Assembly (NCBI GenBank): GCA_951406725.2
Contig: OX597822.1
Coordinates: 83,886,001 to 83,950,000, forward strand
Reading direction: 5' to 3'
Length of the DNA: 64,000 bases
From: Octopus vulgaris
Taxonomy: Eukaryota
Part shown: piece after piece, positions 1 to 64,000 of the stretch
Numbering within the stretch: the first letter of the stretch is position 1
Layout of the letters: each line of letters begins with the position of its first letter
The notes under the pieces: model-generated
Told to the model about the DNA's origin: nothing
Database searches by the model: none
The model's input: the letters and a program-made list of their open reading frames with translations, nothing else
Made by a program: the position numbers and the translations under genes

Positions 1-208
1 TAAAATTTTGTCACAAGGCCAGCAATTTCAGCGGAGGGAGCTAATCGATTACATGGATCCTAGTGCTCAACAGGAACTTATTTCATCCCCTCGAAAGGCT
101 AAAAGGCAAGGCCGATCTGGGCGACATTCGAACACGGAACGTAAAGACGGATGAAATTCCGCTCAGCATTTTTTCCGGCGTGCTATGATTTTATCAGCTG
201 AACGCCTT
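1..208 (-). mobile_element. tRNA-derived SINE, family B (Nin/Deu-like central domain), diverged
   Basis: Reverse complement aligns by eye with the better copies at 29060 and 33595 (aaggcg...gttcgaatgtcgcc...gccttttagcctttcgagggg...ggccttgtg). Confidence 0.75.
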
Positions 209-1745
209 ATACAAACCCATATATTAGGACTGCATTATACGATAAGTTCTTTCTTTTCAATGTCATTAGAAATTTTTTAGTTGCAATTTCTAACAATATG
301 GTCTCATAATCGCGTCCTTTTTTTCTTTCGGACAGATGATTTCCGCCGTCTTCATAATAATTATAATGATTGAGGTTTTAATTATTTCTATCAGTACCTA
401 GGTATTTGTCGATCGAATAACTTCGTGCAATACATGGATTTAAAGATCCAGACTCTACTACTGTCTGACTGATATTCACATCCTCTACTCCAATGTGCAG
501 TGGTTTCTTGTAAGTGATGTGTAGAAGTCCGAATATTGTATTTCCTCCACTGTTTAGCCTCTGTCTATATTTCCCTCGGCTACACATGTTGAACTTCTCG
601 AAGCGTAGCGCCGCCCCTTTGCATCGTATTAACAGACACTGTACAAAAGATTGAGGAAATATAGTTTATGAATACTGCTGCTATTTCTTATGTACGTGTG
701 AGGTTTTCTATGTCTTTGAATGTCTAACTTCAATAGGGAGAATAACATGACAATGGTCTCAAATTTTACAACTCTATAAGAGGATTTTTCGTGTGCTAGA
801 GTCTAGATGCCAGCCTTATGAAGTGAATCTCCAATATAATTAACCGTACATACTGCGTAACTTTTTACATAGAATCCTTTACGTGTAATGATGTCAGAAA
901 TTAAATACTACCGAAACAATTGTAAGTGGTAATAAAGATGAGCCTCAAATCCAGACGAAGAGACAGTACGAAAGAAGAAAAGGGACACCAGTGAAGCGGG
1001 AGTAGCTGTGTCACAAAACCAGCTATATCTATACAGAGTAGCGATTTCACATGGGCTAATATTCTCGTTTGGACCCTCAATTATTGATGTATTCGGAAGA
1101 GGCGCTAACTTGACAGACGACATCTCGTAGGAATTTTAGCTATGGCGGATGCCATTCCAATCAAAATCTAATTACGGCTGATTTGTTCCAGAGAGGAGGA
1201 AAAGAAGAAACAAAAGAAATATAGTAGGCGAATTGGTTCCGTAGTGGACTGTCATTTTATTTATCAACTCTGAAATTATGAAAGATGACATCGGTGAGAT
1301 CTGAACTCACAATCCACGCAACATGAAAAAATACCACATTCTATCCAACGTTTTAATATTTAAGAGATGCTATTCAAATTCTCTTCCCTTAAACTTTCAG
1401 TTCAAATACCCGGCTAGTACTAATACTGCTGCCACCTATGAGGCCTTCATTTCGAAGGAGGCTTAAGGTAGTAAACATAAGACTTCACCCAGTTCAAAAC
1501 TATCACCTGATCCTTCTGCTGAAGTTTCAGTAACTGATAAGGATTCAAGCTGACTCTCTTTCCGATTATATCTGAAAATGTTCAGACTAGGCATTTGTTT
1601 CATCAATCCCACTACAACTGCAGTGCATGTAAAGATAATAGGTGGGTACTGTCTCTCATCACACAACTAACTTATTCTCTGTTCATCGCTATAGAAACTT
1701 TATGTCTATGAATACAATTTAGCATCAGAGAACTGTAAACTATCA

Positions 1746-2324
1746 GGCGCATGCGTGGCTGTGTGGTAAGAAGCTTGCTTCCCAGCCACATTGTTTCAGG
1801 TTCATTCACACTGCATGACACCTTGAGCTAGTGTCTTCTACTATTGCCACGGGTTGACCAAAGCTTTATGAGTGGATTTGGTAGACAGAAACAGAAAGAA
1901 GCCCGTTGTGTGGTAAGTAGCTTGTTTACCAACCACATGGTTCCGGGTTCAGTCCCACTGCGCGGCACCTTGGGAAAGTGTCTTCTACTATAGCCTCGGG
2001 CCGACCAATGCCTTGTGAGTGGATTTGGTAGACGGAAACTGAAAAGAAGCCCGTCGTATATATATGTATATATATATATGCGTGTGTGTGTTTGTGTGTC
2101 TGTGTTTGTTCCTCTAGCATTGCTTGACAACCGATGCTGGTGTGTTTATGTCCCCGTTACTTAGCGGTTCGGCAAAAGAGACCGATAGAATAAGTACAGG
2201 GCTTACAAAGAATAAGTCCCGGGGTCGAGTTGCTCGACTAAAGGCGGTGCTCCAGCATGGCCGCAGTCAAATGACTGAAACAAGTAAAAAGAAAAAGAAA
2301 AAGAAAGAAATATATATATGTATA

Positions 2325-2373
<49 letters not shown>

Positions 2374-2585
2374 ATGTGTATGTGTATGTCTGTGTGTGTA
2401 TATGTTTGACCCCCACCAACACTTGACGATCGGTGCTGGTGTGGTTACGTCCCCATAACTTAACGGTTCGACAAAAGAGCACGATAAAATAAGTACTAGG
2501 TTTAAAACAAAAACAAAACTCTTCAATGCAGTGCCCCAGCATGACCGCAGTCAAATGACTGACAGAAATAAAAGACAAAAGACAA
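1746..2585 (+). mobile_element. SINE family A (tRNA-like head, internal TA/TG microsatellite), older copy interrupted by a younger copy
   Basis: Head gcgtggctgtgtggtaag at 1753. The 3' half (cttgacgatcggtgctgg...cagcatgaccgcagtcaaatgactga) resumes after about 2310. Confidence 0.8.
1907..2308 (+). mobile_element. SINE family A, young nested copy
   Basis: Near-identical to the copies at 10043, 34747 and 42418; ends in gactgaaacaagtaaaaaga plus an A-rich tail. Confidence 0.9.
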
Positions 2586-3130
2586 CAGATATCATTATGT
2601 TCGTGTGTCTGTACTAACTTTTCGTTTTGAAACATAATCCATTAAGGAAAAGATTGATGACATTATTATTTCAAAGTTTCTTTTGTTCATATTTCGAAAA
2701 GAGAAAACATACACAGTCTGTCCCCAAACAACCAAGTTGAAACTACAGAGATAACGACTTTACCAAACAAAAAGCAAAACAGCGAACCAATCACATTAGC
2801 AGAGCACCACAAAACAGCGAATGCTATTAAATGTTATGAAATACATTTATCAAAGCATTGTGAATAACGAGACGTTATTAAAATTATTTTATAAACTCTC
2901 GGAAGACGGGAGGAACTTACAATCAAAAGCAGAGTGCAAACAACATATTAAATAACAGAATCTTTCGAATAATATGGACTTGTAAATGAGCAAATTATGC
3001 GCACCCCACCCTCACTATATACACGCAGTGAGAATTGATAAGTAATTCTAAAGTGAGCATAAGCTCACAAATAAATTTGTATAGCTGTAAATACACATTT
3101 TGGGGTGTATTATACATAGCGTGTATGCGC

Positions 3131-3171
<41 letters not shown>

Positions 3172-3388
3172 TTGCAGTGTGGGTGTTTTGTACACTTGGT
3201 ATATTTCTGTAGGTAAATATATAAATATTATGAAATTTTGTGGCTTGAACAGTATTCATTTAATCTGGTAGAAAGAAAGAAACAACAATATAAGCACAAC
3301 GGTAGAAATACATAAAATGGTAAATATACAGACACACAGATATGTTATATATGCATTTATATACATATTCATGATAATAATAATAATC

Positions 3389-3509
3389 AGAAGAAGAAGA
3401 AGTAGAAGAAGAAGAAGAAGAAGAAGAAGAAGAAGAAGAAGAAGAAGAAGAAGAAGAAGAAGAAGAAGAAGAAGAAGAAGAAGAAGAAGAAGAAGAAGAA
3501 GAAGAAGAA
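3389..3509. repeat. (GAA)n microsatellite
   Basis: Seen directly. Confidence 0.98.
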
Positions 3510-3534
3510 TATAGCAAGGATTGTCCCTTGGACA

Positions 3535-3957
3535 CTTTGCAACAAGTGCGGACTTGACAGAGTAAACAATAGGTACTATAAACCCGAAGGTATCATCGAA
3601 AATGATAATGCAAAGATTCTATAGGATTTTATGATTCAGGGCCACCATGAGATAGAGAATAGAAAACCAGATAGAGTGTGAACTGAGAAAGAAATTTTAG
3701 CTTGGAAAGTTGAGCAGTTGTAGCAGTAGTACCAATAATCGTCGGAGCCCTGGGAAGAGTGAGTAAAAATCTTGATAATTACATTGAAGAAATAGGGTCT
3801 GCAATAAGGTGGAGCAGTTTAAGAAAATAGCACCGCTCGGAACCGCTCGAATACTCCGGATGGTGCTCGAAAAATAAGAGGTGTTACCTTAGTTTACTGG
3901 TGGTGAACAGCTGACACTGTAGTATATCTCCAGCGTTAGAAGCTGTGCAAAGGCAAT
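3535..3957 (+). mobile_element. RLE-type non-LTR retrotransposon (R4/Dong-like), decayed 3' end
   Basis: Broken translation PEGIIENDNAKIL*DFMIQ...IENRKPD...VVPIIVGALG...LGTARILRMVLEK*, then a short 3' UTR running into (AAT)n. Confidence 0.8.
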
Positions 3958-3970
3958 AATAATAATAATG

Positions 3971-4058
<88 letters not shown>

Positions 4059-4101
4059 TAATAATAATAATAATAATAATGATAATAATAATAATAATAA
4101 T
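3956..4101. repeat. (AAT)n microsatellite
   Basis: Seen directly. Confidence 0.98.
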
Positions 4102-4812
4102 GAATGCTCTAGAAGAAAAAAATCCCATGAAAATGAGAAGGGTAGATAGGAGTATGATAAATAAATTAACACAAAAGATAAATACTGTTATACCATACAT
4201 CCAGACGGCAGACATATCACTAACGAGGAATCTTTTCCGAGCTATTGCGCTACTTGCTGAGGAGAAATTACAACTTAAGAGAACAAAAAATGGTGAAGCA
4301 AAAGAACCATGATGAAAACGACGCATTGAAAGGGACATAATGCGGGCAAGGCAAGGTCTAGGAAAATTGAGCAATGGTTAAGGGGAAACTGGAAAAATGG
4401 GAAAAAGACTGACCGAGAATAATTAGAGAAGAAGTATAAAATACGGAAGAACGGGTTTGATGCAGTAATAGAGCAGTTAAAACAGAGGATCATGGAAAAA
4501 AAAACAGAATATCAGAAGATTTGTGAACTGAAAGAAGCAGTTCGTGGAGAACAGATAGTTCAGAAATAACCCGAAGCAATTCTTCCGAACGTTAGGAAAC
4601 AATGGGGAAAATTTTGCTCCTGATGCAAATCAAGCCAAGGAGTTCTGGAGCGGGTTATGAGGAAACAATGTGGTGCATAAAAAGGATGCAACGTGGATAG
4701 GAACTATCAAGACAGAATTACCAGGAGGAAAGAAACAAAGGAATATTGTCATAAGCATGGGTGATGTGAAAGAACAAGTGGGTAAAGTGCCAAATTGGAA
4801 GGCCCCGGACTA
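4102..4812 (+). mobile_element. R4/Dong-like LINE fragment, region N-terminal to RT, decayed
   Basis: KEP**KRRIE...LEKKYKIRKNG...EQLKQR...PDANQAKEFWSGL*...KVPNWKAPD, with stops and frameshifts. Confidence 0.7.
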
Positions 4813-5437
4813 AGTTCCAAGTCAACCGATTATATCATCGTTTTGACGAAAATTGTTCATTGCTTGAAAGATATTGGTCAAGTTTAATAAAATTTAATAT
4901 GTATTCAATGCATGAAGTGCCATTGTTGGGCCCAAGGCCCAATGGAGAGCTCTGCACAGGAGCTACCTTAAAAGTCGCCCGTTATAATGGCTTTTAAACT
5001 AGTAAGTATATATGTGTGTGTGTGCGTGTGTGTGTGTTTGTGCGTGCGTGTGTGTGTGTGTGTGTATTTGTACAGATATATGCAGGTATGAATAGACATA
5101 TTTCTGCAAGTATTTCCGAACTGTGCATATATTAATGAATTTTATTAAAATTCACTTCAGGCATTACAGATGTGTATGTAGGTGTGTTGAATTTTGTGTT
5201 TATGAATATTTATGCTTCCCAATAATTTCAAAATATGAATATTACTTAAATTCGTAGCAACATTAAATTTATGTTTATGAATGTAAATATAAGACTTGCT
5301 CCCTCTATTTCTCTTTCACTTTTACTCTCTCTCCTTGTGTCTACATGTAAGCTTCAGTATTTGTGTGCGTGTGCATGTTCGTGCCAGTGTTTATATATAT
5401 ATATATATACTGTGTGTATATATATATCTGTAAATAA

Positions 5438-5495
<58 letters not shown>

Positions 5496-5728
5496 ATTCA
5501 GACCCAGCAATTTACGAAACTGATATGACTTTGAATCTCTTTAGCAATTCAAAATAATGACTTTTATTCCTCTTAATTCTACCTCAGTTCAACAAATTGT
5601 ATACATTTATCGTTGCTTTGCATCAAAAAGCCTTTGTATCCAATGTGCATTTTCGCTTTTTTCTTCTTACTTTCCCCTATATATCTACCACGTGTAGTTT
5701 ATTTTTCTCTTTAAAACCTATTTATATA

Positions 5729-5764
<36 letters not shown>

Positions 5765-5780
5765 TGTATGTATATATATT

Positions 5781-6419
5781 AAATAATAAGAGTAGAAATA
5801 AATATTATTAATTAATATCAATTTCAACCATTGGTCCAGCATACTTAAAAGAAGTCCATATATATATAACAATGATAAATCTCAGAGCTAGTTATAAACA
5901 GTAGCAGCAACACATCGTGACGTATATTTGCCATTTGAATATGGCTAACCCCTAAGGGTGAATGCTACTGTAGTTTGTAGCCCCAGGAGGACACCTCCTC
6001 CAGCTGGCTATAGACACACTTTCTGTGACCTATCAGTATTTGCAAAGGGAAGCCATCCTTCCCGTCTTCAACTTATGAAACACTGTTTATAACTCGCTCT
6101 GAGATTTATCAATGTTTGATTTCACTTTTCAATATCAGTGTCAATCGATACTGGATAAAGTATATGTATTTGTGAAGGGAACCAACTTCTCATCGACAAC
6201 TATGATTGTCACACGCCGATAACGGGTCAATACCCTGAAACTCGAGTCCTTGTGTATCATAAGTTGAAGACGGGAAGGATAGATTCCCTTTGCAAATACT
6301 GATAGAGCACAGAAAGTGTGTCTATAGCCAGCTGGAGGAGGTGTCCTCCTGGGGCTACAAACTACAGTAGCATTCACCCTTAGGGGTTAGCCATATTCAA
6401 ATGGCAAATATACGTCACC
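5781..6419 (+). mobile_element. Fold-back non-coding element between TA-rich tracts, with a variant hammerhead (Penelope pLTR/retrozyme-like)
   Basis: Inverted repeat of about 160 bp (5917-6078 vs 6257-6418); second inverted repeat (about 5873-5902 vs 6081-6110); hammerhead-like motif at 6210-6254. Confidence 0.7.
6210..6254 (+). ncRNA. Degenerate type I hammerhead-like motif (core CCGAUAA)
   Basis: cacacg CCGATAA c gggt-caat-accc t GAAA C-tcga-G TC cttgtg. Two core deviations, so probably inactive. Confidence 0.5.
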
Positions 6420-6440
6420 ATATATATATATATATATATA

Positions 6441-6726
6441 ACTAATGTAGGATAAAATTTTTTGCGAAAAAAAATTTCATCAAAAAATACCATTAAAGGT
6501 TAAATTTATAAACAACTTATAAAATAATGGCGAAAGAAAAATTCTAATGCCAAATATGCCGGAAAAAAAGACAAAATTGTCAATAACCATTATAATTTAT
6601 GCGTCTCGAAACATGCCGATAGAAATTTCTAAAAATTTCCGTTATTACCGTATTGGTCCCAATTTCGGGGTTAATTCATAAGAATTTTCCGCTCGTCAGC
6701 GATAAATACGTAAGACATAAATGAAA
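6441..6726 (-). mobile_element. Short hammerhead-bearing element between (TA)n tracts
   Basis: Bounded by (TA)n on both sides; contains a minus-strand hammerhead. Confidence 0.7.
6645..6705 (-). ncRNA. Type I hammerhead ribozyme motif
   Basis: Reverse complement: ttatcg CTGACGA gcggaaaattcttatgaattaacccc GAAA ttgg-ga-ccaa TA cggtaa. 6-bp stem I, AUA cleavage triplet. Confidence 0.8.
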
Positions 6727-6746
6727 TATATATATATATATATATA

Positions 6747-7694
6747 AATTATTACAATATATAAAAGGGCTTAGTAAAATAAATTACTTTGCCGCATACT
6801 GAACTCATTAGAAATAGCAGCTAAAAAACTTTTTTAAAAACCATTTCTAATACTTAAAGAAAATCTCTTTTTTTTTATGTCTTTACCCCCAAACTTTCGT
6901 GAGTTGAGTTGACTAAACACTATACGAGAGAGATTTTCTTTAAGTATTAGAAATGGTTTTTAAAAAAGTTTTTTAGCTGCTATTTCTAATGAGTTCAGTA
7001 TGCGGCAAAGTAATTTATTTTACTAAGCCCTTTTATATATTGTAATAATTTGAATTCGCCTTAAATGGTCCCTTTGCATACTGAACACTTGGTGAAATTA
7101 ATTAATAATTAATTAATTTTACCCTCAATTGTTGAAATTATAATTAATCTCCCTCTAATTAATGCTTCGGATTTTACCGAAATAAGCAGAGTGTTTGTTG
7201 ATTTTAACCCACGCTGGTGGAAAGGGGAGGACAGAAATTCTTCGCTTGCATGTTTGAGTTTGTTGGCACTGTTAGTTACGAGCAGATCTTCGAAGGCGAT
7301 GAGAGGCCGAAAGAGTATGCTCTCACTTTCAGTGTTTTCAAATCCAAACCATGGAGTTTCTGAGCTGATGATAGAAGTGTCTTGATGACTAATCTTGAAA
7401 CGTACGTTCTCAAATAACCTTTGCATTTGATTTTTTTTATGTCTTTACCCCCAAACTTTCGTGAGTTGAGTTGACTAAACACTATACGAGAGAGATTTTC
7501 TTTAAGTATTAGAAATGGTTTTTAAAAAAGTTTTTTAGCTGCTATTTCTAATGAGTTCAGTATGCGGCAAAGTAATTTATTTTACTAAGCCCTTTTATAT
7601 ATTGTAATAATTTGAATTCGCCTTAAATGGTCCCTTTGCATACTGAACACTTGGTGAAATTAATTAATAATTAATTAATTTTACCCTCAATTGT

Positions 7695-7696
<2 letters not shown>
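6747..7696 (+). mobile_element. Hammerhead-bearing element: 562-bp unit in about 1.5 tandem copies, preceded by an inverted copy of about 120 bp, in (TA)n
   Basis: Direct repeat 6869-7135 = 7431-7696 (offset 562); 6747-6868 is the reverse complement of about 6929-7051; hammerhead at 7361-7412. Confidence 0.85.
7361..7412 (+). ncRNA. Type I hammerhead ribozyme motif with palindromic stem III
   Basis: tgag CTGATGA t aga...gtc-ttgat-gac...tct t GAAA C-gtac-G TT ctca. Confidence 0.8.
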
Positions 7697-7756
<60 letters not shown>

Positions 7757-7758
<2 letters not shown>

Positions 7759-8450
7759 GAACGACAGTTAAAATAATACGCATTCTTGTTTTATCAATGT
7801 ATTTCCTCAAAAGCTGGGGTTAGACAAGTACGTCATTTTTCTGTATAGTCTCCTTCCTTTCCGATGCACTTGGTCCACCGATCTACAACCTTGCGTATTC
7901 CCTCCAAGAAGAAGGTTTTCGGTTGATTGCGCAACCCTTTATGCACCGCTTCCTTAGCATCTTCATTCGTAGGAAATCGACGACCATGTAAAGCAATTTT
8001 TGTGGTCCAAATATACGATAGTCGGAAGGGGTGAGATCTGGGCTGTAGGCAGGGTGTTCCATTACCTCAAAACCCAATTGGTTAATGATTTCAACGGTCT
8101 GGGCGGCCCTGGTTTGGCGTGAATTGTCATGCAACAACAAAGCTTTCTTCGACAATAGGCTTTGGCGTTTAGAGCGACTTACTGGCTTCAGTTTGTTGGC
8201 CACCAAAGTACTATATCTTGCACTGTTGATCGTACATCCATTTTCTAGATAGTCTTCTAGTATAGGTCCTTTTGAATCTCAAGAACGGGTTGGCATCACC
8301 TTTCACGTGGAAGACTGAGTCTTGAATTTCTTTGCTGCTAGCGAGCCAGGATGTTTCCAGTCCATACTCTGTCTTTTGGATTCTGCCTAATAATGATAGA
8401 CTCACGTTTCATCTACCGTGACTATTCCACTCAAAAATTCTTCGCCCTCA

Positions 8451-8452
<2 letters not shown>
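7757..8452 (-). mobile_element. Mariner transposase remnant (3' half)
   Basis: LLLHDNSR...HPAYSPDLTPSDYRIFGP motifs; frameshifted. Confidence 0.9.
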
Positions 8453-8491
<39 letters not shown>

Positions 8492-9990
8492 AATTACGCA
8501 ACCGAAGGTATACATTAGCTAAAATAAAAAGTTTGGGAAGTCACACAGCTGCTTGTTGATTATTTTGGAATGGCTTCGAACTTTCAAGACACGATCTACT
8601 CTCCAAATTATTCGAATAACGACTGAACCTGATCATTTATATATCCATACTTCATCGGAATTTCCTAAGTAACTGAAGCGTATGTTTAAATGAAATAAAT
8701 GTCTACCAAATGCAGATTCCATTTAGATAAATATGAGCAATTTATTAAACGTTTAACTTTAAGAAAACAGCGTATCTCGTCATATTCAATACGTTGTGAC
8801 ACATTCGCACGTGCAAATTTAATTGATGTGGTATTTCGGCATCGGAAAATATTTCCTCCTTTCAAAGAATGTATCCTCATAACAAACGCAAATCATCAGT
8901 GTTAAAATTTTTATTAGATACCACGGTGTTTCCACTTTAGTGCGTCTATGTAATCAGAGCTACCAAGAAACAATGTATATAACAAGAATACAGACACTTT
9001 ACTATATTAGTTCGAGAGGTGCACACAGGACAGATAGTGCAATCAATAACTTAACTGTCCATTCATAATACATTCTGGCAGATTCAAACGTGAATATATT
9101 GATCGCTGCTGTTTTTTCTTTATCAGAAAACATTTCCATACATTTGTCTATGCGTGTATTCAAAACACGCGTCTCTTCAGCGTAAAGGGACTTTGAGTCC
9201 CGACTTTAAGGACCGGGGTGTTTCGACCTTATTTTGTATCCTCAGTCAAAGTTATTAGGTGCAATTCTTTCCTGGATACAGCAAACAAATATTCTGCTGA
9301 TAAGCACTGATTCCTGCTAAACAATGAACAATTCATGATGTACAGCAGAACAGTATTCACCTCACCCAAACTTATTTTCTGCATAAAGTTCGCGCAAGAT
9401 ATTCGGTAAACATTACTCCACTATCTCACTATTCGTATACAGATTTAGAATTCTCTACTAAGCAATTCCAGATCAAGAAGTCTTTGGTTGAAAATTCTTC
9501 ACTCCAGCGGGTACTCTGCCATATTCAGCTATTGGCTGGTGGATACTGGCAAAGGTCTTCTGATCGTCAATCTCAACAATGCTTAGATCCTTTCTTTTTT
9601 CTTCTACGTTTTTATCTGGTTCTGTGTAACTTTTCTTATCTATTCTACTAGGCATAGACACAGACATGATTCCACTAACATGTTTCTTTTTGTTACGACT
9701 GAAAAGAATTTTACCTACGTAACATTTCATTACGGAACCACTTAAAACATACATATTAAATGCATTCGAAATGTCAGCAAATGCTTTTAGCAAACTAGAC
9801 TCTCTCTGTTCGGATAATACGGTTATAATGCAATATGTTTATAAGAGTAGGATAGTAGTACAACAATGCATGGCATTCTACCTAATATGCATATTTAAAT
9901 ATTTGTGTGTGTGTGAGAGATTGTGTATATTAATATACAAATGAGTGTGTATATATGTATGAATATAAATATAAATTTATATCTATACCA

Positions 9991-10040
<50 letters not shown>

Positions 10041-10042
10041 AT

Positions 10043-10440
10043 ACTCTTTTACTTTTACTTGTTTCAGTCATTTGACTGCAGCCATGCTGGAGCACCGCCT
10101 TTAATCGAGCAACTCGACCCCGGGACTTATTCTTTGTAAGCCCAGTACTTATTCTATCGGTCTCTTTTGCCGAACCGCTAAGTGACGGGGACGTAAACAC
10201 ATCAGCATCGGTTGTCAAGCAATGCTAGGGGGACAAACACAGACACACAAACATGCACACACACATACATATATATACATATATATGACGAGCTTCACTC
10301 AGTTTCCGTCTACCAAATCCACTCACAAGGCTTTGGTCGGCCCGAGGCTATAGTAGAAGACATTTGCCCAAGGTGCCGCGCAGTGGGACTGAACCCGGAA
10401 CCATGTGGCTGGTAAGCAAGCTACTTACCACACAGCCACT

Positions 10441-10442
<2 letters not shown>
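10043..10442 (-). mobile_element. SINE family A, full length
   Basis: Reverse complement of the 1907/34747/42418 copies. Confidence 0.9.
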
Positions 10443-10483
<41 letters not shown>

Positions 10484-10575
10484 TTATATATCTATACCTA
10501 TATGTGTGTGTTTGTATAGACATACCTATCCATATATATGTGTGTGTGTGCGTAAATTCACACATACACACACAC

Positions 10576-10637
<62 letters not shown>

Positions 10638-10769
10638 TAATTGTGTGTCAAAAATATATGATTGTAAATATCTATTTTTATGTGAGTGGATGGATAAGAG
10701 GAATTATGCGTGTGAGAGTGTGTGTATGTGTTTGTGTATATGCGTGCGAGCGTGTGTGTGTGTGTATGC

Positions 10770-10859
<90 letters not shown>

Positions 10860-11271
10860 ACATGTGTATTTGTGTGGTTCTGTGAACGTGTGTGCGGATT
10901 GTATGATCGAGAAAGGCATTTCTTCGTAGAGTGGAATTTTAATCCTCATATCACGTTTCATTGCACTTCTCTCTTGATACTTAATCTAAATACCTTTCAA
11001 ATGTGGATTAACAAGAAATTGTCGTTTTCATATAATGCACTCGAGACTCCCACTCCATATACAAAAACATTTATACAAGGAAATGTTTGTAATCGTACAT
11101 GCCTACATCCATCTAGGTTTATAGACACACCTCTTACATTTATATCCATAAATATTGCTGTGCAAAGACACACACGTCCATTAGTAAGCATATATTACCG
11201 CCATCTTTCTATGCCTTACACAACAGTGTATGTCAGTTTATGCAAGTATATGTGTGTATGAGTGTGTGAAT

Positions 11272-11323
<52 letters not shown>

Positions 11324-11685
11324 GTATATATATGTGTGTGTGTGAGTATGTATGTGTCTATTTATGTGCGTATATGTTTATATATGTACATGTCTACATG
11401 GAGAGAATGAGAGAGGAGTACACAAACACACATACATATATATGAGCATATAAACAGATGTGTATACACATATTTATTATATACGACTGTGTGTGTTGAC
11501 TGAAATTAATGACACACAAATAGGAAATATTACAATATCTTTAACACACGACAATATTTCATCACTGGACATGAATTTATATATTCATAAGAATATCTAC
11601 ATAAAATTTAATGAAGTGCGCATGCGCACATATACACACAAATTTCACGTATATAGATGTGTTTGTATCAATGTATATCTGTTGA

Positions 11686-12071
<386 letters not shown>

Positions 12072-12157
12072 TGCATATATGTAGGTATGTATGTGCATAT
12101 ATATGCGCATATGCGCGTATATATATATATATATATGCAGAGAACAGAGACATCTTT

Positions 12158-12540
12158 TATCTTTCACCTTTTATTTGTTTCAGTCAGACAACGGCTATGC
12201 TGGGGCAATGGGCCATTGATTCATTGCCTTAAATCATTTTAATTGATCTCGTGGACGTCGAAACACCAACACTGGTTGTTAAACCGGTGGTGCAGGACAA
12301 GCACAGACAAAATGCACAACAATACAGACATACTCACACTCACACACATACACACACACATCTATTTGTATACGACAGGCTTCTTCCAGTTTCCGTCTAA
12401 CAAATCCGCTCATGAAGCTTTAGGCTATAATAGAAGACTATAATAGAAGACACGTGCCCAATCAGCAACGCAGTGGGACTGAACCTGTAAATGCAAGATT
12501 ATAAAGCAAGCTTCTAAACCGCACACCCATACCAACGGCT
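12158..12540 (-). mobile_element. SINE family A, diverged
   Basis: tttgtttcagtca...ctatgctggggca...tttccgtctaacaaatcc...gcagtgggactgaacc. Confidence 0.7.
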
Positions 12541-12550
12541 ATATATGTGC

Positions 12551-12582
<32 letters not shown>

Positions 12583-12866
12583 GTGTATGTGTGTATGTGT
12601 GTGTGTATGTGTGTGTGTGTGCGTGCGTGTGTGTGTTTGTGTAAGTATTTAAGTAAGTGCGCATGTGCGGCTGAGACATTTTCATTCTATGATTTCATAT
12701 TTTTCAATATTTTATTCGTTGGATATGTGGAATTCCATAAATATTTATAATCACTTGAATTATATTAAATACACAAAGGGCATTCATTCCAATATGGATA
12801 CATTTAGGCACACGCACGCACGCACGCACACACAAAGTAGCATGTATGTGTATATAAGTTTCAGTG

Positions 12867-12923
<57 letters not shown>

Positions 12924-13025
12924 ATATGTATATATGTGTGTGTATGTGTTTGTACGTGCGATTGTGTGTGAATGTATGTATGTATACGTATGAATGGTTA
13001 TAAATGCTTACATATACTAATATAT

Positions 13026-13180
13026 AAGGTGGTGAGCTGTCAGAATCGTTGTCGTCAAAGACAAGATGTCTGTCGGCACGTTTTCCTGGCTTACTTCCTG
13101 AGCTCAAATTCTGCCGAGGTCGACTTTACCTTTCATCCATTTAGGGATCAGTAAAATAAGAACCAGTCAAGCGCTGGGGC
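13026..13180 (+). mobile_element. SINE family B, partial
   Basis: aaggtggtgagctgtcagaatcgtt...gccgaggtcgactttacctttcatcc. Confidence 0.75.
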
Positions 13181-13323
13181 TACTACTATTATATACAATT
13201 AATTCAAGAAAATTAAGTCCTCGTTAGGGATTATATAATCCAAGGTATTCCACTGGTTTAATCTGTATCATATAATGATAAAGTCATTGGTATATGTTTA
13301 GGATTATTGAAATTATTAATGTG

Positions 13324-14230
13324 GAGGGAAAAACAAGGAGAAGAAAATGGAGAATAAATGGATGTTATTACTGATTTATTTGCATGTTGTAGAAAGATGA
13401 CGTTTTTTTTAAAAAAAAAAAAGCATTACGAATAAATAGGAAGTTGATGGCTCAGTTAAGAAAAACAAAACGTAAGATGAACCTACATATATGTTTCTGT
13501 CAAGCCAACAAGTAGTTGGGAATTTCCAAAACGTGTTTAATATCAGGAAAAATGCCACATCCATACTATTTTATCGTTGGACTTCTTTAGGTTTCGAAAA
13601 GAGATTAGTCCACTTAGGTAATCATTAATTCTTTTAATATAATGATTACTTAAGTGGAGTTAGCTCTTTTTGAACCCTGAGGAAGTCCAACCATAAAATA
13701 GTATGAATGTGACAATTTCCTTGACATTAAACAACATGTTTTGGAGATTCCCATCTACTTGCTGGTTTGACAGAAACGTATATGTTTCTGTCAAGCCAAT
13801 AAGTAGTTGGGAATTTCCAAAACGTGTTTAATATCAGGAAAAATGCCACATCCATACTATTTTATCGTTGGACTTCTTCAGGGTTCGAAAAGAGGTTAGT
13901 CCACTTAGGTAATCATTAATTCTTTTAATATAATGATTACTTAAGTGGAGTTAGCTCTTTTTGAACCCTGAAGAAGTCCAACCATAAAGTAGTATGAATG
14001 TGACAATTTCCTTGACATTAAACAACATGTTTTGGAGATTCCCATCTACTTGCTGGTTTGACAGAACGTATATGTAGGTTCATCTTGCGTTTTTTATCTT
14101 TTTGCTTAAATTTTTAAGCTTTCAATTCCAATTTATTTGTAATGTTTTAAAAAAAACGTCATCTTTCTACATACAAATAAATTAGTAATTAGATCCTTTT
14201 ATTTTCCATTTTCTTCTCCATATTTCCCTC
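13324..14230. mobile_element. Palindromic Penelope pLTR-like block with four long-stem-II hammerhead copies
   Basis: Outer arms are diverged inverted repeats; internal 291-bp tandem duplication (13491 vs 13782); hammerhead cores on alternating strands. Confidence 0.75.
13963..14081 (+). ncRNA. Hammerhead motif with extended stem II (about 90 nt); one core A deleted in this copy
   Basis: gaacc CTGAAGA a gtc...gac a GAA(-)C gtatat GTA ggttc. The sister copy at 13673-13785 retains GAAAC. Confidence 0.65.
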
Positions 14231-14275
<45 letters not shown>

Positions 14276-14454
14276 GGGGGGGCAGAGAAAGAGAAAGATA
14301 AAGAGAGAGAGAGAGAGAAAGAGAAAGAGATACATACGCACATATATACATATGCATATATATGTACACAAATATACAAATGTATACATATGTATATATA
14401 CCTGTATGTATATATGTATATGTATGTATATATGTGTATGTCTGTATTTAGGTA

Positions 14455-14501
<47 letters not shown>

Positions 14502-14589
14502 GTGTTTATAAATATATATATGTATATATATGCATGTATGTCCATGTGTGCGCGTGCGCGTGTGCGTATGTGTGTTTGTGTGTGAGCAA

Positions 14590-16705
14590 AACATATTTAC
14601 AGGAAGATTCTTCTATAGTCATTAAAGATGCCGACGAAAGAGGATCCATTATAATAATGGACATGACACAATATATGGAAATTGTCTGAGAAATACTAAC
14701 TTTTCTAAACACAAATATAAACTAATGCAGATAAACAACAATGAGTAGAAATGGTAAATTAACAGAGAATGAGTTAAGGAAAAAGAAGTTAAAAAATGAG
14801 GTAAAATGTAGACTTCCAAAAATCTATGAAAACAGCTAAAAGTACCTCTATACACCCTATGTAAAGATTCCTGAACCATCTGACCCGAGATGACGTCCAA
14901 TGACAGGATCAGTTTCTAGAACCCAACAATTAAGCCAATTGCTTGACATAATTTGGAAATCTTTGTGCAGATTGGTTTCTAGCTTGATCAGAGATGACAT
15001 GGATTCCAAAACCATATTCCTGAACGAATAGATAAAAAGACAATTTTAGTTGGCTTTGACGTAATCAGTCTCTACACAAATATTCCTCATAGATTTGGAC
15101 AACAGGCAAAATTGTCGATAGAACCACAAGGATTTGTGGAGTAATTTCCAAGAATTTATTCTTGAAAGATTGCAATTAGTACTGGTAAATAACTATTTCT
15201 TCTTTGACAACAACTATTACATACACATACAAGGCACAGCAATTGTCCAAAAGCCACACCAACGTTGGTGACACCAGTTATTGGATACCTGGAAGAAAAA
15301 TCTCTATTCTATTTACAATTAGATTTGATCCGTATTTTCAAACGTATTTGATAAGTAATTAAAAAGACTCTTCGATGACTGCTTCATATTATGCTTACAA
15401 GAGTCCTGAAATTAATAAATGAAGCGAATGAAAGTCGAACTCCTTTTTCATAATTCAAGAAAATAAGACAGTTACAGACGCTTTCTACCGCATTGATACA
15501 GACACCAAAATTTAGATTTTAGATCTTGCTACCCTTCCAATACAAAAAGAAACACAACATTCACTAAAGCAATACTTATACGCTTAATACTTACAGAACA
15601 AATCTGACAAGAAAATTACTGGTATTTCTTTTACGATCAAAAAGTACCCGCAAAAGCTAACAAATCATGCCATGGACGAAGCAAACGAAATCCAGATCTC
15701 TATTTCTTGGGGACACATTTATATTGACGAGGAAGACAAAAATGCAAATATGAATATGCCAATTGTAGTCAACCATATTCCTAGGAACAGCATCCGGCAT
15801 TCAGCCAAATATTATCTTCCATTTCTACTTCAATCATTGAATCTCTGACAAAGAATTAACACATCACAAATCATCAAGAACCGAAGACTACCACAAATCA
15901 CAAGAGACTCCTCTCAATTGAAGATTCACATCAGAGAAAGAAGTGATGCAGAACACAAACTATGGAGACCCTCGTTGTGGAAGATGGGAAATAAGAAGCA
16001 AAGATTCAAGAATGAGAAGGAATTGAAAGTGAATGTAAACATGGATCGCAAAACAAAGAATCTCATTCACTGCATCACATGCCCACAGTGCAATGAGAAT
16101 TACAATGGAGCGACAGAAACAAAGCTAACCTGATGTGTAAATTTACATAAACAGAAAATTAAAGATTTATCTCATAGCAATGTTCCATATAGTAAATACT
16201 AGCAGTATCGCCCGGCGTTGCTCAGGTTTGTAAGGGAAATAACTATAAAGCATTTTTAGAGAGTTATAGCCAAAAAATAGCAAAAAAATGGAAAAAAATG
16301 ATGGTAAATTTATTTTTTTAGTTAAAAAAGATGGAGTTGCGTCCCCTAGACAGTTTGTGTTTCTGATTCTGGACCCCATGTCGAATTTATCGATTTTTTT
16401 CAGAACTGGGGGAACTTTTCAAAATTTTCGCTGCGTTAGTTTTGAATTATGACATTGGGCTATGTGTGTGTCAAGTTTCATCAGAATCGGTTGAAAGCCG
16501 TGGTCAGGGTGAAGGTACAAGCAAACAGACACACAGAAACACGCACAGACAAACTGCCGTTTATATATAGAGAGATTTAAATATTTGTGTAAATGGAAAA
16601 TTCAAAATATTTTGTTTTTACAAAGTAAAAGGTGAAAAGGAACAACTACGAAAGACAAAAGCATGCTTTGTAAGAATTCTAAATCCGACGCCATACCGGA
16701 AATAG
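14590..16705 (+). pseudogene. Decayed Penelope-like element ORF (reverse transcriptase + GIY-YIG endonuclease)
   Basis: SIVIKDADERGSIIIMD (about 14610); FDVISLYTNIP (15055); QGTA (15230); YLEEK; DDCF (15374); NLIHCITCPQCNENYNGATET (about 16058). Many stops and frameshifts; interrupted by a Helitron. Confidence 0.85.
16199..16575 (-). mobile_element. Non-autonomous Helitron (Lep1-like)
   Basis: On the minus strand it starts TC, has a CTGT-rich tract, a subterminal hairpin cctgagcaacgccggg, and ends CTAG. Inserted between A and T with no TSD; removing it restores the host reading frame. Confidence 0.85.
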
Positions 16706-16928
16706 ATGACACTGTTACTTCCTCCCAAAACATTAACCCGAAACACGAATGTTTAATAAGTTGAACAACGAAAACACTTGCACACAAAATTCACACTAGA
16801 CACAACATACCAATATTCACAAACATTTTCCCAAAAAGTCAATGACATTCTGATAGATATCTTTTTAAATAGTTAATAACTTTCCAAAAATCTTATAAAT
16901 CCATACATATACATACATACATACACAC

Positions 16929-16974
<46 letters not shown>

Positions 16975-17083
16975 CGGGAAGCTTTATGAAAATAATATAT
17001 ATATATATATAAAGATTTATATATATATATACATGAAAATAATATATATATATATAAAGATTTATATATATACATACATATTT

Positions 17084-17730
17084 AACTGTGTTGTCGGATA
17101 AATTCGCACGCTTTTTTCCCTATTTGTTTTCGTATTTATCAGCAACTTTAAGAAATTAATGAATAATATATTCTTCCACTTTATTCACGACTTATTACCA
17201 ACGTTCTATTTGCTTGTCCAAATATCTTGAAGGTAGAAATTACGGAATCTTGACTAAGAATTTATGGTCGAAATTCCTTGCAGACTGCTGGTGAGCGACC
17301 GCATCAAAATTATAATTTGAACACGTTATATGAGACGATTGCGGTGGGTACAGTAAAACATCCTAACTGCGCTCTTGACTGGCTTTCTTTTAGCAAATTA
17401 GCGATATGTCGCAAGTGTTATCGTATTGAGAAAGTACACTGTTCAGGTATTTTCAGCTGGTTTTCCTCATTGGATCTTATTCATCGAATGATGATGACGG
17501 GCGACGGTATCAAACTAATGCGATGCTTGTTGCTGGTCGGCCAGATGATATTGTTTAATCTGTCGTGTCCAAAATGGTTGAGTGGTGATCCAAATTTACT
17601 TCGATAATATCTCTGCATTTTATATCTCAGAGTTTCAAACAATTTCCGCTCCGTGTAACTGATTTCATATATCCATATTCTCCACCCATCATTGAGTAAT
17701 TTTCTTTCGTTTGTCGCCATTAATGCATGT
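17084..17730 (-). mobile_element. Highly decayed mariner-like remnant
   Basis: Minus-strand LDKQIERW**VVNKVEEY resembles the mariner C-terminus; boundaries approximate. Confidence 0.35.
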
Positions 17731-18769
17731 AAATGTGCGGTAAGGAAGTTTTGTATGTATAGATATTTATCATTTATGTGGGTTTATACATGAGTGTGTG
17801 CGTGTGTGTGTGTGAACAGGAGATAATGTACTTTGGCGTATATTTACTATGTAAACATATTCACTATAATAATATTCTGCTTTTCGTCGGAAATCCGTTT
17901 TGAGACAGGGATTATTGAATGCAAAGACTATTATCTGATGCTGATACAGTAGAACGACCCCAGAAAGATTAATATTATTGATTATTGAGTTTGCAAGGAA
18001 ACTATATAGCAAATTAGGCAACACGTCGTTTCATTTCACTCTTCCGTGATGTCTATTATTAATGCATTCCTATTGCCCCCTTAGTTTTGACGTTTAGTTA
18101 TGCTTTCTAGAGATTTTATATTCGAAAGACATTAGATTAATCCTGTCAAGATAAACATATGCATGTATACAGTTTTCGTTTGTTTCTTTCTTCATATACT
18201 TCAAGTTGTCAATGTTATCGATATAGATATCGATCTTTTGTAATAAACTCATTTGACCTCATTGATATTGAAGTTTGTCTTGAGGGCTTTTTCTCTTTTT
18301 CTTTTTTGATTTGATTTTTGAAGAGATTGCTTAGACATTTAAAATTCATGACATTACATCGCATATATACCTTAACATTTATGATTGCTGATGAATTGAT
18401 AAGCAACTTTACATTATTCCACATGTAATTGTATATGCTGTGGTCGTGAATAGCTATACAAACCATGTAGAAATATGTTTTGTTTTCAATTTCTGTGAGG
18501 AAGCTTAAAAATGACCTAATGTATCTTGTTTATAATTCTACAAATGGATGTACTTTTCGCTGGTGTTATGATTGTTTAACTTCTAGCCAGCTCTGATCAA
18601 ACAAATCATGTTCCGAGGAATTTCTTTTCGGAATAGTGTATCCTGGACTACATGATCCAATCTGTGTTTGTTTCCGGTCTTAGAAAGAGTAACCAAATAA
18701 CTCTGGTTTCACAACAACTGACTAAACCGAATAAAAATATTACTGACGAACTTCGCACAGAAAGGTGTG

Positions 18770-19129
<360 letters not shown>

Positions 19130-19176
19130 TCTAAAAATACCTTAGGAATGAGAACCCAAGTTCGAAATTTCCCCAA

Positions 19177-19222
19177 GACACCTGATGAAGGCTGGAGGGT
19201 ACATCAGCCGAAACGTTGTGTT
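19177..19222 (+). ncRNA. Minimal type I hammerhead ribozyme (Penelope pLTR type)
   Basis: gacac CTGATGA a ggctg-gagggtacat-cagcc GAAA CG TT gtgtt. The AACGTT palindrome stands in place of stem III. Confidence 0.85.
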
Positions 19223-19559
19223 AACAATAAACAAGATGAGGAGAAAGATCCGTCACATGTAAATAATGTACATAATTCCTCATCTCTTAAATATAGAAGT
19301 GTATTATTTTTTGTAATTTTGAGATGCATATGCGATAACCAAATTAATTTCTTCTTGAAAGCTTTCAATAATTTACCTTCTTCGCTTTTATGTTTATCAG
19401 TAAGTAAAAGTCTAATTCATGTGGTGTTGAAAATTCTGTGAAAAGAAACAAATCTTTTCCAGCTACTGAGGTATATTCTTCTCTGCTGGAATGCTAAATC
19501 TCTTCAACGAAATAGCTATCGTATTTGATTTTTTATCCACGATTAATAAATATTGATTT

Positions 19560-20050
19560 CACATTTTAACACAAGGCCAGCAACTCCGGAGGAGGGGATA
19601 CGTCGACCCAGTTTTCAACTGGTACTTATTTTATCGACTCAAAGGATGAAAGGCAAAGTCCACCTCAACGAAATCTGAGCTTAGGGCCATTTCATCCGAA
19701 ATACTTAGTAAGATTCACCAGATCATCAGGTATTTATTATTTAACTGTAATATTTGTAAGTGTTGATAATGTATTGATAATCTACATGCTATTACCTCCG
19801 CCTAAGTATTTCGGCCGGTGTGCTAACAATTCTAACATCTCATTGACTTATCGATTACAAAATATTGTCTTCAAATTTTGGCACGAGACCAGTAAATTCG
19901 GTGGATGGGGTGAATTGATTACTTGAAACCCAGAGTTCAACTGGTATCTATTTTATCGATCTCGAAAGGAGAAAAGGCAATGCAGACTTCCATGGAAGTT
20001 CAACTCATATCATCCATCATGCTAACGGGTCTACCAAATCGCTGTCTTAT
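19560..20050 (-). mobile_element. Two diverged SINE family B copies
   Basis: caactggtacttattttatcga...ggatgaaaggcaaagtc motif, with a more diverged second match. Confidence 0.65.
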
Positions 20051-20620
20051 CGATTATTAAATATTGAAGTCACTCTTACCCTTTCAGTTAATTTCGAATC
20101 AACATTATTCGAATTTTCCATGAAAGCGTTTCTAATGTAATGGGTTTGACAGAAAATAAAAGCAGAAAATATTTGTTTAATAAATCGTTGCTATTATGCA
20201 AAATTGTCGTAAATTTAAGACGTTTCTTTTTCATAAAACGAAAAAATAGTTTCCCTTTTCCACAGCAAAATCGTTGTACTACACTTTGACAATTTTTGAT
20301 ATCTTGGCATCTGAAGCAGATGGAGATACGATAGTTTGACCAAAAGAACTGGTTATTGCAAGCAAAACTAAATATTGAAAAAAAAAACGCATTTGGTTAA
20401 ATTTGGACATACAACAGTTTAACATAATAGCAACGAAATTAAATATTTCTCTAACTTTTTAATTCTAATTTACTATAGTTTATGAAATGCTGTTAGTTAG
20501 TATACGAATTTGAGAATATTTTCCTTTGAACCATACATACTATTCAAAAATTAAGATAGCAAAATATATTTGAAATATGTGCAGGTGTATGTTAAGATTT
20601 CCTGATGCATATATGTATGT

Positions 20621-20710
<90 letters not shown>

Positions 20711-21827
20711 AGTAAAAACATCGTTGTTGTTGATATATTTCAAAAGATAACTCAAACAGTTTTTCAGATTTTATGTGCGCAGAGGAGTACCCCACCTTGG
20801 TGTGCAAAATGTAAATACCCAAGCCACAAATCCATAATCTATCCAAATGTTTTCAAACAAATGACTCTTGAATGGTTTGCTTCTAATAATATTAGCAATT
20901 CCGATATCTTGATCTAAAGCTTCATAAATTCAACTCCCTACGATTTTATAAACAATGCTTCTCTTTGTCGATAACGCTGAGTTGTAATAACATCTCGATA
21001 TTTATTTTTAAGGCCTTTCAGAGAGCTTTTTCAAAGAAAACCTAACAAAATACCAACACACGTCTTCCATGATAATTTCCATTTTCACAGTTGTGTCTGA
21101 GTTTCTATACAAACCTTACCATACTTTGCTTCCCATCAATAAAATACATAAATGCTACAGCCGTATGGTATGGCACTGCCTGTTGATTCGTGGAACAATA
21201 AGACCAAATGTTAAATGTTAAAACATATCAAAGCATACATTTATTTAAATCTCAGCAGACAGTTCCAAAATGCACCTGCGAGCTGTATAAGAGGGGAAAT
21301 TTGTTTGTTTCTTGTTCTAAGCGATATGTTAGCATTGTCTTGTAATTCTTTCTACATGAAGTCTGAAAAGTTGACTCGGACAAAGTAACACAGTTTATTT
21401 ATTTTGCAACAATTTGAAATTGAGATTTTCATAAATTAGTATCATTCTCTGCAAGCTCTGTTGTACTGACAATCTCCTAAAATATTTAAAGAATTGTCTT
21501 ATTTTCCTTGAAGACAGGAGAAATAAATTTTGAAATGTTTATTATTTATTTGTTTCTCGATTAATATTCATTTACCAACCAAAGCGAAGATTGTCTGTTC
21601 TATCCAGTCCAAGGAAATTCAAAGTTTAAAAATAGTTGTTAAATCATTTAAATTTACTTTGAGTTTTAACATTATGACTACGGGATATTGTTCAAGATGC
21701 TTCTTATCAGAAGTTACTGTATTGAAGCAACGTATTTACATAGAATTTGTCTCTAATACATACACAGCCGAACATACAAAGAGTGACTGAGAGAGTGAGA
21801 TAGAAAGACAGACAGACGGACGGACAA

Positions 21828-21911
<84 letters not shown>

Positions 21912-22424
21912 CACAGTGTTATGCGTTTATGCATGGCACAGTAGTTTGAATCCAGTAAAGGTACTTCAACATAAACTGTTGTGATAAGTGATTAAGGTGA
22001 ATAAACGTATTGGGAATTTTGCTGTTATTTATTTCGGAATTCCTGGTACCGTTCCTTTAAAATTATTGGTGTCACTGCTTTAAATTTAGAGACTGAAAAA
22101 TTCTGTCAAAGCTAAGTTAATAAATATCAAGATTATCAAACTTAAATATAACTATAGACCTAGCGGTTAAGCTAGAGAGTTTTCCGCGGGTCCAAGATAG
22201 AATAAAACTATGAGAGGACAGAGAGACAGATAAAAGAACAAATTGAAGGAAGACACAGGAAAAGATAGAAGTAACGGGAAAAGTCAAAATACGAAAAGCC
22301 AAAGGTAAGGAAACAGAAACCTATGTAACAGGTAGACAAAAGTGAAAGAAATGAAGGAAAATGGGTGAAGAAATTGGTCAAGAAATTTGGTTTTAACTGT
22401 ATCAAGATATCATAAATAATGGTT

Positions 22425-22625
22425 TTTAGTTTAGGTACAAGGATGGTAAGTTTGATGATAGAATTTAGTTGGTCTCATTCACCATTATTTTATTTTATCA
22501 ACCCAGCAGAGATGAAGGCCAAACCTGACTTGTGTGGAATTTGAACTCACAACGTCCAGAGTCAGAAAACTGAACGCAAGATATTTTGCCCGCTGCTCTA
22601 ACGATTTCTGCACTCCATCGCCCTA
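22425..22625 (-). mobile_element. SINE family B, diverged
   Basis: gatgaaggccaaacc...ggaatttgaactcacaacgt...gcccgctgctctaacgatttctgc. Confidence 0.55.
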
Positions 22626-23621
22626 CGATTATCGAAACTAATGCTTCAAATTTAGTAAGAGAGAAAGAAAGAAAGAATGGAAAGAAAACAGCAGAAAGAA
22701 AGAGTATTTGTGAAGTGGACTGAAAGATGTTACAGGGATGGTAGAAAGATTTATATGAAAAGGATATTAAAGAGAGAATGAGCAAGCATTCTAGAGTTAC
22801 CGTTAAAAGAGAGGTAAGTCTCAGCCTTTCATACTAACTTTTCTTTCTTTGTCTTTCTCACTTCTCATGGAGTTAATGATACCGCTAGGTTATTATAATA
22901 ATGCACCTATATTTTATGTGTGATAATATATAAAAATCGTACAGCCCACGTTGTACTAGCTGCTTACACAATAGTATAGATTCTCTCAAGCTTTGAGTTA
23001 TATATCCAAAAATCTGGCTATTTATTTCCCGTGGAGTTCCATTCGAGAATCACAGATGTAAAGCTCCATTGGCTGAGGGGAAATATACACAATGAACTAT
23101 CAGTCGACGTGATCTATATTTGAATAAACTAAAAAATATGTATTTGAACAATACCTCATTTCACCCGTTTTGTAGAGGACATCAACCAAATCTTTGGCCA
23201 GTGTTTCCAGTAGCAGACTAACCATTCTAAACGGCAAAAGATTTATCTCTGCTTCTGATATCTTCTATAATCGATAATATAACGGTTGCATCTTCAGATG
23301 ACATATTAAAGCTGTATATAGATTATGTAACATTTTCAATGCATAATCGCAGAAACCGAAGCATTACTAACGAAATATTATTGTTAGAATTCGTGTGATA
23401 TTTATCATTTGAATGAGTACTAAATTCAATATAACTTCTTTCAAAGGTATGCAGCATTGTACAAAATGTCTTAAGTAATGAAACGTGTTTAAAGACAATA
23501 GAAACTATCAAAAAAACCGCTCGGAGGGAGGGCTTTTGTGCTAGTCATTGTAGTAAGGAGATACATTCTATCGATCTATCTATCTATTCCATATATTTGT
23601 TCTTTTTATCTATATCTATAT

Positions 23622-23676
<55 letters not shown>

Positions 23677-23751
23677 GACATATGTGTGTATGCTTTCTTT
23701 GGATGTGTATGTGTATGTGTGCTTTTGTGTATGTGTGTGGGAGGGTATCTG

Positions 23752-23809
<58 letters not shown>

Positions 23810-24012
23810 TGTGTGTGTTCCTACCGCTTGAAACTGATACCGTCTTGTTTACGTCTCTCTAACTTAGCGACGACTCTGCAAAGAGTCACAAAACTACCCA
23901 GACTTCCCAAAAAATAAGCTCTGGAGACCAAATTCTACAGGACTGTCCCATCTTTATTATTGGATTCGATGAATAAATTTCATGACATGAGGAAAATATT
24001 GTGACTCCAGTA

Positions 24013-24122
<110 letters not shown>

Positions 24123-24124
24123 CA

Positions 24125-24481
<357 letters not shown>

Positions 24482-24597
24482 TAATTCCAACAGCGGCTGG
24501 TGTTAATCTGTTTAAATCTTTCAATGTTCTCATAATACCTAAATTTGGAGGGAAACTAAGACCACAGAATAGTATATTTCGTGGCTTCAGTCCGTTC

Positions 24598-24647
<50 letters not shown>

Positions 24648-25541
24648 CATACACACATACACACACACACACATAATTGTCATCGTCTTCTAGACGTTCT
24701 TGCATGACATTCTGTTGTCTAAACGCTAAGTTATCAGGTGTTTATTAAATTTGTGCTGCATGTGATAAGTGAAAATTATTGGGTTCTCGAGCTTTAAGGT
24801 CACGACTGAGTGACATACGAATTCTGAATCTTGTATTTATTTAGCAAATATTCTAGGATAAAAGCGGAAGTGCCAAAAGTGTCTTTGGGGCAATAGCTTT
24901 TATAGCAGGATGCAGAACATAACTGAGGCAATCATTCATTGTGACAGGATACTGGAGACAGTCGAAAATATATCATTATAAAAGAAAATTGGAAATGTTC
25001 AAGACAAAAATAAAAACACATCGTAATTGATATTGTAAGAAATACATAAATAAGAGGAGATATACTTAAGAGCTGCTGGTTCGAGAGATTAATGAGAAGA
25101 TTAATAGTATCAAGAGAGATGTTTTAATGGCACTACAACATTTAGTGCGATTGTTCTAGAAATTAACTTTGTACTTCAGCATTACCCTAGTTTCGAAAGA
25201 CTAAGTTACAATAATGTATTTCAGTTCATATTCAACCGAATTTGTTTCTCGTATTCTGTGATTGATGTAAATGAAGAAACAAGAGAATGATTGTTGTGTG
25301 GACAACTGAATATTTGTAAATCTGAAAATATATGAAGACAAACGAGAGTAAACGAAATACTCTATATTGTACTGTAGAATATAACTGATATAATAAATGC
25401 GAAAACTAATTTCTATGCATCAGTGTGTCACACTTTGACCTCCTATCTCACTATTCAAGGACACTTCTACTATTCCTCATGCTGAGATGAGAGTAATAGT
25501 AGACATAGAGACGGTGAGGGCGGTGGCGAAGACAGACAGAT

Positions 25542-25578
<37 letters not shown>

Positions 25579-25911
25579 AATACAAAGAAATTTAAGGAGA
25601 GGTTATTATGTTTTATTAAAAGTAGTAGTGTTGATGGTGGCAGTGGGAGAGAGAAAGAGTGTGTATGTGGGAGAAAGAGGGAGAAGATGTACAACTTTGT
25701 TTAACCATGTTTCTTTGACAGAAATTCCTGTGGCCAACATACTGAACAAAACATTTCTTTTACATACATTTAGCCTTTTTCTTTAATCATTTTGCCCTCA
25801 TATATATATAAATGAAATACACTTTAATTGAAATAAAGTTTCCCCAAAAAATAAACATATCTAATAAATGTGAATGTCAGTGTGTTACACTTTTTCAACC
25901 TTAATAAACCC

Positions 25912-26275
25912 TTTCTACCAGAAGCACAAGGCCTCAAATTTTTGGGGAAGGGGTTAGGTTGATTAAATCGACCCCAGCATGTAACTGGTACTAATTTTAT
26001 CGACCCCGGAAGGGATGAAAGGTAAAGTCGACCTCGGTGGAATTTGAACTCAAAACCTAACGGCAAACGAAATACCTATTTCTTTACTACCCACAAGGGG
26101 CTAAACACAGAAGAGACAAACAAGGACAGACAGACGGATTAAGTCGATTATATCGACCCTAGTGTTTAAGTGGTACTTAGTTTATCGACCTTAGTTTATC
26201 AGAACGTAGCGGCACACGAAATACCCGCTAAGCATTTCGCCCGGCGCGCTAACGTTTCTGAAAGCTAACCGCCCT
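25912..26275 (-). mobile_element. SINE family B, dimeric form
   Basis: Two tandem body modules; same layout as 29060-29462. Confidence 0.75.
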
Positions 26276-26740
26276 GTATAGAAAGCTATTATATACATAC
26301 ACACATCGGGTGGTGCATTGTGTTCTTGAGCAAAACGTTTCATGTCACGTTGCTCTGCGATCACTTCGACACCTGACGCGTGGTATACGGTGCACCTGTT
26401 CAGGTAACATCGATTTCATGGGGAGAGAGAGAGTTAGCTAATGTACAGCAAATACAATTGATCACTATAAGTAACTCATTTCTGCAAAAGCTGAACTCTC
26501 ATACATCGTCTTCGACGAGAGACTCCATCATTTATATATACAGAGACAGACAGACAGACAGATAGACAGATAGACAGAGAGAGACAGACAGATGTATGCA
26601 TATGTTCGTATGGAAGAGTAGTGGTATTTCCAAACATTTCAGCTACTTCTATATATGTGGGTGATTCTATTCAGTTTGGGAACCAGTGTGTATGTGTGTG
26701 TGTAAACGTGAACAGCAGGAGCGGTGTCTACACTATGAAG

Positions 26741-26999
26741 TATTGGGCTGGTGCATAATTATTGCGGCTTTTTTTTTTTCAATACATTTAATTCAATAAA
26801 ATCAATAACAATATTTAACAAAAACATCTTTAAATGACGGTCTGACCGTCTGCCAAGCAAATGGGAAGCAGTAATTGAAGTAGATGGTGAATATGTTCCG
26901 GAATAATCATTTAAAGATGCTTTTGCTACATGTTGTTATTGTTTTTGTTGAATAAAATTTGTTGAAGAAAATCTGCAATAATTATGCACCAAGCCAATA
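26741..26999. mobile_element. Mariner-type MITE
   Basis: TIRs tattgggctggtgcataattattgc / gcaataattatgcaccaagccaata; TA at both ends; second copy at 51680. Confidence 0.85.
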
Positions 27000-27118
27000 A
27001 TATCTGCAAAGATTTTGCAATTAATTCGTTATTAAACATAATGGAATTTACACCACTGAATCGTGTCCTCTGTCAATGTAATGCAACTACAGTACTGTCA
27101 ATATGGCTTGAAGCCATG

Positions 27119-27119
27119 G

Positions 27120-27193
<74 letters not shown>
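27119..27193. repeat. (CAT)n microsatellite
   Basis: Seen directly. Confidence 0.97.
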
Positions 27194-27194
<1 letters not shown>

Positions 27195-28066
27195 TACCAT
27201 CATTTTCTCCATCACCATATTCATCACAATCATCCACAGAAGCTAAAACAAAATGATGATCTTTATTCTATATTTTATTCCATTTTCAGCTTACAGCAAT
27301 TGCTACATCATCATCATCATCGTCGTAATCAACAACAACAACAACTATAACATGTTGACACTAGTAAGAGCCAGACAAATGACAAAAATCTCCAGCCATA
27401 ACAACAGAAACGATTATGCAAAATCAAGAAAAAAAATGCTATTTTGTTTGAGAAAAATTATGATAAAATCTAAAACTTGTTGAAATCCAATGAAAGAGGA
27501 TGACACGAAAAACGAAAGAAAAACTGAAAGGAAAAAATTACGAATAGATTTTCACTAGAAAAAATTGCAACGATTTATTCTGGTTTTACATTTTCGAAAT
27601 TCGAAAATAGTTTGCAGAAAATGTGGAATATTTTACTACAAAGGAAAGATTATTTTACAATTTCAAAACTTCATAATAATTTTCTCTGCGACGAGCTCAT
27701 ACTAAAACAAACAGCTCGTCTAAAACAAAATTTGTTGATGCAAACCGCCAATAGCTTCCCGCTTTTAAATTTGTTTATCCATTTTAGAATTTAATTGTGA
27801 AAGGGAATGAAGAAGAGATCCTACGCATCATGTGAACCAATATGTTCAGGGGCCCGCAAAGCCTGCTTTCTTTCGCATTCTCTCTACCGTGTATCGCATG
27901 AAGTTAGGGTAGTCTTGAATGGAGCTGCTGTTGATCGCACCAAAATCTTATTGATAATGACGCAATACTGTTATCATTTTTGGACGATAACATGAGATGA
28001 GCATGTCCACGTCTCGTGTGTGATATTTCCATGTGTTCCTTAGTTGTCCTTTTGCGCAACTTTTGA

Positions 28067-28116
<50 letters not shown>

Positions 28117-28129
28117 ATATTATTTTATT

Positions 28130-28478
28130 CTTTTTCTTTTATTTGTTCCAGTCATTTGATTGCGGCCATGCTGGAGCACCACCTTTAGTCGAACAAATCG
28201 ACTCCAGGACTTATTGTTTGTAAGCTTAGTACTTACTCTATCGGTCACTTTTGCCGAAGGGCTAAGTTATGGGGACGTAAACACACCAACATCGGTTGTC
28301 AAGTGATCAATCATCAGGAGACAAGCACAGACACACAACCATATATACATACGACGGGCTACTTTCCTTTCAATTTCCGTCTACCAAATCCACTCACAAG
28401 GCTTTGGTCGGTCCGAGGCTATAGTAGAAAACACTTGCCCAAGGTGTCACGCAGTGGGACTACACAGCCACGCCTACG

Positions 28479-28480
<2 letters not shown>
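28130..28480 (-). mobile_element. SINE family A
   Basis: gcggccatgctggagcacc...ctaccaaatccactcacaagg...cacagccacgcc. Confidence 0.85.
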
Positions 28481-28546
<66 letters not shown>

Positions 28547-29059
28547 ACTCATGTTAGAAATATGGCCCTTATTCTCCAAGTTGTTCTAGATATTTAAGAG
28601 ATTTACATTTTCTTTCCTCTAATCCATTTGAGACCGGAAGTAGTTCGGAGATACCAGAACCGTTAGACTTGTATCCCTTCTATGTGATTATGAAGCAATC
28701 ACTGAACCATACAACGTAACGCCTGGAATGGTTCGCTGATCGTAAATTTGTAATTTAAAGGGAAACAGAGAGCGTTCCGAGAATGTAGAAGGCTACTGTG
28801 TCGATACTCTCGACCGAAGATAACATTGAAACTAATAGGAAATGTTCAAGTAAGTGTGGGCGTTTAACGGTAATATAAGGCATTGATAGAGCAAAGAGAG
28901 ACGAGTTCATTATTTATTAAGAAGTAATAGTTTGTGGCTTGTGTTTGGTCTCTGTAAATGTTTCTCGTTATGTTCCCTGCTGGTCAAAGAGACATTAATA
29001 TACATTAAAACGCACACCTGACAACATTTGATCATAAATGCCAATATTCTTTCCGTAAA

Positions 29060-29462
29060 AGGCGGCGAACAGGCAGAATCGTTAGCACACCAGCCGAATT
29101 GCTTAGCTGTATTTCGTTTGCCGTTACGTTCTCAGTTCAAATTCCGCCGAGGTCGACGTTGCCTTTCATCCTTTTGAGGTCGATTAAATAAGTACCAGCT
29201 ACGCACTGGGGTCGATATAATCGACTGAATCCGTTTGTGTGTCCATGTTTGTCCTTTCTGTGTTTAGCCCCTTGTGGGTAGTAAAGAAATTGTGTCCTGA
29301 GTTCATATTCCGTTGAGGTCGACTTTACCTTTCATCCTTCCGGGGTCGATTAATTAAGTACCGGTTACGCACTGGGGGTCGATGTAATAGACTTAATCCC
29401 TTTATCCCTGTTTGCCCCCCCCCCCCCATTATGATTAACCCCCTGTGGACAATAAAGAAATG
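29060..29462 (+). mobile_element. SINE family B, dimeric, with 17-bp TSD
   Basis: TSD aatattctttccgtaaa (29043) / aatattcttcccgtaaa (29463); the gaggtcgac...cctttcatcc...gtcgattaa...aagtacc module occurs twice. Confidence 0.85.
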
Positions 29463-30246
29463 AATATTCTTCCCGTAAACAGATGTATTGGTGCTGCATA
29501 TGTAATATTTGTGCAATAGACTGAGCTACTTCAAACTATGGCTGTTTCTGAATTCTTGGAAAAAGGGTTCTTAGGTTTTCAATCCATTCGATTGCCAACA
29601 TCAAAAGCAGTTTAATTTTCTTTTCTTTTGCCAATAATGTTATAAATTGTTTATCCAAGTTGCACTGTTTACGCGCATGATCATTGCGACATGTTTTTAT
29701 AAACAAAATTAAAGAAATACCTAAAATAGTATGGCGATTTCTTCGGTTTGGGCAGAGGTTTTGAGGAGAGGATACGAATCAATTACATCGGCTCTAATAG
29801 CTGAATGCTCTTTATTTTATCGATTTATTTCATCGATCCCGACGGGATAAAATACAAAGATAACCTGCACAGGAGGCGCTAACAATTCAACCAGTTCGCT
29901 GTTTGATAGTATAACGCTTTCATGCGATATTTTAAAACTATAATACGATATTATACATTGAAGAAAAGTTATATTGATATATATTTCATTCTTCTGCCAG
30001 AGTAGCAATTCATTTCAATATGGCTACGGTAATATCAAAGGAATATGGTTCCATAGTAGCAGAAATTACCAGTTTCCACCGGAATAAGAGAAAGGACATG
30101 CAAATCTCTTGGGTTTTGCGCAAGTATTAGCCATTCATTTGCGCAATATTTGATAATTGAACAAATGATATCTATTTTCTTTCTAACACGAACGGTATTT
30201 AGTTGTGTGTGTGTATGGTGTATTTGTGTATGTGTATGGTGTATTT

Positions 30247-30297
<51 letters not shown>

Positions 30298-30550
30298 TAC
30301 TTTCTCAATTCAAATCTTGTTCGTGTTGACTTATTAATTGCAGGTCTCTGTGACTGGAACAATAAACATCGATCTAATCTCGAGACGTTTTATTTGGCTA
30401 CATATCACTAACACCACTAACACTAGCGTATAAAAACACTAACATATATAATAACAATACATAATATTGCTTTCAAATTTGGCACAACGCCAGCAACGTC
30501 AGGGGAATGAGTAAGTTGATTATATGTTTTTTTTATTTATTTATATAATC

Positions 30551-30698
30551 AGGCGCAGGCGTGGCTGAGTGGTAAGAGGCTTACTTCTCAACCACATGGT
30601 TCCGGGATAAGTCCCATTGCGTAGTAATTTGGGGAAGTGTCTTCGACTCTAGCCTCGGGCCAACTACAGCCTTCAGAGAGAAACTGAAAGAAGCTCCC
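30551..30698 (+). mobile_element. SINE family A, 5' half
   Basis: gcgtggctgagtggtaag...gaaactgaaagaagc. Confidence 0.75.
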
Positions 30699-32241
30699 AT
30701 TGCAGATGTGCAATATGTCCAGGGTTTTGTATTGTCTGAGAGACTTTTGTGTCATCTGCATAGCTAGCAAGAGTGGCTGCCTTAGCAACTGAGGGCATGT
30801 CTGAAAGGACCACTATGAACAGCAGTGACCCCAAGACAATGCTCTGTGGAATACCACTTGTTATTTGTGTTGTTTCATTGGAGGTGGCTCCATTGGCCAC
30901 CACTGCCTGCCTTCTATCTTTTAAGAAGTTGTGCAGCCACTCTCCAAGTTTTCCATCTATGCCGAGATCGCATAGTTTGTGGCAGATCTTACCATGGTCG
31001 GCTTTATCAAAGGCTTTTGCAAAGTCAAGATACATCATATCCACACTTGAGTCATTTAGTAGCTGTTTTAACACCCAGCCATAGTGTTGCAGGAGCTGTG
31101 TTAGACAGCTTCTACCTGGTTGAAATCCATGCTGGGTGTCAGTCAGCGAGTCATTTTCTTCAAGGAACATGATTAGTTTCTTGCGGACTATTCGTTCCAT
31201 GACTTTGCTGATGTATGAGGTCAGAGAGATAGGCCTATAATTTTTAGCATCTGCTCTGCTTCCTCCCTTATAGATAGGGTATATTATCCCTTCTTTCAAT
31301 TTGACTGGGAGCTTACCACTTGCAAGAAAGCTCTGAAAAAGAAGCTGTAGCGATTTTGCAAGGGATCTTTAGCACGATTTGAGAAGAATCACTGGAAATC
31401 CATCAGGTCCAGCAGCTGAGTCTCTGTCAATCTCAGCTATGGCCAGTGTGACATCATCATCTTCAATGTTAATGTACTCAAAATTTGCCTCTTTTGCTAC
31501 AGGTAAAATTCTGGTTTGTTTACTTGCCTGGATCCAAGGGGTGTAGTGAACACACGTTGGCATAGTTCGTTCAGTATTTCACTTATCCTCATGGGATTTC
31601 TTATGAGGGAACCATCTTTTTGAAAGAGAAGTCCTATTCTCTGGCGCACTGCGACCGTCTCTTTGGCAAACTTAAAGAAGGCCCTATGGTTTGACTTGAT
31701 ATTTTCTATAACCCAAGCTTCTTTATCTACTCTCTCCTTTTCATGAGACTGATGCAGACTTTTCTCAATTTCCATTAGCATTCTCTCGAGGCGAGACTTC
31801 TCACCACTTTTGGTGTGCTTGCTCAGGCGGTTCGCAGGCTTTGTCCGCCGTCTCATAAGAATCTTCCTTTCCCTAGGGATCCTGTTTTTGTGTGTGCTGG
31901 CTCTTCACACTGTGACATATTTGTCACATATGGTATGGCTTGTATTATGGACATGAAACGTTTGAGTTTCATATCAATGTCTGGTGTGGCAAGTCAATTA
32001 GGCCTATCCTGTTTGAGGACCTCTTTCTCAATCAACTTCCAGTTTGCTTCATGAAAGTTTACTTGGCGAGATTGTGGATGCTTCGTATAGGGTGTGCATC
32101 TTCTGGGGCTTTTGGTCCATACATAGACAGCTTATTATGTCGTGATCCGAAACCAATGTCGGTATCAGTTTAACATTATGGATAATGTCCATATTGTTTG
32201 TGAAGCAGAGATCCAGTATATTATTTGCCCTAGTGTAGCAC

Positions 32242-32244
<3 letters not shown>
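30699..32244 (-). pseudogene. CR1/L2-group LINE ORF2 remnant (end of endonuclease region to RT)
   Basis: NILDLCFTN; AAGPDG; PIYKGGSRADAKNYRPISLTS; QHGF..GRSCLTQL; YLDFAKAFD; GIPQSIVLGSLLF; YADD. Frameshifted. Confidence 0.92.
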
Positions 32245-32285
<41 letters not shown>

Positions 32286-32286
<1 letters not shown>

Positions 32287-32435
32287 GACGGGATTCTTTC
32301 AGTTTCCATCTATCAAATAGACTCACCAAGCTTTGGTCAGCCCGAGTAGAAGACACTTGGCCAAGGTACTACGCAGTGGGACTGAGCCCGGAACCATGTG
32401 GTTTGGATCCAAGCTTCTTACCACACGTCCTCCTG

Positions 32436-32436
<1 letters not shown>
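32286..32436 (-). mobile_element. SINE family A, 5' half
   Basis: ctttcagtttcc...gcagtgggactgagcccggaaccatgtgg. Confidence 0.75.
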
Positions 32437-32467
<31 letters not shown>

Positions 32468-32478
32468 TACATTTATAT

Positions 32479-32652
<174 letters not shown>

Positions 32653-33594
32653 GTAAAAGGGTTGCATTTATATTCGTTCTTTAATTTGGTGGTCTCAAAA
32701 AAATATTTCTAATATTGATTCTTCATATTTTGCTGGTAGCTTAGAGGCGTAAATTTGCGAATATGAAAATAATACGTGTATATGATGTGTGGTGAATTTA
32801 TGGAAAGAAATGCTATAAAACTCAACAATTTAGTTAAAAATAGAGAAGAGAAGTTGTTAAGATTAACTTCTCTTCTGCATTATTAACTAAATGGTTCAGT
32901 TTTATGGGATGTCTTTCCATAAATTCACAACACGTCATACACAAGTATATATATATTTATATATTTATATATTAACGAAATTGATGCTCTGTCGTCGCTT
33001 AAGAGATATACGATTAAAACGTAAAGAGCTCAACACCAGCGCCACTGCCAGCACACTGTGTTATTAAGCACAGAACATACATTTAAGATGCGTGGGAGAC
33101 GACTTGGTCGTTCACTTAATGTGAGTTGAAAAAACGAACAGATATTAAAATTCTTTCTTTGAACTATTAGGATTTCTTTGAACTCTTAGAATGAAAACGA
33201 AATCTTTAAAAATAATTCCAACACGCATGGTCATACGCACACACAGGCACATACACACATCACATTCCATACACACAAGAACGTACACACTCATACGTAC
33301 ACACATAGACTTACAGAACTAACACAAACACGAATACACGCATCCACACACACACACCATCCAGAACGCACAAAGACATGAACTCTCACACACACACATG
33401 CACATATACACGCACGCACACACACACTTTCTTTCCCTTTCTCTTATTATCTCTATTGCCCTTAAAGCACCAACTGCACCACACAAGCACGCAGACACTC
33501 ATACACACACATACTCACACACGGGTACGCATATACACGTACACACTCCTTTGTTTCACCCCGCTTCCCTAATACATCCACAGCAATAAATATT

Positions 33595-33810
33595 CGTTTC
33601 TACTCTAGGCACAAGGCCCGAAATGTTGTGCGAGGGGGCCAGTCGATTAGATCGACCTCAGTACGCAACTGGTACTTAATTTTTCGACCACGAAAAAGAT
33701 GAAATGCAAAGTCGACTTCGGCGGAATTTGAACTCAGAACGTGGCGACAGACGAAATACCGCTAAGCATTTCGCCCGGCGCGCTAACATTTCTGCCAGCT
33801 CGCCGCCTTC
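33595..33810 (-). mobile_element. SINE family B, full length
   Basis: Clear head aaggcggcgagctggcagaa on the minus strand; imperfect TSD acagcaataaatatt (33580) / acagccatgaatatt (33811). Confidence 0.88.
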
Positions 33811-34746
33811 ACAGCCATGAATATTAAACTCGGAACTAGAAGTCAGATCTGAAGCTGGTCTGGAGACGGGAGGGCCATACTGCTAAAGGGGTTGCCCGAA
33901 ATGGTAACGAAAGGACATTGAAAAACGATATTGATTTACAGATTAACTGAATGATTAATGAAGTTATTGATTAGTTGGTTAAATACTTAACCATTTTACG
34001 AATATTAATAAAGAAGTGAAAATGAATCAGTGCTTGTGTTTCTTATTAACACAATGGCCCTCTCGATATAAAAATAATTTATGTCAACACGAATCCAAAC
34101 TAAATACAAACATATATATATATATACATACAAACAAAATATGGGGGTTTAGTTCACAAGTGATCTAAAGGACTTTGTATGCTTGCTAAGTGCTGTAATA
34201 GATCACTAGGGCTCCAAGGTTATAGCCGAGACGGTAGTTATGGAGCCATTGCACATTTCCGATATAGCGGATATATAAGTGTTAAAGAGTGCAACAAACG
34301 TTAAGGCATGGCAAAAATTTCGTCATACACATTATTATTTTTGAAAAATATTCAGTCTTACAGCTGTTCCTGGGATATCCCAGAGTATAGGATATTCAGT
34401 CATCGGAGACAAATAGTGAAAATGAGCAGAGTGTAGATTAATGAAATGACGACATAGAGGACAGGAGTAAAGGAATAAGGAGATGAAGGAGAAGAAAAAA
34501 ACAGCATAAAAGTTCACAGTTCAACTTTCCGACCTTGCAGAAATAAGTCCATAAGTCCTTAGATGCAATCCTGCGTAAATCCATGTGTCTTAAAGTCCAG
34601 ATATTGTAAACATCCATTCTTTTTTCTTCATCTCCTTATTTCTTTACGCCTGTCTTCTATGTCGTTTTGTGTTAGTGTGTATGTGTGTGTGTGTGTATGT
34701 GTGTGTATGTGCGTGTGTGTGTGTGTAAGTAGAAATATAAATAAAT

Positions 34747-35151
34747 TGGCTGTGTGGTAAGTAGCTTGCTAACCAACCACATGGTTCCGGGTTCAGTCCT
34801 ACAGCGTGGCATCTTGGGCAAGTGTCATCTGCTATAGCTCCGGGCCGACCAATGCCTTGTGAGTGGATTTGGTAGACGGAAACTGAAAGAAGCCTGTCGT
34901 ATATATGTATATATATATATGTATGTGTGCTTATTTGTGTGTCTGTGTTTGTCCCCCTAGCATTGCTTGACAACCGATGCTGGTGTGTTTATGTCCCCGT
35001 TACTTAGCGGTTCGGCAAAAGAGACCGATTGAATAAGTACTGGGCTTACAAAAAGAATAAGTCCCGGGGTCGAGTTGCTCGATTAAAGGTGGTGCTCCAC
35101 CATGGCCGCAGTCAGATGGCTGAAACAAGTAAAAGAGTAAAGAGTAAAGAG
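34747..35151 (+). mobile_element. SINE family A, full length
   Basis: Near-identical to the 1907 and 42418 copies. Confidence 0.9.
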
Positions 35152-35464
35152 TATATATATATATTAATGTTTCATTTTTTTATGCTGAGTTGCAATCAAA
35201 CCAATTTTTACATTAAATTGCAGTTTTACTAAAAAATATATGTAGACGACACTTATTATTTTTAATAAGAATAGTATTTGGAAGTGACCTTGAAGTTTCC
35301 ACCTACTAACCCATCATCGGATTATGATACATTTGAGTTCATCTTGGTTTTATAAAGTCTTTATTACAATTTTCTGGATTAGATGAACCACTGTTGAATT
35401 ATAATTAGGTTGTAATGTATGCTGTGATGGAATGCTATTATTTTTGTTAAATAATATATTTTTA

Positions 35465-35805
35465 TGTTTGGTTTGCAAGATGCTTGGCGTGAATTCGTGT
35501 GTTGAAACAAATCATGTTGTGTTGCGGGAGGGTGGTTACATGAATAATAATGGTTAAATTGTTAAATTAACCAACCAACTAACTAAATGAACGTTCGTTT
35601 AATGTGCTGATTAAATAATCAATCGATTGTCCTTTCATCGCTTTCCCAACCACATCAATGACATGCCCTCAGGAAAGTCAACAAACGATCGATTAGTTAG
35701 TTGGTTAGTTATTTAGCTATTTGACTAATAAAAGAGAAGTTACATTGAACCAGTGTGGGCGTTATTGTTGGCATAATGACCCTCCCAAGACACAACAAAA
35801 CATAT
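35465..35805. mobile_element. Old fold-back/MITE-like element
   Basis: gttgtgttgcgggagggt vs accctcccaagacacaac; ccaactaactaa vs ttagttagttgg; related sequence near 33950-34110. Confidence 0.5.
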
Positions 35806-35879
35806 GTGTATGTATGCGGATATATGCGTGTGCGTGTGCGCATGTAAGTATATATGTATGTATGTATTTATGTGTCTAT

Positions 35880-36120
35880 GCTCTTCCTCTGTTTAATTTT
35901 AGAGTATATTTTTACCGGTAACCTACTCAGTAACGAGGTTACGAAGGAAAGTATCTTGGTTTAACCATCATCCTTTAAATCTTAAGAAAGTTTTGCAGAT
36001 TTTTATAGCTCCAGCTATCGTGCTCATTTGTAGCATATGAATCAAAGATTTGCATTCTCTCTCCAAGATCCTAACTTCAGCCATACTTTGCTCCAGACGG
36101 GTCGTTATGTATCCTGGTGT
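35880..36120 (-). mobile_element. RLE LINE 3' end associated with (ACAT)n
   Basis: PGYITTRL...LQMSTIAGAIKICKTFLRF C-terminus; ATGT repeats on both sides. Confidence 0.65.
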
Positions 36121-36749
36121 TTGTATGTATGTATGTATGAATGTATGTATGTATGTATGTATGTATGTATGTATGTATGTATGTATGTATGTATGTATGT
36201 ATGTATGTATGTATGTATGGGCGTATAACATTCATAACCATTTAAAAATATATATATCCTATTTCTTTATAATTTTCAAGATGAACAATATATAATTATT
36301 CTTTTATTAGCATGCTGCGCATATTCATTTTAAAACAAGCTTCCGGAAATTCTGAGCGATAACTGTCTAAACAATAGTTATCAGTGTCTAGACAATAGCG
36401 ATAAAAATTATTAAATATATACATTCAATCTTGTAGTTAATTAGCGTCACATTAATAAGTAGTCATTCATTAAGTAGGCAATCATGTTTTTTTATATTTT
36501 TAATATCAATGCTATTTTTATAGGATGTTATTTCTTAATACAATTTGTCTCTGTGTAGCAGTCGGTATACATACAATAGGTCCAAGGTGACTATACTGTA
36601 GAGTATAATTAAAAACAGTCATAAACAACTGATTGATTCATTTGATAGTAATTAGAGTGTATGCAAAAACTTCTACTACAGATGCATTATCTCAGACCTA
36701 CAGACAGAAGCGCTCTGCACTTTCTCGATCTGCTGTAAACAACAGTCAT

Positions 36750-36990
36750 GTGGAGGCACATGGCCTAGTGGTTAGAGCAGCGGACTCGCGGTCGAAGGAT
36801 TGCGGGTTCGAATCTCAGACCGGGCGATGTGTGTGTTTATGAGTGAAATACCTAAGCTCAAGGCGGCTCCGGCAAAAAGTAATGGCGAACTTCTCCTGAC
36901 TCTTTCGCCACAACTTTCTCTCACTCTTTCCTCCTGCATCTTGCAGCTCACCTGCGGCCCTATGAGACAGGCATGGCTCGTGAAGGAACA
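36750..36990 (+). mobile_element. SINE family C (tRNA-Arg-like head)
   Basis: ggaggcacatggcctagtggttagagcagcggacTCGcggtc...gggttcgaatctc; A and B boxes; similar to 45413. Confidence 0.8.
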
Positions 36991-37473
36991 AAGCATCAGC
37001 CAGATCTCCTTTGAATTATATATCGGTATCGTAAAAATGGAAATCACTGATCAGATCTAATTTGAGATAAACAAATAGACCTCCATATGGTCATTCGGCT
37101 CGCTAAAAATAGCAGTCAATTCTACATCTGGTGATATGTAATCTTATGAAGAAACTGAACGCAGTAAAAGCTTCATTCTATGGCGTAAAAGAGACAGGAT
37201 AGTCACGGCAGGAATATTTTTTATAAAAGGTCTAAGGTTAAATATTACACAACAATTCAAAGATGCCTAGATGTACTTAGGTAATATAGTACTCGACAGC
37301 GATATATTGCGTCATTGGATACAGACAGATGACTTAGCAACCCAAAGCTTCGAAGTCACTGTCAATACGCAATACTATTCTTCCTAAAGAATAATAAATT
37401 CATTTTCTACCAAATGGATTTATAATCCTTCAATTTAATGAAAAATTGTTTTTAACTTGACATAAAACAAACG

Positions 37474-37504
<31 letters not shown>

Positions 37505-37550
37505 ATGTATATATATGTGTATGTATATATATATATATGTGTGTGTATGT

Positions 37551-37601
<51 letters not shown>

Positions 37602-37659
37602 GGAGTGGCTGTGTGGTACGTAGCTTGCTTACGAACCACATGGACTTATTCTTTGTAAC

Positions 37660-38170
37660 CCAAGTTTGTTTATTCCGGTAACATAAAAATCTGGAGTCCT
37701 GGAGCTGACGAACTTTCTATCCGCGCTTTCAGTATCGGTTTGACTTTTGAAGTTCTTTACTCGAAGGAAACCCATCAAGGTGCTTGAAAAAGTGGTAGTC
37801 GGTAGGAGAAAGGTCTGGGGAATAAGCTGGGTGGAGAAGAGCTTCGCAGCCAAGTTCCCTCAGCTTCTGAAACGTCGTGAATGAAACTTGTAGACGTGCA
37901 TTGTCATGAAGAAAGACTGGCTCTCTTCTGTTGACCAGTCTGGGACGGAGGAGCAGCAGTTTTTCGTTCATTTTGGCAATTTCATGAAATATGTTTCCGC
38001 AGAAATGGTTTTTCCGGGTTTCAAGAAGTTATAGTGGATAAGTACAGCAGTACACCACTAAACAGTCACCATAATTTTCTTTTTGAAGAGCTCAGGTTTA
38101 TGGAAGTTTTTCGCTGTTTCATTTTGGTTGAACCACTGCAAAGAACGTTTTTTATCATTGTACCCGTTGA
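37660..38170 (-). mobile_element. Mariner transposase remnant
   Basis: FLHDNAR...LHPAYSPDLSPTDYHFFKHLD. Confidence 0.88.
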
Positions 38171-38617
38171 ATCTGCCCAGAGTTATCTCTCTTAAGTATT
38201 TCATATTGACGTAGGCTAAAAGCCTGACACGCGCATTTGGGAATCCGCTAGAAGGAAGCGCTGAGCAGATATGGTGTTTCTACACCTTTTACTCTAAGGA
38301 AGACTTATTCTCCGTGGTAACAGCAGGGAATTTGCCTTGAGAAATTAATATGTCACAGACATATTTTAACCAACTTAAAAAATCCTAATGCCATGAATCA
38401 ATCGAAATATTACGAATAATTTTGTGAGATGAAATCCTAACTGTACAAATCCCTTACTCGATACACAAACAACCCATCATATATTTTCTCTGGAAACGGT
38501 CGTAGGTGTTTGCACAGTTGACGAGTGATTTACGTAATTACGACATTATCTCACAAAATGATCTGCAATGTATTCTGTCAGTTCTATTCTGTTAAACACG
38601 TACGCGCACACACACAC

Positions 38618-38728
<111 letters not shown>

Positions 38729-39795
38729 GCATACATACATACATACATACATACATACATACATACATACATACATACATACATGCGTACGTACATACGT
38801 ACATACGTACATACATATATTACATATATCAAGCCTGCAAGCCATACAATAATGCTGTTTTATGTATGTACATATGTTTTAAATAGTAATTGCGCGTGAG
38901 CATATTGATAACAATGTATATACATTTCTGTGTGTATTTCTTTACTTTTTAAAGTTTGTTTTATTTTTTAGAAACTTTCTAAGAGTTCCACAAATAAACC
39001 AAGCTACAAAAGTAAATATTTTCTGTGCGTTGGCAGCTGCAAGCTTCCCCCTTTTTCATGTGTCTGATTTTTTTTCTGTCATTGCTTCACTCTCTCTGAA
39101 TTTCACGTACACAAATATACTTGAAAATTGCATAGGTAAGGTATATACATACATACTAATACATGTAAACACACACAAATATATACACTTATCACACACA
39201 CACATGTATTTATTTATATATAGGTAAATTCTCTGTAAGCAATAATTGGCAGCTATTTCAGCCATGAGCTGTAATAAAATGGAGTCTACGTATTGCTATG
39301 CACGATAAATAAACAGTTGAAATATTATTATAGGAAACATGCAGTATAATTCAATTTGCCAAAACGTTGGCATGGCTTGTGATACATTTCATATTTGTTG
39401 AAAATAAGTGAGAAGACTTTGCTTCTTTTTAATAAAATTCTTGCATTTTAATTGTGAATTAATGTATCGGTGTGATTCTCATTATTTTACAAGCAACCGC
39501 ACGTACACAAATTCAGTCACGAATAGACATATGTACACAAAAGCAAGCACACGCACACACATATACACACACGCACTAACACCACAAATATACATGCACA
39601 CTCACGCACCAACACCACAAGCACACACGTATAATGAATGAACGTGAGTGTAAGAGAGTACATAAAAATAGGAGAAAAAGTATTCAACAGAAGGGGAAGA
39701 GTGGTATAAAATTTATTCAGAACCACGTCTTGGCCAGCAAATCTCAGAGTTTGGTCTTTATCCACGCCATTCTCTCTACATTTATTTCCCTTTAT

Positions 39796-39834
39796 TCTTT
39801 TCTGTCGAAGAGTGTAGGTCCGAAACGTAAAAGA
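39796..39834 (+). ncRNA. Degenerate minimal hammerhead-like motif (core CUGUCGA)
   Basis: tctttt CTGTCGA agagtgtaggtcc GAAA CG TA aaaga. A6 is substituted and stem II is weak. Confidence 0.45.
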
Positions 39835-39969
39835 CGTTTTCATTTTTCCCGACCGTCAAACCAGCACACTTGAATATTGTTCGTACGCCTCTCTTCGTCT
39901 TTCCTTTTTCTATTACATGCATCCATAGAGGGATATGGATACTTATGTATTTTTTTATCGTTTATATTT

Positions 39970-40125
39970 TACTGATTTCAGTCATTAGATTGCGACCATG
40001 CTGGAGCACCGCTTTCAAGGGCTTACTTTCTTAAAGCCAAGTATTTATTTTATCAGGCTATCTTACGGAGACGTAAACACACCAACTCCGGTTGTCAAGC
40101 AGTAATGAGGGACAAAGACACACAC
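39970..40125 (-). mobile_element. SINE family A, 3' part
   Basis: gaccatgctggagcaccgc...gacgtaaacacaccaac...ggttgtcaagc. Confidence 0.7.
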
Positions 40126-40126
40126 A

Positions 40127-40186
<60 letters not shown>

Positions 40187-41876
40187 CCAAATCACTGAAC
40201 AGATCTAACTTGAGGCAACAAATTAGACGGTGATAACAACAGAGGTTCTTGTGTGACTGGTCGTCGTCTGCAACTTATGCTAATCTCGTACCCTTGCTTT
40301 AGTTCTTTATTCACTGCGAGTTGCTTGTTCAGTGCATCATTTTTCCGTCGGGGAAATTTCTGGAAGATTTCAACTTGCTATTCTGATAAAATATCTTTTA
40401 CAACAATTGTACTCTTTATGTCGGAGTTACGATAGACTGGTTGCTTCGTGATATCAAATGAATACTTTGTCTATTTTGTATTTATAATTTATCGATTTGC
40501 ATTTCAGCTGTGATGCAGATTTTATTTCAGTATATGAAGCTTATAATTTAGCATTTCAATTTTGTGTCTCTCAATTGCTTTTTTAAAGTTTACTCTGTCT
40601 GTGAATTTAGCTGTGTTATATTTCATAAATAATAAAATCTGTGAAATGCTTTTTTCATAGAATAAATTTTAAAACTGCTTTTTCTATTTCATGTCACGGA
40701 CCAACAATGGCTGATGATATCTGCTTGTTTTCTGTTGGTATTGCTTCAACTCTTTGCATTTCTTTACCAACGTGGTTAGTAAAATTTATGTCGAGGGATT
40801 TAAATGTCTCATACATTCTATCTCTTTTGAAATGATCTACACTTTTCGGTAATTTCCTGCCATAGCAATTTGATTGATTAAATCAAATTCTAATTGTAAA
40901 GACTTTTTCTTTATATGTGTATTCCACTTTGAGTGGGTTTTTCATCCATTCTTATTGATGGGATTACAGAACTCATCGAATCGTTTGGCTGTGATTTGAA
41001 CTTCATACGAATTGTTTAACTTCATTTTTAAATTTGACGAAGAATTCTTGGCCGTCGCCATCCAGTCTTTTGAGATAGCTGTTCTGAGACTGCATTACCC
41101 AGTACGTGACAGAAATTGAGTTGCTATTTCTAGCAGATCAAACGACCCCTTAGTAGATGTAACTTCACTGGCTCATCAAATAAATTGTTGACTGTTGAGA
41201 TACTCTGCTGATGTAGCTTATCATGATCGTGTGTGATACAGCCGCATGTCCCTAAGTCACTGCGACCTGGCAGTTCAAACCCCGCTGATGATAATTTTGC
41301 CTTTTAATCCTTCGAAACTCAATGAAATATTTACCTGTCAAATACTGACACCAATCTCGTCGACTATAACTACCCCAACCAAGACCCAGCCTACAAAATG
41401 TACAGAATGTACAGCTTCTGCGTCTATTTCTATGTTTCTACACCTGTTTCTACGCCTGTACAGCTTTCTCCGTAGCGATGCTTGGTGTGTATTTTTTTAC
41501 GAAAGATTATTGAATCAGAAGATTCAGTAAAAGTTGTATCTTAATGTGTGTAATTTAGTGGTTAAAGTGTTGGATTAATGATCATAAGGTCTAGGTGCGA
41601 TTCCTGGCCATGCGACACGTTGTGTCTTTGAGCGAGGCACTTAAATTTTACGTTGCTGTAATTTACTTGGTAGAAATGAAAAATGAGAGCGGAGTGCACT
41701 TGCTCAGTGCTGCTGCTTCCCTGTCTCTCTTTCTCTCTCCCTCTCTCTGTCTCTCTCTATCTGTCTCTGTCTCTGTCTCTCCCTCTCTCCCCCTCTCTCT
41801 CTCTAGCTATTACATCCTGGATGTCCCACTACATTGTGGGTAGTTGTCATTGGCTATTCGTGATAATATTTTAGTT

Positions 41877-42075
41877 TCTAATTTTGGTGCAAGGCCAGTA
41901 ATTTCAGGGGAGGGGATGAATCGATTACATCAACTGGTATTTATTTTATCAACCACGAAAGGTAGAAATACAAAATCGACCTTTACGGAATTCAAACTCA
42001 GAAACGTTCAGACGGACGAAATACTGCTAAGCAGTTTTGCCCGGCGCACTAAAGATTCTGCCAGTTCACCGCCTT
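41877..42075 (-). mobile_element. SINE family B
   Basis: caaggccagtaatttc...caactggtatttattttatc...ttctgccagttcaccgcctt. Confidence 0.8.
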
Positions 42076-42417
42076 CGTTATAATATTAGCATCTAAAACA
42101 ATCAGTAAACCAAAATTACCCTCGAATCCAAATGATCGTCGTAGTTTCATTTATAACTTTTCGTCATTGTTCCTTTTTGTTAGTTCTAAATGTAATACAA
42201 AATGCAGTGTTCAAAAAGTCTCTCCTCAGCAAGTATGAGACAATAATAAAGCCTTTTAGCATGACCCAGAGTTTTCAATTCTTGAATGGCCAGCACTTTG
42301 TATGGAAAGAAATTTCATTTCTTTTCTACTGCCGTGTGAGAACTTCCTATGCTGATATCTGCTTCCTGTGACAATTTGCATAAGGACTTTGACGGGTTTT
42401 CCAACAGTTTATCAGAA

Positions 42418-42582
42418 AGGAGTGGCTGTGTAGTAAGTAGCTTGCTAACCAACCATATTGTTCCTGGTTCAGTCCCACTGCGTGGCATCTTGGGCAAGTG
42501 TCTTCTGCTATAGCCCCGGGCCGACCAATGCCTTGTGAGTGGATTTGGTTGGCGGAAACTGAAAGATGCCTGTCGTATATAT

Positions 42583-42616
<34 letters not shown>

Positions 42617-42824
42617 ATGTGTTTGTGTGTCTGTGTTTGTCTCCCTAGCATTGCTTGACAACCGATGCTGGTGTGTTTACATCCCCGTCACTTAGCGGTT
42701 CGGCCAAAGAGACCGATAGAATAAGTACTGGGCTTACAAAGAATAAGTCCTGGGATCGATTTGCTCGACTAAAGGCGGTGCTCCAGCATGGCCGCAGTCA
42801 AATGACTGAAACAAGTAAAAGAGA
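42418..42824 (+). mobile_element. SINE family A, full length
   Basis: Near-identical to the other young copies. Confidence 0.9.
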
Positions 42825-42825
42825 G

Positions 42826-43109
42826 TGTTTCGTCTGAAAGAACAGTCGGCCTACCGCTTCTTGCTGCGTCTTCCACTGAGCCTGGGTTTTAAATTTAATT
42901 ATCAAATCCCACACAGTGTCACGATGTGGAGCAACAGTATTTGGAAAAGTTTCACTGAACTTCTGTTTCATAGTCTCTGTGTATTTGTTTCCAGCTCGAA
43001 ACACCCATTCAACTAAAAACGTACGTACTTCAAAGGTTCGCATGTCGACACGATGAAGGGCACACAATGACTGAGGGACAATGGCTGACACCCGGCCGCC
43101 CACCCTGTA
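42826..43109 (-). mobile_element. Tc1/mariner-superfamily 5' end (N-terminal HTH fragment)
   Basis: Minus strand starts TA-CAGGGTG; RTFLVEW...QKFSETFPNTVAPHRDTVWDLIIKF. Confidence 0.7.
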
Positions 43110-44670
43110 GTTACATCTGGAAACACCAGAGTTTTCAAAGCCTTTATATATTCACAGTCTATCCAGAATTTGCATAAAGCAATAGCGTTTAGGTTTACGC
43201 AGTATATATATGTTTAATAAAACAATGATTCATAGAATAATAGAGTTTATCTTTAAATACCATGTATCACGAAAAATGTAGGGGCTGTGTTATCCAGCGT
43301 CAGTAGCTTGAGTAATACAACGGAGAGCCGGCAGATTATCAAAGACATTCTTTTCTCATGGCACCTATTACTATGTAATCATATTTTCTAAGCACCCAGC
43401 ATGTGATTTGAGTGAGATTTAGCTATTATTTTAACAGGTCAAACGACTGTATTAAAACTACTTCCTTGGTTGTAGTTTCGTATAATTATATTTTCTGTGA
43501 TAATAGACCTGGGTAGGTCTACAGTGACTTGATTTTATTGTATCTTGGGAAGGTCATTATGTCAATAATAAATACACGCACTGGTTCCATTTCACTTCTT
43601 TACTCGTAATTATTTCATTACTTTTGTTTATTCTTTTAATTTGTTGTTAAATAGTTTTTACAACAGATGTTAATCGTGATTATATTTAAAGTTATACATG
43701 ACAGTATGCAAGTTCATTTCTGTTAATGTATATTTGTTTTACAGCTACATTTGAGCATACGTATTTTTCTAAGACTGAAGCACTTGGCTAATGTTGTTTG
43801 GCTTATTGATTAAGTTCATATATTTATGCTGCAGGATATGTGATGCGTCAGTAGTTATCTAGAAATTTTCGTGTGTAATCTTCATACATTCTTGGATCAT
43901 TGCATTCATAAATTCGGTAATTACATACATCTAAAGATCTAAACACCGAGGTGACGACAACAGTCATGTATATATATACAGACACACACACAAACACACA
44001 CAGGGACACACAGATATATGCATATATACACACACGCACGCATGGACACACACATGTGCATATATATGTACGCATACGTACGCCCACGTATATACATGTG
44101 AGTACGTTTGTGTGTATATATGCATGAATTTATACATGTGTGTGTGCGCGAATATGTGTCTTCTTTTAATGCTTAGTAATTTTCCTAAGAGAACTACTCG
44201 TTCTAACTAAGAAACAAAACTTTATCACTGGAATTAAGATAGCAGCAACTGCAAAAAACCTGTTAGATGATTAACTTTTAAAAAAACCATTCGTATTTTC
44301 ACCTCCAGATTAAATTTGCAGATTATGTCTTTGATGTATTATTTCTTTGCCTGAAAAGTCTAAGTTTCCGAGATTACTACTCTAACACTTTGTAATCTAA
44401 TCAAATAAGCCAAATATATTGGGGTACAAATGTTAATTTATTTTCTAAGTTGAGAAGTTGTAGGTTTCGAAGCATTTAATGAATGCTCTGTCTCATTGAA
44501 ACATCCATGTATGCATCCGTCCATACGTACACATATATATATGTGCTTGAAAACGTTAAGAACTGAAAGCGCTTATACATGTATAAAAGTAAAGCCTACA
44601 CGCCTACACGGATTTTGTGAAATCTCTTCCCAAAGGTTAGTGTCTTTCGACTTTCTAAAACGTCTTCTCT

Positions 44671-44720
<50 letters not shown>

Positions 44721-44727
<7 letters not shown>

Positions 44728-45072
44728 TAAATTAGAGACAAAACCACTATTAGGCAAATCAAACAATGAGTTCATTGTTTAAAACTCGCCAAGAAAAATT
44801 TTGAAACCACCTGATGAATGACTGCGACTCAAAAATTTAAAGACAGCAGGCAGGAAACGATCGTAGTGGATATTAATTATATTTTTTAATAATTGTTACA
44901 TATTTAAATAATATAAATTAATCATATGTATTGGCTTAAGTCTTTCATTATTTGATTTGCCTAATAGTGGTTTTGTCTCTAATTTAATATAATATAATAT
45001 TTTACTATAAATTGGATTCAATCCTAAATCTGATTTTTCCCTGTGAATTTGGATTTATTCCCTAATATTTAT

Positions 45073-45078
<6 letters not shown>
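44721..45078 (+). mobile_element. Hammerhead-bearing element in (TA)n with an inverted upstream copy
   Basis: 44721-44769 is the reverse complement of about 44946-44993; (TA)n on both sides. Confidence 0.8.
44807..44869 (+). ncRNA. Type I hammerhead ribozyme motif
   Basis: ccac CTGATGA a tg-a-ctgc...gcag-g-ca g GAAA C-gatc-G TA gtgg. Confidence 0.82.
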
Positions 45079-45124
<46 letters not shown>

Positions 45125-45126
<2 letters not shown>

Positions 45127-45351
45127 GAGTAAACACATAAATGTGAAACAAGGAGGAAAAAAGAGTGCTCAAATACCAGGGGTAAGGTAATATGCTTTAT
45201 TTAAAAGCAGCATAAATTCAACAAAACCTGTTACTCTGAGTTTCACGTTTCCGTTCGTCGGACAGTTTTTGTTTTAACAAAAACTGTCCGACGAACGTGA
45301 AACTCAGAGTAACCGGTTTTGTTGAATTTCTGCTACTTTTAAATAAAGCAT
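45125..45351. mobile_element. Fold-back element in (TA)n made of two head-to-head hammerhead-like copies
   Basis: Hairpin 45192-45351 centred near 45274. Confidence 0.75.
45228..45265 (-). ncRNA. Minimal hammerhead variant (core CCGACGA)
   Basis: Reverse complement: ctgt CCGACGA acg-gaaa-cgt GAAA ctc-a-gag TA acag. Confidence 0.65.
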
Positions 45352-45352
45352 G

Positions 45353-45412
<60 letters not shown>

Positions 45413-45415
<3 letters not shown>

Positions 45416-45790
45416 AGGCGCAATGGCCCAGTGGTTAAGGCAGCGGACTCGCGGTCGTAGGATCGCGGTTTCGATTCCCAGACCGGGCATTGTGAGTGTT
45501 TATTGAGCGAAAACACCTAAAGTTCCACGATTCTCCGGCAGGAGGGGGGGGTCGAACCCTACTGTACTCTTTCACCACAACTTTCTCTCACTCTTCCTGT
45601 TTCTGTTGTACCTGTATTTCAAAGGGCCAGCCTTGTCACACTCTGTGTGACACTGAATCTCCCCGAGAACTACGTTAAGGGTACACGTGTCTGTAGAGTG
45701 CTCAGCCACTCGCACGTTAATAAATGAGCTGCGACGTCACTGGTACCAAGCTGTATTGGCCTTTGCCTTTCTCTTGGATAACATCAGTGG
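45413..45790 (+). mobile_element. SINE family C (tRNA-Arg-like head)
   Basis: ggaggcgcaatggcccagtggttaaggcagcggacTCGcgg...gtttcgattccc. Confidence 0.85.
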
Positions 45791-47645
45791 GTTTTTTCAA
45801 ACATGTGACCAAAACATGAAAAACTTTGAAAACTCACTGCATAGATGTACCGTGGTCATTAACTATTGATGGTTAACCAGAGCTAGAAGCAAATAATTTT
45901 GACAAAGAAATACATTACTGGATGCTATTCATTTACTAATAAAATCAACATTCAACAATCTTAAAAATTCTATGACCATTAATTGCTTTCAGACGGTTGC
46001 TTTTGCAGCTGTAGATGCGCTCCTGGTAAGGAAGGTAACATTATGCTAACCCCCTGTTTCTATGATGGAAGAAGAGAATGGGACTAAAGATCATAGGCAA
46101 AGATCTTAAACAGTAACAAAGAATTGATTGTCTATTTCCTGAATGAGGATGCAAGATCAACAAATTACTCGTTCAATCATAGCAATGACGGTGAATCTGT
46201 AGAGTTACCTCTCTCAACGGCAGAGGTTAGATTCACCGTGTTTGAGGTTACTTGGAAAAGTATCACCGTGAATATTTGGCTAACTTTTATGTCATTGAAT
46301 ACGTGTGAATCGGTAGCAGCTTGAGATCATAGAGTCAAAGATAACAGAATTTCTCAACTGAATACCATAATTATATTTACAATGTTATATTTGTACAAAC
46401 CAGAAATCTTTTGCTTATTGTGTCTTGCAAAAGAGAGATTAAACCACGGACGCTTGAACTACAACATTATGTGTCTCAAGAAAAACGTAAGAGATAATTT
46501 ATTAGTTTCTTCTCAAGCAAATTCTTGTGTACCGATTAAATATACTGTTGGAACGTAAACATCGATCTGTAATTACTATCCAATACATTGAATAAATGCA
46601 ATTGTATTAATGCCTTCTTCGGTGTTTTTTTAAATATAAATAACAGAATATTCACTGGAACAAAAGAAAACCGTTTTATTTCTTTATTTTTTACTGCACA
46701 ACTCATATGTATGTAATAGAGGCACAATACCACACTGCTCACAGTATATTGAAATTTCATAATTCATCGTTCACTATGCATTTTTCTTGTGTATTTCGTT
46801 TAATTGCATAAATGTTTTGATTACCGAGGATATTCAATTAAGCGGACTGAATATGTATGTATTTCTTGAGTCAACCTGAAAGCGATGTCCCGATTCATTT
46901 CAGCGATGCAAGTAAATTTAACAAGTCTCAAACGAAATTCAAACCGTATAGACGTCGGCTTCTTACTTTATGCAATCGAAACCGGACACGAGTAGCGGTT
47001 CTATGGATTCTTTTAATGCGAAAACATGATTAGTTTTCACCTTGACATAATTACATTGATATTCACGAAAATCTTAAATTTATTTTAGTAGAGCGTAATG
47101 GTGGCTGGTGGTGGAATGTTTAAGTGTCTACTGTTCAGTTTAACACCATCACCACCAATACCACAACGCCGACGTCCACCACCACCACAACCACAACGAC
47201 CATCGGAACTTTGGTTGCATTTTCGTGTTCAAACTGATTCAAGTACTCGAATCAGATATCTGGTTAATGGATAACCAGTGCTATTATTATCTCATATCTG
47301 ATTAGCTTGTTATAACGTAACATGCTTCACGATTTTAGTATACATACCTAATTAGTATTTCCACCTAGCTTCTATATACTCTGAGAACGCATTAAAGCCC
47401 TTTTGGGGGCTACTTTATGTGAATTCTTACTATCGGATAACTAATTTCATGTTATTACATAACTGACTTCACAATTTGAGTATTCATAACTTATTAGGAA
47501 TTCCTAAAAACAAGATCTTGTGTAAGACAGTTCACTGTTCTCTGTAAATTCACAAAAACCGTTTAAAGGGCTACATACTTTGTATTGATGTTACTGGATT
47601 AGCGAAACAATTATGAGAACCTAACCAAGGGATAAGCTCTGCTTC

Positions 47646-47673
47646 CTCGGAAATTACCGGGTACGTCAGCTAG
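47646..47673 (+). mobile_element. Probable Helitron 3' terminus (5' end not located)
   Basis: Hairpin ctcgg-aaatta-ccggg, then CTAG followed by T. Confidence 0.4.
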
Positions 47674-47744
47674 TATATACATCTATACATATATATATGT
47701 GTGTGTTTATGCGTGTGTGTGTGTGTGTGTGTGTGTTTATGTAT

Positions 47745-47957
47745 CTGTGTTTCTCCCTCCGCACACACCGCTTGACAACGGGTGGTGGTGTGTTTACGTT
47801 CTCGTAACTTAGCGGTTCGGCAATAGAGACCGAGAAAATAAGCACTACGCTTTAAAATATAAGTATTCTGGTCGATACATTCCCCTAAAAATTCTTCAAG
47901 GCAGTGTCCCAGCATGGCCGTAGGCTAATGATTGAAACAAAAGATGAAAGATAAAAG
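47745..47957 (+). mobile_element. SINE family A, 3' half
   Basis: cgcttgacaacgggtggtggtg...cttagcggttcggcaa...cagcatggccg. Confidence 0.75.
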
Positions 47958-48079
47958 GTGTGTGTGTGTATATACATATATATATATATATGAATATATA
48001 CATACATCACGCATGTGATTAGCAGCTCTCCTAAAATGTCGTCACGGTACTACCTTTCAATGCCAGTCGCAAAAAAGAC

Positions 48080-48403
48080 TGTCCTGCAATAAACCTAGAA
48101 AATACCTCTGTTATGGAATACATTCAAAAACACCAACTCAAAGAATACTGGTGGAACATTCCCATCAAAACGTCTGTGAAATGTAAGCATAACAGGTCGG
48201 ATATTGTTGTTTGGGACAGAAGGGTAAAGGTATGTACCATCATTGGGGTTAACTGTGAGCGGAACAGTAAAAATATGCAATTCTCAAGTTCCAAATGTGA
48301 ATTTGTCTGTGTTAACTACATCCCAAAGATGGAGCCTTGTATCTGTGTTGGAAACCGGATCCCTCCTCCGTGTAAGATTTATAATAATTAAAGAATGAAA
48401 GAG
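48080..48403 (+). mobile_element. RLE LINE endonuclease fragment ending in (ACAT)n
   Basis: KEYWWNIPIKTSVKCKHNRSDIVVWDRRVKVCTII (RPD-like motif), followed by (ACAT)n. Confidence 0.7.
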
Positions 48404-48846
48404 ACATACATACATACATACATACATACATACATACATACATACATACATACATACATACATGTATGCATTCATGTAAATCTTTAAATACATGCCCAAA
48501 GAAGTCGCACGACTCTACCGAAACGTATCATCAGATGAAAGGATGAGCCTATATGAGCAGAGGACCATGCATGGTCTTCTGAAAGCTCCTAGATGATAGT
48601 AACATTGATCATCAAAGCAGTCTATCATGGACAAATTTGATTTACCCCATTTATTTCCGGCACCATTTTGCTGTTGATGCCACCAAAATTAACGAAGTTA
48701 TCATTAAAGGCGCGAGACTGCCATGATTTTTTAAACGATAACTGACGAGGGAAGAGCATTTGTGTGTGGATGTTTCGTGCTTTCCTTTTTCATCCCTCTG
48801 TGCAGTTCCTAAATCTTATTACATACATGCATACATTCATACATGC

Positions 48847-48879
<33 letters not shown>

Positions 48880-49429
48880 TATATACATATATATATATAC
48901 ATATATATATATACACGCACATGTATATATATATATGTATGTGTTAGTGTGTGGGTGTGCGTGTGCATGTGTGAGAGAACATAATTAGAGAGACATGAAC
49001 ATGTCCAAGCAAATGGGTAACAACCATAAACATAAAGACACACACACATGCACGCACACACACACACACACACACATACACACACACACATAAACGAGGT
49101 TCGTGTGTGTGCGCGTGTTTTACTCTTATTACATTAATAACGCTTATCAAACTCTAGTTACATTAACCAATATTCCAAATGTTTGGTTTATGGTTAATTT
49201 AATAAAGCCTCGTGCTTATTTGTAATCATGTTTCCTCGCAAGTAATACATAGTTTTAAGCATTTCTTTACTTGCCTTCTTCTCATTGTTTTCTCTTTAAT
49301 TGGTTGTTCGGTAATTATTATTCTATTATATAAATGCTGATATATTGGCGAACTACACTGCGATCTCAAAAATCACTCAATCCACCTACCCATCTATTAA
49401 TCAATTAATCTATCTATCTATCCATCCAG

Positions 49430-49485
<56 letters not shown>

Positions 49486-49610
49486 TATCTATCTATCTAT
49501 TATCTATCTATCTATTTGCCTGTTGTCTGTCTATCTATCTGCCTATGTATTTATGTATTTACGTATGTAAGTATGTATATATTATGTATGTATGTATGCA
49601 TGCGTGCACG

Positions 49611-50000
49611 TACGCGGTTTGATCAATAAGAATCCGGACTGTTGCCATAGTAACGAAGCTAAAGTACGCAGAGTGAAGCTGCTTAACACAAATTGACTTT
49701 GACCTCTGCTGTGCATATGCACTAAGTTTTAAGGTTCTAGCTCCCTTCCGCTCCTTACAACAGTGCTTCCAAATGACGTGTGTAATGTGTGATCGTAGCA
49801 TTGATCATGACAGAGGAAGTTGTTATGGCGGTACGTGCTCAGAGGCCTAGGCAAAGTTGCAGAAAGTGTATGGAGAGGAGTGTATGAGCCCCACACAAGC
49901 GTACGAGTGGTTTAGACGTTTCCAAGATCACCGAAAAAATTTCGATAGCGACGAACTTTCTGGAAGACCTGCAGCCAGCAGAGCTGAGAAAAACATCGCT
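49611..50000 (+). mobile_element. Mariner 5' end remnant
   Basis: TIR-like tacgcggtttgatcaataag; LQKVYGEECMSPTQAYEWFRRF...SGRP. Confidence 0.75.
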
Positions 50001-50839
50001 GGGTTACTCATGTACATCTGAATAGACTGGAGCAATGTGAAATGAAGCATTTTTCTCAATAACGCTACGCACTGAGAATCGAAACTACGCTCTTACAATC
50101 GTCTGTGCAATCGCGTAATATCTAGAAGCCCTTGTTTCTTAGCTCGTCTGTGTGAATTCGCCGTCTTAGAAGGATTTCTTTTCATAGAAAAATTGAAATT
50201 AAAACAAATAAAAGAAGTTATAGTGACACATTGTATATTTTACTTCATGGTGAATTGTTCCTTAAGCATTTTCTAATTTTACAAATCAAATTCCTTCAGT
50301 TTTGCTCGTTAATTTTTGAGTTTTATCTCCTTAGGTTATTCGCAAATAGAACGTTGCCTTCTAAGGAAAAATTATGGTAGGTCATACTATGAAAAAATTT
50401 TAATCATGAAATATTATGTTTCCTTTGATGAGGTGTCATCTTGTTTTTGTACGAAATGATACTGATGCGAATAAAAGAGATTTTATGTTTTTATTTTGAG
50501 AACAGTGCGCGTCATCTTACAATAGCTTGATAAATAAGTTTCATTTGGCAACTAGACTTATTGTTTCTGTATAGAACAGATTCGAGATAACTTACAAATC
50601 TAACAAGGAATTATTTCCAACAATTCAATTATTTCAGTTTCTTGAATATCGGGAGATTATGTAAAGAACGAGCAATTGTCTCGTCAAAATTTTAACTATG
50701 TCGATTTCCATTTTAATAATTTTTTTTGATATTCCAGAAATGAAAAAAAAATATAAGCAGGAATGTTATAGTGAGCGAAAGACGATAATTACTTTAGAGT
50801 CTTAGTAAAATGTCATATATGAAAATATATTCCGCCTAG

Positions 50840-51680
50840 CTGTACACTAAGTCTTTTTTTCCTTCAAAGTTTGGTTCAAACGCTCTAATTGCTGACAGTA
50901 GACTTGAGCATTGATTGTTGCATTAGGTGGTAACAATTCAAAGTGAATTACTCCTTTGCAATCCCAACAGATAGAAGAACATTTTTTCCATGAAGTTCCC
51001 TTCTCGGTTGTGGTTGAGCTTTTTCCCTTTTACCAAGCCTCTGTTTACGACGTTTAACATTTCGATAGAAGATCCATTTTTCGTCACCAGTCACAAGTCT
51101 ATCCAAAAAGGGTGAAATGAGTACGCGAGAATGGATAGAAGAGCAGATGTACAATCGGGATTTGCGCTTGCTTTCGGGTAATTCATGACGCACCCATTTT
51201 TAGTTTAGGAACCTTTCCAAGTTGTTGAAGATGACGATAAACAGTTGTATGGCTTGAACTAAGCTTTATTGCCAATTCTTCAACTGATAATGCAGGAGTT
51301 TCTTCAAGTATTATCATCAAACTCAACTGGACGTCCTGTTCGATCTTCATCTTCAAAGCTGAAATCTCCACTTCTGAATTTTGCAAACCATCTTTTGCAA
51401 GTACTTTCATTTAAGAATTCTTTCCTATCGCTTCGGCTGCCGAGTTTCCTTTTTTTACTCATAAAGCATTATGTGCCTCAAATGCTCTTTGGACACTTCC
51501 ATGTTAGAAAGGGTTTTAATCAAAGGAGTTTTAATTCTATTATTCTGTAAAATATCATTTAATTATTTTAAATATACACAAAAAATAATTTTTAATTCCA
51601 TTAGACATTCTAAGGTACTATTAAATTTCATTCAATTTTAACAAAGGTAAAATCGGACAGAACTTATGGGATGAACAGAT
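50840..51680 (-). mobile_element. Mariner remnant (5' half)
   Basis: ELAIKLSSSHTTVYRHLQQLG; FLDRLVTGDEKWIFY; TIR-like end near 51655-51680. Confidence 0.88.
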
Positions 51681-52259
51681 ATTTGGTTGGTGCATAATTA
51701 TTGCGGCTTTTTTTCAACACATTTTATTCAACAAAAACATTAAGAATAAGCTCACGTCGAGCTTACGATCGTGAGGTTGTGAGCTCGAATCCCGGACCGG
51801 GCTGCGTGTTGTGTTCTTGAGCAAAGTACTTTATTTCACGTTGCTCCAGTTCACTCAGCTATAGAAATGAGCTGCGACGTCACTGGTGCCAAGCTGTATC
51901 GACCTTTGTCTTTCCCTTGGATAACACTGGTGGCGTGGAGAGGGGAGGCTGGTATGCATGGGCGACTGCTGGTCTTCCATAAACAACCTTGCCGGACTTG
52001 TGTCTAGGAGGGTAACTTTCTAGGTGCAATCCCATGGTTATTCATGACCGAAGGGGGTCTTTACTTTTACTTTTACATTAAGAATATTTAACAAAAACAT
52101 CTTTAAATGATGGTTTGACAGTCTGCCAAGCCAATGGGAAGCAGTAATTGAAGTAGATGGTGAAAATGCTTCGGAATAATCATTTATATACGTTTTTGTT
52201 GTATGTTATTGTTTTTGTTGAAGAAAAGCTGCAGTAATTAATTATGCACCAACCCAATA
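51680..52259. mobile_element. Mariner-type MITE (same family as 26741), interrupted by a SINE
   Basis: TIRs ttggttggtgcataatta / taattatgcaccaacccaa; TA ends. Confidence 0.85.
51749..52074 (+). mobile_element. tRNA-derived SINE with a (TTTAC)-type tail and 12-bp TSD
   Basis: TSD acattaagaata at 51737 and 52075; gttgtgttcttgagcaa central motif. Confidence 0.88.
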
Positions 52260-52980
52260 CACTAAGGGCCAGCGTGTGTGTGGGGTGCTCAGCCACATGC
52301 TCGTCAATTTCACGAGCAGGATGTTCTGTTCGATCAACTGGAACGTTCATTGTTGTAACCGATCGAGTGCTAGTTAAACCGCTTCAGCGTCACCCATAAA
52401 GAATTTTATACGAGATGTATACTGTTTTACGACAATACGGTGTTAGGGGCGATTTGTCTGTTGTTTCTAGCCCTTCATGGGATCATGCGCAATGACCCCT
52501 GGTGATATTATTTGAAACACCATTAAATATTACCTCGCCATAGGAAGAAAGAAAAGGAGACATACGTAGAAATTCATTGAAATGTCTTTAAATTGGCTTC
52601 AGTTTAATGAAAATAATTGAGATGCCATTAGTGTCGCTTTTCTCCATGGAGATAATATATATGTGTGTGTATGTGTGTGTGCGCCAATGTGTATGAATAT
52701 ATGTAACTATATGTGTGTGTGAATCTATGTGAGTGTAGATGTTTGTATTTGCGAGTGTCATCTGATAAGAGCTAGCACGTCATAGAGAGTACTGGAGGAA
52801 GAGGAATGAGAAAGAGAGAGATGAGGAGAAATGGAGTGAAATCGCTTCCGTATGAATTTCATTGTGTGTATGAGCTTATATGTATAAATATATAACATAT
52901 ATATATATATATATACGTCCAGAGACACGTATACATCTCCTAATATGATAATGAGCGAAGTGGTTTTATATATTTAGTTG

Positions 52981-53034
<54 letters not shown>

Positions 53035-53122
53035 GAGATAGATAGATATAGAAATAGATATAGATATAGATATGTATATATATGCCTGTGTGTGTGTATA
53101 TATATATATATAAATGTGTGTG

Positions 53123-53161
<39 letters not shown>

Positions 53162-53295
53162 TTGGAGAGTAAGTCTGCTGAGAATACTCGGATTATATAG
53201 ACACGCATATATGCATATATATATATACACATATATGCATAATAATGTAAATATGCATGTATATGAGTAATCCCTTACTATTTACACGCACACAC

Positions 53296-53362
<67 letters not shown>

Positions 53363-53458
53363 TAAGGGCTCCTAAATTAAGATGCCGAGTGCTGGGAACA
53401 CAAAAAGGGGATGAATTTATCGAGAGTGAAAATCAAAAACGTTTACCGATAACTTTAA

Positions 53459-53536
53459 CAACTCGAACCGCGGTTTCTGCTTCTTTCTAGCAAAACACAG
53501 AATATGTTTGCTAAGGCTAGCTTCGTCAGCGAGTCG
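53459..53536 (-). ncRNA. Type I hammerhead ribozyme motif (inverted unit)
   Basis: Reverse complement of 53974-54051. Confidence 0.8.
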
Positions 53537-53973
53537 CCTAAATTGAATCGAGGTCTGCAGCGATGTGGGACCATGTGTTGGTCCCGACTACTAGCAGATC
53601 TTAACTTTTCAAATCTCTGCGCAGACGCAAAACTTACACGGCAGTATAGGGCATGCCGGGAAGAATTTTACGAATAAATCCATCATGTAATATGCGAATA
53701 TAAACAAGAAGGGTAGAAATATTATTTACTACCAGGTGCCCGGCACAAAAGTCGAATTAGTCATAAGACAAAAATATTATTCATATAGAAAAATATTATT
53801 CATGTAGTTATACAATTAAGGGCTCCTAAATTAAGATGCCGAGTGCTGGGAACACATGCCCTATACTGCCGTGTAAGTTTTGCGTCTGCGCAGAGATTTG
53901 AAAAGTTAAGATCCGCTAGTAGTCGGGACCAACACATGGTCCCACATCGCTGCAGACCTCGATTCAATTTAGG

Positions 53974-54051
53974 CGACTCGCTGACGAAGCTAGCCTTAGC
54001 AAACATATTCTGTGTTTTGCTAGAAAGAAGCAGAAACCGCGGTTCGAGTTG
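53974..54051 (+). ncRNA. Type I hammerhead ribozyme motif
   Basis: cgactcg CTGACGA a gct...tagcaaa..tttgcta...agc a GAAA C-cgcg-G TT cgagttg. 7-bp stem I; predicted cut after 54044. Confidence 0.85.
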
Positions 54052-54427
54052 TTAAAGTTATCGGTAAACGTTTTTGATTTTCACTCTCGATAAATTCATC
54101 CCCTTTTTGTGTTCCCAGCACTCGGCATCTTAATTTAGGAGCCCTTAATTGTATAACTACATGAATAATATTTTTCTATATGAATAATATTTTTGTCTTA
54201 TGACTAATTCGTCTTTTGTGCTGGGCACCTGGTAGCAAATAATATTTCTACCCTTCTTGTTTATATTCGCATATTACATCATGGATTTATTCGTAAAATT
54301 CTTCCCGGCATGCCCTATACTGCCGTGTAAGTTTTGCGTCTGCGCAGAGATTTGAAAAGTTAAGATCTGCTAGTAGTCGGGACCAACACATGGTCCCACA
54401 TCGCTGCAGACCTCGATTCAATTTAGG

Positions 54428-54505
54428 CGACTCGCTGACGAAGCTAGCCTTAGCAAACATATTCTGTGTTTTGCTAGAAAGAAGCAGAAACCGCGGTTCG
54501 AGTTG
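54428..54505 (+). ncRNA. Type I hammerhead ribozyme motif
   Basis: Same sequence as 53974-54051; predicted cut after 54498. Confidence 0.85.
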
Positions 54506-54880
54506 TTAAAGTTATCGGTAAACGTTTTTGATTTTCACTCTCGATAAATTCATCCCCTTTTGTGTTCCCAGCACTCGGCATCTTAATTTAGGAGCCCTTA
54601 ATTGTATAACTACATGAATAATATTTTTCTATATGAATAATATTTTTGTCTTATGACTAATTCGTCTTTTGTGCTGGGCACCTGGTAGTAAATAATATTT
54701 CTACCCTTCTTGTTTATATTCGCATATTACATGATGGATTTATTCGTAAAATTCTTCCCGGCATGCCCTATACTGCCGTGTAAGTTTTGCGTCTGCGCAG
54801 AGATTTGAAAAGTTAAGATCTGCTAGTAGTCGGGACCAACACATGGTCCCACATCGCTGCAGACCTCGATTCGATTTAGG

Positions 54881-54958
54881 CGACTCGCTGACGAAGCTAG
54901 CCTTAGCAAACATATTCTGTGTTTTGCTAGAAAGAAGCAGAAACCGCGGTTCGAGTTG
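54881..54958 (+). ncRNA. Type I hammerhead ribozyme motif
   Basis: Same sequence as 53974-54051; predicted cut after 54951. Confidence 0.85.
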
Positions 54959-55175
54959 TTAAAGTTATCGGTAAACGTTTTTGATTTTCACTCTCGATAA
55001 ATTCATCCCCTTTTTGTGTTCCCAGCACTCGGCATCTTAATTTAGGAGCCCTTAATTGTATAACTACATGAATAATATTTTTCTATATGAATAATATTTT
55101 TGTCTTATGACTAATTCGTCTTTTGTGCTGGGCACCTGGTAGTAAATAATATTTCTACCCTTCTTGTTTATATTC

Positions 55176-55206
<31 letters not shown>

Positions 55207-55506
55207 CAAGATAAGAAAATGGAGAAATACATCTAAATCAAATATCAATTACCAGATAATACTCAATCACATACTTTATTAAACCACCACATAAGAGAAT
55301 GTAGGGTTAGACATAAAAAAGCAGAACAAATCAGTGTACATAAATGAATGTACATAAAAAAGTGTAGATAAAAGAGTAATGTTGTATAATAAGTAGAATA
55401 TATATAAAAAAAGAGAATATACATATAAGTAAATATAAATATAAGTATCGATTACATCTTACATCTTACCCCATGGAGGGTTGCATTTACGACCCCTATC
55501 TCAATT

Positions 55507-55549
<43 letters not shown>

Positions 55550-55774
55550 GTGTGTGTGTATTCAGATATGTATATGCACACACATATTTATGTGTGTGTG
55601 TGTGTGTGTGTGTGTTTCTGCTGTTGACTGTCATAACTGTAATTGATAACAGCACTGATTATAGAATCTTAATAAATAAATGTCGAAACAAGAAATTGAT
55701 CAAAATGATAAAATCAACGAAAACTGCGGCAGTTATTATTATTACTATTATTATTATTATTATTATTATTATTA

Positions 55775-56110
55775 TGTCGACTTTGCTTTTCATCCTCTCG
55801 GTGTCGATAAAAAAAGTACCAGTTATGCACTGGGGGGTGATGTAATCGAGTTACCCCTCCCCTCGAAAGCTGTTGGGTTTGTACTAGAATTTGAAACAAT
55901 AATTATTATTAAATGGATGATCTGACAGAATCGTTAGCACGCCGGATAAAATTATTTGCGGCCTTCGATACGGCACTTTACATTGCGATGAATTTTATCT
56001 TTCGTCATGTTGAGGTGGATAAAATACGTACCAGTTATCCACTGGGGTTTGCTGTAATTACCTTCCTGCTTTCTCCAAAATTGCTGACCTTGCGCTCACA
56101 GTTTAAAAGA
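55775..56110 (+). mobile_element. Two diverged SINE family B fragments
   Basis: gtcgactttgcttttcatcctctcggtgtcgataaa; gacagaatcgttagcacgccgg. Confidence 0.65.
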
Positions 56111-57312
56111 ATTATCACCATCAGCGACATTGTTCCTTTCACTCGACATTTAATCAGAACTGGTTTGAGTCTTGATGTTTTGTTTTTGTGTTCTACTCTA
56201 TTATTCTCTTCCCTCTCTCTCTCAGCTATATATGCATGTGTGTGTACGTGTAGGTGTGTGTGGTAGCATATCTGCATGTGTGTGTAGTGTAGCATGTATG
56301 TGTGTGTACGTGTGTGCAACACCTATTCCTGGTATCTTTCAGAATATTGTTTAAATATATAAGCTTAGGTTATATATTTGTCTTCCCCGTGTAGATTCCA
56401 TCTCCACCTATCTCTATAAACAGTTTTCTAATTTCAGTCCCCGCTCCTTCCTTGTTATTACAGATTTTCTACTGTTTACAGATTGTTTTAGATTTAGTTA
56501 TTTTCTCCTTTACTCTTAGAAACACATTACTACATGTCGGGATTTTTAACAGACGTCACTTCTTGACCTGCTGGATCATGACATCCATATCCGACTGATT
56601 GCTTTATTCTCCCTCTGTGTGTGTGGTGTACATCAGAATACCTTCACATGTCATTCTCTGAAACTTTTTCTATTCTATTGTATGTGGATACCACGTCTGT
56701 TCTGTTGGTATTTCATAATGCTAGCATCAACTTCCAGTGAATTGAAACTTCAATCCTGCTTTGCTCATATTTGTTCTCTGTGATTCTCTTTTCGCTTAGA
56801 CTTGAATGCCAGGAATATTTTGATTCGTTATTTCTTACCAGCCTTTGCATATTCTGTAGAATCTTAATATATGGCAGCTTCACTATATGTTTTTAATAAT
56901 TTCAAGTGGGAAGATTCTGAACCTGATCTGCAACCAAGAAATCTCTCGGTCTTAGTATTTACATTTGTGTTTTACATTCACTATTGTAGCTTTTCTTTAT
57001 CAACTTCTCATTTGCCAATCTCGTATTGGCCATGGACTGTTTTTTTCTATTAATATGACGTTTCGTATTTCTATTTCAATTTACATTTTAATTTTTGAAC
57101 AATTTAATGTCTTTTTTTTTCTTCTCCTCAGAACTGTCTGTTACTCCCAGCCTATTGGTTTCATAAAGCTCTCAGGAAAACATGAAACAGCTTTCTATTT
57201 CTCTGTGTTTGATAGCTGCTCTGTGTTTGATAGTATTTCATTTCTAATTATCCTTTAATAGATATTTTATGGCTCTACTGCAGATATTTTATAATGATCT
57301 TATAGTTAGTTG

Positions 57313-57570
57313 CTAAAACCCCATCACTAATAAACAACACGTCAAAATTAATGACAGCCACATCTCATAAGAAATACTCTGAACAACAGCACGAACAGAT
57401 CCTAAGAAAGCATACTTAGAATTAGAAAACCCGCCAGCCCTCACCACTGAATAACTCCAATCCTTGAAATAGCTAAAAATAACATTATACTTATCCCTCC
57501 ACCCATAACCACAAAATAACCAATTATTATATAATATCCGCAAAAACAAAGCAAAAGATGACCTCAACAA
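57313..57570 (-). pseudogene. ND1: Nuclear copy of a mitochondrial NADH dehydrogenase subunit 1 fragment (NUMT)
   Basis: AGGFSNSKYAFLGSVRAVVQSISYE matches the ND1 signature GWxSNSKYxxxGxxRAxAQxISYE; short and decayed, in nuclear repeat context. Confidence 0.85.
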
Positions 57571-58023
57571 TGGACGAACATCTTGTATGTGTATTAGATA
57601 GTAGTTAGTATATTCTTAATGAATCAATCACCATGTTACCCTATCTAGTCTTGCTAATTCATTTAATGAGCTACTTGACAATATTATATCTTATTGCTGA
57701 CAAGTAAAGTATTGATGCCTATCATCTCAATCTTGTGCAATTAACTCAGCTTTAATTATTAATTTAATGCGTCTTTAGTATTCGTTCCTCGCTTTCTTTT
57801 ACATTTGTCCACGTGGTTCATTAATTCCTAAGTATTTGCTAAGTCCGTCTTGGGTCAAATTCTCTTATCTTTATTTAACATGCTGTTACTGTTCTTAATC
57901 TTCTCTTCCAGGTTGCATCGGTGCATATTTCAAAGTTAATGTTCATATAAATTCCTTCATTATACGTGTGTACTGTTTGTATTGATGCATCGATTTTAAC
58001 TGATTAATCATTTTCACGTTAAG

Positions 58024-58069
<46 letters not shown>

Positions 58070-58275
58070 GTTTGACTTATGCTTTATATTTGTACAAGTT
58101 GGCTCCAAGTCTCACCCAGAGACCTCAGGAGACAACAGGTTGGAAGTTCATGTTGTTGTTATGCCTAGTGTGCCATATATTTGGGGGGGGGTGTTGTACT
58201 AATGAATGTCTAGTAAAAAATTTTTTTTTTTAAACCGAAAATTATGTTTGTTTTAAACATTGAGATTACATAGAA

Positions 58276-58479
<204 letters not shown>

Positions 58480-58480
<1 letters not shown>

Positions 58481-59140
58481 TTCAGTAGTTTTATTTTTAT
58501 AGCGTGCTTTCACTTCACTACCGAGCGCAGCTCTGTGTGCCTTAGGTATGTGCTGTGATTTGTTGTGATGCTCTGATGGTTATTGTATGGAAAGTGTTCT
58601 GCGTAGGATTTGTGCAGTGCCTAGTAGTGCAATTTTCTGTATGTTATATGTGTTTGTAAGTCCTGGTGTTTTTGTTATGTATTTGTCTGAATATTTTTTT
58701 ATCATGCCTAATGCACCTACTATGATAAGAATTGTTTCTGTTTTTAGATTCCACATTCTGATTACCTCTATTTCCAGGTCTTTGTGTTTTGAAAGTTTCT
58801 CCATTTTTTTAGAGACACGTTGTCATCTGCCGGTATTGATACATCAATTAGAAAGCATTTTTTTTTCTTCATGATCTCTGACAACTATATCTGGTCTGTT
58901 GGCCTTAATTTCTCTATCTGTGTGTATTGGCATATCCCAGAGTATGGTTGCTTTCTCGTTTTCTGTGACCTTTTCTGGTGTGTGCCTATACCATCTTTTT
59001 TCTGTTGTCATTCCATAATGTTGGCATAGCTTCCAGTGTATGTAGGTTCCAACTCTGTCATGTCTGTGAATATAGTCCTTCTTAGCCAGGACTGGGCAGC
59101 CAGAGATAATATGATTTATTGTTTCTTGTCCATCTCCACA
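58480..59140 (-). mobile_element. 5'-truncated R4/Dong-like LINE 3' end inside (AAT)n
   Basis: NRPDIVV; KDLEIEVIRMWNLKTETILIIVGALG...IQKIALLGTAQILRR; (TTA)n on both flanks. Confidence 0.92.
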
Positions 59141-59155
59141 TTATTATTATTATTA

Positions 59156-59192
<37 letters not shown>

Positions 59193-59224
59193 CATCATCA
59201 TCATCATCATCATCATCAACATCA

Positions 59225-59432
59225 TCAAAGACGTGGCACAGTATCCAATATTGTGATGCTGTAGATTGCAGATATTGTGTGTACCAGGGGGTGTGTACGG
59301 TCTGTCAAGTCGGAAGAAGGAACTCCGACTGACAGTACTTTACGCCATATGCGTGCAGTTCTAAATAAAACCGATTTTTGCAATACACCTAGATTGTAGG
59401 ATATTTCTAAAGTGTCCAGATGTTTCTTCAGG
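59225..59432 (-). mobile_element. RLE LINE 3' end, different family, tail in (GAT)n
   Basis: LKKHLDTLEISYNLGVLQKSVLFRTARIWRKVL plus UTR. Confidence 0.75.
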
Positions 59433-59680
59433 TAAAGATTGTTTGCCAACATAACATGGCAGTCCTGGTTTAGGACGAATATTAGTTCAAAACAATATCT
59501 TTTCACCACATTCACAGATATTGTTTTGAGCTGAGTGGGTATGCTAGATTCCCTTGTTTGAAAATATAAGGACACAGATCATGTCGTATAGCCAACTGGA
59601 GATGATGTCTCCTGGGGCTAAATTACAGCAACATTCGTCCTAAAACAGGACTGCCATATTATGTTGGCAAACAATCTTTA
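59433..59680 (+). mobile_element. Structured non-coding fragment related to the 5781-6419 element, with a 48-bp inverted duplication
   Basis: 59433-59480 is the near reverse complement of 59633-59680; shares tagattccctt...atagcca.ctggag...ctcctggggcta with 6280-6410. Confidence 0.65.
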
Positions 59681-59838
59681 CTCCAAAGTCCTGTTGCTGA
59701 ATATCTCACGTTGTGAGATTTAAAAATAGTAATTTTCTAATATATATAATTTAGCTAAAATCCTTTAAGAGATGATAGCCTCCTAGTTCTTCAGTTTATA
59801 CCAGTATTCAATGAAAACTAAATATATTAGTTTTGCAT

Positions 59839-59873
<35 letters not shown>

Positions 59874-60113
59874 TATTTAACATATTTATGAATGAGAATA
59901 TTTTGGAAAATTCCTCCCTCATGAAATACCCAATCCGCCAGTTTCAACATGAAAATTTTAAATAAATTGATTTAATTTAATTTAATTTCTGTAAATCAAC
60001 TAATTGGATATGGAAACGGGTGTAAGACTGGAATTTCATTATATTAGCTTGAATATTTTTAAATAAACTGATGTCTACGTGTCAATCTTTTCATTTTCTT
60101 CTTTTTCTCCTTC

Positions 60114-60240
<127 letters not shown>

Positions 60241-61749
60241 ATGCATTCATACATACATGTATGTATAGTATTACGAAATATACACGCTTCAATGCTACAA
60301 TATTTACAGTGTGTAACCATGCGTACATATATATATAATCCCAAGAACATACACACCCACACACGCTCTTCTACACTAATACACGCATTTTCATGCTTAC
60401 ACAACCACCCACTTAACTTGCTCTCTCCGCTTATCTCCCTTAGTTTCCAAACATCTGTTACTTGCAACACTCTTTGATGCATTTTTCCGCCTTCTTGACT
60501 TCCGTTTTCTTTCACCATTCAATCTTTGACGTAAACAACCCAGTTTTATTCATCCTTCTTATTTCGTTTTTTCCTTTTTTCTTTCTTTTTTTTTGTTCTT
60601 TTCTTAGTTCCTCATCTCGATATCAATGACTGAACCAGAGAAGTCTTTGTTTTTCTCCCACAGCATAATTATATTCTTTGGACTTTTGATTACCATTTTG
60701 GTTTCTTCCCGAAACCTTTTGCATATTTCAATAATACTCTGACACACAGTAATCGGATTACCACTGGATTAAAAACTGTGTTATATTATTATTTGATGGC
60801 AATTGTGTTGCAGGATTATTGTTATGTAGGGTTATGTTATGATCTGAGTTTATGACTGGGTGGTAAATGTATATTGTATGTGCTGTGTGCAAATTTATTA
60901 AAAATTATTTTAAATAGATTCGTTTTATTTTAGTCCATGGAATATATTTCTGTCACATTCCAGTCTAATACTCCAGAGCCATATTTTAGAATTCTTCCAA
61001 TTGAGATTTATCTCGAATAATTTTCCCCTGTCAAAATATTCATTTTTCACCTTACTTCAAAAACCTTTCATACACACTTTTAAATTCATTTATATCTAAA
61101 TATACATATGTAAACCGCGAAATTATACAGGTTCTGTATTGGATCCTTTCTTCAGAGTTCCGAATTACCTGCTCCACTGGTCAGTCAGTCTGTCGCGTTT
61201 TCTTCTCAGTTTCTTGAATTTTTCTTGTCTGAATTACAGCTTAATATCCTTACTTAACTTTATATTACCGACAAATCTCTCGTACTTGGAACGGTTTATA
61301 GTACAGTTTTGAACTACCCACGGAGTGAAGGGGTGATTCTTCCTCTCACTCTCAACTATAGGAAGCACAGAAGGGAATGGAAGCTAGAAACACAACCCGT
61401 TGCAACATGAAAAGATACAATCCTGTGGAACTAGAGATTGCCAGCAGCAGAATATTGGTGATGATATCACATTAATGTTCGATGTTGCATCCTGCCTTTG
61501 GTACTGTTGATATTCTTGCATTCTGCAGCTAAGAATAAGAGAATAGAAAGGCTACTTGTTGGTAGATGTGCACCGCACAGTTTCTTTGCCAAGTAATTGA
61601 AATTACTATCACCAGTGCTTGATAAAGCTATAAACAAACTATGTCGGTCATGAAAATTTTAAATTCTAAGTGATAAGTTCAGTGGAATCTCTTTAATATA
61701 TTTCAATAAAATTAATGAAGTGTTTTAATATTAATGTTAGCTTTCACAC

Positions 61750-62722
61750 GGCTTCTTCGTCAAGTGTTCCTAAGAGACAAACTTTCTGTAGGAGCTCTAC
61801 TAGACATTCTATTCCAATCTCCCTCAGCCACTAGTCTACATCTTTGCTTACTGTTCCCAACGCAGCAATTATTATAGGCACGACCTTTACTGTTCGCATG
61901 CTCCAAATTCTTCTTATTTCAAATTTTAAGGGATTGCATTTTCATAGTTTTTCTTCTTCTTTCTTTACGATCCTGGAATCAAACGAGCTTGATGGGTCGA
62001 TAAGTAAGCAACTTTGCCTTTCTTTATCTATGATTATAATATCTTGTCTGTTGTTTTCTGAGTTTTTTGTCCGTTTCAATAAGAAAGTCTCACAAAATCT
62101 TACATTTTTCCGACTCTATTACTCTTTCGTCTCGATGATTGTATCTTGTGTTTCTAGCTTTAAATTCCCATTTCCGACATAGTTTCCAGTGTAACTTTTT
62201 TACAATCTGGTCGTGCCTCCATTTCTTATATTCTTCCTGTGCCAACTTGGGACATTCAGCTACAATGTGTGCCACTGTCTCGTACCAAGTTCCAAAGGCT
62301 CAACATTTTTCTGACACATTCTCTCTTTATATATTTTTTGGAGCTCACCATCCGAAAGATGATATCAACCGGCTATACTTGAAGAGAAACTAAGTTGAAA
62401 GAGGCTTAATAACTGTAGAAGAATGTGTACAGATGGAAAGCAAAGGTCTAGTAGAGTATTTACAGACCAGCATTGAAAAATTAACTAAAAGTGTTTAAGA
62501 AAGAGTCGGTGATGATGCACGTAATAGGAGAAAAGGAGAAAAGTAAAATACAAAGAGAGTACCTCAGACAGATCGAAGAAAGACCTTTACATAACCAATT
62601 TTGGAGAGCCACTGAAGGTGTATATAGAATAAAATCCTGGGCTTGGTTAAAAAAGGGCAATTAAAAAAAGAAACACAGCACCTAATTGTAGCAGCCCAAG
62701 ATCAAACGATAAAACAAATAAA
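61750..62722 (-). mobile_element. R4/Dong-like LINE with 5' inversion
   Basis: Minus 61750-62335: TVAHIVAECPKLAQEEYKKWRHD (zinc-knuckle region) to the RLE end. Plus 62340-62722: HPKDDINRLYLKR...RGL...AAQDQ. Confidence 0.8.
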
Positions 62723-62723
62723 T

Positions 62724-62808
<85 letters not shown>
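62723..62808. repeat. (TAG)n microsatellite
   Basis: Seen directly. Confidence 0.97.
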
Positions 62809-62959
62809 CTTATTTTTATAACGTGCTTTGTTCATTTTAACGTATTGGTTCAATATAACGTATTTGGTTCATGTTATTTGTATCAGAATGGAAAATTAAT
62901 GCAATGAAAAAGTGATACATATAAGAATAAAGAAACTGGATCAACAAAGCAACCAAAAA

Positions 62960-63057
62960 ATCCTACGTATGTTTCAATCCGACAGTATGCTGGAATCATC
63001 ATCATTCAAACGTTTTTAGATGTAAAAGACCATATTCTGTCGGGTATCTTCAGGAAT
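62960..63057 (-). ncRNA. Type I hammerhead motif with extended stem II
   Basis: Reverse complement: attc CTGAAGA t ac-ccgacag...ctgtcgg-at t GAAA C-atac-G TA ggat. Confidence 0.72.
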
Positions 63058-63491
63058 AGAAAGTATATCTTCTGGTCTTGAATTACGAAATAACTAATTT
63101 TAGGACTGTTTTGAAATATTCAAATGTAAACAACTTCTTAAGACGATAGGTTAATGTGATAAGACAGTGATTGTTGAATTTTTTCTAAAACACCACAATG
63201 CATTTGAAAAATATATATATAAATGTTTAATTATAATATGGGTTGTTTATATTAATTATAATATGCCGCCAAGCATATTGAGGACAGAAAGAGAGATGAA
63301 ATATAATTTTGAGGGGAAAAAATGCAAAAGACCTTGGGAAATAAAAGGAAAAAATTAGTACTATAATAACCATTAATTATTCATCATTTGTATTTAGCAC
63401 TTATATTTTTTCGCATAAATAATTATATTATTCATCTCTGAAGTTTGTAGACAATAACTTTTCTATCAATATTGGAATGCATATGTTCGTG

Positions 63492-63529
<38 letters not shown>

Positions 63530-64000
63530 CGCACAAAAAGCCATTATCAAGGGAGAAGCATAAAAGTATATCGGAAACGAATTCAAGAGTTTGATGGAGA
63601 GATGTCTCTACCAGAATTAGAATGCGATAGTTTTTATCTGTAGAGAAAGGCAATATGCAGAACTCATATGAGAGGCAATAAAAAAAGGCGTAAAGGAAGA
63701 CAAGTAACGAATTCCTAGGAACAGAGGTACGTTAAAAGAGACAGGATCTAAGAGAATGAGAGAAAATACAAAAATGTTTACAACAAATACAGAAAGAAAA
63801 GCAGAAAACGTTTATGAGGATCAATAAATACTTTTCTACATAAAGATCATAGCCAGACTGACCATTTGCAATTATCAAGCCGAAAAGGGGTTGGAGAAAA
63901 GAGGAAGAATAAATAGAGGTGACATGTAACAGTTCGGCAAGTGAACGATAGGTAACTAGCAGTCTTTAAAGATATAAGTTCTGTAAGTCAATTTGCTCGA

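Follow-up and report, generated by a model that had tools for sequence, protein, structure and literature searches.

Our data indicate that the structured motif at positions 6270-6418 is the conserved 3′ part of a short, highly abundant repeat with a hammerhead ribozyme sequence. The motif is thus not a new ribozyme; it belongs, as a cis element, to a mobile element of a known kind. All positions refer to the window, i.e., the whole 64,000-nucleotide stretch of Octopus vulgaris contig OX597822.1 analyzed here. Our data further suggest that the motif is probably an RNA element that recruits and positions the reverse transcriptase (RT) of a Penelope-like element (PLE), similar to the internal initiation described for Poseidon.

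Anatomy and predicted fold of the motif

The motif had been noticed as two distant stretches, 6324-6410 and 59589-59672, proposed to align with each other. This alignment was borne out: the two stretches are homologous and the same hairpins can be folded in both (Table 1; referred to here as copy 1 and copy 2). With 6270-6418 as the query, nhmmer retrieved 59537-59675 in the 64-kb window at an E value of 5.3e-10, and a pattern spanning the 3′ arm of P1 and the linker matched three times in the window and zero times in each of 100 shuffles. We conclude that the observed feature is real. The earlier note had counted two copies, while nhmmer found four in the window, the additional ones being inverted partners at 5914-6083 and 59432-59483; the query 6270-6418 also matched an inverted copy at 6065-5917, and copy 2 as a query matched its own inverted 3′ piece at 59485-59434. 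A covariance model built from three sequences returned only these four known copies of the window below an E value of 0.05.

Table 1. Coordinates of the repeat and its parts at the two loci of the window
Feature	Position	Strand	Remarks
Locus 1
49-nt tail after the short end of the inverted copy	5868-5916	-	abuts (TA)n at ~5858-5867
Inverted, 5′-truncated partner with the whole motif	5917-6083	-	compared with the direct copy, 5 differences over 167 nt
Head of the direct copy, a repeat of the last 35 nt of the tail	6082-6116	+	33/35 identical
Non-coding spacer	6117-6209	+	no Pfam match in six frames
Type I hammerhead	6210-6254	+	core 6216-6222, stem II 6224-6235, GAAA 6237-6240, stem III 6240-6247 (a palindrome), cleavage predicted after 6248
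Pb, a small hairpin (caca/tgtg) located upstream of P1	6308-6320	+	pair probabilities 0.72-0.75; gaca/tgtc in copy 2
P1 (6325-6329/6353-6357), with the 4x3 internal loop and the hairpin P2 (6334-6349) that it encloses	6325-6357	+	variants at 6326, 6338, 6345, 6346
Conserved linker	6358-6375	+	C at 6374 in most other copies
Hairpin P3	6376-6387	+	two compensatory pairs compared with copy 2, hand alignment
Hairpin P4	6390-6405	+	pair probabilities 0.92-1.0; a loose end of X7 has a linked change
13-nt A/C-rich spacer and short 3′ end (putative first RT start site), then (TA)n	6406-6418	+
Locus 2
Inverted 52-nt partner (P3, P4, spacer)	59432-59483	-	joined to the non-LTR retrotransposon-like 3′ fragment 59225-59431
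Fold-back junction between inverted and direct parts	59484-59532	.
Copy 2, diverged subfamily, 5′-truncated before the hammerhead	59533-59681	+	P1/P2 59589-59620, P3 59637-59651, P4 59653-59668, 13-nt spacer to 59681
Copy 2 tail, aligning in register with that of the copy 1 family	59682-59722	+	at least 41 nt

As plus-strand RNA, both copies are predicted to fold better than their shuffles (copy 1, z -2.34, with 3 of 200 shuffles as good; copy 2, z -3.82, with 0 of 200), and the minus strand gave z scores of -1.78 and -2.52, respectively. In the predicted folds of copies 1 and 2, P2, P3, and P4 have pair probabilities of 0.82-1.0. P1 reaches 0.87-0.99 in copy 2 and only 0.06-0.14 in copy 1 (fold of 6082-6418), where a rival hairpin at 6354-6371 has a probability of approximately 0.86. 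Taken as single-stranded DNA, the motif also folds better than shuffles on both strands (z -2.5 to -3.4). It thus folds about as well as DNA as it does as RNA, which is a point against reading it as an RNA signal.

Neither copy appears to encode a protein: we found no Pfam match in any frame of either copy, and indels between the copies break the frame. Since the repeat unit is non-coding, the conserved folds are not attributable to protein constraint.

Abundance across sequencing runs

Part of 5880-6430 is contained in at least 20 runs (eight studies, four organism labels) among the matches listed. Four public runs (X1, X5, X7, and X8) were aligned to 6117-6422 at 80% likeness; none of the listed runs is recorded as RNA, the RNA label of X8 being a guess. 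Contigs matching this interval numbered 4,103 in X1, 2,505 in X5, 1,695 in X7, and 149 in X8. Summed contig depth, which is not equivalent to copy number, was 9.5 (X1), 11.1 (X5), 9.0 (X7), and 6.4 (X8) times higher at 6326-6336 than at 6216-6226. This rise from 5′ to 3′ has the shape expected from 5′ truncation, and upstream divergence may contribute to it. Behind 6418, contigs of X1, X5, and X7 continue into letters resembling the 49-nt tail, and the loose ends at this position (52, 36, and 24 contigs, respectively) have a tail-like consensus. Agreement among them is only 0.46-0.5, compared to at least 0.61 in the other listed rows; we infer that tailed copies are mixed with copies that end at 6418, as the reference itself does.

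Pattern scans of viral contigs, metagenomes, and prokaryote genomes revealed no homologues outside the host group. The scan of viral contigs returned zero matches, as did the first metagenome scan, in which the pattern fixed a minority letter at 6374. A looser pattern matched two metagenome loci and two prokaryote-genome loci; none of them scored with the model at the match, the sole hit had an E value of 3.4, and we rejected all four as chance.

The hammerhead upstream of the motif

Motif and hammerhead belong to one high-copy repeat of PLE type, a link that the earlier note did not draw. The hammerhead of copy 1 had been described as a variant. It does deviate, and part of the deviation is decay, with the letters at 6221 (G8A) and 6250 being private to copy 1: in all four runs, G accounts for 99-100% of the depth both at 6221 (G8) and at 6250, where it restores stem I. 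Hammerhead position 4 is C or U across copies (U share of 0.36-0.58), and the variation at 6224 and 6235 is of the sort expected from a stem II pair. When copy 1 is folded in full, the hammerhead is predicted to lie on its own rod, apart from P1-P4, with ~6160-6208 pairing with ~6256-6300 and so extending hammerhead stem I into the rod. The upstream segment common to both copies is part of this rod. Type I hammerheads with a palindromic stem III are thought to cleave as dimers (PMC4209133; PMC6765202). Counted from the predicted cut, the short end of the repeat lies 170 nt downstream and the tail end 219 nt downstream.

A second, unrelated minimal type I hammerhead, with a canonical core and a palindromic stem III, is located at 19182-19222 (+) within ~19130-19300. 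It follows directly after a long (AAT)n and probably represents a further pLTR fragment of a PLE; behind it, the motif is absent.

Covariation and variation within the fold

Compensatory changes in the stems, the basis on which the motif was brought forward, held in part. P3 (two pairs) and P2 (one pair) differ between the copies in a compensatory manner in a hand alignment only, while P1 (tagcc/ggcta) and the gcca/tggc core of P4 are invariant between copies 1 and 2. RNAalifold, applied to a MAFFT alignment, found changes on both sides in 3 of 30 pairs, with zero of these in P1-P4. Covariation between copy 1 and copy 2 comes from two independent copies only and is hence thin. The shared upstream "tagatt" is likewise present in both copies and partly a chance likeness, as two of the letters (6281 and 6283) are in the minority: 95-100% of the depth reads another letter at these positions in all four runs.

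The sequencing runs provided further changes in the stems. A linked G-C to A-U change in P2 appears in the loose-end consensuses of three of the four runs, its two sides changing together behind 6337 in X1 (10 contigs), X8 (6), and X5 (5). A linked U-A to C-G change in P4 appears in a loose end of one of the four runs; this X7 loose end, behind 6373 (17 contigs), combines a changed P3 loop with the P4 change, of which only three letters of the 3′ arm are visible. Judging from the contigs, these linked stem changes are a few events inherited by many copies.

We found at least 16 variants within 6270-6418; of those listed, 12 fall at unpaired positions and the other 4 within P1 or P2. Stems make up 58 of the 149 positions, and the depletion, with 4 of the 16 listed variants in stems, is not significant. 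Three of the four listed stem variants retain G-U pairing on the hammerhead strand and give A-C, a broken pair, on the other strand. The fourth, 6338, is the pairing partner of 6345, and the variant shares of the two positions (6338/6345) are 0.13/0.16 in X1, 0.12/0.12 in X5, 0.13/0.15 in X7, and 0.23/0.10 in X8. The linker tolerates changes, other copies having variants at 6358, 6361, and 6374. The earlier note considered the motif a selected RNA structure; the linked stem changes in independent copies, few as these events are, and the bias toward the hammerhead strand lend this partial support.

Two loci with the insertion pattern of Penelope-like elements

Both loci (two of two) combine 5′ truncation with an inverted, 5′-truncated partner, the pattern of PLE insertions. 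One copy per locus is followed by a tail of 40-50 nt, namely the inverted copy at locus 1 and the direct copy at locus 2; therefore, each locus has one short end and one tailed end, on opposite partners. The tail-less end falls exactly 13 nt after P4 in both diverged copies. PLE insertions are reported to be mostly 5′-truncated and frequently to have, at the 5′ end, a truncated copy in inverted orientation; one of the ends bears a tail of 30-40 bp, and insertion is biased toward microsatellites (PMC8557442). The tails observed here, 49 nt and at least 41 nt, are longer than the published 30-40 bp, which is a point against the PLE reading.

Locus 1 is bordered by (TA)n on both sides, and its direct copy, 6082-6418, stops without a tail. 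Two X8 contigs carry the last seven letters of the tail in front of 6117, and one X1 contig runs from 6418 through 24 tail-like letters to 6150. Since the end of the tail recurs before the hammerhead, a head-to-tail monomer would close at 14 + 337 = 351 nt, a unit length of approximately 351 nt that rests on one locus plus three contigs. Head-to-tail junctions are present among the listed contigs, with no complete dimer or full tandem array, and no listed piece spans the whole stretch. A separate, nested repeat adjoins locus 1 at 6746-7705: 7491-7613 recurs without a difference, in inverted orientation, at 6746-6868, and 6869-7142 has a direct repeat (99%) at 7431-7705, next to (TA)n. This arrangement may be a PLE-type partial tandem with an inverted end.

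Locus 2 is flanked by a retrotransposon-like fragment and, on the opposite side, by a short run of AT. The inverted piece stops 13 nt after P4, at the position homologous to 6418, even though the 13-nt spacers have only 7 letters in common. The tail of copy 2 is identical to the tail of locus 1 at 23 of 41 positions without gaps, a local score attained by 1 of 2000 shuffles and by 14 of 5000 random pieces of the window. We rejected 59682-59722 as the upstream half of the adjacent non-LTR fragment, given that it aligns in register with the copy 1 tail; its minus frame presumably has only a short "ATG" peptide in common with non-LTR elements. The adjacent fragment, 59225-59431, gave no Pfam match, and its translation resembles the C-terminal part of a protein from a non-LTR retrotransposon. 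Truncated 3′ ends of this non-LTR retrotransposon-like type lie at 58372-59140 and 59225-59431 (both -) and at 24173-24485. Their features are a CCHC knuckle, a nuclease motif similar to PD..D, and tails of (GAT)n/(AAT)n; we take them to be R4/Dong-like. Among these, 58372-58684 and 24173-24485 are 97% alike.

Proposed role of the motif

The protein of Poseidon reportedly requires approximately 170 nt downstream of its hammerhead, nicks AT-rich DNA, and starts reverse transcription at two internal RNA sites whose interval equals the tail, with no need for hammerhead cleavage (PMC11167929). By analogy, we favor P1-P4 as the putative binding site of the PLE protein, which would set the first start 13 nt downstream. 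Tandem transcripts or circles would be made, with their hammerheads cutting as dimers via the palindromic stem III. A PLE reverse transcriptase-endonuclease supplied in trans would bind Pb-P4 and nick AT-rich DNA, and priming would take place inside the RNA, either 13 nt past P4 (the short end) or ~50 nt further (the tail end). Early termination and a strand switch could then give rise to the inverted-plus-direct pair. Such a scheme would account for the retention of the motif in every insertion and the usual loss of the hammerhead.

The earlier note had listed an RT-recognition signal among its readings. The fixed 3′ end, the tail, and the inverted partners favor it; the function itself is deduced from these footprints, and the partner PLE was not found. 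In the window, the covariance model had no match near a PLE relic at ~14590-16200 or behind the hammerhead at 19182-19222. The predicted disfavoring of P1 in the copy 1 fold is a further point against an RT-recognition role.

Alternative explanations

We considered whether the copies carry the same signal and are simply the truncated pLTR ends of an autonomous PLE, with the tail leading into its ORF. PLE insertions are mostly 5′-truncated and look similar (PMC8557442), the Poseidon region after the hammerhead is the start of its ORF (PMC11167929), and only short contig pieces were observed here. However, the tail stands directly before the spacer and hammerhead at 6082-6116 and in two X8 contigs, the X1 contig joins it to 6150, and the broken frame and lack of Pfam matches in any frame argue against an ORF; the ORF list and Pfam likewise showed no RT and GIY-YIG ORF in or beside either copy. 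We consider an autonomous origin unlikely. We regard it as similarly improbable that the structure was selected for stability or ligation of circular RNA, for control of hammerhead folding, or as an internal promoter, with the RT start set by nearby sequence only. Circles of retrozymes are described as highly self-paired and accumulate (PMC7229834), PLE pLTRs contain promoters (PMC6765202), and the alternative P1 fold in copy 1 would suit such a role. Against this, the short end is fixed 13 nt from P4 with only 7 of 13 spacer letters in common, and the predicted hammerhead rod is separate from P1-P4.

A role as a second, new self-cleaving ribozyme or as a ligand-binding RNA is very unlikely. 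The invariant internal loop and conserved single-stranded linker could form a core and no Rfam family fits, but the repeat family already keeps a near-canonical hammerhead, the linker varies at three positions, and the place of the motif is accounted for by the end of the element. Home-made, relaxed descriptors of HDV-like and twister ribozymes, run on both strands and without a positive control, returned zero matches in six of six scans. The Rfam search that had been suggested at the outset gave zero matches in the window at gathering score, and around the two loci an E value of up to 10 yielded 3 and 8 chance-level matches, none of them a ribozyme. The idea of an unknown catalytic RNA is hence unsupported. 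We give equally little credence to a DNA-level role of the hairpins, in single-stranded or cruciform state, whether as a site for an endonuclease or as the terminus of a transposon (rolling-circle or DNA), with the hammerhead as a passenger. Both strands fold as DNA better than shuffles, recognition by the Penelope endonuclease needed tail DNA (cited in PMC11167929), and inverted repeats flank both loci. Yet stem variants pair as G-U on the hammerhead strand and as A-C on the other, and inverted arms of 170 and 52 nt are what 5′ truncation gives, unlike fixed terminal repeats. A tRNA-derived SINE was also rejected: there were zero A-box matches and two B-box-like words with one mismatch, and ARAGORN predicted zero genes in the window.

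Other repeats in the window

A Penelope-like ORF for RT and GIY-YIG, decayed through numerous stops and frameshifts, is located at ~14590-16200 (+), interrupted by another repeat at ~16200-16570 and with a possible remainder at ~16580-16700. Its RT motifs were read by eye, and one cluster among its ESM look-alikes has GIY-YIG in 10% of its members. At 53318-55176, tandem units of ~454 nt (99%) follow an inverted copy (96-97%), giving an inverted-plus-tandem layout in which a hammerhead scan found none. Two direct copies of ~291 nt (97%), with inverted ends on each, lie at 13485-14075. We also recognized by eye a LINE-type RT fragment of 231 amino acids at 30673-31368 (-) and two mariner-like transposase fragments at 7883-8278 (-) and 37729-38028 (-). 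A nuclear copy of a fragment of mitochondrial NADH dehydrogenase subunit 1 (Pfam NADHdh, E value of 4.9e-10) lies at ~57300-57460 (-).

Comparison with known systems

The published systems are compared here as far as the excerpts of the cited papers describe them. The repeat has a type I hammerhead within a non-coding unit (zero Pfam matches in six frames) that falls within ~150-450 nt, as expected of retrozymes. It resembles the non-LTR retrozymes of metazoans in its non-coding unit of ~350 nt, high copy number, predicted self-paired RNA, and head-to-tail junction, as well as in the type I hammerhead with a short palindromic stem III and a mismatch at the base of stem II (as in axolotl HHR_Amex2); units of mussel retrozymes measure 350-390 bp (PMC7229834). 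Unlike retrozymes, the copies here are dispersed, 5′-truncated inverted-plus-direct insertions with a PLE tail, and most of the depth lies 3′ of the hammerhead. The excerpted retrozyme papers (PMC7229834; bioRxiv 10.64898/2026.07.22.740005) do not describe a conserved multi-hairpin element at a fixed end. Retrozymes are defined by tandem arrays, cleavage, and circles, and we therefore file the element, from its sequence, as retrozyme-like. Retrozymes have been proposed to be PLE derivatives on the grounds of co-occurrence with, and likeness to, PLE pLTRs in vertebrates (bioRxiv 10.64898/2026.07.22.740005). Mobilization of retrozymes by PLEs has so far been argued from such co-occurrence and pLTR likeness, while the present unit is of retrozyme size and bears the insertion footprint itself.

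Similar to the pLTR and tail of EN+ PLEs such as Poseidon PAc of Anolis (PMC11167929; PMC8557442; PMC4209133), the repeat has a hammerhead, a distance of ~170 nt, and two 3′ ends separated by a tail. It also shares with EN+ PLEs the inverted 5′-truncated partner, and the (TA)n on both sides of locus 1 may reflect the AT-rich or (TA)n targets of these elements. In contrast to Poseidon PAc, the region here does not code for protein, its short end is placed 13 nt beyond a hairpin, its tail measures ~50 nt, and the subfamilies have four or five conserved stems in common. In the literature covered, which was mostly other than subscription papers, we found no description of the repeat family or of a conserved multi-hairpin at the RT start of PLEs or retrozymes beyond PMC11167929. 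The repeat may already be catalogued, Repbase and Dfam having been outside the scope of the search. The kind of element is already known, and the gain is mechanistic rather than categorical.

In R2 and other non-LTR retrotransposons, a folded 3′ UTR RNA is bound by the RT before target-primed reverse transcription. Priming in these R2-type systems occurs at the RNA's 3′ end, while here it would be internal to a tandem or circular RNA, and the likeness to the 3′ UTR structures is one of description only. To HDV-like, twister, and other Rfam ribozymes, the likeness consists of a small multi-stem RNA inside a retroelement, with no Rfam match here.

Only one in vitro system has been described for PLE RNA and start-site choice (PMC11167929). 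With an end at a fixed distance in two diverged subfamilies, the choice of template and start site by a PLE RT becomes testable, and thousands of copies in at least two subfamilies would allow covariation to be modeled properly and a minimal template to be derived for studies of binding and structure. A bolder and rather tentative reading is that the covarying RNA domain serves the PLE RT as a ruler, the cDNA starting 13 nt past the last hairpin on a tandem or circular hammerhead RNA. If true, this would be direct footprint evidence for retrozyme movement by PLE internal initiation. Given that PLE reverse transcriptases are reported to share their last common ancestor with telomerase RT (PMC8557442), such a ruler would, if true, be the PLE counterpart of the RT-binding and template-boundary elements of telomerase RNA.
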